A DNA stretch of 64,000 nt from contig CM074820.1 of the NCBI GenBank assembly GCA_037447605.1, positions 992,001 to 1,056,000 of the forward strand, written 5' to 3'. Shown here one piece after another: positions 1-64,000 of the stretch (position 1 is its first letter; every line of letters starts with the position of its first letter). The stretch is from Zygnema circumcarinatum SAG 698-1b (Eukaryota; Plantae; Zygnematophyceae). Under the pieces are notes generated by a model. The model did no database searches and was not told the DNA's origin. It saw only the letters and a list, made by a program, of their open reading frames with translations. A program made the translations under genes and the position numbers.

Positions 1-3000
1 TTGTGTTTCTTTTTTATGTTTCAGTATTTATCTAACGCGTCATTATCCCTCACAAGCGTTGCAAGTACGACTATTTTATCATCAACTTCTGGCCTTTTCA
101 CACTTTTCTTTGGAGTCAGCTTAGGGCAAGACTCCCTGACTACGGCAAAAGTCGTAGCGGTTTTGGTGACAATTGCTGGAGTCATTATGACAGAGCTTGG
201 GAAGTCGACCGCTTCTGATGACCAACTCCTATCAGGAGACAGAATGCCTGGCGACACAGCGGGAGAGTCCGGGTAAGCGATGATTTCGATCATGTTACTT
301 GATTAGAGGAAGGGTAGAAAGGCCCAAAGCACGGGTAGAGATCATACCGCTAGCTACTTTTTGGGCTTTTTCTGGACTAAGCTTGGAAAGTTAGCATGGA
401 AAGTTACTTGTTGGCCAGTTCAAAATCAAAAGTTTTTGTTATGTAGTAACTATACATACGGCTGAAGGTCTTGTATGACCTGAATTTGCTGAACACGTCG
501 ACTGTAGTGTTCCATTCAGTTCCTGGCAGGCACAACAATGTGGAAAGTAGTCCTGTAGTTTGATCTGGTTGGTGCTTATCAAAGAGTATCCGACCAATAT
601 TAATGGCTCACCCTAGCTCTCCTCATTTCTGTTGATGACTTGAAAAGGTGGTAGTTCTTATGCTTAGGGCAGTCCATTCAACGTTAATTCGTGGTTCATT
701 AAAAGGCCGATGTTGACTGATGTAGGTTGGCGGGCCATACTCTTGTTGGAGATCTATTTGGCCTTGCATCTGCAGCCTCCTACGGCTTTTATACGAGTAG
801 GTTGATCCCTCCCGTTCCATTCACATGTCACTGTCGGGAAAAGCTCAAGTCCGATACACCATTTGGGTGTAAGTTATTTTGCGTCGACTGAGGAGTCGCA
901 TAACCCATCCTTACAGAATAAATCGTTCTATGTCAACCGCCCACTCTACTTGCTCAATAGCATTTTAGCCAAACACCACACATTTTAGCCACACTACCTA
1001 CGCATCTACACTAATCACCTACCTTCCCATTCCTCCACCATCCTTTGCCGCAACTTCCCTTTCCTCTATCGCTCTGTCTCTGTTTGAGGATTTTGTATAC
1101 ATCGTCCCAGAGTTCGGCTAAGATATGTTCCATTACCTTAGCTTGGTCGACCATTTGAAATAAATCAAGTTCATTCCACTTTGTTTCAGTCGCAAGAGTG
1201 AACTCTCCTATCAAACATGCCTCAGTGTATGAATTTAAATGCCAATAATATTTCTATTTTCCTTCGCTATGAGGTCTTAACGAAACAAACCTGACATGAG
1301 CGTTTTTATGTTTGTTTGAGTGGGTTCAGTAATGCTAAAGAAATATGCTGGCGAGGAGGAGGGCAAGGAGGCTAAAGCCGACATGCAGAAGCTTTTTGGC
1401 TGCATCGGCTTGGTCACTTTTTTCGGCTTATGGTGGTTGGGTGAGCGTTTCCTAATTCCAAGTAGACAGGCCACTGTTGCACTTTAGCAGCTCACGTGTT
1501 TTGACGTTTCAGAGCGTTTGAGGAAGTTTGTCACAACTTAGCACGAAAAAGTGAGCCACACTCTTAAGTTTCCTTAGACGAAAGTAGGGGGAGCAACTGC
1601 GTTGATGTTTCATCAAGATCATCCTCAGAACAACAAGTAGTCATTCAGCAAGGCAGTTCGAGAGCATAGTGCTGTGCCTTTCCCTTATAATGGCTTGTTT
1701 CCTTTTCTTTGGAAGACAGGTGGAATTCGTAATCATGCCGTGAAATGATAAAACTAACTCAAACTCGACATCTGGCTTTTAACTTAAGCTGTAGTATCGC
1801 TTTTGCTCACCTACATTACTGTCAATGTACTTTTGCAGGAATTCCACTGATCTTTGTCGGCTGGGAGCCCTCATTTGGGCTTCCGAGGTCAGTAGGACTC
1901 GATGAAGATATTCTGGCAAACAGCCTTATAGGAAGTGTGGTCTCTGATTATTTCTGGTAAGTCGTCCCTTATCATTGTCTGTCTCAGATGCGTGTGACAT
2001 TTCTTCCATCATGTATTATCGTCCACCCCCTAAAGAGGCTGACAATTGCTCCTTTTATACTCTCAGCTAATCTTGGGTTATAAATCTGAACACAATCATC
2101 ACAATCACCAGCCGTTGACTTGGCTTTTATTGTTAGTTGAGATTGTACATCCTGAATCAGACAAGGAGTAAAGCATCGGCTTTATAGATCTGGAATCTGA
2201 ATGGGCAGCATCGCTGGAGGTGCAGGGCATTGTCGGTAGTTTGGACTACCCCTCTGGTGGCGACTCTTGGCCTGTCCCTCACTATTCCTCTCGCCATGCT
2301 GGCGGACATGGTCATGCATGGGCGAAGCTATTCATTTGTATACATTTTGGGCTCCCTTCAGGTACGAGTTTGGGACTTCTTCGAATTCGTGAGTCTTTGT
2401 ATGTGAAGAATGTGCAATTAGAAGAAATGAATTAGTGTCTGAAGGAATGTCATAGAAGTGAAGAAACGTGGTTATAATAGTACAGACAGAAAGTGTTTCT
2501 CTTTCAATTTCCGCCTTTCTCTCGTGCCTTCGTTCCTTGTCTCGTCGCCTCCATTTCCTCTCTTTCCTTCATGCTCACCTTCCTTGACCGTTTCCCCTTC
2601 CTTTGCCCCCACACCACCCTCCCACGGTTTTTAGGTTTATTAGGGTTTTAGGGTTCCGTTTCCTCCCTCGTCCCAGCATCTCTGCCACCTTCCTTCTCTT
2701 CATGTTCATTGCACTTCGTTTCTGTTCCCTCTAGCACACTATCTCCACTCTCTTCCCTCCGCTTTTGTCATAACATGCTCAGTCTTTAAACTCTTCAGCC
2801 CTTTCAGCACTCTAGTATATCGTTGTCGCTGTTATTCTTTCCTCGAATTTCAATCCCTGTTTTGTTTGCTGACGCCACTTCATGTTTCCTCTTCTGCTCC
2901 ACTCTGTGTTCTGTCCCCTGCTCCGTACGGTGTTTTCTTTGCAGGTGTTTGGAGGCTTTCTAGTGGCCAACTTAGCTGATAGATGTACTGCACGGTCAAA

Positions 3001-3019
3001 GCCGACGGCTGAATTGTAG
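1..3019 (+). CDS. SLC35F5/THI74-like EamA (drug/metabolite) transporter, 5'-partial, multi-exon
   Basis: Exons about <1-272, 726-796, 1330-1440, 1839-1956, 2226-2361 and 2945-3019, with GT-AG sites and matching phases. They give ...TILSSTSGLFTLF...GDLFGLASAASYGFYT-IMLKKYAGEE...DMQKLFGCIG...VSDYFW-ALSVVWTTPLVATLGLSLTIPLAMLAD...FLVANLAD..*, typical of plant SLC35F5-like proteins. Confidence 0.88.
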
Positions 3020-3384
3020 TGCTCACTCACTAGCACGAAAGTTTTTTTCTCATATTGTTTGCTCCGCTATTCTTGTTAGACCCATTTGATAAAGTTTGCA
3101 GCTCTACTTGCCTTGCACGTCCTGCTGTTTGTAGAGTGTCTATTTTAGAACTGTTAGTGTCTCTGTTGGACAGCCTTCATTTGTTTTTTGGTAGTCAGCT
3201 TCTCTCTACTGCAGCACCTTGCCAGGCATGCGAGGCAGAATGAGGGGTAGTCACATTTAGGATTCAGTTTTGTCTAAGTGATTTTAAATTCGTGTTTGCT
3301 CCTTCTTGGGCCCTTCTTGGACAACTTTCCCAATCACTATGCTCAACAGTCATAGACTTTAGAAGCATTCAACTTGCGAGAGAA

Positions 3385-3465
3385 TGATCTGGCATTGAAC
3401 TGACGATGGCGAGGCCATCAAATGGTCATGGACGACGACAAAATGTAGTAGTACCAGGGAATCCG
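3385..3465 (-). repeat. Short 3'-terminal fragment of the CRE-type retroelement
   Basis: Reverse complement reads ...ccatgaccatttgatggcctcgccatcgtcagttcaatgcc, matching the element 3' end at 5010-5060. Confidence 0.7.
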
Positions 3466-4010
3466 ACCCGCAAGTGATGGAGGAGGTCAAGAAAAGTGGA
3501 ACTCTGCATTCAAATTGTGTTACCATAATTACATACTCGTACGTTCATAGTTAGATACAGACCAATTCGCTTCGTTGTTGGAATGTGCGTCCAAGCAGAC
3601 GATACATCTCCTTGATTTGCTGCAAAGAGGATGCTACATACCTGGCTGCAATCACAATCCTCGCTACGCTCTATCCAGTAGTGCCCATTTAAAGAGCAGG
3701 TAGAAGTCGACGAAGTGGGCAAAACATAAAAAAATGCTTGACAATGCTCTACATTATGCCTCTGTGTTTTGAGACACAAAAATTGGAGCCCCTGCAAGTG
3801 AATTTTGAGAGGGGATACTTCCGCTAAAAAGAGCAGGAGCTGACGTTCCCAATTCAATCACACTCCGCGTCTTCCTAGACAGGCGGAAGTATGGGAGCAT
3901 ACTCGGACTAGGAGGGACGTTGACCCCCAACCATTCTACGAAGGATTCTTCTCGGGCTCATCATCCAGTCCAAACACACAGCAAACCTATGAGGCGTCAT
4001 CCGTTTGCTC

Positions 4011-4175
4011 TCAGTCGGTCTCCCCCTTCAACACTGCCTGTGATCGCCCCCTCTTGAAAAGGTCGCCTCCAGGAACCTTGAGACCGAGATAAACTCCGCC
4101 TGCGAGAGAGAGCGCAGCACCAGCTGCCAGGGCGCCGCGGTAGCCTGCTCTCAGGGCAGCCATGGACACCACCAT
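4011..4175 (-). CDS. Candidate orphan small protein (54 aa) with one hydrophobic Ala/Gly-rich segment
   Basis: MVVSMAALRAGYRGALAAGAALSLAGGVYLGLKVPGGDLFKRGRSQAVLKGETD*. It lies directly downstream of an MSA/G-box array and has splice-like sites further downstream. No recognised family. Confidence 0.3.
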   Translation of the reverse strand: MVVSMAALRAGYRGALAAGAALSLAGGVYLGLKVPGGDLFKRGRSQAVLKGETD

Positions 4176-4308
4176 CGCTGCCTGCGAAAACAAGGCAGAG
4201 AACTGGAATCTGGCAGAGACCTAAAAATGGAGCGCTTGCAAGCAGTTCCGCACTGAAGGATGTTCGAAGCTGACCGTCAGATACGCACGAGCGCCCTCTT
4301 GAGTGAAG

Positions 4309-4624
4309 AACCGTTGGATCAAACACGTGACATAGGCATAACCGTCCGACCGTAGGACGTGACACGTGGCATAGGCATAGCCGTCTGACCGTTGGATGTG
4401 ACACGTGTCATAAACATAGCCTATTGGCCGTTAGATCTGACACGTGGTATCCGCATAGCCATCTGACTTGGATCTGACACGTGTAATCCAGCGAAAGTAT
4501 TGACCGTTGGATGGAAACGTACAAAAAGGAGGTCCGATGACCGTTGGATTTGTCACGTGTACACCTTCGTGATTTCGACCGTTGGATTGGCATGTGCGAA
4601 AAGCGGGGTGTGCGACCGTTGGAT
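4309..4624. repeat. Tandem array of nine 37-39 bp units with an MSA-like core (GACCGTTGGAT) and a G-box (CACGTG)
   Basis: Cores start at 4311, 4350, 4389, 4428, about 4467, 4504, 4541, 4579 and 4616. The reverse complement TCCAACGGTC fits the MSA consensus YCYAACGGYY. ACACGTG or TCACGTG follows the core in most units. Confidence 0.85.
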
Positions 4625-5077
4625 ATCGTAATGAGTTTGTTCCATTGGCGGTTGAAATTTTTGGCTGCTTTGATGCTCGGTTGGAAGTCTTCCTTCGCCA
4701 GTGCGCCCATCGCTCCTTCGAGATGCACGGCCCCGGAAGCCCTCCCCCAGCGATCCTTACAACTTTTTATCGACAACGCATTTCCGTCGCCTTACAGCGG
4801 TGTCTTGCTTCCACGATCCTTCGACGTGCCGCAGTTGTTGGGACCCGTCCCGGTGGTCTTCCGGCCCTTCCCGCGCGTACTGCGCCCCACATTGGCGACC
4901 TTTGCGGCTGCTTCTAGTGCCGTGTTGTTGCGCCTAGAAGTTGAGTTCCGTTTCAAGGCTTTCTCTTGGTCCTTATGTCCGTTGTGACCGCTTCTTTTGG
5001 TTCCTTATGTCGATTTTCTCCATGTACATTTGATGGCCTTGCCATCGTGAGTTCAATCAAACATCATTTTCCTTGCC
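4624..5077 (+). mobile_element. Inverted 3'-terminal segment of the CRE-type non-LTR retrotransposon (RLE C-terminus plus 3' UTR)
   Basis: Encodes YRNEFVPLAVEIFG...FYRQRISVALQRCLASTIL...CF* (stop at 4917), the usual CRE C-terminal block, followed by about 160 bp of 3' UTR. Orientation is opposite to the rest of the element. Confidence 0.85.
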
Positions 5078-7985
5078 TAATCGCGGTGAGCATACGTGCG
5101 CTCCTTACGAAGGGCCGCTTCGCTGGCAGCGACGCCCTCGTGGTGTGCGGCACGGGATAACAAAGCACGGCGAGTCGGATCAGCCAATACGACGTCCCCA
5201 AAAATACGTCGCGCGCCGTCCAAAAGAGCAAGGTCGAGCCGCACATTGCGCTCGCCCGTTGAAGTCAGCCGAGGTGGTATAACATGGGTCGGCTCGCGCT
5301 GCACAAGGTAACCCGCCTCCTGAGCCACGGCGGCAATAGCATCACGGACAACATTGTGGGCCAAAATGCGCTCGCCACCGNNNNNNNNNNAACAGACTGG
5401 AGCAACGGACGATCATCCACAAGGAAACGTGAAGCTAGAACCGGAGCAACAAGCGCCCAACTACCCAAAAAGGCAGGGGATGCAATACGTGTAGTTGGGA
5501 CAAGCCCCAAACCGCCTGCAGAAATAGGAAGCGAGGCTTGCAAACGAGCAAGCGGGCCTTCCGGCCGGTCAAAAATACCCGCACCCAAGAGGCGATGACA
5601 CACAGAAAATAAACGCTCATCAAAAGATCGCAAAGAAGCAAGAAAAGCATCGGTAGGAGGGAGGGTCCGTAAGAGGTAAGAGGGACGTAAGGCAAATTAA
5701 CGAGTAAGTAAGGAAAAAACCACCTGAGGATCAGAAAGATGAGGCAACTCATCAACCTGAGACACATCCTCAACCAAAGCATCCTCCACAAAACGATCAA
5801 CATATGATGCAGCTCCAAAAGGGCAACCAAGGACGCGGATACCAAGCGCGTCTGAGCAAGTCTGTATACCCGACGGTAGCGAAAGGGAAGAGGGGAGACC
5901 AACTGGAGACCAAGCAAAACATTTGGACAAATTAACAGTAAGCTGCAAAGCTGCCAGCCGAGTACGAAAATCAGTAAAAGCAGCAACAACCTGGTCGGCG
6001 GGGCCAAGAATGTGAGTATCGTCAGCAACAGAAGGGAAAAGGCACCCTGGAAAGGCCTGTGCAGACGCTCGAAGCGCACGAAGGTGTGCCAAAGCAAACA
6101 AAGGACCCCCCAAAGGGTCGCCCTGGCGCGTCCCTGTCGCAGACTCAAGATTGCCAAGAAAACTGCTAGTACCGCCAAAAGGGAAAAGGAGAGGGCTCGA
6201 ACGAGAATAAAAGGCACGAACAAAGGGAAAAATAGAGGCGATAGGGCAGGAGCCTCACAAGAACTCCCTAAAAATCTCCTCCCCACGCCAAGCACATCAT
6301 GGAAGGCGCTCGCCACATCAACCTCGCAAAACCACCCAATCCGGGATAAGGTCGTGGGTTGGCCGCCTGAATTTCCGCTTCTCATGAATCCACCGCCGCG
6401 AACCCCTTCAGTGGGTGGCTTACACCAACCGATAAGGGGAAAATGATCCCCGAAGCCCCCAACCCAAGTGGCAGAAACACATAGCACGGGCAACCACACG
6501 ATACAAGACCTCCCCCACAGCGATGGGGCGAACGCCGCCGGCAGGCTTGGCAAGAGCCACTAAGCGAGCAGAAGTAAGGAGATGACTAATAGACACAGGG
6601 ACACGACCCTGAGCAATGATGGAAACAAGCTGAAAAAACAAATCAAAGCCACCCTCGCCCAGATCGGGAGAGAACACATCACGAAATAACTCATAAACCA
6701 TGCCCGATGGCCCCCCAGCAGACAAATGGGGGGACCGGGTGACCGCCCGCGCAAAGGCAACACGATCAAGCACAAAAACGTCGACTGGCTCAAAAGTATC
6801 AATAAACGACGGGAGGGCCGCCGGGGCAGGTGGGTGAAGAGTGCGCAAGCAATCCAAGGTATCAAGAGTCGCAGGGGCAGGTGTAAAAGGCCGCAGAGCC
6901 CGAGCGGCACGAGAGAGCTCCCCGCAGCGACCTAGCTGCACAGCNNNNNNNNNNAGGGACAGGGATAGCAGAAGAGGGAGGAGAAGGCGGAGCTGTAGAA
7001 GGGCCAGGACGAGCCGGACAAGCACGCTCATGCAATGCCATCCCAGCACCCTGAGCAAAACAAGTCCCACAATAAACACAAGGAATCCTGGGGAGAGGCC
7101 GTCGAGGGCGAGCAACAATACGGGCAGGGCCGGGAGCAATAGTAGGAGGAGCAGGGACAACAGACGAAAAGGCAAGAGGTGAGGCGGAAGGAGCGGCAGA
7201 AGGGGAGAGAGCAAGGGGGGGGGGAAGGACAGGAGGAGCAACAATGGTCGAAGGAGCAAGGGGGGGCGAAAGAGAAGGGGAAAGAGAGGGGGAAGGAGAG
7301 GAGGGTCGAGGAGGGGGTCTCATCATGGTGAAAGAGGCCGAGGCCACCGAAGGCGCCGATGAAGACTAGCGCCACAATGGGAGGCCACGACCGCGACCGA
7401 TGGAGCCCAAAAGAGGGCAGGAGCCCCGGGCAGGCGCGCACCTACAAACAAACGAAAAGAGCAAAAGGAGCAAAGAGAAAGAAGAGAGAAAAAGCCCTAA
7501 AACGAAAAACAAACGCCAAAGATAAAAATAAAAACAGACAAAAGCAAGAGCAGCAAACGCAAGGCAGTGGGACACGCCGCATCAAGAACAAGGGGATAAA
7601 TGAGGGGTTGCCACGTGGCAGCGGGGCAGGCAACGACAGTGGCTGGAAGGCCGCAAAGGGTGGAAAGGGTAGAAAACGGAAGCACAAGGACTAAAAGACA
7701 AAAAGAGGGGTCAAAAAGGATCAGCGCAACTCAGCAATGCAAGCTACGGCAGAAAATGTCTGAAAACAAAGGGAAAAACGTTAAAAAGGGAAAACCGCAG
7801 CAAATCAGAAGCAAAACAACAAAATAACAAAAAACAAAAAACAAAATGACACACAAACAGCAACGACAAAGCAATGCAGCAGGACACGCGACAGGAAAAC
7901 AAAACGACAACGAGGGGTTGCCACGTGGCCGCAGCAGAGGCGACGGCAGCAGGCGCAACGGTCGGAAGCGCCGTTCGCGGGGAGA
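5078..7985 (-). mobile_element. Degenerate CRE-clade (RLE-encoding) non-LTR retrotransposon: 5' UTR, zinc finger, reverse transcriptase, restriction-like endonuclease
   Basis: C2H2-like CVYCGTCFAQGAGMALHERAC near 7030-7080. RT motifs LVALAKPAGGVRPIAVGEVLYRVVAR, EVDVASAFH, GTRQGDPLGGPLFAL and VADDTHILG. RLE motifs HNVVRD...RLDLAL...GDVVLADP...RKERTY. Contains frameshifts and gaps at 5381-5390 and 6945-6954. Degenerate direct repeats of about 310 bp period lie in the 5' UTR (7500-7950). Confidence 0.88.
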
Positions 7986-8013
7986 GGGGGGGGGGGGGGG
8001 GGGNNNNNNNNNN

Positions 8014-8048
<35 letters not shown>

Positions 8049-8241
8049 TAGGGATCGCAAATGTACATGGATAAAATCGACATAGGGAACCAGAGGAAGC
8101 GGTCACAAAGGACATAAGGACAACGAGAAAGCCTTGAAACGGAAATCTACTTCTATGCTCAACAACACGGCCCTAGAAGCAGCCGCCAAGGTCGCCGATG
8201 TACGGCGCAACACGCGCAGGAAGGGGCGGGAGACCACCGGG

Positions 8242-9348
8242 TAGGGTTGGGGGCACGGTCCCCCTCCGACCCGTGCCCAGGGGCACGTGCCCCCCCCCCC
8301 CTTGGGGGGGGGGCATGCCCCTTTTTCGTGCCCCGTGACGTGACAGCATTGAGCAATGCAAATCGGCCCAAAAAAGAATATAATATTTTAAAAACGGTAC
8401 GAATGAAGGTACGGAAAGTACAGATGAATGTACTAAATGTACGGATAAAGGTACAGTAGGGGGTCCTCATATTTTCCACCCTGGTTCCGGGCAAAATGAG
8501 GCGAAATATTAAATTTGCATATATAAGGTTCGTGTTACGAATAGACGGGCGGTATTATGTTAGAGTTCATGTTGGACCGTACGTATCGTACCGTACCATA
8601 TCGTACCGTATCGTACTGTATCATTTAGCATCGTATCGTATCGTGACATATCGTGACGCATAGACGTCGTTTTCCGCTTTCTGTTGTTCGTCTCAGCTCG
8701 TACAGCTCGTACGGACAATACCATATCGGGGCGTTTCGTATCGTATCGCCTAATATCGTAAAGTATCGTACCGATCNNNNNNNNNNGATCGGTACGATAC
8801 TTTACGATATTAGGCGATACGATACGAAACGCCCCGATATGGTATTGTCCGTACGAGCTGTACGAGCTGAGACGAACAACAGAGCGGAAAACGACGTCTA
8901 TGCGTCACGATATGTCACGATACGATACGATGCTAAATGATACAGTACGATACGGTACGATATGGTACGGTACGATACGTACGGTCCAACATGAACTCTA
9001 ACATAATACCGCCCGTCTATTCGTAACACGAACCTTATATATGCAAATTTAATATTTCGCCTCATTTTGCCCGGAACCAGGGTGGAAAATATGAGGACCC
9101 CCTACTGTACGAGGACCCCCCACTGTATAAATGTACGGAAAATATGAAAAGTACGGACAGTACTCAACACAACAATCGTCACCGGCCCGGGCCCGGTCGC
9201 ACGAGGTAAGCGTCACGTGACAGGGGGCACGGGGGGGCACGAAATATATGGGGAAAATTTTTGGAGGCGTGCCCCGGGCACGGACGGTCAAAAATGGGGG
9301 GCATGCCCCCCCCCCGGGCATGCCCGTGCCCCCGTGCCCCCAACCCTA
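8242..9348. mobile_element. Non-autonomous hAT-type DNA transposon (MITE)
   Basis: TIR TAGGGTTGGGGGCACGG ... CCGTGCCCCCAACCCTA. Perfect 8-bp TSD CCACCGGG at 8234-8241 and 9349-9356. Subterminal GGGCACG and GTACGG repeats. Confidence 0.9.
8454..9107. mobile_element. Tc1/mariner-type foldback MITE nested in the hAT element (centre hidden by an N gap)
   Basis: TA|CAGTAGGGGGTCCTCAT ... ATGAGGACCCCCTACTG|TA. Arms of about 320 bp are near-perfect inverted repeats with one 2-nt indel and CGTAT/CGTAC pentamer arrays. Gap at 8777-8786. An extra terminal copy GAGGACCCCCCACTG|TA lies at 9111-9127. Confidence 0.75.
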
Positions 9349-9484
9349 CCACCGGGACGGGCGGGCGGGCGGGCGGGCACCGACCACCGCTGCGCGCACA
9401 AGGATGGTGGAAGCAAGGCAGCGCTGCAAAGCGACAGAAATGCGCTGTCGATGAAAAGTTGCGAGGACCGCTGGACCGCTTTTT

Positions 9485-9663
9485 GACCTTGACCATCGCC
9501 AGATCAATTTCGTAAGCCTGTCGGGCGAATTAAGCATTTGCCAGGTACGCATTTCGGTACGGTTTGTACGCCGGAGGGCCCGGAATTCGTACACGAAAGA
9601 AGTGACTTTTAGTATAAGGAATTCGGGAATTTCGTAAGCGATGGTCAAGGTCTGACTCCCCCT
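9485..9663 (+). mobile_element. MITE family A (AAT target), left end truncated
   Basis: Near-identical to the full copy at 31500-31701. Right TIR CGATGGTCAAGGTCTGACTCCCCCT is followed by AAT. Confidence 0.85.
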
Positions 9664-9666
9664 AAT

Positions 9667-9801
9667 AGGGGGTGTCAGACTTAAAAATTGTTCGTAAGTT
9701 TGAGACCAGAACAAGTACTTCGGTGACATCGCAATCCTGGTGCGGCGGAGTACTTACAAAACTTTTTTGTTCGTAAGATTTCGTTAAGTCTGACACCCCC
9801 T
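9667..9801 (+). mobile_element. MITE family B (135 bp, AAT target duplication)
   Basis: AAT|AGGGGGTGTCAGACTTAA ... TTAAGTCTGACACCCCCT|AAT. A second copy lies in reverse orientation at 35808-35941. Confidence 0.88.
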
Positions 9802-10213
9802 AATGGCAGTTGTTTTCGTAACATTTTTTAACGACAAATATGTGTTCCATGTCTCTATTTTACGGTTGTTGAACTACAACTGAGAAAAATTGTGTACAAA
9901 TTCGGGACATTTAAAGACATAGATTTGCTATCTCTAACGGTTGCGTTGAACGGAACAGGAACTGGATTTGAACGGAGCAGCACTGCCACGGCTCTGCTTG
10001 ACATGGAACCTGAGCGCCCTTCAGCTCTCCTCAACTCTCTCTGGAGAGAGGAAGTGCGCTCTGCCTCCCTCTAGCAGCAGGCAGGCAGTCAATCATTTGC
10101 AGGTTCTTATGCGTTTCTTTTAGTGCGCCTGCATCGCATGCCGGTCGATATTTGACCTCAGGAGGCTCCATTCTTGAGTCTCTGAGGGTTGTCAGGGTTA
10201 TCACCAGCGCAAA

Positions 10214-11258
10214 ATGTCTCGCAGATACGATAATCGTACAACAACCTTCTCGCCAGATGGCCGCCTCTTCCAAGTGGAGTATGCCATGGAGGCTATCAGT
10301 CACGCAGGCGCTGCAGTTGGAATTCTTGCAGTAGATGGCGTTGTGCTCGCAGCTGAGAAGAGGATCACCTCCAAGCTTTTGGAAACGTCGAAATCCACCG
10401 AGAAGATGTACAAGATTGACGACCACGTGGCTGCCGCAGTTGCAGGAATCACTGCAGATGCGAACATTCTGATCAACACGGCGCGATTAGCTGCACAGCG
10501 CTACTTGTTTGCATATCAGGTCAGGAGGGTCCTTAGGGTTTCCGACTGACGTAGTTAATTCTGCTTTTGCACCGCATTTTTTTTTTTGCTGCTGCTGCAC
10601 GCTCCGTGGCATGTGATATGCCTTTTCCTTAATTTTCTTCTTGCCCAAAATCAAGGAGGAGCATGGGTTCACAGTTTTGTTTTGGTTTTAGTTTTCGATC
10701 AACCTTCAGATTTGGTCGAATTTTCTTCTTCGCAAGATAGACAGTGCTGGCAACTTTGTTGTCACACCCTGCTCAGCGTATTGACAAGTCCTTCCCCTTG
10801 CGCTTGTGCAGGAGGCCATGCCCGTGGAGCAGCTCGTGCAAGCCCTGTGTGACACTAAGCAGGGCTACACGCAATTCGGTGGTCTGCGCCCTTTTGGTGT
10901 CTCTTTTCTTTTTGCAGGATGGGATAAGAACTTTAAATTCCAGCTTTATCAGAGTGATCCGAGTGGAAACTATGGCGGTTGGAAGGCCACCGCGATTGGA
11001 GCAAATAACCAAGCAGCGCAGTCTATTCTAAAGCAGGACTATAAGGATGACTTGGACTTGGAAGGAGCAGTGGGTTTGGCCCTGAAGGTGCTGAGCAAGA
11101 CCATGGACAGCACGGTGCTTTCGTCAGAAAAGATTGAGCTTGCACAGGTCAGCTTGGATTCGAACAAGCAGCCCATTTATAGGGTGTTTGCGGCGAAGGA
11201 ACTAGATGAGCTTTTGAAGAAGCACAATATTTCTCAACCAAAGGAAGAAGAGAGATAG
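10214..11258 (+). CDS. PAC1: 20S proteasome subunit alpha-3 (PSMA4/PAC1), 2 exons (10214-10519, 10812-11258)
   Basis: [32 protein letters not shown]...YLFAYQ|[38 protein letters not shown]...[13 protein letters not shown]; canonical GT-AG intron. Confidence 0.97.
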
Positions 11259-12501
11259 TTTCACTGTGCCTTTCCCTGTCTCTCCTTGTGCACCTCCTTG
11301 TACAATTTTTTTCTCCTTATAGTGGTGCTACAAATATGGAGCAACAGTCTCAAGCCTCGCCATGGTGACACATTCTACTGTTGATTTTTGCACTCAGCGA
11401 ATGTGAGATGGATCACCTTTCTACCTTTGAATGCCCACGTTTTCAGCAGATGCTCGGATGTGGCTTTGTTTGTTGTTGAACGGACCGCAGTATAGGAGCT
11501 CAGCAGATCTCGAAAGCAATCATGTGCTGCTCCGAGACAACAGTATTTAGATAACTAAGTAAAGTGCTTCACATTCGTTGTCAGTAGGCCTGCCTGCCAA
11601 GGGGAGGCCTCCCGGCATGAGCATCATGCGCTAATGTGCAAATCCTGCCAGGGATGCCTCGCCCTCCGTTCTCCCACTCTTGCCCTTCTCGCGAATCTGT
11701 CGTCAGATGTGTGTGATTCTGAAGTATTGCGCTCAGAAAATCCCTGAACCCTGAACTCTAAGCCCTAAAGACCCTGAAAACCCTTACTGCATTTAGAAGA
11801 TCTTTATTTCTAGCAGTAGTCCGCTTCAAACTGGAAAGATCCCATGACTGTCTCGTTTCCATTTTCTTATTTTATTTTTTTTTTGTTTGTAAAGACCCAA
11901 AAAACCGAATTAAGAACTGGTGTCATCTTTAGCCCATTGGCAGAACTTTTTGTCACATGTAATCTCACACAAGCGGAGATTCAATGTCGCTCTTAAAGCC
12001 GGCCGATCAGGTTTAAAAATTACAAAATTGAAAAACAACGTTCACTTGTTTTTTCAGCGGAAAAAAGTAACTTTTTGGAACGAGATTCAAAGGAGGGCCT
12101 CCCCTGCCCCTCCGTCCGAATGGCTTGACTACAAACTCCACTCGTTCCTCTTTACAGAGTCGCAATTTATTCCCTCCCTTTCGCCCCCTCACGACCTGAA
12201 CATCGCCGTACTCTACATCACTGCATGCAGCATCATCATCATCATTCTGCCCTCTACATCATCGCACTTTCGACATAACGACATATCATCGTGCCACACC
12301 GTCGTCCCTACAGCCTCATCATCTCCTAAGAAAAGGAGTGTTATCAAGATGGGGGGGGAAAAAGAAAAAGACAATGAAGCCAAGTGGTGGCTGAACGAGT
12401 TTCCTTATGAGCCGTAAGTGGGCAGCTTCTTCCATCTCAAAGCAGAGCATCCCCATCTTGATCGCCTTTACTTTAGTAAAAGCACAAAAGCTCCTCCCTC
12501 T

Positions 12502-13206
12502 CTATTGGTCCCACTCCTCGCCATCGCTCTTTGGAGAGTCCCCCCGTGACATTTTCAGCCTCTTTATTCCTTTTCGAAGAGCACTTCCCCAGGGTGTCCC
12601 TCCTCCGTTGGGTCTCCTCTCATCCCCTCCTCCCTCCTCACTCTCCTTCTCCTTCACCGCCGCCCTCTTCACAGGTCGCAATGCAGCATGCCTTGCCTGA
12701 ATTGCCGCCTGCAGGTCGTCTGCACTTCCAAACCCCCCAGGACCCCCCCCCCCCCCACCACCACTTTTGCCTCTACCAGTCCTTTTCAAGAGGGCAAAGG
12801 GTGTTTCAGACCCTCCTCCTCTCTGTTCCTCTCCCCCTCTCTTCCCCCCCATTGAACCTTCCGGATTCACTACCCTCCCCGACTCTGCCCTTCTCCTTGC
12901 TGCTGCAGCGACTGCTTCAGCGAGGTCACGACCCGAGGGTGGTGCTGCCTTTTGCGGTGCTTTTGCAGGTCTTAAAGCAGCTTTGGAGGGTCCTTTGGAG
13001 ACCCCTGAAGGAGGAGGGGGAGGAGGAGGAGGGGGGGGAGGTCGCCGTGGAGGGGGAGGGGGAGGGGGAGGAGGAGGAGGAGGAGGAGGGGGAGGGAGGT
13101 GGGGAGGGGGAGGAGCTTTCATATTGTTTTGCTGTTCTCTTCCTGCTCTTAAAGAGTCAATGCTAACACCTACATCCGTGAGGATTTTCAGAACATCAAC
13201 TGAGCC
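12502..13206 (-). other. Terminal exon encoding poly-proline + WH2-like + central helix + acidic-Trp motif (WASP-family VCA-like)
   Basis: About 35 prolines, then [18 protein letters not shown] (WH2-like), [14 protein letters not shown] (central-like) and SDGEEWDQ* (acidic with Trp near the C-terminus). Acceptor TTTTCTGCAG| at 13207. Confidence 0.7.
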
Positions 13207-13977
13207 CTGCAGAAAAGAGGAGCTTCAGTTAGTATCTGCTTCTTCGTGAAACAAGGGTTTTTGGCAATACGAAAGTATCTGTTGTACACTTTCATGGTTT
13301 CATGAGAGAGGAGTTCTTTTCGCTCTTATTGAAACTTCCGTTGTCTTAAAACGGGGAAAATGTTTTACGGACCTCTATTGCGAGCTGAGAAAATAACTCC
13401 TGTGAGATTTTCTCCCCATCGAACTTCTGTGAAGACCCGCATGCGATCAGGCTGAGAAAATCCTGTACAAGCAACACACATAGTCAGTTTTTCATCCAAA
13501 CAAGAGAAGTTCCGGACTTACAATGCAAGAAAAAGAGCTCTCTTGAAGTAAGATTGGCACACTGCATGTGTAGAAAAGTTTCTTCATAACTGCCCCAGCA
13601 CATTCCTCATGGTTCACAAGTAGTTACATGGTATTACTATCCAGCAGAGGGAACTTTTCAGATAGCCAATCCAATCTCGCATTCATAACAACCCAAATGA
13701 AACTCACTTGCAAGAACCGTTTGAAGGTGGGAGCTTCAATAGTCGGAGAGGGAGGGCTATGACTCGGAGTTGGTATTAAGTCGGGACACAAAAAGGGATG
13801 CTTTAACAAGTCAGGAATGGTAATGCGAGCAGTTGGGCTGTGGACGAGGCATCGCTTTATGGAGTCAAGCAGCCAAGGGTTGGGCAGAGGGGGAAAGGTG
13901 ACTTCGTGGTTGGGATTTGTCAAAGCCTGCAATGAGCAAACATGCATGGTTTGAGTATCACGCTCTCATATCTCTTC

Positions 13978-14013
<36 letters not shown>

Positions 14014-14045
14014 AGAGAAGAGAGAGAGATATATAGAGAGAGATG

Positions 14046-14085
<40 letters not shown>

Positions 14086-17000
14086 GAGAGAGAGAGAGAG
14101 AGAGAAAGCGAGAGAGAGAGATATATATATAGAGAGAGAGAGAGAGAGAAAGGAAGAGAGTGAGAGAGAAAGAGAGAGAGAGAGAGGAAGAGGTTAGAGG
14201 ACGCCTTAGCAGAAAGAAAGAAAGAAAGAAAAGAAGTAAGAAAGGAAGAAGGAACAAAAAAGCATACGAGGATTTTTTGGAACGTTGGTAGGTGCGAAAG
14301 CGGTGTTTCTCCGTATGCCATTTGATAAAGTATGCACCCGAGAGACCATACATCCGATGCTCGGTGGATGCTACCTCCGTCATTGCTGACATCAGCATCC
14401 TCTGATAATTGGTTGCAAGCTACAGCTTCCGGAGACATGTAGTTGAGTGTGCCGGCCTGCAATAAAAGCACACATTTTCTCTCTCTCAAATTCTTGCAAA
14501 ACTCAGCTTTTATCGCAGATTCTACTTCAGCTTCTCTATACCATTTTCAGATTTCTGGAGAGAGTGTTTTCTAGATAACAGGAAAACTGAGTTTTTCTGC
14601 CATTTCAACGTGCATATATAGCGACCTTAAAGCTAACCACACTCGTTTGAAAAGAGATTCCTCGTGAATAATTCATGAAGAGTTACATGCTAAACGTAGT
14701 CATGGAAATGAAGGCACTGAATGAGAGAGAGACAAACCTGCGATTCTCGTTGTTCGATCTCTGTTGCACCTTTTGGTATTGTTCGTGCAATTCCAAAGTC
14801 GATCAACTTCAGCTCGCCTTGCACGAGAAGGAAGTTGGCCGGTTTAAGGTCGCCATGGACTATGCGAGCTTCATGTATGGTATGCACAGCTTGCAGCATT
14901 TTCTGAGTCAATATACGCACTCAAGAAAAAGAATGAGGAGAGTATCAACTTTGAATGGACTTTATGCAGCGTTTCATCAGCCGATCGAGATAGTACTAAA
15001 ATCCGTTATTGGCCATATCCTTAAAAAAAACATATTTTTAGCTTTTTTCTTTTGTCCTTAGGTCCTTTGTGACCACTTCCTCGTGGTTCCCCATGATGAT
15101 TTTGTCCATGTACATTTGATGGCATCATCACCATCGTGAGATCAATGCCATATCCTCCCCCATTTTAAGTCTTTTATCATTGAGGGCACTTTCCTGAGCA
15201 CATTACCTGCCAGTAAAACCGCAAGAAATTGTCGTCAATATGAAGACTTGCTTTGTCGACTTTAGGGCTCTGCACTCTCTGTAAAAGACTGGCGAGGTCA
15301 ATCTCTCCAAACTCCAATACGAGGTAGATCAGACCGGACTGAGGGAGCACCTGCACAGCCGATCACAATGAATGGTTATTGATGAAAGGTCTTACAACAA
15401 AGGGGAACTGACTACATTCAAACCCGCTCAAATCAAGCATTTCAAAGAAGTTGTTTCAAGAATTCTAATGATACAGCTGAAGCTAAACACTTCGGGGAGG
15501 GTCTAGGCTTTAAGGATGTTTATTCTATTCTTGTATTGAAGAAAGTAATGCAGTTGACTACACACCTTCCTATCATCAGAGAACAATTTGGCAGCTGTTC
15601 CTCACCTGTGAATCGATCAGTTGAATAATGTTTTTTTGCCCTCGTAACCTCTCCAAGAAGTTAATCTCTTCCAGAAACCCTTGTGCTACCTTTGGACCTC
15701 TGCCAGACAGTCTGATTTGCTTCAAAGCGTAAACTTGCCGGTTGGGAGCAATCACTTTGTACACCTTCGAGCTTCCTCCTCTCCCAACCAATACAAGCTT
15801 CTGATAGACAACATTGTTCACTACCACTGCGTTTCCATCTGTTCTCGTTTGTGGGGTCTCAAGACTGCCCTCTCTACCGGCCATACAGCCCATTGGAGAG
15901 GGAGAGATCAGCTCGGCACATGCAAAAGCTTGCCTTTCAGGTATCGCTGAAAGCATTTCTACATTAACACATGTTTGACTAGGTTGAACAGAAGTTTCCG
16001 GTGGATTTGATGCTGTTGTGGCACTCTCAAACTCAGCTGCAATCCCCCTTCCAGAATCGTTCTCTAAAACATTTCCTTCTTCCGTAGACCTTACCCGTGT
16101 TGCATCTGCGGCTGCGTCTATCTGAATACTTTGTTCCTCTGAATGCTGTTGAATGTCCAAACTGTGAATGTTTTGAAGCTGCTCTGTGTTCGTTTCTTTG
16201 GGGGGAGAGGAAGGTCTAGATTCTGAATTCTCTGAATTAGGCATCAGAGCATCAGGAGAAGGGTCTTCCATTCTCAGAGCGGCCACTTCAGCAGCCGGCA
16301 CTCGTCGTGCAGGTCCCGAAGACAGTTTGATTGCTGGAGAAATATGCACAAAGCTACGATTAGAGCTCCTTTCCGTAGCCACAAGGGGAAGTTTGCAAGG
16401 GGGTTACTTTCGTGAGAGTCGCTATTGTAAAAATCAAGCAATGAGAAGCGGCAACTGCAGACAGAGATGATAAGGAGATGGTCTTTCAAAGCATGATGCA
16501 GCACAATGCAAGAAACTAGGTCGTTGCCTTCATCAAGGAGGAGTGGAATTATCAACTTCTTCAGAAAAAAAGAGTAATCCAGCACTTTTTACTGAAGTTA
16601 TTAGCTGTAATTGTACGTTTGTAGCATTCCCCTTCCAGCCAAATATGGAGAAGGAAATGAAAGGACTTCTATTTTGTTTAGTGCCTTACATCAGGATCAC
16701 CTTCTTTCCCCTTTCCTTTTGATCGAAACTTCTGCTGGTATGACAAATGTACACATCGAGAAGGAAAATGCTAAGTGGCGTGCTGAACATCTGCCTTTCC
16801 TTTTACTATCAAAAGACTGCTGGGGCAATCGATGCCTCAGATTTGAGAAGCCAAACCGGCAACACTGTAAGGATGACTCACCAGCAAATTTTTTTCGTTT
16901 TTCTGAAGCTTGTCGTCTGGAGAGTCGAACTATGTTTCTTTCAATAACAAGCGGCTTAGTCTGTTGCCCCGAAAAGTAGTTCATCTGCGAAGAATTAACG

Positions 17001-17563
17001 GACATTATGGGTTCCTCCATAATCATAGCAGATGTCTCATCGAGCCTTGGAAAGATCCCTCCATGATCTGCTCCTATCTGCACGCTCTGTCCTTCTGCAA
17101 TACTGTATGGAGCTGGCTGTACGGCCAGGGACTGCGCTTCTATGTCACGAACACGGCAATTACCTCCAGCCGTTCCAGACCTTCCTATCATATCCTTCAT
17201 AATACCCCTTCCATTCTTATGCTGAAGAAATTTCTGCTCTGCTTCGCTAAGCCTCATGTCATCAGCTCGAAATGAGTCGCCCATGTCTCTCTCCAGCAAA
17301 CTTCTGGTACTTGGAAATGCCTGCTCCTTCCCCTCCTCCAGCACCCTATTCATCTGGAAAACATTCTGCCTTTCAAAAATGGTTCCAAGTTCCCTATCCC
17401 TATTCAAAAATCTTTTCTCTACAGCTCCGCAATGACCTAATCCGCCTGTAAGCTCCCCTCCGTTAAAGTGCGCTGGCGCGAGCGGCCTATTTTGCCTTCT
17501 TCCAAGGCGAGAAGCGCTATTTAGGCTTCTCTCTCCGAGATTCTCCTTGTCGAACTCCGCCAT
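12502..17563 (-). CDS. MPS1: MPS1/TTK spindle-checkpoint kinase with an apparent C-terminal poly-Pro/WH2/CA (VCA-like) extension
   Basis: Starts MAEFDKENL (KEN box). Kinase exons: [18 protein letters not shown]...ALKQI...EINFL (ends 15606); [12 protein letters not shown]...LRFYWQ (about 15351-15207); [23 protein letters not shown] (about 14900-14737); [10 protein letters not shown]...[12 protein letters not shown] (about 14458-14267); LTNPNHE...DLLKHPF (13926-13708). Then phase-0 exons 13462-13373 and 13206-12502. N-terminal exon limits are approximate. Confidence 0.9.
13975..14185. repeat. (GA)n/(GAGAGT)n microsatellite in an MPS1 intron
   Basis: Direct inspection. Similar (GA)n tracts occur at 17626-17680 and 21386-21538. 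Confidence 0.95.
15045..15155 (+). repeat. CRE 3'-terminal fragment (about 110 bp) in an MPS1 intron
   Basis: gtccttaggtcctttgtgaccacttcctcgtggttccccatgatgattttgtccatgtacatttgatggcatcatcaccatcgtgagatcaatgcc aligns with 4965-5060. Confidence 0.8.
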
Positions 17564-17630
17564 GGCTTCCCACCTCCCTGTCGGGCCAGCAAAGAAACGA
17601 TATGTGTGTGCGTGCGTGCCACGGAGAGAG

Positions 17631-17683
<53 letters not shown>

Positions 17684-17709
17684 CCTTTCCCTCCACTTTC
17701 CCTTTAAAC

Positions 17710-17719
17710 TCTAACGGCT
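17710..17719 (+). promoter_or_regulatory. MSA element (TCTAACGGCT) in the divergent MPS1/MFD promoter
   Basis: Exact match to YCYAACGGYY, about 150 bp upstream of the MPS1 ATG. Confidence 0.55.
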
Positions 17720-18010
17720 AGTTCTTGACCTCTTGTTCCGTGCACCTAATTCCGTCCCGTGTTGAACAGCACGGGACCGGGATCCAACAGATCGGCCGTA
17801 CAAGAACTTTTGTCGTCAAGCCTGTTCCATGCTGTGTCGTTCTACGCTGCTCCGTGCCGAGTAACAGCAAAGAGCGCCCCTTGGAGCCCCCCAGCCTTCC
17901 CTGGAGGTGCGGCTGGCGGGGCAGATTAGGGTTAGGGCTGCTGCAAGGTTAAGGTTAGGGTTAGGGTTAGGGCTTAAGGGGAGGGGAGGGGAGGGGAGCT
18001 TCTCTGCAGG

Positions 18011-25664
<7,654 letters not shown>

Positions 25665-26250
25665 CATAGCCGCGCCTAATCACTTATTTTTTGGCTCTGC
25701 TCAAGGAGCCTTCGCAAGGGAAAAAAAGGGAGATTTAGGAGCACCAAATTGTTGCCGAACCCGATTGTCCTCGGTCGAAACAAAGGTAGAGTTGATATAG
25801 CACTCACTTTGGTCTCCTTAGAGATCTCCCATTGTAACTTTTTCATCGCCATTGATGAGCCTCTCTTGGAGGTCGCTTGGAGCCTTGGACTCTTGTGTTT
25901 TGAAGCGGGGTAAAAGTGCCAATTACTTTTTGGTTGTTTGTCGATGGGGGCCTTTCTTGAGTGTGAAACTTTAATTGGAACTTTGTATTCTGGAAACCAT
26001 GTCCTCATGTATCGATAAGGGTTGCATGCTCGAGGTATGTACTCTTTCATGTGTGCAGACAGTTAAGGGCCTCTCCATTGTTGCAAACTATGGTCATCCC
26101 TCTGTAGCATCATGCATGAGAGAGAGAGAGCATCTTCCATCGCCACAGGTACAATTTCGATAGTCGAGCATCTTTCAATGGCGATTGGCCATGCTTGCAC
26201 AGTTCTGTATGTGGCGAGTCGCTATCTGAAGATGTTCGGCTACATGCTGC

Positions 26251-26300
26251 TTTTGTCCATGTACATCTGATGGCCTCGCCATCGTGAGATCAATGCCACA
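26251..26300 (+). repeat. CRE 3'-terminal fragment
   Basis: ttttgtccatgtacatctgatggcctcgccatcgtgagatcaatgccac. Confidence 0.8.
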
Positions 26301-27182
26301 CCCCTTTCCCTTCGTGGGGCATGCATGGCCATGTGCATGTGTGCTCATGCCTGCCTATGTGCGTCAGCACATTCATATGCATGTCACGGATGTATCCGTG
26401 AAAGTACTCACTAATGTTCACAGCCCCTCGTCTCCGACATCCCATGGACGACTTGCCTCTTTTACTCTCTGTTTTCTCTTCCATGCTTTCATCGCTAAGG
26501 TTTCTTATTCAAATGTCAGAAACCAGAAAAGAAAAGGGGAGGCGGGGAGGGGGGGATGATTCACAGGGGTCCAACACCATCTTCCGTTATCTAAAAGATT
26601 ATAATGTATGACAAGATCCCTAAAGGAACGAAAAATGGGAATGTTTATGATATGATGAGACGTCACATTGCTCAATTGGAGCTCCTGTGCTCACATTCTA
26701 TAAAGTAAGGTCATGAAAAATATAAAGAGAAAATTTCTTCATAAATCGACATAATATTCCAAATATTTCCGACAAAAAGCCTAAACCGTACACCGTAACC
26801 TTGAAATAACGTAAGGACTTAATGGACTTCATAAGCGAAGCCTTTGCAGTATTATGCAGAATCACTACTTTTGTACAATAAAGCTCCCTTGCAAAAGATC
26901 ATCCCATTGACTATAGGAGCCCACCGCTTGCACCCTATCTTTTACAACCTCTAGCAGGCATTAAGCATCCTCTACCAAATGAATTATGTACAGCCAACCC
27001 TAATTTACGCTATTGATAGCCTTATCGCGCAATTTGAAAAATATAAACAGTTAAAAACTTCACCTGCTGAAGGATGAAAAAAGCCAAAAAGGTGCCAAAA
27101 TGCTGCGATTTCACGATTCAGGTCGATCACAGGTTCACTTCATCTGTCCTCGCATCATCCACCGTACCAATAAATGCGTAAG

Positions 27183-30100
27183 TTAAGGTGGCGGCCCTTT
27201 CCTTTCACCACTCCATAAGAAACCACTTTTTGCCTTTGCACTTTCATTTAGATTGTTTTTGTTAAAGGTACTATTCATCCTTTCTGTAAAGCAACGGAGC
27301 GAGCGAGAGCGAGAGAGGAGGAGAGGGAGATGGAGAGGGGGAAAGGGGGAGAGGAACGCAGGCAAGTGGGGGCAGAGAGAGGGAGAGGGGGGTGGGGGGA
27401 GGGGGCTGGTCATGAACGTCTCGGAAAAATGCAGATCGCCCCGACCCTGACTAGTCCCCTACATGACTTAAAAGTATTACATAACATCAAGGGACCAATC
27501 CACACAAGCATTTCCTTGCTATTACGAAGTCGTACACTCACATGATTTAGATTTGTCGCAGTCCGTTCTTCCACATTTACAGCTCGCGCAAAGTTGGCTG
27601 CTGTTTCACTCACTTCCCAGTCACCCTCTTCATCTTCTTCACACTCATCATCATCTTCATCATCACTGCTCTCATCCGACAATGCAGGTACTAAAGTCGG
27701 TGCCTCTGTTTCCCACAATCTTGCCCAGTCTATACCCTTGAAGAAGGGGTGGTTCTTTAATTCCTTGTGACCATTGAGCCCATCCCCAAGTCTCTTTTTC
27801 GGATCCATATCCTGCGGGAAAGAACGACCCCTTATCTTTCTCAGAATACACGACGATGCTCCTCACCCTCCACTTGCATTTCGCCTCGCATTTCTCCTCC
27901 CCCCTCTCACTTTTTACCGTCTACTCGCATCATTCCGACGAAAACAGAATTACTCAACCTTCACAGCCTTACAACATCCTCATTTACTGGTAGTTCTACA
28001 CTTTGCTTACCAATAACTGGTTAACAAGGCTCCGCGCTTCTGGAGGGAAATGGTCCGGGATCGTGAAGTCGCGAGCTATGACTTTTTGGAAACAAAGATA
28101 TTCACTGGCTGCCCTAAATGGAGGGCGCCCCTCCAGCATGAAGTAGATCACACAGCCCAATGCCCACAAGTCCGCTCTGCAGACAGAGCATTTCTTTGGT
28201 TTGTTTACAAGGGAGAAATGTTGCATTTCCCATAATAAAGTATCTGGGCAATTCACGTCAGAGCAGAAATACTATGTATGTTACCAAGACATTAGCAAGA
28301 CATTGCTTCAGAATGGAGAATTTTAGTTGACTGAGGGAGAAAATGGGTGGTGTGGCTGTCAAGTAACGGGTGTGGTAATAGCATATACGAGTTAAGGTTG
28401 GGAGCATAGCCTCACCCGATAGTGACAGGTTGGCTGTTGAGAACTTCGGGAGATACATATTCCGCAGTGCCGACAAATGAACAGTTGCGATCGTCTGAAA
28501 AGAGAGAAAAAAAAATAGGAAGAAAAGGGTAAGGAAAGGCATACAACTGCAGAAAAAGCGAAAAAAACCGCAGTGGTAATCATTAGTAAGGCAAGAACGG
28601 GATAGCGATAACATAATTGACCAGAACATATGCCAGATAATATGGTAGCTAGTTAGAAAAACTGCTTTACTTTGAAAAATGGAATGACGAGTACCTGAGA
28701 CCATGACGGAGCATGCTAGGGAGCAATGCAGTTTTAACAATTGGCTTTTAATTGGCGTACATATAATTCTATATACATTTCTCTATGAGACCTCAATAGG
28801 AGAGTTCCGGCAAGTGACACAGAAGGTGAATAATAGCAGATAGACTTGTGCTTATTCGGGTGGGCAAAAGCATATTAATATGCAAGGCTATGGAGAGTAA
28901 AGTGAACGCATCAAACTGAAGGCAAAGCAACCGAACCTTGCAGGTTGTCAAAGCTACTGCCATCCAAGGGCTGGAGAAGTTTCGCGCTTCCAAAATCGAT
29001 CAACTTAATGTGTCCTGCCTCTGTCAAAAGGAGATTTTCTGGCTGCATAAAAAGGACGAGAAAGGCCTCAGAATATAAGAGAAATGTGTGGAGGATAGTC
29101 CGAGGACAGAAAAAGCAAAAACACGAATCAAGACGGGAAAGAAACGGGGACATGTGTATGTGCCAGTTCAAGAAAAGTCAGCCATATCCAAGATTACCGT
29201 AGTTCTGATATCAAAGCATTAGCCCAAATCAATGAAATGACTGAATATGCCATCCTGAACGTTTTGTGCGCCGGATTCTCGCAAACTTCCAGCAGCTTGC
29301 AATCAAGAAAGTTCCCACCTTAAGGTCACGATGGATAATTCCCTTATTGTGAATGTATTCAAGGGTATCAAGGATCTCTGCAGCGTAGAACTGCGCATCC
29401 TCGAATGGCATACGGCCTCTCTGCAACAGCATGTATTTGTAATTGTTTAGGCTTCATAGATATGTGGTAAGCAATCACAGGATAGGCAGAAGTATGAAGG
29501 AGTTCACAGTAGAGGATTCAGTGACGAGAGATGTTCGAAGCAAATACCCATATTGAATGACATTCAATTACCTCTGAACTTTTTTCGTAAGAGTATTGTA
29601 TCTGGTGCTTTGCAGCGCTTACCATACAATGATTTATGATATATCATGAAATTACTTATCTTCGGCAAGATCTCTTGATCTACTGTCACAATGACTCTGG
29701 TCGTGCCTTGTCTAAAAAAAAATAATAATAATACGATAGAGAAGAAAAGGGTATAAGAAAGCTTAGGTCTTACCTCCTTGATTTGGTGAAAGAGCTCTCC
29801 ACCATGGCAGCACTCTAGCCCCATGTCTGCAGTAGGGAAAACATACAAGATGGACGCTTAAGAACTGCTATGATTGAACCAACCAGGTAAGCATATTGAT
29901 CTGAGGAACAATAGAAATACAGTTTATCAAATGCAGACCTGGAAGTCATGCAAGCCTCAAGGATAAGGAAATTACAAAGAGAGCGTTCATCTTGAAATGT
30001 GAAGTGGAGGCGGATGATGCCAAGGTGGTCTGTATTGTCCAGGATAAGCCGTTCCAATTTCACGTATTCAACCTTCCTTTCGCGAACAATGTGGCGCTTA

Positions 30101-30833
30101 TCCATGACTTTCAGGGCGAACTCTTTGCCTGTCCGCTTGAAAGTTGCAGCGACCACCTGCAATTACCGTTCTTCGCTGGGGACGGTGAAGGTGGGCCACA
30201 AGTGTTCTACACTGATGAATTGAGCCCATCGACGTGTTATGCATAATGGAATGATTTGTTCAGGAATAGTGAAGTTGCTTTACACCTAGTATAGCAAATG
30301 GCATGGATGCTCTTCCAACCAATGACTGAAGAATGCGGGCTTCTTACTACTAACTTAAGGGAAACCACTCAACGGTAACTTCAAGACAACCACGCATCCC
30401 AATGAGGACGCGACATATGAGGAAAAAAAAAAGTACTATTCATTTGCAGCAATTTTTCCTGCAAGTGGATAGAAAGACAGCTGTTGAAAGCCTTTTCGCA
30501 GTCGCCGAACAAATGCACAAGCAGTACTGCTGTTAAAGATATGTGAGGAGTTGTTTGTATCCTATACCTGATATGAGATTGTTCAAATCAATTAAATGGT
30601 TCGAGTAAGAAGAAAATGTGAAACAACTCGACAACGTTTTCATCACAAGAAGGACTCACCTTTGAAAAAGAACCCATTCCAAGGAGCCTTCCATAGGAAA
30701 AATCACGCGCTCTCCTCGGAGCCTGCTGCTCCATGTTTCCGCTTAAGTCTTCCTTCCCTTTTTTCCCATCGCTCTCATTCCTCTCAGCTGTATCTGCGTT
30801 TACAGCCATGCTGACGCTGTCATCCGAGGGCAT
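27183..30833 (-). CDS. PDK1: 3-phosphoinositide-dependent protein kinase 1 (AGC kinase), apparently lacking a PH domain
   Basis: [15 protein letters not shown]|[25 protein letters not shown]...[10 protein letters not shown]...[23 protein letters not shown]|[65 protein letters not shown], followed by an acidic tail. The 3' end at 27183 is tentative. Confidence 0.93.
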
Positions 30834-31499
30834 CACTCTCCGCTACAAATTATATAGCGATTCTGAATGCAGAAACCCCCTCTCTCCTGATGCTTTGGGT
30901 ATCCAAACGACAGGCTTCACTGCACTGCAATGTGCAGAATGTGATGCAGCTGAGAGCAGAGCAGCATATATTGTCCCACAAATACCGCAGCGACTGAAAA
31001 GAAAGGAATATTTACCTGTATGCATGTGCATCTATCTACTTCCTAACAAGCTGCGAGTGCAAACTGCACTGTTTTCAGAACTCAGAACTCAGAATTCTGA
31101 GCTCAGAGCTCAGAGAGAAAGAAGTGGGAGCACAATATCTGCACCCCTCCGTGGCAAACAATGCTCGAGCACACCCAATGACGATCCGTCACGTGTCCCT
31201 CGAGTGCTTACGTGGTGTGCCCCCATTGGTCCTGAAATGGTCCGAGGCCCCAAAAGGGGAGCGGGTACTTAACGACTTACCGCTCGCGTAAGTACCGGTC
31301 CGTACGTACACCTGTACGAAAGTCCGAGGGAATGTGTACGGCACGTACGGAAGTGGCAAGCGGCGGACGAAAGGGGACGATTCGTGACCGTCCGATCACA
31401 GGGAATCAAGGATCTACAGATTTTGCGGGGATCTGATTTAGGGTTTTTAGGGTTTGAAACCCTAAAAGTCTGATTATCCGGTATGTGGACTGCAAAAAT

Positions 31500-31701
31500 A
31501 GGGGGAGTCGGACCTTGACCATCGCCAAATCAATTTCGTAAGCCTGTCAGGCGATTTAAGCATTGGCTAGGTACGCATTTCGGTACGGCTGTGTACGGCG
31601 GAGCCGCGGATCCCGACGCGGAATTCGTACACGAAAGAAGTGACTTTTAGTAAAAGGAATTCGGGAATTTCGTAAGCGATGGTCAAGGTCTGACTCCCCC
31701 T
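31500..31701 (+). mobile_element. MITE family A (202 bp, AAT target duplication)
   Basis: AAT|AGGGGGAGTCGGACCTTGACCATCG ... CGATGGTCAAGGTCTGACTCCCCCT|AAT. Confidence 0.88.
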
Positions 31702-32194
31702 AATCAAAGAAAAACATTTTTGCAAAAAAAACACATGGAACCAATCAAAGTTCGAAATGTGTTCGTATAGTCAAATTATTGCTTAGAGGGTAGACTCTGA
31801 TTGGTCGATGTAAACTGACAATTGATGAATTGAGCCGGAATGTGCGCGTTGCTCAATGGTTGAACTGGTAGTGGATCAGAAATTGACATTTGTTTTGCGT
31901 GGATCCTACGACAGGGGCAATGATCAGAAGTCTAGCATAGAACCAATATACTGGACGACGCAGAAGATGATCCTTGATTGCACGTTGCATGATACGGATT
32001 CTGTTTCAGGGAGACAATTTTAATTGTGGAGATCAACTCGGTTCAAAGAAAGCTTCTGGAAGGCTTTGGCGAAAAAGTGTTTGGAAGTTTGGGACTCGCC
32101 CTTGCGCCTTCGAAGGGCCCATTGCAAAATTACTCGAATAAACCCAATGGCGGTGCGCCACGTGACGAAGTTCCAGACGTGGCGAGTTTCGATT

Positions 32195-32209
32195 GGAAGA
32201 TTCTCGAAG
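32195..32209. promoter_or_regulatory. Heat-shock element (three nGAAn units) upstream of FES1
   Basis: gGAAg-aTTCt-cGAAg, about 330 bp upstream of the ATG of an Hsp70 co-chaperone gene. Confidence 0.65.
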
Positions 32210-32537
32210 TTCAAGCAATAGCGAAGGCCCTAACAGGGAGAGAGAAACGTAGAGAGGCAACGGGAGAGAGGGAGTGGGAGCGGGAGCGGGAGAGGAGGGA
32301 AAGGGAGAGAGGGAGTGAGCAGGAAGAAGCGCGGAAAGAGACGAAGGGAAAGAGGGAGGAGGGAGAGGGAAGAAGCGCAGATAGAGAAGAAGGGAAAAAT
32401 TGGAGGGAGATTGCGGCTTGAGGAAGTGCTTCTCAACGGCGCGGATCTTTGGTTTCTTCAAGAATTCGCAAGTAAAGCTTAATACCGGCCGCGAGGTCTT
32501 GCAAGGAGAGTGGTTTGAGAAGTAGCACCTTTCAGCC

Positions 32538-35304
32538 ATGGCTGCTACCAGTAGTAACTGGGAGTCCATTCTCAAGTGGAGCTTGTCGCAGTCAGATGGG
32601 TCGGGGCCGGCGCGCCAAATCAGGTGCGCAATTGAGGGGATTGGTAGGGCAGCCAGAAGGCTTTGAGCTTCATTTCCTGCTGCAGACGCATGATGCCGTT
32701 CTTTTTTTGTTCTTAAAATGAAGGGAGGGTAACATTTCAGAGTCTGTTTCGTAGAAAGGCGCACATATGGTTGTATATGACAGTAAATATGATTTTTTCT
32801 TTGTTATTTCTGTAAAGGAAAAAAAAAAAAATACAACACGTTTTAAGAGTACTGTGGTAGCCAGACCTCTACATACTTGCACATCAACAATAACTGGAAG
32901 CAGTGGATGATTGGACGAGATGCACGATAGAAAGGAGGAAGCTAAGTGATCAAGTGCTGACATGGTATTCTCATTGAAGCAGTGAGGAAGAAAGGAGATG
33001 GTTCCAAGAGGCAGTAATGGGCAGCCAAGTGGACGTTATTAAGCGCATGAAGGAGATTTCAACAGTGATGCAATTGAATGAGCAGCAGCTGCAGGACAAC
33101 GGAGTTACTGTGGAGGAGCTGGAAGGTGATTCGCAGGACCATACCCCATTTGTTCACAAAGAGCAACTTTTTTGAGCTTCATAAGAAATTGGAGCCTTTG
33201 TAGAATTAGAGCAACTGGGTTGGTTACAAGAGCAAAGCGCTTTAAAGGAAGTATCGATCTTGGTTGCATAGCTATCAGAACTGACAAGCAATAGCTTGAC
33301 ATGTCTTTCATTCTTTCTCGGCTCCTGGAGATTGAAGCATGTGCTCTGGTTGTTTCCTGTTTCTCTAAGTCTTTGTAACGTTTACCTAAAGAAGCTACTG
33401 TAGTTGATTCTGCCTATATGGTACATTCTGATATAGGGAATAAATGCGTAGGCGCAAAAGTAAATGGTCAAACTCTTGTTTTCGCAAAGGGGTTGAGATG
33501 ATGAGATGATGAGATGATGAGATGATGATATAGAAGACGTTTTGATGGCTTGTTTTTCAGGGTCGTGTGATGGTAGTTTTATATTACAACCCGCGAGAAG
33601 GGTTTGAAAAGGGATGAAGATTGGAATAGTATTGAATTTGGGACTGTTTTGCGTTGTAGAAAAATTGTTTGCTCAATCTCTTGGCGAAGACTTCGAAAAT
33701 TATTTTCTGAAGTTGTTCTAAAGTTCATTGTTCCGCTGTATGTGATGCAGGTGTGTTGGAGGAGCTGCAGGAGCATGTGGAATCCATTGACATGGCCAAT
33801 GGTTAGATTTCTCTCTCATTTCCTTTTTCTTCCATGCTATCCATGGATCTTGCTTTACCGCATCCCTAACCTCTGCCCATTATATGCTGAAATCAATCAC
33901 ATTTGATGCCGGACACTGTTACCTTTTTGCTGCAGATTTGCAGGCCATTGGCGGACTTCTGCCTCTGCTCGAGTACCTTAAGAGCCCGCATGCCTCGCTG
34001 CGATCACGGGCTGCTGAGGTGGTGACCACTGTGGTGCAAAACAACCCCAGAAGTCAGGAAAATGTGATGAACGCCGGGGGCCTTCCACTGTTGTTACAGA
34101 ATTTCACTTCTGATTCAGATGTTTTAGTTCGAACAAAAGCTCTGGGAGCAATATCATGTAAGTTGCTATTTTCTTCCAACATAGGGAGTTGGCGGCTGAA
34201 TTTTGCGGCTGACCAGGCAAATGTACCTGCATTTCGTTTCCTGGGGAGTTGTTGCTCGTCCAGTTCTGAATGCCTGTGATGTCTCTCGTGCTTGCAGCTT
34301 TGATTAGACATAATAAGGCGGGAACCGACGAGTTTCGAAAAGCTGGCGGTTTCCTGACGTTGAAGGAAGCTCTTAAGAGTGATGAACCGCGATTTCAAAG
34401 GTGAGTTCCTGCATTGTATATTCTGTTACATTCAGTAAATGCAGCAGCAATTTCAGCCACCTGTTACAATGTATGCATTAGCACCCGAGGTTCGAGGCTT
34501 GAATGGTAGAATAAGCTGTTGCTCGAAGCATTTCCAATTTTGAAGCTTGATCTAGTCACAAATCAGTGTAGACAAATAAATCTCGGCATACATGAACCTT
34601 CTGGTTTCTGGTCTATGTTATGCCATAGTTCATCATTTGCTGGATGTTTTGTATCGCTATGCCACTGATTCGACTTAGACTCAAAGCGGCGGACAATATG
34701 TATGTTCAAGAATCTCTCTTTTTGACCTCTATTTGTGTGTGCTTCTCCATTCAGGAAAGCTCTGTATGTGCTGCACTACCTGATGCAAGAAAATCCGTCC
34801 GATCATAAAACAGCTCTGGAGGTCGGGTATGGGTCCATCCTTACCACACTAGCGACAAGCGCAGATGCAGATGTGAGGCAGGCAGCACTCCATGCCTTGG
34901 TAGAAATGGCCGTCCGAGGGCCGGAAGAGGTGGAAGAGCTCACTCGACCTCGGGAAGATGCAGCAGAAACGTTGAAAGATGTGCTCAACCGGAGAATGGA
35001 GGCGTTGAAGACTTTGGAGGGAAATGACATAGAATATTTCATGGACGAGAGGAACCTTCTAGATGAGCTCTGGGATCGGTGCTTTGGAAAAAGGAGAAGT
35101 ACAAGTGAAGCTGTGAGAGGTGTACGTGAGGGAGAGAGGGGGAGTGTGGAGGAGAATTCTCAGTTGGGTTCGTCGAACACGGTGAGGGGATTAGGGGCTG
35201 CATTGGCTCCTGCTGTGGGGAGTTCACATACTCCGGTCTTGTTGTTAGGAGGTCCTACCTCGTCAGCTTCTCCTGCACCTGGAGGTGGACAGAGAGAGGC
35301 ATGA
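32538..35304 (+). CDS. FES1: Hsp70 nucleotide exchange factor Fes1/HspBP1 (ARM repeats)
   Basis: MAATSSNWESILKWSLSQSDG; EEERRWFQEAV..VDVIKRMKEI; LEELQEHVESIDMAND|L.AIGGLLPLLEYLK..ASLRSRAAEVVTTVVQNNP; VRTKALGAIS; LIRHNKAG; RKALYVL; PVLLLGGP; stop at 35304. Confidence 0.93.
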
Positions 35305-35807
35305 ACTTGCAAACCAGGAACGGTTGAGAAAGGGAGTTGACTGGAAAACGTATGTGAAAATAAGAGCAAAACTCCATTGTAGTATGGCGTCGGACAATAC
35401 TGACGCTGTTTCCTTTCACTTTTGCAACTCTTGCCGTGCCGATGTAGGCAGTTAGCACAACGACCAGCTTCCAGCATGGATGTATGATGATGCGCATGAT
35501 TTTCGTAGTTTGCATATCGCTGGATGATTTTGTAGCTGAAGGCAATTTCAAACTTATATGTGGCTTGGTTTCCGGACGCCATAACCAAAAACTAGTTGCG
35601 ATAAACTGTGTACCCATGGTTTAAAATTGCCGACGAACGTATCATATGGTTTATAGTTCGTGTTGCGCTTTCTTCACCTGCACACAACCTGAACGCTCCA
35701 AATCGGCTTTGCACTACTTCTGCACGACAAGGACGTCAACACGGAAAAGACGACGTTGAACCATGAAGAACTACAACAGCATCAATGAACAATGAACAAT
35801 GAACAAT

Positions 35808-35941
35808 AGGGGGTGTCAGACTTAACGAAATCTTACGAACAAAAAAGTTTTGTAAGTACTCCGCCGCACCAGGATTGCGATGTCACCGAAGTACTCGTTC
35901 TGGTCGCAAACTTACGAACAATTTTTAGGTCTGACACCCCT
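35808..35941 (-). mobile_element. MITE family B, second copy
   Basis: Reverse complement of 9667-9801 with a few substitutions; flanked by AAT on both sides. Confidence 0.88.
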
Positions 35942-36076
35942 AATGAACAATGAACATCGCTCCATGAACACTCTGTGAGCCTCCGTCCACGCTTTGTTTA
36001 AAGGGAACATTTTCTGCCGCCAAACTCTGCAGAACAGGTAGCATAGCACCAGCCTGTAGCTCCCTACGGAGAATTC

Positions 36077-36125
36077 GACCGTTGGATGGCCGCGTGCGAG
36101 ATTGCGAGAAAATGGGCCGTTGGAT
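36077..36125 (-). promoter_or_regulatory. Pair of MSA-like motifs (CCGTTGGAT) 38 bp apart upstream of EER5
   Basis: GACCGTTGGAT at 36077 and GGCCGTTGGAT at 36115. Confidence 0.5.
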
Positions 36126-36218
36126 ACGCCACATGGACGATTCAGTTCCAGGGCAGAGTCGGAAGTCTTTGTCCCTTCAACTTCTGCCTTTCTCGCTTCT
36201 CCTCTCTCTCCTCTAGCC

Positions 36219-39200
36219 ATGGCGGACGCGGCCCGGCTTCTGAACGACTATTGTTCAGCTCTCGCCAGCGCTTTCTCGCTTCAGGACGGCGTGTCGTTGG
36301 CGCGCCTGATCTCGCTCAGCGGCTCGGAGGGCTATCGGAGGGCCGTTGCCGAGTCTTTGGATGCAGGAAAGGTAAAGACCAGCTTCTGCAACTCCTGAGT
36401 GGTGCCTGGTTGAGGCATTGGAGGAGCGATATTAGGCGAGTGGAAAATGGCGAGAGAGGAGATTGAGAGAGGGACAGAGAGGGAGACGGAGGAATGTGGC
36501 TGATTCTGTCACTAAAACTTGCAGATAACGGAATTTATGGACTGATTTCTACTGATTTATGGAGTGCTTAATGCAGAGATTGAAACCTAGATTATTTCAC
36601 ATTGATGGAAATTTTTGCAGCCTGAATTTGGCACAGCTTAACTCGCTTTCTTGCACTATCGAAAGCACGACCTCATTTGCGCATAAATTCTGCGACTTCT
36701 TTCACCACTATGTTGTTGGGCTTATTTTATAGCACATAGACCTGCTCTTCTACTCGTTGCTATCTTCATATGACCAAACAATAGTTACTCTCATCGTTTT
36801 ACAAACGTTTCTTGAATTCAAACATAACTTGCACCCTCGCCCCTTCTGGGAATCCTGAAAGCAGTGGACCATGCAATTTTTCGCCAGACCATGGGGGACT
36901 ACAGACATGCGCGGAGGGCAATATTTAGGCCATATAAGCCCTTTGTAAATGGTCTTGTTTCAAAACGAACAATTTCGCCATTGATTCTTATTTCCATTTG
37001 ATGCAGATCCTTTTCCAAGAAAAGGATACTATGCATGCTGTATTAATCGAGAAAAATTATTTAAGGTAAAGCATGTCATTTTTATGCAAGAGAGTTTTCA
37101 AGTTCAAATTAGGATTAAGGATTTTGGAAGCATCAGAGCACTCATCCAGTTTTTTCTGCTTCATACCATCCAAAGCCTAAGTATTTTTTCTTTCTTTGAA
37201 CTCAATACTGCCTCTGACTGAAGTTAGAACTTCATTTGTTTTGCAGGATCCAAAGAAACTGGCACGCAAACTGCAAACTTGGGGTTTGGAAGACATGCTG
37301 CAAAGCCATCTCTTGTGCATGCAGGCATACTATCATCATCGCTATGCAGAAGCGTTTGCTGAGTTACAAAATTCTACAAAGTGAGACTCCCATTTCTCAC
37401 TTTATTTATAACAGGCCACAGCTTATATTGGTAAATTTTGGAAAACTTAGGCTGGACATCAGCTTTTTTCAATTTATTCATTTCCGCTTTAATTCTACCT
37501 TGAAGATTTCCAGAACTGCACTGAAGGGTTAAATGAAATGGATCCGGACGTCAAATGGCAGCGTCTTTCTGCAGGAGTTTCGAAACTGGGATTCTACGTG
37601 GGCTATGAAGGCTTTGCATGCGATGGTGTTTGACATCAGAGCCGTTGCAGAGAAGGTATAATGAGCTTGTCGTTATACCGGACAGAACTTTTTGTGTATT
37701 CAAGAACATGGATATCAATATTTATCTGTTTCTTTCTTTTGTAAATACGTACATTTTCCCAATTTAATCTTCCCATGAAGATTAAAAAAAAACAAGGGCG
37801 AGTGAAAAATGCACAGGACAGTCTGTGAACGAAGAATTACCAGTACTTGGAGAATAGAGGAAAAGAGCTAGTCATAACCGGGAACGTTCTCACTTATAAC
37901 CGTACTGGTGAATTTGACACAGGGCAGTTGGATAGTTATTCCGAATATACAAGTGCAATCCGACGACTACTTGTCACTAATTTTTCTTATGAGTTTGCCG
38001 CAGTCAACCACTTCTTTCCTCTGACATAGATTCAAGGACTGCTATCTAAACCATTTACCTAACTAGAAAATCAATCACATTTCCGTAGAGCCAGAGGTAT
38101 TTCCGCAAACGAATTAAGTATTGATTCATGTTCTACATGTTTGGTATGTCTGCTTCAGGCTGACATGAATTTGGCAGCAGGAGTTCGGCCAAGAGAACAT
38201 CTTAAAACTGCAGGTTCCTTTCTCATGAAGGTTTTTGGAGCTATCGCTGTACGGAAATCTGCCTTTTCTAACCTTTCAATGTGCTGCTTTTGCTTGTGTT
38301 GTTGTACTCTGAAACTTTTCAAGTGCTGATTGCTAGTTTCATCCCCTGTTGTCTATGTCGTTCAGCTCGGCTGTATGTTTCCTCACAACTGGTCGACTTT
38401 CTTGCATCAATGGCAGGGGAAAGGGCCAAAAAGGATGGGTGCTCTGTACGTGGCTTGCCAGTTATTCAAAGTGTATTTTAAGGTGAGTAGTTTGGGTGGG
38501 AATCTGCTCGCGACGAGCTTTTTGGTTCTTTGGTGTCGGTGTTAAAGTCCTACTCTGATATAGATTCAATTGCCTATCATCTGCATCTCCCGTGATTTTA
38601 AGAAATGTGTGTGTCATGATATTGACCAAACTCCGATTGCAAGGGCAGCTGGGAACAGTTCATCTCTGCAGGAGTATTATCAGAGTGATTGATGCCGGAA
38701 ACTTCGATGACTATCCTGCTTGTGACAAGGTAGCTGACAACGTTTACGAGAAAATGTTGCAGCAGTAGTTTGGTTATAGCTGTGCTGGGAGACTGTTGCG
38801 TTGTTAAGATAGCATTACTATTGAATTTCGGAACTTGGAAAAAAATTGGTACTGGTTTTTCGAGCCATGCAGCTATCAATTAATGAATGAATGAAGGGGG
38901 AAGCAGGTCACTTACAAGTATTACACTGGTCGTCTCGACGTTTACAACGACGAGTTTAATTTGGTTAGTAGCCGCTGCGTACCTTTACGCAATCAATGAA
39001 GCAGATGCTATGGCTGTCTACAATGCAGATCGTTGGAAGCAAGATGCATATGCATGTAAAGCAATCTATAGATCGATCTGATCACGGACAAAGCTTTCTA
39101 GCGTCAAGACATCTAGGAATAGGCTCTTGTTATTCATTGTTCTTTTCGTGTTTGGGCCACTTGCAGGCTGACGAAAAGTTGACTTATGCGCTGCAACATT

Positions 39201-41012
39201 GCCACAGTGCTAAAACTGGCAACATGAGGTGTGCTATGTGCTCTCTAGAGCGGCATTTAAGAGCATGAAATTCCATCGGCAGAGACTGAACATGCTGTTC
39301 CGTTTCATATGTGATCGTTAAACAGCCAAATGATCCCTTTATTATGCATAATGCAGGCGTATCCTTCGTTACCTTGTTCCTGTCCGCCTATCGCTTGGGA
39401 GTGTACCGTCAGAGCAGCTCCTAGATAAATATGGTCTTCCCGAAGTATGAGCCTACATACTGCATGCCCAATGCTGTCCCTATCGAGTGTAGACTCAGCT
39501 GTAAATTTCTTATGAAATAACCTCGTTCTGTTAGCCTTCAACCTTTGAGCAAGTGTATGAAGTGGGAATTGATATTCAGTAATTAATATAACAGTACGAA
39601 AGTTTGATCTTGCTTATATCTAATGGTATCGCGCATATTGATGTAATCATGCTGTTGGACAAGGACGTCTGTGTACTAATGCAGGCGAGAAATGAGCCAA
39701 CGTGCAGTATGTTGGAGTAGTGCATGCGCTGCGGAGAGGGGATGTTCGGATGCTGCGAGAGACGCTGCAAAAATATGAAGAGCGGTGAGTGTCAGGAGTA
39801 GCGTTTCTTCACAAACTTTTACACGAGGGTGAAATGAGAAGTGCTTTGAAGACTTAATGGAAAACGAGGTTCACATAAGTCATTCTTGTTTGGTGATATT
39901 TGAAGGGCTGCCCAATACAAGGTCAGCAGGACGATACCTTTTGGCACTGAAAAGTTTCCACAGCGATACCGTTTATGACGTCCTTGGAAACCACTCTTTA
40001 GGATCCAATGAATTGTGAAGATTCAGACGACTTTGGGATCATGTGGTGCCGTTAGCAATCATGAGGAAGAAAGTCAGATGTGTTTTTTTTCTCCATGCAT
40101 GCAAGACTTTGTTGTGGTCTGTTCTGCTCCGCACATGGGCACGCTCTCAGACGTCAGCCTCTTCCTGATGACCTGAACAGAAAGTCCCCCTTTCAATGAC
40201 CATACCCTCTTCGAATGGAGAAGCTAATGTCCCGCAAATCCCATTCCGATTGTGATTCTTCTTGAATTATTGTGCAGATTCCTACGTTCGGGAGTATTCC
40301 TCGTGATTGAAAAGCTGGAGATGCAAGTGTATCGGCGCCTCATCAAGAAAATGTTAGTTGCCAAAGGGAGAGCTGCATACATTGTAGATCTGATCCTGTA
40401 CAGGGCTACAACATAGCTGCGGGGTTGGAAGGGGGGGGAAGATAATAAAGGCGGGGTGGGGTGGGGGGGGGGAAACTGGGGCATCACTGTTGGCATAGGT
40501 AGTGTATGGTGGTAATTGTGCAGTCTTGAAATGTGTGGTCTGTGAGGATGTGCAGGCATCTTCTGCAAAAGGCTAAGGACCCGGCCAGAGCACATCAGCT
40601 AAAAATGGAGTCCATTGTCCGCGCTTTGAGATGGCTCAACGTCCTCGTAGATGCGGAAGAGGTTGGTCTCTCTCCTACTTTCACCCATTTAAAGAAAGCG
40701 ATGAATCTGAGAAGCGTGGGCCTTCTCCAATTGCTTGATGGAGGCAAGCATTGGCCAACGTAGGAAGGCGGAGGTCAAGTTCAATGGTTGCTTTGTTGAA
40801 GAAGTCACCAAATTGTGTAACCATCTTCAATGTTCTTGGCGTAACTTTCAGTTGCTTCTGCATGACTGCAGGTTGAGTGCATTGCAGCTGTGCTCATTCA
40901 CAAGAACCTCATCAGAGGCTACTTTTCGCATAAAAGCAAAGTGGTGGTGCTGAGCAAGCAGGACCCCTTTCCCAAGCTGGCAAGCAGCACACAACCTGGG
41001 AGGACAGGGTGA
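36219..41012 (+). CDS. EER5: PCI-domain TREX-2 subunit EER5/THP1/PCID2, multi-exon
   Basis: MADAARLLNDYC; FLQEFRNWDSTWAMKALH; KGPKRMGALYVACQLFKVYFK; VTYKYYTGRLDVYN; ADEKLTYAL; RILRYLVPVRL; LVIEKLEMQVYRRLIKK; HQLKMESIV.ALRWL; VECIAAVLIHKNLIRGYFSHKSKVVVLSKQDPFPKL..* at 41012. Confidence 0.93.
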
Positions 41013-41629
41013 CATGTTTTTGCCATTCTTCAGCCTACCCCACTTCCTCTTTTGTGCTTACAAGACGGGTATCTCTGTAAATAGGTGTCCCTCCTGCATG
41101 GGCTAGAAGTCGCAGGCAGGGCTTCGGCCTGAAGCTCCATGGGGCTGGGGCTACCTCTAGTTCAAATGGACCCATAGTGGGGGGTGGCTATTTGGGTCAG
41201 AAATGGGCACAATCTGAGGTAGACCTTGCCCGCGCGGAAGTGCTCATTGCGGAAGCACAAATCAACACCTGCGAAGGTTTTCGAGCATAAGCTGTAAACC
41301 AAGCTTATTTTTTGCAATGGTATCATAACATCCTCAACAAGACGAAAAGCTTGTTCTGTCGGTTTCTTTATTGCAAAACTTGTGGTGGGAACGCTATCAG
41401 AAAGTTAGAAAGCGAGATAGACTTAAAAGCAATAAAAAGAAGGGCAGAAAGGAAGGCTGCAGAAGCGGAGAACGAGCTCTATGGGGATTTTGGGCAATTG
41501 GGATTTCTGTCGCAGTCAGCATGGAACACCGCCCCAGTTTTGAATGCCCCCTTTCTAACGGGTTTTGGAACTGTGAAACATGGAGAGGACCTCCCCTCCA
41601 GATCTTGGCCATTTGCCGCCTCGGCCGCG

Positions 41630-41900
41630 TCCACGTGTCGCCCCCACAGCCGTCGTCAGCTCTGGATATGCCACGTGGCAAGTCAAGATCCTGAGTTCCC
41701 GTTCCCGCCGTTCCTTGGAACAGCCGCGGGCTGCCGTAACGGCCGGCGGGCCAAGGCCCATTCTGTGGACTACAACGGCCAGAAATCGTCCCTCAGGCCG
41801 CCGTTCTGTGGAACGATCCAATGTCTACCGTCCGATTGAATATTTGAGCGATCGCGACCCTCCGTACCACGCCTAACGGCTCGCTGTCCCGCGAAACGGC
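41630..41900. promoter_or_regulatory. KAC promoter with clustered AACGG/CCGTT (MSA-like) cores and G-boxes
   Basis: CCACGTGTC and GCCACGTGGC. AACGG cores at about 41738, 41774, 41875 (CCTAACGGCT, full consensus) and 41895, plus reverse CCGTT copies. Confidence 0.5.
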
Positions 41901-42258
41901 GGTTGGCTTGGGACGCGGTTTGCCCCCTCCAGGGGTACGTTGCCTCCTTGCCGCAAATTACAGGGCGGGGCTGGTTTGGTTTTTGGAAGGGGAGGAAGCT
42001 GCAAAAGGCGGAAGGTGGGGGAGGGAGAGAGGCAGGCCAGCCAGAATTAGGGTTAGGGTTGCTGAGGGAGGAAGGAAGGTGGTCCAGGAGGAGGAGAGAG
42101 TTTGGAGGGAGGGGGAGGGAATGTGGAGTAGTAGAACAGTGAGCAGGAGGCTGTGTAGGGAGAGGGGAAAAGAGTGAGGTGAAGGAGGGAGTGAGGAAGT
42201 AAAGAGGCAGGGAAGGAGGGGGGGCGGGAAAGTACGAGGAAACTGGACCAGGAAGGAA

Positions 42259-45200
42259 ATGGGAGCAGGAGTGCGGGATTACCTTCTGTCCGATGAAGAT
42301 GATGACTTAGTCATGGATGCCAATTTTCAGGAGTTTGAGCAGGCAATGGGCCTTGGTTCACCGGGGAACATTCACTCCAACGAATCAACGTCTCCGTTAT
42401 CTACTGTTCCCGACCACACTGATAGCTCAAGCTCAACAACCTTTTCTCATGTGGATGGCCCGGATGATATGAGATTCTTGTCATCAATGTCTCTATCTTC
42501 TCTGCAGCGCTCAGGAAGCTACGGAGGCCGGCTTGGAAGCTCAGAAAGTAATCGGTTTGTTACGGCAGTCATGGAGAAGGTGGTCCTCTTAAAGACGGAC
42601 CTCTCTGTAAGTCTACATTAGCTCTTCTTCATTCCATATTAAAGTTTATTGCGCAGCTTGCTTCGATTGTCTTACACTTCTTCTTTTGAAACTTTATCGA
42701 GCTCTTCGTGCCTGCACTTGTTAAGCCATCTTTTTCCATCATTTCATCCCCCTCTGGTCCGTGCCTCCATATTTTGACATAAGTCTTGTTTGCGAATTTC
42801 GAACTTATATATTTTGCGCTGGCATTTCTCTTCTCTCTCCCTTGGTCTAAGAGAAGAGGCTTCATTTCTGGCGGTTTCGAGGGGCTTGGGTCAAACCGCT
42901 TCGTTGTTTCTTAAGTGTAGCACGTCGTGTTCTCCTGTTAGTGAGTAACGCTGACATACTTGGTTTAACAACGATATTTCCTTCAGCTCTATCCAATTCG
43001 GAATCTATTCACAGTCAATTAGATGACATTTTGAAATTTTCTTGTTCAGGTGGCACGGGACGAGATGAATGACCTTCGTCAAGAAGCAGGAGAACTGCAG
43101 GAGTATTCGAATGCGAAGTTGACAAGGATTACCCGCTATTTGGGTGTATTGGCAGATAAGGCTAGAACTCTAGGTCAGTACTTCCCCTAGCCCATACTGA
43201 GAGAAGTTGAGAGAATTCCACTTCTTTGTTGCTGTATTCAAAGAGTACGTTTACGTAGTGCGCACAACGCAATGTGAAAACATGAGTTCGAGTGATATCC
43301 TAGAAAGAAAGATTCGCAAAAATGTTCCTCGCCCGCTTTCTTGTTCACTGTCGGCACTGTGTAGCCCCCAACAAGTCTGCTGGAGCTCCTATTTCTCACT
43401 GTCTTTGCTAGGCAGCTAATGGTGGCCAATAATCGCAAGAAAGCTTGTGCTCGTTTTGTTGTTAAACCGGCTTCCATGTGGCCAACCTTGACGTTGGCGT
43501 TGCAGCCAAAGTGTTATTCACCTACCTATGGGCTGTCTGTTGAATTGTATTGCAGATCAGGTGGCTAATACTGCAGAGGAGCGAATAGCGCCCCTTCAGA
43601 AGGAGCGCAAGAAGCTGTTCAATGACCTCCTAAATGCGAAAGGTGAGTTCAACAAAATCAACAAGATATTGGAGGCAGAAAGTTGGGAAGATGATGTATC
43701 CACTAGAATGGTGGTGTTTCTCCGCTAGTGAGCTAGCGGGCTGTGGTGCAAAGGGATGTCTGCAGAGTATAAGACCCATTCTCACTAACCAGAAACTGCA
43801 ATAGTGAGATAAACAATGCAACATATGTACCTCCATGGTTCTTTCACAGCCATAATGAAAAGTTATCTTAGACCTTGATAAAGCCGTAGCAGCTCAGCGA
43901 AATGTCACTCAGTGAGAGAGTTCTGTGTTTGCCGAGCTGCTTGTGAGCATTCAAGACTCAAGCTGGTTGATGGCATACAATGGTAGCTTTTGCTCTATCC
44001 TCTTCGTTCATTTTCTTTAGAGCTTCTTCGCATGGTTCCAAAGCCGCTAAAAGGGGGCTCACTGTAACACAGCTTGCAGTATATCATTAAAGTACTACAG
44101 TCCAGAGGACACCATTGGCGATGTCAAAAGAATTTGAAAAGTTTTCGTTATCTTCCTCTGTGCATACTTCTTAGATATCCTAGTGGTTCTCTAGCTAAAG
44201 CTTTCTTGGTAGCAAGAAGCTGGAAGTTACCTGAATTGTAAGCGTCCAAAGTTGTATGTGCACCTGCATGAGCTGTTCCTTTTATTGTATGTGTGGAGGG
44301 GTTGCCAGGCTCTATCAGAGTATTCTGCCGCGTGAGGCCTCAGTTTGAAGATGAAGGAGCGACAACCACCTCCTTTCCAAATGTTTTCACAGTTCAGGTT
44401 AACCAAGCAGCCGGCGCAGGGAGCTTTCAGCCAGCTGCTGCTAAAAAAGACTTTGAATTTGACCATGTATATGGGCCGCATGTGAGCCAATGTAAGAGTG
44501 CTACCAAGCATGAGCTTTGAAAAACCTTACCTTTGTTACTGGACATGGTGCATTCCAGCACTTCTGCTTAAGTCAATTCAACAAACGTTGTGCTTGTTGT
44601 TAGGTGATTAGAGTTTTCTTGACGACAATTATTCCGGAGAAGCAGTTTATCTTGAATTCTAGTTATAGAAGCAGGCAAGGAAGAGAATTGAATGGAGGGG
44701 CCTGCTCGGACTCAGCCGAGTTGAAATTTTTAACCTGCATTGAACTTTGCTCTGTTGGAAAAATGTTTCCTGTTCTAAGTTACATGTAACTCTCTATGGC
44801 TGTTGTCTGATGCAGCTGCCCTCTTTCAGGACATTCAGCCTCTTATGACCTCGGTTATGGACGGCTATAATGCTTGCGTTTTGGCCTATGGTCAGACAGG
44901 AGCTGGCAAAACACATACCATGGTGAGCTCACGTGAAGGCTTTAACAAGCAACAGCTGTTTTGTAATTGGCTGTATCGCAAATCTTTCTCCCTATTCTAG
45001 TCATTGAAGATTTTGGGCTGGAGATATTGCAGGAAGGGGCCATCCACGACAGAGGCATCTACTACCGTGCCTTTGATGAATTATTTGACCTCGCGAATTC
45101 GAGCATGACAGTTAGCTTCAACTATGTGTTTCACGTTAGCGTTGTGGAGCTATACAATGAGCAGGTGATGTTTGCCTCTTTGTATTGCCATTTTGTGGGA

Positions 45201-48200
45201 AAGTGCAAGTTCGTCTGTATGCAGTAAATTGTGCAGAATTTCTGCTTTTCATTGGCTTGTGGAGTTTAGATTGGAAGGAATTTGGGACTACTCCGGCTGC
45301 AATAAGCTGAGACTTCTCATGTGATGGTGCAGTTAAGAGATCTTTTGTGGAGACATTCAGACAACAGTGCAAAATCTCCTCCTAAAAATTATGAGCTGAA
45401 GCAGACGAAGACAGATGGGGTAGTTGTGGTGGAACTGACGGAGGAGAAAGTGGAGACACCTGCTGAGTTTGCGAAAGTTATGAAGATTGCGACTTTAAAC
45501 AGGACCAAAGATGGACCGGTGGGAGCTGATCGAGTGAAACGTTCCCATCTGTAAGTGGATTGGTGTAACCGCAACTGTAAAGGCAATTCATGGGAACAGT
45601 AGTAAGTGACTTGGAAGAAATCTTTCTTTCAGAAGTGCATTCTGATGTTGATGTTTTGTTAGTGGAAAATGGCACCTGCTAATGATTTTTTCCTATTCTG
45701 AGGTGGTGTTCCGAGCAGAAACGCTGCTGCTTATTTGTAACTTTTTTTTGGTGCGTTTTGTTGGACAGCGTGGTGACAATTCATGTTCGATGCACAAACT
45801 CGGTAACAAGGGAGAAGCATCACAGCAAGCTTCACCTTGCTGACTTGGCAGGCAGTGAGAGGCTGCGGGAAGGAAGCGGAGACCGTCTCACAGAGTCCCT
45901 TTTCATCAACAAATCTTTGTCTTCGTAGGTTCTTTCGTTCATCATTTCTCTCTAACCTCAGTCTTTATACAAATTCAATTCATTCCCTTGAACTTCCGAG
46001 GCTTATTCCACCCAGCAAATGCCTTACTCTTGGGTCGTTTGGCGAGAGCATTTTCTGTCCTATTCATTTTGGTCGATTTTCATTGTGAAATGGCTACCAC
46101 TCTTCCGTTGGAAGTAGATGGCGGTGAATTAGCTAGATTCATCGAGCAATAGTGAAGAGGGAGTTAGCTGTTCCGGAAGACTAGGGCCATTCATCACCAT
46201 TCATTCATTCATCTTGGGTTTTTGTGAGTAGGGATTGTTAAAACAACAATTGTGAATCCTGCGTATGGGAGTTGGATTCCTTGATTGTTTGATGTATGTT
46301 ATAGGCCTTTTAGAAGCCTGGTTGGTTTTTCGTATCATGCATCACCGTCAGTGGGAGAGAGATTATGAAGCCTGAAAAGGTTCATGTTGCGATTTTACAT
46401 GCAGGCTTGGGGATTGTCTATCTGCTCTCACAGCCAAGAAAGGCTCTCCACCGTTTGGGAATTCGAAGCTTTCTCTCCTCTTATCTGATGCCATTGGTGA
46501 GGAAGCCCTGTCTATTTCCACCTCGAATGAAATGATTTCATTGTTGTTGACTTCAAGTGACTGTCTTATGCTTGCTTGGTGGTAGTTGAATGGTTTTTGT
46601 TTAATTGTGAATCAAGTGGACTTTTCTTTCCGCGACCTGTTTTCTCCTCCTTTGAGAATTCACTCATCTTCTAAAGAGGCTTGGAAATGGTGCAGGTGGT
46701 GAATCGAAGACGATAATGATCGTGAACTGCAGTCCAGGTCAGCGTGATGGCATGGAAACCGTTGCCAGTCTAAATTTTGCAACACGAGCACGGAATGTGG
46801 AACTGAGCCTTGGCAGCAAAGATACCATTAAGAAGTGGAGAGACATGGTGAGATATTGTGCTTGCGAGCTATTCGAAAGAATTGTAGCTCAGTGATTCAT
46901 CCTTCCGCCAGTAAGCAGTTCACAATATACAAAGATATTGAAGTGTCAAAATGAGTGATGATTGAAGTGTCCAAAGGCAAACTAGTCGTCGTTTTGAAGA
47001 GACTCAGTGGATGTGTGGAGGAATTCAAATGGATGACCTAAACAGTGATGCTTCCGATGCATCGTTGATCTGTTTTGATGTTCCCTCTTGTGGGTATTGA
47101 GGATTTTCTGTTTGCAAGTTGTTCATTCGCATTGGGTTGTACTTGGATGTTCAGGCAAATGATGCACGAAAGGAGCTGCATGACAAGGAGAGGCAGTGCG
47201 AAGCACAGCAGCAGGAGATATTGGCGCAGAGGCAGGACCTGCAGTCGGCAGAAGAGCAGGCAGTTATCCTCTTTGAAGAGTTGCAACGAGCATGGACAGT
47301 GGCAGCATCTCTCCAATCCGAAGCTTCTGTTGAAAAAACTCGTTCCTTCCAGCTACAGGCAAGTCAGAGAAGGAAAGAGACGAAAGGGAGAGAAGGAAAG
47401 AGACGAAAGGGAGAGAAGGAAAGAGACGAAAGGGAGAGAAGGAAAGAGACGAAAGGGAGAGAAGGAAAGAGACGAAAGGGAGAGAAGGAAAGAGACGAAA
47501 GGGAGAGAAGGAAAGGAAAGACAAGTATTGCATGGGCATCGGTGGATTCTGGTATATGGGTTTGGAATGGAAATAGCTGAACTTCGTTTGTTTTTAAGCC
47601 TACCTTATTAAGTTTTCAATCTGCTTTCTGGGTCCTCTCTCTCTTTTTGTACTGCAGGCCGAAGTTGAACACCTACAAAGAAAGGCTGCTGAAGCAAATG
47701 AAATCATGCAAGAGTTGGAGCATCAGCAGCAGAGGGCGCATGATTTGATGGTGATAGAGCATGAAGAGCAACTCAGAATGCTTAGGGAGGAGTGGGAGAC
47801 GAGGCTCGTATTGAAGCAGGCGCAGCATGCAGAGACATTGCAAAAAGTACAGGAGGAGACCCATGCAGAACGGAGTAAATCATTCGCAGCATATGAGGTG
47901 AGAGCCACTCCGGATGCTCACTCCCACCTTCGCATAGCACTACAGACATAGAACCCACTCTTTTGCGGAAAATTCTTTTGACTAAACCAAAAAGTGTCGC
48001 AACTAGGTCTTGAAAGAGGGAAGGTTGTTTCAAGGAGGAGAGAGGAGAAGAGAGGAAAGAAGTGTACATGTTCCATTCATACTGTCGGAGCACACACGCT
48101 TTAATGTGGCAAGCATTTCTGAAACGGACTGCAATCTTTGTGTTTACTGGGAGTATCATTTAATAGATTTGCCTGTACTGCCTATGCTATTTAGTGCTGT

Positions 48201-51200
48201 ATTCCCATAGATATGCAGCTGCATGTCCGGATGGTTTCCTTTAATGGACCCCAAAGCGAGTTTTGTTAAGCTGACACCCTTGAAACCTCTCTCTACCTCA
48301 CTCCCTCTACCTTACTCCCTCTACCTCACTCCCTCTACCTCACTCCCTCTACCTCTCTCCTTGTTTACCTCATGTGGAATTTTCAGGTGCGCATTCACCA
48401 GCTACAGCAGCAGCTTATTGCGGCCACTGCGGCTGCAGAGAATGCAGCAGCCATGGCTGCCGTGTCGAGACCAGGGTACACTATTCCGACTGATAAAGAG
48501 TCCGACTGGAGAAAGGAGTACGAAAAAGCTCAAGAGGAAATTGCTCGACTCAAAGGGGAGGTTCAGAAGAACAGTGAGCTGGCTGAGGTGAGTTTAACCT
48601 GTCACTCAGTGGGGTTTTGCAGTGTGTAAACTCTATTATACGAGTTCATGGAAGCAATATTTTTACATCTGACAACTAAGATGTGTATCTAAGGGGTCCA
48701 CTCGCATAAATACACAACCAATAGCACAGCTGGTTGCTTACCAGAACTATGATTATAGAAAACTCAGTGGGTATGACGATATGCCGGTGCATTAGTTTGA
48801 CGTTGGTGTTCTTATTAATCCAGAAAATGGAAGAAAGGTAAAAACCCACATTCAGAATTTCACTCGTAGTGTGGGGTTACCTGCTAGAGCTTAAATGACT
48901 AATTTTAAACAATGCAGTGAACTCGCGATTGATATATATCTTGTGTATTGTATCGGCTTTGCAACAGTTGCAATCGTCACAATACCCTGATACTGTCATC
49001 AATTACAACATTTATTCTCTTGGAGTCAATGGGGCGGATCTGATATCCAATAAAAATCAAATGTTTGAAAGACATGCGCTGAAGGAAGCGTGTTTGGGTG
49101 TTCTTTTCTAAAAAATAAATGTTAATGAGGTGTCTTTCTATGGGTATTTTGTGGCACGAGATACAGAGGCTCAATCAGGAAAATGAGCGACTTGTGACTG
49201 ATCTCATGGAGAAGACGGCAAAGAAGGAATCAGAAGCCATACCTGCAGAGGATAGCGAGGCCAATGATGATGAGGTAAAATCACTACCACTGACTTTAGC
49301 ACCCCTTCATGCTATGCTTTCTTCTTTTCTGCTCCTTAAGTTAGCGTGATGTGGAGTTTCGTTCAAATCAGTGGAGTAGGATTTTGTGGCATGCTATAAC
49401 TGCATGGGTTTCGAGAGGGAGAGAGAAAGGTGTTGTTGAGCCTAGGCGTTGCTTTCAGTTCATAGCATTTTTCTTTAATCCTTCGGTGTTCCGCGAGCAG
49501 TTCCTCGTGGTTTCCCATGATGATTTTCTCCATGTACATTTGATGGTATCATCGCCATCATGAAATCAATTCGACATCTCTCTCCATACATACATTTATA
49601 CATTCATGTATACACATAGATACACACATATATACATGCATATGCACATTCATAATAGTGGAAAGCTGCGACTTGCACTGAAGCTTTAGGTTGGGAACGA
49701 ACCAACCTTTCGTTTGATGTGTGATCAGGGAAATGAAAAACAGGAGATGAAGCTGCAGCCGAGCCATTCATCCAAGTATTGGCTGAATTTGAAGTCCAAG
49801 AGCATTACACAAAGCATGGAGGAGAAGCCGCGCCTTCCTCGCCCTCATAATGAGCTTCGTGTTTCAGAGGCAGCAGAGCTTCATCTCACAGGGAGGGAGA
49901 GCAGAATGAAGCGTAACCAAACTGAAGATGGGGCTCAGCTCATTACCCTCCTAGACACCTTCGAATTTGACAAATTTGAAAATTCGACAGACATCGCAGA
50001 ACGAGCAAACAAAGTGTTGCGGGAGGTGAGTGAAGGGCTGATTCCATATATGTTGAATGATTGTCGGAAGTTTTATAGGGTTGGAATAGAGTGAATGCAG
50101 GTAGGGTCCAAGATTATCTATCACTCAGTGTATTCTGTTGCGGGAGTTGGATGCATTGAACAGTTTCTGGCAACAGTGGAGACACATAAGAAGGGGGAGA
50201 AAACAAGTGAAGGCGAGCTATTGGCGGAGCTTCGAGACTCGGTCTTTTCATTTCTTGGAAGAGTGCAGCCGAGATGTCAATTAGATGGCAACCTTGTAGC
50301 ACAATTGCGGCTCCTGTACCTCAAAGGACTTCTTGCAAAAATGCCGGATTTGAAGCCAAACAAGGTGCATGCTCTTTCTTTCATTCTGCGATATAGTAGA
50401 GTCTGAATCACCTGAAAAAGGAGCTTTTACAAGTCAATAAATGTCTGCTTCAAGGAGAAAGGCTGTCTCCAACAGTGCATCAGCAACCATTGAACGAATG
50501 CATAACCTTGCTTAAAATGCTACTATTAGATTATTGATGATTATTATTCTGTTGATTGTATGTGGGTTTGCTGCAGATTCCCGAAGTTTGTCAGTTCTTG
50601 GAGAGGGAGGGTGGTGAAGGGAAGACTGTGGCAGGCAAGAAGGCTCACTTCACAACGACTACCCCTATGGGGCCGGGCCCCATTCCGGGAGTTTTTCCAA
50701 TGAGAGTTTCCTTGAAGCCGGAGAAGAAGCTGCAAAAATTGCTCTCCTTTGGGTCCAAGAATAAGGTTGAAGCTACAACGGAGGCCAAGGTAGGTCATTC
50801 TTCTTTTCAGATATGCAACTAACAAAAGATTAGCATTCTATAGCATACATCATAGATATAGGTTCTCGATTAGATTAGTACAGGAAAGAGACAAAGCCAA
50901 ATGTTTTTAGTGTCTTCCACTTGTAATTGCTTTTAGGGGGGATAGCTTCTCTCTTCAGACGCCGAAATCAATCATGCCAACATCATACGTGTAGCTTGTA
51001 TGCAACTGCGAATAAAGCTACTTCGAATTACAACAGAATAATTCAGTCTGAATACATTCATGTTGAACGCTAAAATGATAAATCTGAATTTCAAATATAG
51101 AGAGCTCGCTGTGTGACTGCGTCCTTCTTGCCTGCCCTTATCACATACCGAACATTTTAGCACAATTTCTGTCATATTTACCTAAAAACCCTTTGCCCTA

Positions 51201-54040
51201 CTCTTTCTCTTCTCCTGTACAGCGGGAAGCGAATAGAGGACGTGTGAATGAGCTCGTGGGAGAAGCAAAGCAGTATGCAGTCAACAATGAAGCCCTCGCT
51301 CTGCTTTTCACTCACACAGACATGGAGGAGGTGAAGAGGCAAATTAGACGATGGCTTGCAGAGAACTTCGACCACCTTCCGATAAGTGGAGGAACGGAAC
51401 TTGCACAGTTCACTATGGCCATATTTGATGGATGGCTCAGCGGATGTGGAACAATTAAGCCTAAGGGGATGAGAGATGTGTTTGGAGATATTCTTGCAAA
51501 CTATTCTAGACGTTCTTACGAAAGCCAACTTCATCACCTCATGGTACTACTACCCCCTTGGATATCAAGCTTAAAAACCTCAAATATCTTCTATCATTAA
51601 AAATATACTGTTCATATGCCTGTTAAAATGAAAATTTACTAGGCTGGGAGATGGGGTCGGAACACCACTAGTGGAGTCTGTGTCAGTGTATGTTTCTGCA
51701 ACAGAACTTTTTTTTCAACAGAGCATAATATTAAGTATTGTGTCAACCTGATGGAAGCGCTTTAGCGGAAGCATACTTTGCTGCCAGAAATTCAGCTGCT
51801 GAGATGTTCTACTAGTCAATATGGATATGAACAGTCGTAGAGAGGCCTTCGATTCTTTGAAAACTGATAAAGGGAGTTTTTTCAATGATCTTCTGCACAG
51901 GACTTATCATCTACATTGGCTGTTGAGGAGGTGGATGATTTGGTGACTTTGAATCGTTTGCGAACACAACTAGAGTCTGTCGACCTCAAACGTAGAAAAG
52001 TGAGTGTTTCTTGCACTGTCTGCCTGCCTACAACAGAGAAAACTCTAATAGCATTCCACCTAAAAAGCTCACCTTGAAGTGGCTCTGAAACCTTACTTGC
52101 TCTTCCGGCGAATAATTTGCTGATGTGAATTTTGGCGGAATTTATGAAAAACATTTGCTATAGTTAAATGGGGACAGGACAGCCATGGAAACAATCTATG
52201 CGTGAGTCACCAAAACATGTTTTTGTTGTTCACAGATCATGAAAGAAATGCAAGTTGATCCGGTGCTGTTGGATGATGAGAAGTTGGAGCCGCCCCCACT
52301 TAACGAAGACGAGGAGGCACGACTTGCATCTCTGTTTGTGCTGGAAGATGCACTCAAGGCCTGTGAGGTGTGTACCTGCATGTAGGACCATCTAGAAGGG
52401 GAGAGAGAAGAAGAATAATGAATTGGCATTAGAGAGAGAGAGAGAGAGGAGATGGAGAAGGAGAGAGAGAGAGAAGGACTTAATTCAGGCTTTGATGATG
52501 ACACGAAGTCAGTCCCGGTGCAGCTGACGGACTTGGTTTAACTCACCTGAACAACTTCGGTAGGATATTAGTACTCTGCATTAGTCGAAGGGTTTTTAAA
52601 ATGCTTCATATGAATCTGCACATGGTCCTTGTGACCAGCATTGGACAATTGTATTGGAAGTGTGTTTTCACTTAGTTAGGCCTTTCAAGTGAGAGGTTTA
52701 AGTGGTTTCATATGCTGACCGCCAAAAACTAAGGAAGGAACCTTGTTGGTGTTGTAAACTGTCGTCGCAGGATGCCCATAAAGGACCTTTGACAGCTGCA
52801 AGTATCTCAAAAAAGAAATTCCACCTTGCGAAAATGTTGGAAAAGGTGCAGCTTATGCTGTCTATGGACCGTGCTGTTGCAGAAGTGTATTTGGCAGAAG
52901 CCCAAAAGCATTTAGAGGTAAAGGCTATCCCCTTCTGTCACTTGTTAAGTATGTATTTACAGCGTGTGCTTCATAATATCACTAACTGAGTGAGTTTCAA
53001 ACAAGCAGGCAGTAGGTAGGCAAGCAAAGCAAGACTGCTGACTACTGCTGACTATCTATGTTTGCTGTCCAGGTCCAAGCAACCACTGTAGCAGAGTCAA
53101 TCCCATCACAGGGTTTGAAGTCATCACAGGGAATTTCCCAATCTGCTTCACTACCTGGAAAAGGAGCAGCTTCTGCAGGCAGTCAGAAAGCCCCAATTTC
53201 AAGCAGGGAATCGTTTCCTGAAGAGGGAGGTCCTGGAATTCCCAATTGCCTTCGCGGGGAATCGATTGAGTGGACCGCTGTGCAGTTTAATAGCCGTGCA
53301 GGGACGCCCCCTGTGGTGGTGAAATGTGGGGCTACCTCACAGCTTGATCTCGTCATCAAGGTCGTAAATGGGAAAGGTGTGTATCGTCCTTCCTTACAAG
53401 CAATCGTGAATGTGAGAGGCACGTGTTGTTGGTAGCCTCTATGCTGAAGGTGGCACACGACTATGGGAAATAAAACGTCCTTTTTTGGCTTGGTGAAGAC
53501 CTGTTCGTTACTGAACTAATGCTTGAACCTAAGCAGCTATTCGTTTCTTTACAAAAGAAACTCGACTCGTTTCTTTTGTCATCCTCAAAGAGCCATAGCG
53601 TTTAAGCAAATCTTCTTTGACACAACATGCATAATATGAGTATTTACATCTGAAATCAATCCTTTTTCGCAGGAACGAAGCCGGGAGAGGCGGCGCAGAG
53701 GCCCGATATATGTGTCTTGGCGTTGCCTTCAGTATTGGAAGACCTTTCTCAAGAGGACATTGTTAAGGAGCTGGAGTATTTTCCTGAGGCACTGAAAGCG
53801 CTGGTGATGGCAAAGACTGCAGCGAGCACAAGGGAACGGTATGCTCGCCTATACAAGACACTTGCTGCTCGGATTCCTGCCCTTCAGAAGACCATGGGGG
53901 GTGCCCCATCACCAGACCGGTCAGGGCAGGGAAAAGGGGGTGGGAGTGAAATTGGGGGGGGGGGGGGGCTACCGCTGAGGTCCATGTCGACCCCCATGCC
54001 GACCGCAGAAAGTGTCTTATCAAGTACAGTTTCCATGTAG
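42259..54040 (+). CDS. KAC: Kinesin-14 KAC/KCA (chloroplast movement / cell-division kinesin-like protein), multi-exon
   Basis: [29 protein letters not shown]; [13 protein letters not shown]; IRVFCRVRP; [12 protein letters not shown]; [23 protein letters not shown]; [12 protein letters not shown]; [10 protein letters not shown]; [30 protein letters not shown]; coiled coil; LYIRGLLA-like and [12 protein letters not shown] motifs; ends ...SSTVSM* at 54040. Confidence 0.93.
47367..47520. repeat. 23-bp tandem minisatellite (GAGAAGGAAAGAGACGAAAGGGA), about 6.5 copies, in a KAC intron
   Basis: Direct inspection; the 23-aa period of the overlapping ORFs equals three 23-nt units. Confidence 0.9.
49495..49578 (+). 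repeat. CRE 3'-terminal fragment in a KAC intron
   Basis: ttcctcgtggtttcccatgatgattttctccatgtacatttgatggtatcatcgccatcatgaaatcaattcgacatc. Confidence 0.8.
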
Positions 54041-55241
54041 AGTTAGGGTTTGGTGATTTGTTTGATGGTTTTGTTGCAGTATTGAATAAGCCCATGAATG
54101 TAGCGGAAAGGCGTTCCCCGTAGAGTTGGTCTTCTCTCAAGGAAAAGGCAAAGGTTTTGTTTTTTAGTTTGTGGAACTAGTAGAAGCGTGCAGGCTTGCA
54201 CCTTCTTGTAGAATATGAGAGAGGAGTGAGAGATGGAATGAGAGAGAAAGAGGGGGGAGAGAGTGCAGTTTGGAATTGCTTGTTTTATGATAGCCATGAG
54301 GTGAGGATACGTAATGAGACTGTAATTTTCGTAGTGTTGAGAAGAAGCGGAGAGAGAGAGTGGGAGCTTTAGTATTTAGGCGAGTATAGTTAGTGTAGCA
54401 CGCGACGTGGCTACACGAGACCCTTGCATTATGCAACGTCGGTAGACCCAAAAAGACAACTAGGGTTTGTAAAGGCTATTTTTTTTTCCCGAGAAAGAAA
54501 TAATTTTTTTTTCTAAAAGGTGGCATTTCAGATCTTAAAAACCTTACAAGCCTGAAAACCCTTTCAAACATCCACGGGTACCGAGAAAACTTATTTAACT
54601 TTTTTTTTTCTATTATTGGATGCCAATATATCTCGCTTCTCCCTTTCCGGAAGGTCAGTTTATGGTTGTTACTGTTCTGTTGACGGCAGCTTTATAACTT
54701 CACTAATACGGAGCACGAACGAGAAAATGTCCGAGTCCGTTTCTTTTCTTTCCTTACAGCATTCGTTCGTCAAGGATTTGAAGGTTTGATGCTTAGAAGG
54801 TTCCTATGGTTTAGGGGTTAGGGTTTAAGGTTTAAGGTGGTATCGAGCCCTGGCACCCGATGGGTGCACATCGCTGACAAAAAACAATGACATTTTAATG
54901 TCATATATTTGAATGATTTATGGATTATGATCTTTGATCTTAAAAGCCCTTGCAAGCACAGTCAGCAGACTCAGCACACATTTGCACCCGTTCGCAATTG
55001 GCCATTGAAAGGAGGCTTCTATACCGATGTATTGTTGCCATGCGGCATGCAATGTGCGCGTTTTCTTCAGAAGGTGGGAAGTATCTTTTTTAGATCTAGA
55101 CAAAGAGGAATGCGAATGGAAAGGCCTCCTTCAAAACCGCTTTCTGGTTTTTGGTTTCATAAGGTTTTTTAGGGTTCGATTGTCTTTAGGGTTATTTGGG
55201 TTTTCCGGAAAAGAAGTGGGGGGAGGGGGGGGGGGGGGGGG

Positions 55242-55251
55242 NNNNNNNNNN
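55242..55251. other. Assembly gap (10 N); others at 5381-5390, 6945-6954, 8004-8013 and 8777-8786
   Basis: N runs, two of them beside poly-G tracts. Confidence 0.99.
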
Positions 55252-55730
55252 AAGACATTCTCCATGTGCTTCTCCCCGCAGTGACTTTATTTGATTTCTA
55301 TGGACAAATACATGGAGACACAAAAAAAATGGCTGATCAAGCGACAAAACGCTTCAGCTTTCTACGGACTCGAGGTTCCCTGTGTGAGATTTCCAGTGTT
55401 TCTGGTTGTACACTTATTTATCGTTCTACTGACTACATGGGTCCGAGCTTGGGAGCGACTGCTATTGCGAACGAGCCCCCCTCTGTTCCCCCTAGAGCTC
55501 TACCAAAGACCAGGACTGGTTAAGGCTTGCTCAGAGGTGAAGCTAACTCCGGTGCTAATCACATAACTGAAGACCACAAGTAAACCAACTGAGAAGGGGT
55601 CCTAGTCACTACCTACATCACATTTGGTCAAAGGAATGCCTTCATTCATACCTCAATTTGAGTGCGTTGAAGGTGTAAGCAATCATTGCCATCCCTTCCT
55701 CTAAAATAATGGGAAAAAAAATTCGCCGCT

Positions 55731-58700
55731 CTACCTTCTTGCCATCTCCCCTCCTCTGTTCCTCTTCAGCAATGGCCGACAACGCTTCGCGTGCTTCGCT
55801 TCTGCTTTTTGTCTCACATACAATGGGTCGTTAACCAGTTTCTTCTTTCTTATTCCTCTCAGCACCTTACGAATACGTTGTAGATTCAATGTCACATTTT
55901 GATTTTCAAGATAAATCTCCTTTCCTGCCCACCATCCCTTGTCAAGGATTGACTGCGGATCCTCCAGTACAGGATCTCCTGGAGGGTATTTCAAGCTCAA
56001 AGAGCTTTCCTTTATAGATATCTTATACTCCTCATATTGCAGGCCCAAACGGATAGAAGGATCCCCATAATAAGTCTTTGCAGCCCAATCAGTTCCAAGA
56101 GGAACGACCTGGAGAGGCAAATGGGAGAAACCACGAGGTCATCACAGACCCACACCTCGTTCTCTACCTTTTTGATTTTTAGGGTTTTTAGGGTTTTTAG
56201 GGTTATTAGGGTTTTTAGGGCTTTAAGGGCTTTTAGGGCTTTTAGGGTTTTTAGGGTTTTTAGTTCCTCAGGGCCGATACCCTAAGCAGGAGGCGGTCTT
56301 AACAAGCTACAACAATCTAGACCGAACGAATTCACCAAGCATTCGATACAAATGTAAGAAGGTTGCCTTCCACGTTTCGACCTTTCTTAGCAATAGTAGT
56401 AGTACGTACCTGCAAATAGGCTGAATTTGGACGCATGAAAAGGAAGTGCGTCATCCCTGCTCCATGGACCCCCAACATCGCATTGCTTTCCTGAAGCGAA
56501 TGCCACATGTCCTGCAGAGCGGTCGTGCTTGAGGGAAGGAGAATCTGCACAAAGTAGCCCTCTTCCTCCGCTACTCTCTTCACCTCCTCCTCGTTGGTAA
56601 GGACGCGAGTGCCTTCCCTTGAAATGATTGAGAGCAGCGGTCTGCAGCCATAGCGCTCTCCTTCAGGTGGGGGCTTTCTAAACGGCCATTTTTCCCATGC
56701 TCGCTGCAGAATCCGCTGCAGAAAAGAAAAGAAAGAAGAGAAAAGAAAGAGGAAAGAGCAGAGAAAAATAGAGCAGAGTGGGCGAGGATTAGCATCCCTC
56801 CTCTGGAAAGCTCAAATCTGATCGAACGATGCATTCACGCTATTTTGGTTGTAGGAAACAATGAAATAGGGCAGAGGAGGCTCATATGAATAATGCTGCA
56901 AATTCGAATCAAGTCTAAGGAATGGAATAAACAATACAGCTCAGTTAACCAGAGTCAGCAGCAGAGAAGTAATAAGTTACCAGATGCTAAACAACATGGT
57001 GGAAGAAAAATGTCACATCATTGAAAAAAACCTCCATAAGTAACCTCTCGTCAGCAAATCTAACACAATTGAACAGGACCATGAATTCACCCGTCCTTCA
57101 CAACCACAAGGGGAATGCATTCCTTCCCATCCACAAGACCGAACCTCCCCAACAACAAGGGAGATAAAACCTTCATAACTTTGGAAGCTTAGCATGGCCT
57201 ACTCCTCCCAAGTATCCAAGAAAGACATTTACCTGAAAGTCTTGTATATGGCCACCATATGCCATTTGTGTGGGGTCTACTGTGAGCTCATCGTGAATCC
57301 TCATCCCAACCGTCACCTCCCGGAAGCAGTGCACATAGTCGTTTTGGCCGAGCAGTACAACCGGGTAGTTTGACATTTGGCGAATCACTTGCTCATACTT
57401 CATGAACCACCAGATGTGAGCTTGAACTACAATGAATACCACCTCCTTCTTATAATGCTGAGATGTGATATAGATGGGGATGAGTCCTGCGTAAAGACGA
57501 GAATAACGAAGCAATTGCAAGGTTTTGAAACCTCTGCTGAAGCAAACATGGTCTTGTAACTTCTACTTGGCTAGAGAAAGGGGAACCTCTAGAGTATCTC
57601 GTTTGGCCTACCTAACTTAAAATTTAAATGATTAGGCTCCCTGAAAGATAAGAGCGATCGCAAGTAGCAAACACGAATTACTGAATTGATTTCCAGCCAC
57701 CACATGCATGCATGCATGCATGATGGAGCAGCCTTGAGCCCTTCAACTGAAGACTCCACAACAGTCTTGAAGTGAGCATGCAGTTCCTCTCATTCCATGC
57801 CCGTCGCCAATCTAACATCCTAATAACTTCCATATCCATCCCAACAAGTGCAGTATAATGGAAGAGGAAGAATACATTCAAAGACGATCCTTTCCGATAA
57901 CCGAATCTGATAATATTTCACACGCGTCAATCAATCTGGACACATACAGACGCTTGCATCAAGTATCAGGTTAGGCCTCACCATCATGAAACTCGTGGTA
58001 CAAATTCCCAGTGTAGCCCGCAGTGGAAAAGACAATAGCAGGAACGGAGTGGTACACATCACACTTCAGCAGCGGCAAACCACCCTCAGTCCTGTTCACA
58101 AATGGAGCTCCCTCAACCCACTTCTTCTCTCTCCATCCCCTCTCTATGGGGTCTAACACTACACCATTTGCTATGGCTTCTTCGTCTTCTTTTTGTCGAA
58201 CCACCTCGAAAAAGGTCAGCTGTGACAGATCAGGGTTCAGTCTCTTAGACCACAATGCTGCCATACCAGATCTTGACTGATTTTTTACTTTCCTCACCAG
58301 TTCCCAGTAGCTTTCTGTTCCAGGTTTTTCCGGCTCTGTTTTGGAATCATGTACACTGTCGTAGTCTAAGAGTCGCTTCTGCATACTCGTCCCTGACTTT
58401 TCAACCTCCCCTTCTGAAGCAACATTTGCATCTTCTGTGGCTACCAGAAGCAGAGGTGGAAGCCCTTCCGGTATATCTATACTTGTAAGAGTTAGCTCCT
58501 GCACATTCTCCATGCAGCTCGTCTCCCATTTTCGTGTGTAGGGCTTTACCTTCTCCTCTCCCCGAGGAGTCGATCTCTCTTTCGCATACAACATAAAAAT
58601 ATCTGACCGAGCATCTACCCTCACATCTCCTCGCATGACGCAGACATCCGTCCTCCAATGCGTTCTATTGCAAGAGAATGTTTCACGTCCCATATCCGAA

Positions 58701-60167
58701 ACATCCACATTTCCTTCCATATTCCTATTGCTACTTTCATCTGCTTTACCAGTTTTCCCTTCTGCTGCCAACAAAACTTTAACATTTTCGAAACCAGCTG
58801 CGAGTTGTTGTTCACCATTCTCGTGGGATTCAAACAAATCGTTGCCAGACTCCTTTGTCTCTTCCGAAACAGACTCCCTGCCTGACATTGCAGCAGCACC
58901 TGCATGTTTCTCACCGTCGGCTATTGCCATGGCTTTCGCAACCATTCCTCCATCTGTCTGTCTCTTTGCTTGATCCCTTTCACCGTGCATTCCAGATCCT
59001 AATTCTCCACCGCTTCTCTTTTCCACCCTTTTCCTTCCCTCGCCTGCACAACCCCCCAAAAGATTCTCACTGAATGTCCTTTAATGCCTCAAAATTTTCG
59101 GGATTCCTTCACGTCCTTTCGCACTATCATCTAGCAGCACATGAGATTTAGCACGAGTTCCGGCCCATCTTGGCTTCCTTCCAAGTTTTTATTAAGTTAG
59201 GTACACGAGCTAAAGGCACGAGCAAGGGACGCTAAGTTGAGATGGCACGCACGAATTCTCTCGGGCTGAATATTCACAACTTAATTTTAACAGTGCAGAG
59301 ATGTAAGCCTTTCATTTGTTCCAAGCAAAGGAGCCGAGGATTTACGTAAACGACGAGGCCGTGCAGAAAGAACCTAGCTCTCATGCACAAACAGTATTCA
59401 ACGATAGCATTCTTATCAGCAATTGAGAAGAGGAAGTGTTCCTTAGGACGGGACCTCAGGACGGTCAAGCGTAGAAGCCAACAGGGTCTGGTCTGGAATG
59501 ATTAGGGGTTGCAGACATTTGACAATCGAACAAGAACTTCTCCTACCTGGACCCAAAAGTTCTTGTGCGTGTCATGAGGTAAATAGGACGAGAAAAGAGT
59601 CAAAATGCGAACCTCCAAGAGGTTCACATTTTAAGAACGTATGCTCATGCAAACCTTTTTAGAATCGCTAAGAAGCGCGGGTAACCAGAATGAGTGTGGT
59701 CCAGAGAGAAGCAACTTCAACTTCCGGTGAAAACAGCTGGAATACGCTGATGAATGCTTAGCTGCACAGCTGCTCATTAACGTACCAATAGGCGGGCGTG
59801 GCTGAACCTCCACGGTTGTCCCTGTCGTATAGAGGAGGAGCAGCAAAGAGAGGAAAAACAAAAGAGCAGCGAGTCGCTGCATGTTGCTCTTCCTCATAAA
59901 ACCTATCATTGCCTTTTTAGTAGGAGAGAGCTCCGAAGCCGTACGAAACCTAAACAAAGTGCCGCCATCCTGCAAGTGGCCTCCGAAATCCCCCCGCTTT
60001 GTCCCTGAAGGCTCATGACGGCAAGATCGCGTCTTTACCCTCCAATCTAATCGCATCTGCGACGCCAATGCCGCCTCTGAAGGTAGGGAACCGATCGACA
60101 CGTGCTCCTCTGCATTGTCAAGGCAGCTAACCATGGGGGGAGGTTCTCCAGAAAGCATTTTCATCAT
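55731..60167 (-). CDS. Glycosyltransferase family 61 (xylosyl/arabinosyltransferase-like), type II membrane protein
   Basis: TM segment RLAALLFFLSLLLLLY; FSCNRTHWRTDVCVMRGD; KVKPYTRKWE; CDVYHSVPAIVFSTAGYTGNLYHEFHDG; LIPIYITS; HCFREVTVG; RPLLSIISREGTRVLTNEEEV; MLGVHGAGMTHFLFMRP; QVVPLG..YYGDPS..LGLQYEEYKIS..ESSL; YLENQNVTLN. The 5' exon structure is approximate. Confidence 0.9.
56176..56263 (+). repeat. Interstitial telomere-like array (TTTTTAGGG)~10 in a GT61 intron
   Basis: About ten degenerate 9-bp T5AG3 units. Confidence 0.8.
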
Positions 60168-60856
60168 CCAAATCAAAGTGCCTTATCAATACGTAGACTC
60201 CTGCAGGAGATCCCCCGCCATGGAACGGGGCTCCGGCAGACATAACCTCTTCTGCAGGAGCTCTAAATGCAGCTGCTGAAGGGAAGCCCCCTTGGCCCCC
60301 TTCCTCCCTCCCTCCCCCCCTTGACAAGGCCCCCTCCAGGGAGGGCTCCGAGCTTGGAGCCCTGCTCCAGGGAGGGAGCTCCCATTCCATGCTGCAGTCC
60401 CGCTCCTCGTAACGGAGCCTGTGTATCATTACTGAACGGGAAAGCGTTATATAGTCATAGCGACGCTGTTAAACGAGGACAGCGAAAATTCGCTGAATTC
60501 GCGTGGAGAAATCTCCGCCGTCCAAAATGTCTCCGTCTGGAATGGATGCATCTTCGCCGTCCAAAGCTTCCGAGTTTGAAGGACAGATCGGCGCCGTTGA
60601 AAGCTTAAAAATCGGCAACGGACCGGCCCTGCTCGTCGACTGGAAACGCATCGCAGCCGTCGAATAGTTTGGACGCATATTCAATATGTCGTGTTCTGGT
60701 CGTGCACACTCATGGGTTGTGGGCGCATCTTGGCAATTCTTGCATGGTGCGACCCAGGCATGACAGACAGACAGGACCCCCTCAAATCCTGGATTTCTTT
60801 TTTGGGCACTGCAGCTTTCTTTTTGCAACGGCCTTCCTTATTCCTTGAAAAAGGAA

Positions 60857-61118
60857 GTGGCATTGATCTCTCGATGGCGATGATGCCATCAAATGTAGAT
60901 GGACAAAACTATCATGGGAAACCACGAGAAAATAACTGGTTGCAAAGGACCTAAGCGCAAAAGAAAAACGCTAGGAGCGAAAAACCCTAAAAACCTTTCT
61001 TCCTTTCTTTCCTCATCAACGGCCTCCTCCTCGGCGACCAGTTATTCGTGGTTCCCCATAATGATTTTGTCGATGTACATTTTATGGCATTGCCATCGTG
61101 AGATCAATACCACATCAC
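60857..61118. repeat. Two CRE 3'-terminal fragments in inverted orientation (60857-60955 minus, 61034-61118 plus)
   Basis: Both match the 15045-15155 copy; their 3' ends point outward around a spacer of about 80 bp. Confidence 0.8.
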
Positions 61119-61830
61119 TCCCCTTCCTTATTACTCCTTATTTTCAATTTTCCAAACCATAGTCAAACTTAAAAGCATTGAAAGCATTCAGGAGTGTCCA
61201 CCCTCTGAGTGACTAGGTCGGTTCCAATCCGAGGATTCCAAGATTAACTGTTAAACAATCAGCAGCAGTGGCGACCTGGTTCTGCTCAGCGCATTCTTAC
61301 GTTTTTCTAACGTTGATAGTCATTTCAGGCTTTCTCTTATTCCATGTGCCGCAAGCATGGCAGGTACAATACTTTTAGCCTATGGCAAAAGTCAGATGAG
61401 GGCTTAACTTGGGGTTAATTCTGTCCACGGGCGAAGTCTTATCGTGAGCTCACGGCGCTCGCCGTAGGTCCGCGCTCGGCCACAAAAGATGACCCCCCCC
61501 CCAACACAAACGCAGACTGACGCCGGTTGCTTGGACGTTAAGGAAAATTGCCACACATATGCTAAAATGTGTAAGAAAATGTCGCCTTCAATGCCGTGGC
61601 GACCTAAGCCAAAATTGCTGTAGCACGCTCTACAATGTCCACCTGTGCTATGCTTCCAGATACTTCGAAATTGCTCATTGCCAAAACAAAACTCTAATCC
61701 AGGCCGCCATAGATCCATCAGGAAAAAACCATCTAACCCTAATCCTCACTCTCTTCCTAATTAAAATTATACGGACCATTACGGCCTTTCGTAACTGTTG
61801 ACTGACCTGGAAGAGCACTTAGTTATGCAG

Positions 61831-64000
61831 TCAAACGGGTCTACTGAGCATGCGCTCGATTTCCTCCAAAGAGCGTCCTTTGGTTTCGATAATGAACTTG
61901 TCAACAAAAAGCACCCCGAGAAGGCACACGGCGGCAAAAAAGAGGTACACATAATTGATTCCCACCGCGTTCACAATTGCCAGAAACGAGAGCCCAATAA
62001 AGAAGTTGCAGACCTGCACAAAATCCAGTAGACTTTCACGGTGTCAGTTGCTTGCCAGCCTCCACTCTTCACAATCAAAGTGTACTATCATTGCCAGCTG
62101 AAATCCCCCCTGGAGAACCTTCCGTGCTGGTAGACAATATGAGGTGCATCCTATTCAGCTCCTGCAATACTCCATAGCATCTTGAAACTTCAAAGATCAC
62201 ACATTCTGCTAAAAAGTACACAGTGGGACCTAACAAAGAAATAACTTCCTTCAACGTTGGCAGAACAAGTATGAAGTTCCTAAAAAATGCCACGAATACG
62301 CGATGCAGTTCCCTATGCAGTTTTGACACAAGGGCTCCAAATTCCAAAAAAAAAAAAAACCTCCTCTCCTCCTCAAATCCTTCTGTTATTCTTACCCAAT
62401 GGACTCCAAGGCTGAGTGCCACTGCCTTCGCTCGAATGCGAGAAGGAAAAATCTCAGGCAGGAGAAGAGCCGGAACGGGTCCAACACCGAGCGAGAACGC
62501 CAAGACATAGCTGCAAGAAAGCAACAACACCCAAGTTTTAGATGCTAAGTCCATTCCTCTTCCTGAGCTGAAAGGTCAGATTCTGACATCCATCATCGAT
62601 GAGGCTTGCTGCAAAGGGAGAAATACACGAGCTCATACACAACGCATGACCATTTTACAAGAGGGCTACAAGGCTTGCCTTAAAGCGAGAAAACCCGTAG
62701 AAGTTCCTATGAAAATGAACAGACCTTCCCCTTAAGACATTTCGATTTCATTGCCATTCATAGACCATTCATTCTATTGCATATGGCAAGCATGATGAAG
62801 TAACACCTTCATCGGGAAAGAAGCAATCCCAAAGCAGTTCAAAGGTCAGTGCAAAGAAAAAAATTGAAGGCGAATTTAACTCACGCAACAGTGCCCCCCA
62901 CGGCGAGCAGTCCTGAGTACGCCTCCAACGCCTTCCAGGACAGTGCGAGTGCAAGGACAAGCATTGAGGCAGCCTATAGTCACAAACCCCCCTTTATATT
63001 CTCAGTTAACCTATAAAAACCTATGGAAGGTCTCTACAGTCAGGATGTGCCGTTCCATATAAAAAACAAAAAACGTTTATGAAAAACGTCACAACTGAGC
63101 TTGACAAATCCAGCAACGGTAGGATGCATGCAGCATGCTGAAATAATTCTGAAGCGAAAGATTGCGAACATTCTTCAAGGTTGAGTGAGAATACCATTCC
63201 GGCAAATGAAAGTGACAGCAACTTCTTGCGTCCCTGCTTATCCATTAGTCCCGATGCCACTCCAGTGCCTGAGTCAAACAGAACATGATTTTAGACAACC
63301 TTCATCAATTGGAACATTTACTCCTCTCGACGGAGCTGAGTTAAGTGAAAGCTTCAAATTCGTTGATACGAATTTCCCCCCACATGAACTTAAGGAAACG
63401 GCTGTCCTTTCCGTCTGCTTTTCTTTCTGTCTGTTTTCTGTCTGATAGGAAAAAGGAACTTACCGACCACATTTGCCAATCCAACAAGTGCACTTGCTGC
63501 CACATCAGACTTGATGCCAACTCGACGGAAAACAGCAGTTGAGTAGTAAACCACGGCATTGATTCCCGCAAACTGTTGAAATAGGTATATGGCGGCTCCC
63601 AGGCCCACGACTGAGTTTTGCATGCCCCCACCACCCCAAGATGTTCCATCTGCTCAGCAAACCTTCTAGCCTTTTTGTTGTGGTGACTTCAAGATGCTCC
63701 ACAAAAAACTTCACCAATAACAATAACATGACAAAGCTTTCCCTTTTCCCATCCTCCATTCCCCGGTAGAACCCAAAAAATAAACACACAAGGTGGACAG
63801 AACATAGATACTAAATACACACCAGCACATACTTAAATTCAACGGCGATATGTAGCAACGTCCCTGACTTACCCTTCCGATACCTCGCACTCAGCATATC
63901 ACTCCAACCAGCTTCTGCGGAATCCCCTGCTTCTGAACTACTTCGAGAAAGATCCTCCATGGCCTTAGCAGTCCGCCCCTTTCCCCATAACCTTGTGACT
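61831..64000 (-). CDS. PGLCT: Plastidic glucose transporter (MFS sugar porter), 5'-partial
   Basis: EAGWSDMLSARYRK|VVGLGAAIYLFQQFAGINAVVYYSTAVF..GIKSDVAASALVG; ASGLMDKQGRKKLLSLSFAGM; YVLAFSLGVGPVPALLLPEIFPSRIRAKAVALSLGVHW; VCNFFIGLSFL...IETKGRSLEEIE..* at 61831. Confidence 0.95.

Follow-up and report, generated by a model that had tools for sequence, protein, structure and literature searches.

A single minus-strand gene in the stretch of plant-lineage algal DNA analysed here (64,000 nucleotides, referred to as the window) encodes an Mps1/TTK kinase that runs on into a long C-terminal tail. The fusion of Mps1 and tail is real, conserved and under selection. Judging from its motifs and predicted structure, the tail is plausibly an Arp2/3-activating VCA module. 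The protein consists of an N-terminal region of ~400 aa, the kinase domain (~aa 400-690), the C-terminal extension that other Mps1 proteins also have (CTE, aa 710-750) and, beyond it, ~220 aa of lineage-specific tail.

The gene extends from 17617 to 12139, and RNA contigs together with the genomic ORF give one spliced mRNA with contigs across all exons, in agreement with the single kinase-tail gene proposed in the earlier note. The spliced CDS translates into 973 aa and stays in frame throughout from the ATG at 17563. The RNA evidence consists of assembled contigs from three runs of two studies, and contigs of runs X2, X3 and X5 show the splicing of all seven introns. One X2 contig (record 9; 2,430 nt, 0 mismatches) joins eight exons from 17617 to 13114, starting in the 5'UTR and ending in the tail exon. 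The entire 64-kb window has no match in Rfam.

All exons lie on the minus strand. Exon 1 (16882-17617), defined by the frame and by the beginning of X2 record 9 at 17617, contains a 5'UTR of at least 54 nt, the start codon at 17563 and N-terminal aa 1-227. Exon 2 (15606-16333), bounded by GT..AG joints, carries N-terminal region and the kinase N-lobe with GRGGSSKV (aa 411) and YALK (aa 429). Exon 3 (15207-15350) belongs to the kinase domain, its boundaries being set by joints 15347/15603 and 14902/15207. The catalytic loop HGDLKPAN (aa 534) and DFG (aa 553) are found in exon 4 (14738-14902), and the activation segment with the P+1 loop in exon 5 (14268-14456). Together with SPEA (aa 581), the core motifs of the kinase are complete. 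The Pfam Pkinase family matches the kinase exons, with an E value of 8e-9 for exon 2. Human TTK is the top PDB match of both exon 4 (56 bits, versus 32 bits for Aurora B) and exon 5 (43 bits, versus 24 for the next kinase). The kinase, including the post-kinase extension, is 43-48% identical to an Mps1-type kinase of another eukaryote. By sequence, then, the kinase is a true Mps1/TTK with intact catalytic motifs. An N-terminal kinetochore-targeting region (NTE/TPR) is a feature of Mps1 in many lineages; a search for it in aa 1-288 gave no Pfam match.

Exon 6 (13708-13926) holds the end of the kinase C-lobe and leaves it without a stop codon through the phase-0 donor CAA/GTGAGT. It is followed by the phase-0 exon 7 of 90 nt (13373-13462) and by an acceptor AG at 13208-13207, so that the last exon begins at 13206 and continues for 234 codons to TAG at 12504-12502. 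This arrangement had been read from the genomic sequence, and it is present as described. Both junctions proposed for an RNA check, 13708>13462 and 13373>13206, are spliced with GT..AG: joints 13205/13372 and 13461/13707 are in X2 and X3 contigs, and 13205/13372 is in X5 contigs as well. Across the penultimate intron (13463-13707), the sole X5 contig keeps the intron in, and a message of this form would reach a stop 27 codons past the kinase exon. RNA contigs end at the poly-Pro repeat, and 13004-13113 is skipped in contig placement. X5 contigs cover 12385-12743 and 12788-12981, and therefore the remaining tail is transcribed. Between them and the upstream contigs, about 85 nt of CCN repeat (12982-13066) has no bridging contig among those listed, and the genomic ORF is uninterrupted across it. 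The 3'UTR (12139-12501) measures at least about 360 nt, as evidenced by X1 contigs (12139-12321 and 12308-12567) and by the X5 contig at 12385-12743.

According to the earlier note, the plant, yeast and animal Mps1 proteins considered there end shortly after the kinase. The tail is indeed an addition when set against other Mps1 proteins, but the part next to the kinase is not novel. Exon 7 encodes the first part of the CTE (aa 710-739), spliced on both sides and alignable with the Mps1 proteins P0005 and P0006, and the start of the last exon (13174-13206) encodes its end (aa 740-750), which aligns with the natural C-terminus of P0006, '...EGTDDILKFLK' and stop. The CTE as a whole aligns with the C-terminus of these two proteins. 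In another microeukaryote, Mps1 ends at a residue that aligns with aa 748 of the window protein. The shared Mps1 CTE, which lies outside the novel tail, thus takes up exon 7 and the opening 11 codons of the last exon. The CTE end (GSVDVLKIL) and the tail share the same exon and the same ORF.

Two contigs of another assembly, L001 and L002, show the same kinase-plus-tail layout, with the linker of the CTE and the kinase end in one exon. L002 contains a complete kinase followed by the protein P0002, which is one uninterrupted ORF leading from the CTE end through a Pro-rich run and the motifs M1-M4 to the EW end. In L001 the reading frame changes by 1 nt between poly-Pro and M1; a 32-nt intron was ruled out as the explanation, as it would yield the wrong frame. 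Support for conservation comes from three sequences and two sources only, and within these, identity between the window and P0002 is concentrated in M1 (77%) and M2 (74%) against 14-29% in the linkers, while the M3 core PW...LRKG..RL and the terminal EW are invariant. The tails of L001 and L002 have a dN/dS of 0.155 at a dS of 0.31. The tail motifs are under purifying selection.

The tail is rare in the collections searched. When the 166-aa tail was run exhaustively with phmmer against 1.84 billion representatives, it gave a single match, P0001 (one other cluster). A two-sequence profile against 5.8 billion proteins found P0001 alone among the matches listed, with low-complexity words filling the limit of 8,000 candidates, and the tail profile in JGI metagenomes gave 598 pattern matches, 0 of them confirmed. 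This rarity is bounded by database coverage, because an exact look-up showed the window's own ORFs to be absent from the protein collection.

Most of the tail is disordered in the AlphaFold model, and helices are predicted exactly at M1, M2 and M3. The tail carries a poly-proline run (13009-13113, aa 771-805), which has a shorter Pro-rich counterpart at the same place in P0002. The earlier note gave about 35 prolines for the 234 codons of the last exon, which hold 43, 33 of them within the 35 residues of this run. M1 (12871-12936, aa 830-851) is an Ala-rich helix followed by RRR, with a predicted helix at aa 831-847. M2 (12664-12744, core aa 901-918) is WH2-like; its predicted helix (901-914) ends ahead of an extended LRPV, in the fashion of WH2. 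About 25 residues after M2 comes M3 (12550-12597, aa 943-958), a basic amphipathic helix resembling a C region, predicted at 944-959 with the highest pLDDT of the tail; its sequence has a net charge of +3 to +5, a Trp and spaced hydrophobics. M4 (12502-12528) is the acidic C-terminus SDGEEWDQ followed by the stop codon. Its Trp sits three residues from the terminus, and the E-W is kept in P0001 and P0002 (...TPSEWE). Acidic residues make up 5-6 of the last 15, a stretch shorter and less acidic than typical A regions. The amphipathic stretch and the terminal SDGEEWDQ had been pointed out before, and the four motifs noted then coincide with the conserved blocks of the orthologue.

In order, spacing and chemistry these elements correspond to the output module of class I nucleation-promoting factors (NPFs), Pro-rich plus V-C-A, and we tentatively read the tail in this way, as a module that would act on actin and Arp2/3, with a likelihood that we place slightly short of even. 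Two properties of the WASP family are found here: a Pro-rich region directly upstream of the VCA-like elements, and an acidic C-terminus with a near-terminal Trp. In the WH2-like/VCA signature proposed in the earlier note, the succession of Pro-rich, WH2-like, amphipathic and acidic-Trp elements stands, but Pfam WH2, the strict WH2 and C patterns and the PDB profiles are all negative.

Pfam WH2 (PF02205) did not match the tail, the M1, M2 and M2-M4 pieces or P0002 even at E<=10. What Pfam returned for the tail was noise (Mito_fiss_reg at E 0.049 in the Pro-rich part, zf_Hakai, DUF6186). In the PDB, phmmer and profile searches with the tail, the M2-M4 profile, M1 and M2 found no WH2 or VCA chain, and the matches obtained were due to chance (ribosomal L2, an integrase linker, Noc2 and a designed protein). 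The strict WASP-family WH2 pattern (Kollmar et al. 2012) is absent from all three sequences: the position of the second large hydrophobic is taken by Gln, the linker lacks V/I/F, and where LKKV has its second basic residue there is a Pro. A relaxed pattern, with one N-terminal hydrophobic and any residue at the second basic position, matches M2 in all three sequences; the matching stretches include FQAAIKARQATLRPV. The C pattern consists of three large hydrophobics with three-residue gaps, an R/K doublet or triplet and another large hydrophobic. M3 reads W-x3-L-x3-I-KR-L in the window, and its counterpart in the orthologues is W-x3-L-x3-V-ER-L. It fails the strict form because its first hydrophobic is Trp in place of V/I/L/M and because, in the orthologues, a single basic residue follows the third hydrophobic. 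All three sequences contain the relaxed WH2, C and A patterns in order, as against 0 of 200,000 tail shuffles, a statistic that is optimistic because the patterns were relaxed after the sequence was known. An ELM-style WH2 regex also matches M2; it matches 4% of shuffled tails and 58% of whole-protein shuffles too, and was discarded as evidence.

Compared by protein language-model features, the tail comes closest to clusters that bear WH2, namely a C-terminal fragment of WHAMM, WH2 fragments from fungi, thymosin, Cobl, SCAR3-like, WASL and VASP. The score rises from 0.73 to 0.85-0.86 when poly-Pro is removed, all values being below 0.9 and hence a lead only. We notice that WH2-type actin binders recur across three sub-queries.

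The motifs might instead be unrelated to actin, the tail being a disordered regulatory or localisation region whose likeness to VCA is coincidental; we consider this possible though doubtful. M3 could then be a calmodulin-binding helix or a nuclear localisation signal, checkpoint or phosphatase partners could dock on the M1 and M2 helices, poly-Pro could be a ligand of SH3, WW or GYF domains, and an adaptor could recognise the acidic Trp end. The failure of every profile method to recognise WH2 and of the strict patterns speaks for such a region, as do the charge and the Trp/hydrophobic spacing of M3, which are those of calmodulin targets, the ease with which short motifs in low-complexity tails mimic one another, and language-model scores below the 0.9 line. 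On the other hand, four independent conserved elements follow poly-Pro in the canonical order and spacing, and the WH2-type language-model matches return in three sub-queries with scores that go up without poly-Pro. Readings of M2 and M1 as an IQ motif and an RVxF (PP1-docking) motif were rejected, with key positions missing or unconserved in the orthologue.

A further alternative is that the tail binds actin without activating Arp2/3, in the manner of an Ena/VASP EVH2 region or of verprolin/WIP, so that poly-Pro, the WH2/GAB-like M2 and perhaps an F-actin-binding M1 would hold profilin-actin, G-actin or filaments and in this way anchor the kinase on actin structures or promote elongation, and M3 and M4 would serve otherwise. 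M2 is indeed closer to the GAB of VASP than to a strict WASP-family WH2, M1 loosely resembles the VASP FAB (..AMLARRRKA vs ..AAAARRRAE), VASP clusters are among the language-model matches, the strict C pattern fails and the acidic stretch is short. However, the order M1-then-M2 reverses GAB-then-FAB, EVH1 is absent, and the C-terminal tetramerisation coiled coil is absent too, the AlphaFold model having only a 16-residue helix. The conservation of M3 and the terminal E-W is as expected of functional CA elements, and an acidic C-terminus with Trp three residues from the end is a classic Arp2/3-binding feature (PMC3298513). We regard an actin-only tail as unlikely.

An artefact, with two genes or a mis-assembly placing the tail outside the kinase protein, is largely refuted and highly improbable: it could appeal to the unbridged poly-Pro repeat, the retained intron in X5 and the frame change in L001, but contigs from three runs show the kinase exon spliced to exon 7 and exon 7 to the tail exon, the tail is continuous with the conserved CTE end in exon and ORF, P0002 passes from the CTE to the EW end on a contig with a whole kinase, and L001 and L002 carry the linker within the kinase-end exon.

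If the tail is a VCA-like module, poly-Pro would recruit profilin-actin, M2 would bind one G-actin monomer in the WH2 manner, and M3 and M4 would dock on the Arp2/3 complex, while M1, with its RRR, is a possible second actin-contacting element. Branched actin would then be nucleated wherever Mps1 is concentrated and dimerised. The candidate locations are the sites of the Mps1 family, namely kinetochores, spindle poles and the division plane. An alternative output of the same contacts may be a kinase held on Arp2/3 or actin structures. The genome may contain an Arp2/3 complex, to which a putative ARP3 gene points. Taken one step further, the protein could belong to a new class of Arp2/3 NPF, in which the spindle-assembly-checkpoint kinase Mps1 is the regulatory N-terminal domain, its clustering and activation at kinetochores, spindle poles or the division site directly trigger branched-actin nucleation, and the plant lineage gains a second, SCAR-independent activator; motif content and structure prediction would allow this, and we regard it as a rather speculative proposal, improbable but not remote.

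SCAR/WAVE is regarded as almost the only route to Arp2/3 activation in the plant lineage (PMC3689024), and some green algae have Arp2/3 and no recognisable WASP-family activator (PMC3298513). Arp2/3-nucleated actin has recently been implicated in chromosome capture and kinetochore-spindle attachment, with no clear molecular connection to the checkpoint machinery described (PMC12222016, PMC6520610, PMC6080919). If true, the Mps1-VCA fusion would provide such a checkpoint-actin link, testable with one protein and a few point mutants, and would add Mps1 to the N-terminal domains with which the VCA output module has been combined in evolution. Cell-division signalling may, as the motifs suggest, be wired straight to actin assembly. 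Even without contact to Arp2/3, the tail is a well-defined case in which a core cell-cycle kinase has acquired short linear motifs that are conserved as a set. We found no report in the literature of this tail, of an Mps1 with WH2 or of a kinase-VCA fusion.

Arp2/3-nucleated actin in chromosome capture and segregation has precedents, including an atypical Plasmodium Arp2/3 with a kinetochore-associated factor, centrosomal mitotic actin and chromosome patches in starfish oocytes (PMC12222016, PMC13340494, PMC6520610, PMC6080919). In the parts of these accounts consulted, the link to the division machinery is indirect or made through other proteins, and in none of them is a checkpoint kinase joined covalently to a VCA-like module. 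With canonical Mps1/TTK, our protein shares the kinase and the helical CTE, whereas its tail runs ~225 residues further than the Mps1 of another eukaryote.

The GAB of human VASP is a proven G-actin-binding site, L-A-A-A-I...L-R-K-V (PMC10340426). M2, with L-Q-A-A-I...L-R-P-V, is very near to it, poly-Pro precedes both, and M1 loosely recalls the FAB of the EVH2 region. In contrast to Ena/VASP, Pfam finds no WH1/EVH1 or VASP_tetra match here, the FAB/GAB-like order is reversed, and Ena/VASP proteins do not have an acidic Trp end.

SCAR/WAVE is the only established family of Arp2/3 activators in the plant lineage and has a C-terminal WA domain (PMC3689024). The likeness to plant SCARs consists in the SCAR3-like cluster among the language-model matches, and no sequence homology of the tail to SCAR was detected. 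In plants, SCAR proteins carry the SCAR homology domain (SHD) at their N-terminus and, as reviewed in PMC3689024, lack a Pro-rich region, whereas the protein described here lacks the SHD and has a kinase and a long poly-Pro run.

A VCA after a Pro-rich region, joined to family-specific N-terminal domains, is the defining feature of the WASP family (PMC3298513). Unlike its members, the protein described here has an Mps1/TTK kinase at the N-terminus and no WH1, SHD, WAHD or other known regulatory domain. Its motifs have Q for L/M, LRPV for LKKV and W as the first hydrophobic of C, its acidic region is short, Pfam WH2 is negative, and the extra conserved helix M1 lies between poly-Pro and the WH2-like motif. 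What it shares with the class I NPFs of this family (WASP/N-WASP, WAVE/SCAR, WASH, WHAMM, JMY, WAML and WAWH) is a Pro-rich region and then, at the far C-terminus, a helix with L-R-x-V, an amphipathic basic helix and a Trp-bearing acidic end as V-, C- and A-like elements at similar spacing.

The kinase and its tail belong to one expressed, conserved and selected gene, which joins an active-looking Mps1 kinase to a lineage-specific poly-Pro and four-motif tail. On the minus strand between 12300 and 14100, sequence inspection found the elements described by the earlier note. The last kinase exon ends in FKRFLQ at the donor CAA|GTGAGT (13708/13707) with no stop codon, followed by a 90-nt exon (13462-13373) and an acceptor (ttctgcag|G) that opens the last exon at 13206, whose open frame runs for 234 codons to the TAG at 12504-12502. 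Prolines, put there at about 35, number 43 in the last exon, with 33 packed into one 35-residue run. When the exons were assembled after locating all GT..AG boundaries, the spliced coding sequence stayed in frame from the ATG at 17563 to the stop, encoding 973 residues.

In public RNA runs of the same organism, 0.59-0.67 of the words sampled from 12300-14000 were found, near the exon share of this stretch. We mapped the RNA contigs of four runs (X1, X2, X3 and X5) onto 12050-17900: intron depth in the contigs is zero, and spliced joints are seen at all seven introns. The earlier note had proposed looking for RNA across 13708>13462 and 13373>13206, and contigs from two studies contain both joints: 13461/13707 is spliced in X2 and X3, and 13205/13372 in X2, X3 and X5. 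A single 2,430-nt contig (X2 record 9) matches eight minus-strand exon blocks between 17617 and 13114 with 0 mismatches (17617-16882, 16333-15603, 15347-15207, 14902-14737, 14455-14267, 13925-13707, 13461-13372 and 13205-13114), ending at the edge of a CCN repeat (13004-13113) that was skipped in read mapping. Beyond this repeat, X5 contigs span 12385-12743 and 12788-12981 and X1 contigs extend to 12139, so transcription continues through the remaining tail sequence and into a 3'UTR of about 360 nt; within the poly-Pro repeat, some 85 nt are spanned by none of the listed contigs.

The sole X5 contig across the penultimate intron (13463-13707) retains it, yet is spliced at the last intron. Translation into the retained intron would stop 27 codons past the kinase exon, leaving a kinase that lacks both the C-terminal extension and the tail; this contig may stem from pre-mRNA or represent a regulated isoform with no tail. 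At 15055-15160, in the intron separating exons 3 and 4, a short element flanked by many different sequences has RNA word depths of 1,260-3,400 in each of the four runs, whereas the exons have 5-27. Six further copies (26-71 nt, 88-96% identity) locate at about 5012-5037, 8058-8120, 26251-26298, 49501-49570, 60858-60928 and 61046-61090. This MITE- or SINE-like element is a short dispersed repeat carried by abundant transcripts, and it matched no Rfam family. Long CT/GA-type microsatellites, skipped as repeats in read mapping, occupy 13971-14258 (in the intron that precedes the last kinase exon) and 17618-17688 (just upstream of the mapped mRNA 5' end). About 400 bp upstream of the 5' end of Mps1, a divergent neighbor begins on the plus strand (18011-18757); the CarD/TRCF RID domain encoded by its first exon (Pfam, E 4e-5) suggests an Mfd/TRCF-like gene, and the two genes may have a common bidirectional promoter region. 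Downstream, the convergent neighbor (10806-11258, plus strand) matches Pfam Proteasome (E 1e-31) and codes for the C-terminal half of a 20S proteasome subunit.

The kinase is, by sequence, Mps1/TTK. In PDB sequence searches, human TTK gave the top matches to the catalytic-loop exon (56 vs 32 bits) and the activation-segment exon (43 vs 24 bits), and the catalytic motifs are all intact. A profile spanning the last kinase exon and the linker retrieved two Mps1 fragments, P0005 and P0006, from JGI metagenomes. Their contig, L003 (compact, GC 30%), encodes a kinase 43-48% identical to that of the window, and the alignment extends through the 90-nt exon and the first last-exon codons before ending at ...EGTDDILKFLK*, opposite residue 748. 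Because the L003 protein aligns this far and then stops, residues 710-750 are a C-terminal extension common to other Mps1 proteins. Both junctions in question belong to ancestral Mps1 sequence. What is novel, about residues 751-973, lies in the same exon and open reading frame as the end of this extension, which alone makes a two-gene explanation untenable; the tail belongs to the kinase gene, as the earlier note had suggested. No Pro-rich open reading frame was found 3' of the L003 Mps1 stop, and a gene on the opposite strand follows after 319 nt. The L003 gene itself (199-1228), from a metagenome microeukaryote, is AT-rich and nearly intron-less, with the helical extension ...ILKFLK* in common with the window's protein. 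This suggests that the post-kinase extension is an old, previously undescribed feature of some Mps1 kinases.

An exhaustive phmmer search of 1.84 billion cluster representatives, a collection that lacks the organism's own proteome, used the 166-residue stretch following the poly-Pro run as query and returned one match, P0001 (E 2e-18, 48% identity). It lies on contig L001 of an ENA assembly, and its 90%-cluster mate P0002 on L002 of the same assembly. In tblastn with the spliced protein, the tail is immediately preceded by Mps1 kinase exons on both contigs, with the linker within the exon of the kinase end; L002 carries the entire kinase. P0002 is an unbroken 222-residue open reading frame from the extension end through the Pro-rich run to the C-terminus. 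In L001, labelled 2x, a 1-nt frame change occurs at 1370-1392, between the Pro-rich part and the first motif; it is most likely a contig error, and could alternatively mark a decaying second copy. The two contigs are 82.5% identical in DNA, with a tail dN/dS of 0.155 at dS 0.31 over 144 codons.

The conservation draws on three sequences from two sources. Identity of the window to P0002 clusters in the four motifs picked by the earlier note, which coincide with the conserved blocks of the alignment. The Ala-rich helix with RRR (M1) is 77% identical and the WH2-like M2 (GGF.SADD.QAAI.AR.A.LRPV) 74%, whereas the linkers between motifs reach 14-29%. The core PW...LRKG..RL of the basic amphipathic helix (M3) and the terminal E-W of the acidic end (M4) are invariant.

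The WASP family is defined by a VCA module after a Pro-rich region, in which the C domain consists of three large hydrophobics with three residues between each, followed by an R/K doublet or triplet and a further large hydrophobic, and the A domain is an acidic segment with a Trp close to or at its end (Kollmar et al., 2012; PMC3298513). The VCA-like character claimed for the tail holds in part. The Pro-rich region and a short acidic-Trp C-terminus are present, but the strict WH2 and C patterns are not matched, and Pfam WH2, a check suggested earlier, gave no match on the tail. M2 has A-A, then I, then Q/K, a 5-residue linker and L-R-x-V as in WH2, and departs from it in L-Q for two hydrophobics, a linker without V/I/F, and LRPV for L[KR][KR]V. 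M3 reads W-x3-L-x3-I/V, then KR (window) or ER (orthologues), then L. Relaxed V, C and A patterns match in order in 3/3 sequences and in 0/200,000 tail shuffles, an optimistic figure, as the patterns were relaxed after the sequence was seen. PDB sequence and profile searches with the tail found no WH2 or VCA chain. AlphaFold, given the three-sequence alignment, predicts a mostly disordered tail (mean pLDDT 58) with helices in M1 (831-847), M2 (901-914) and M3 (944-959); the M2 helix ends before LRPV, as expected of WH2, and M3 is the highest-confidence part of the tail. The best ESM-Atlas matches are WH2-bearing clusters (whole last exon, 0.73; part after poly-Pro, 0.85; M2-M4 alone, 0.86, 0.85 and 0.82), followed by thymosin, Cobl, SCAR3-like, WASL and VASP clusters; by the tool's calibration these scores are a lead, not proof.

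We infer that the tail regulates actin as a module of the Pro-rich/V/C/A type. It may, tentatively, engage both G-actin and Arp2/3, and the protein would then act as a nucleation-promoting factor or, at a minimum, as a tether for Arp2/3 and actin. M3 is also plausible as a calmodulin-binding helix, which lends credibility to the rather doubtful reading that the tail has partners unrelated to actin. Actin binding without Arp2/3 activation is unlikely, and an artefact is very improbable. As the strict WH2 definition was tested and M2 departs from it, we do not class the protein as a WASP-family member, though it probably functions in the same way.

In plants, SCAR/WAVE is regarded as the only activator on which Arp2/3 relies (PMC3689024), and Volvox and Chlamydomonas have Arp2/3 with no recognisable WASP-family activator (PMC3298513). 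In other eukaryotes, kinetochore-spindle attachment and chromosome capture have been linked with Arp2/3-dependent actin (PMC12222016, PMC13340494, PMC6520610, PMC6080919). Full-text literature searches turned up no relevant paper on Mps1 combined with WH2 or on fusions of a kinase to a VCA, and the survey of Kollmar et al. mentions no kinase-bearing member (PMC3298513). The novelty probably lies in the unprecedented N-terminal partner, the output module itself being already known. The GAB motif of human VASP (APGLAAAIAGAKLRKVS), a WH2-like site with proven G-actin binding, shows the same departure from the WASP-type helix as M2, and M1 is loosely similar to the VASP F-actin-binding motif (...MLARRRKAT) (PMC10340426).
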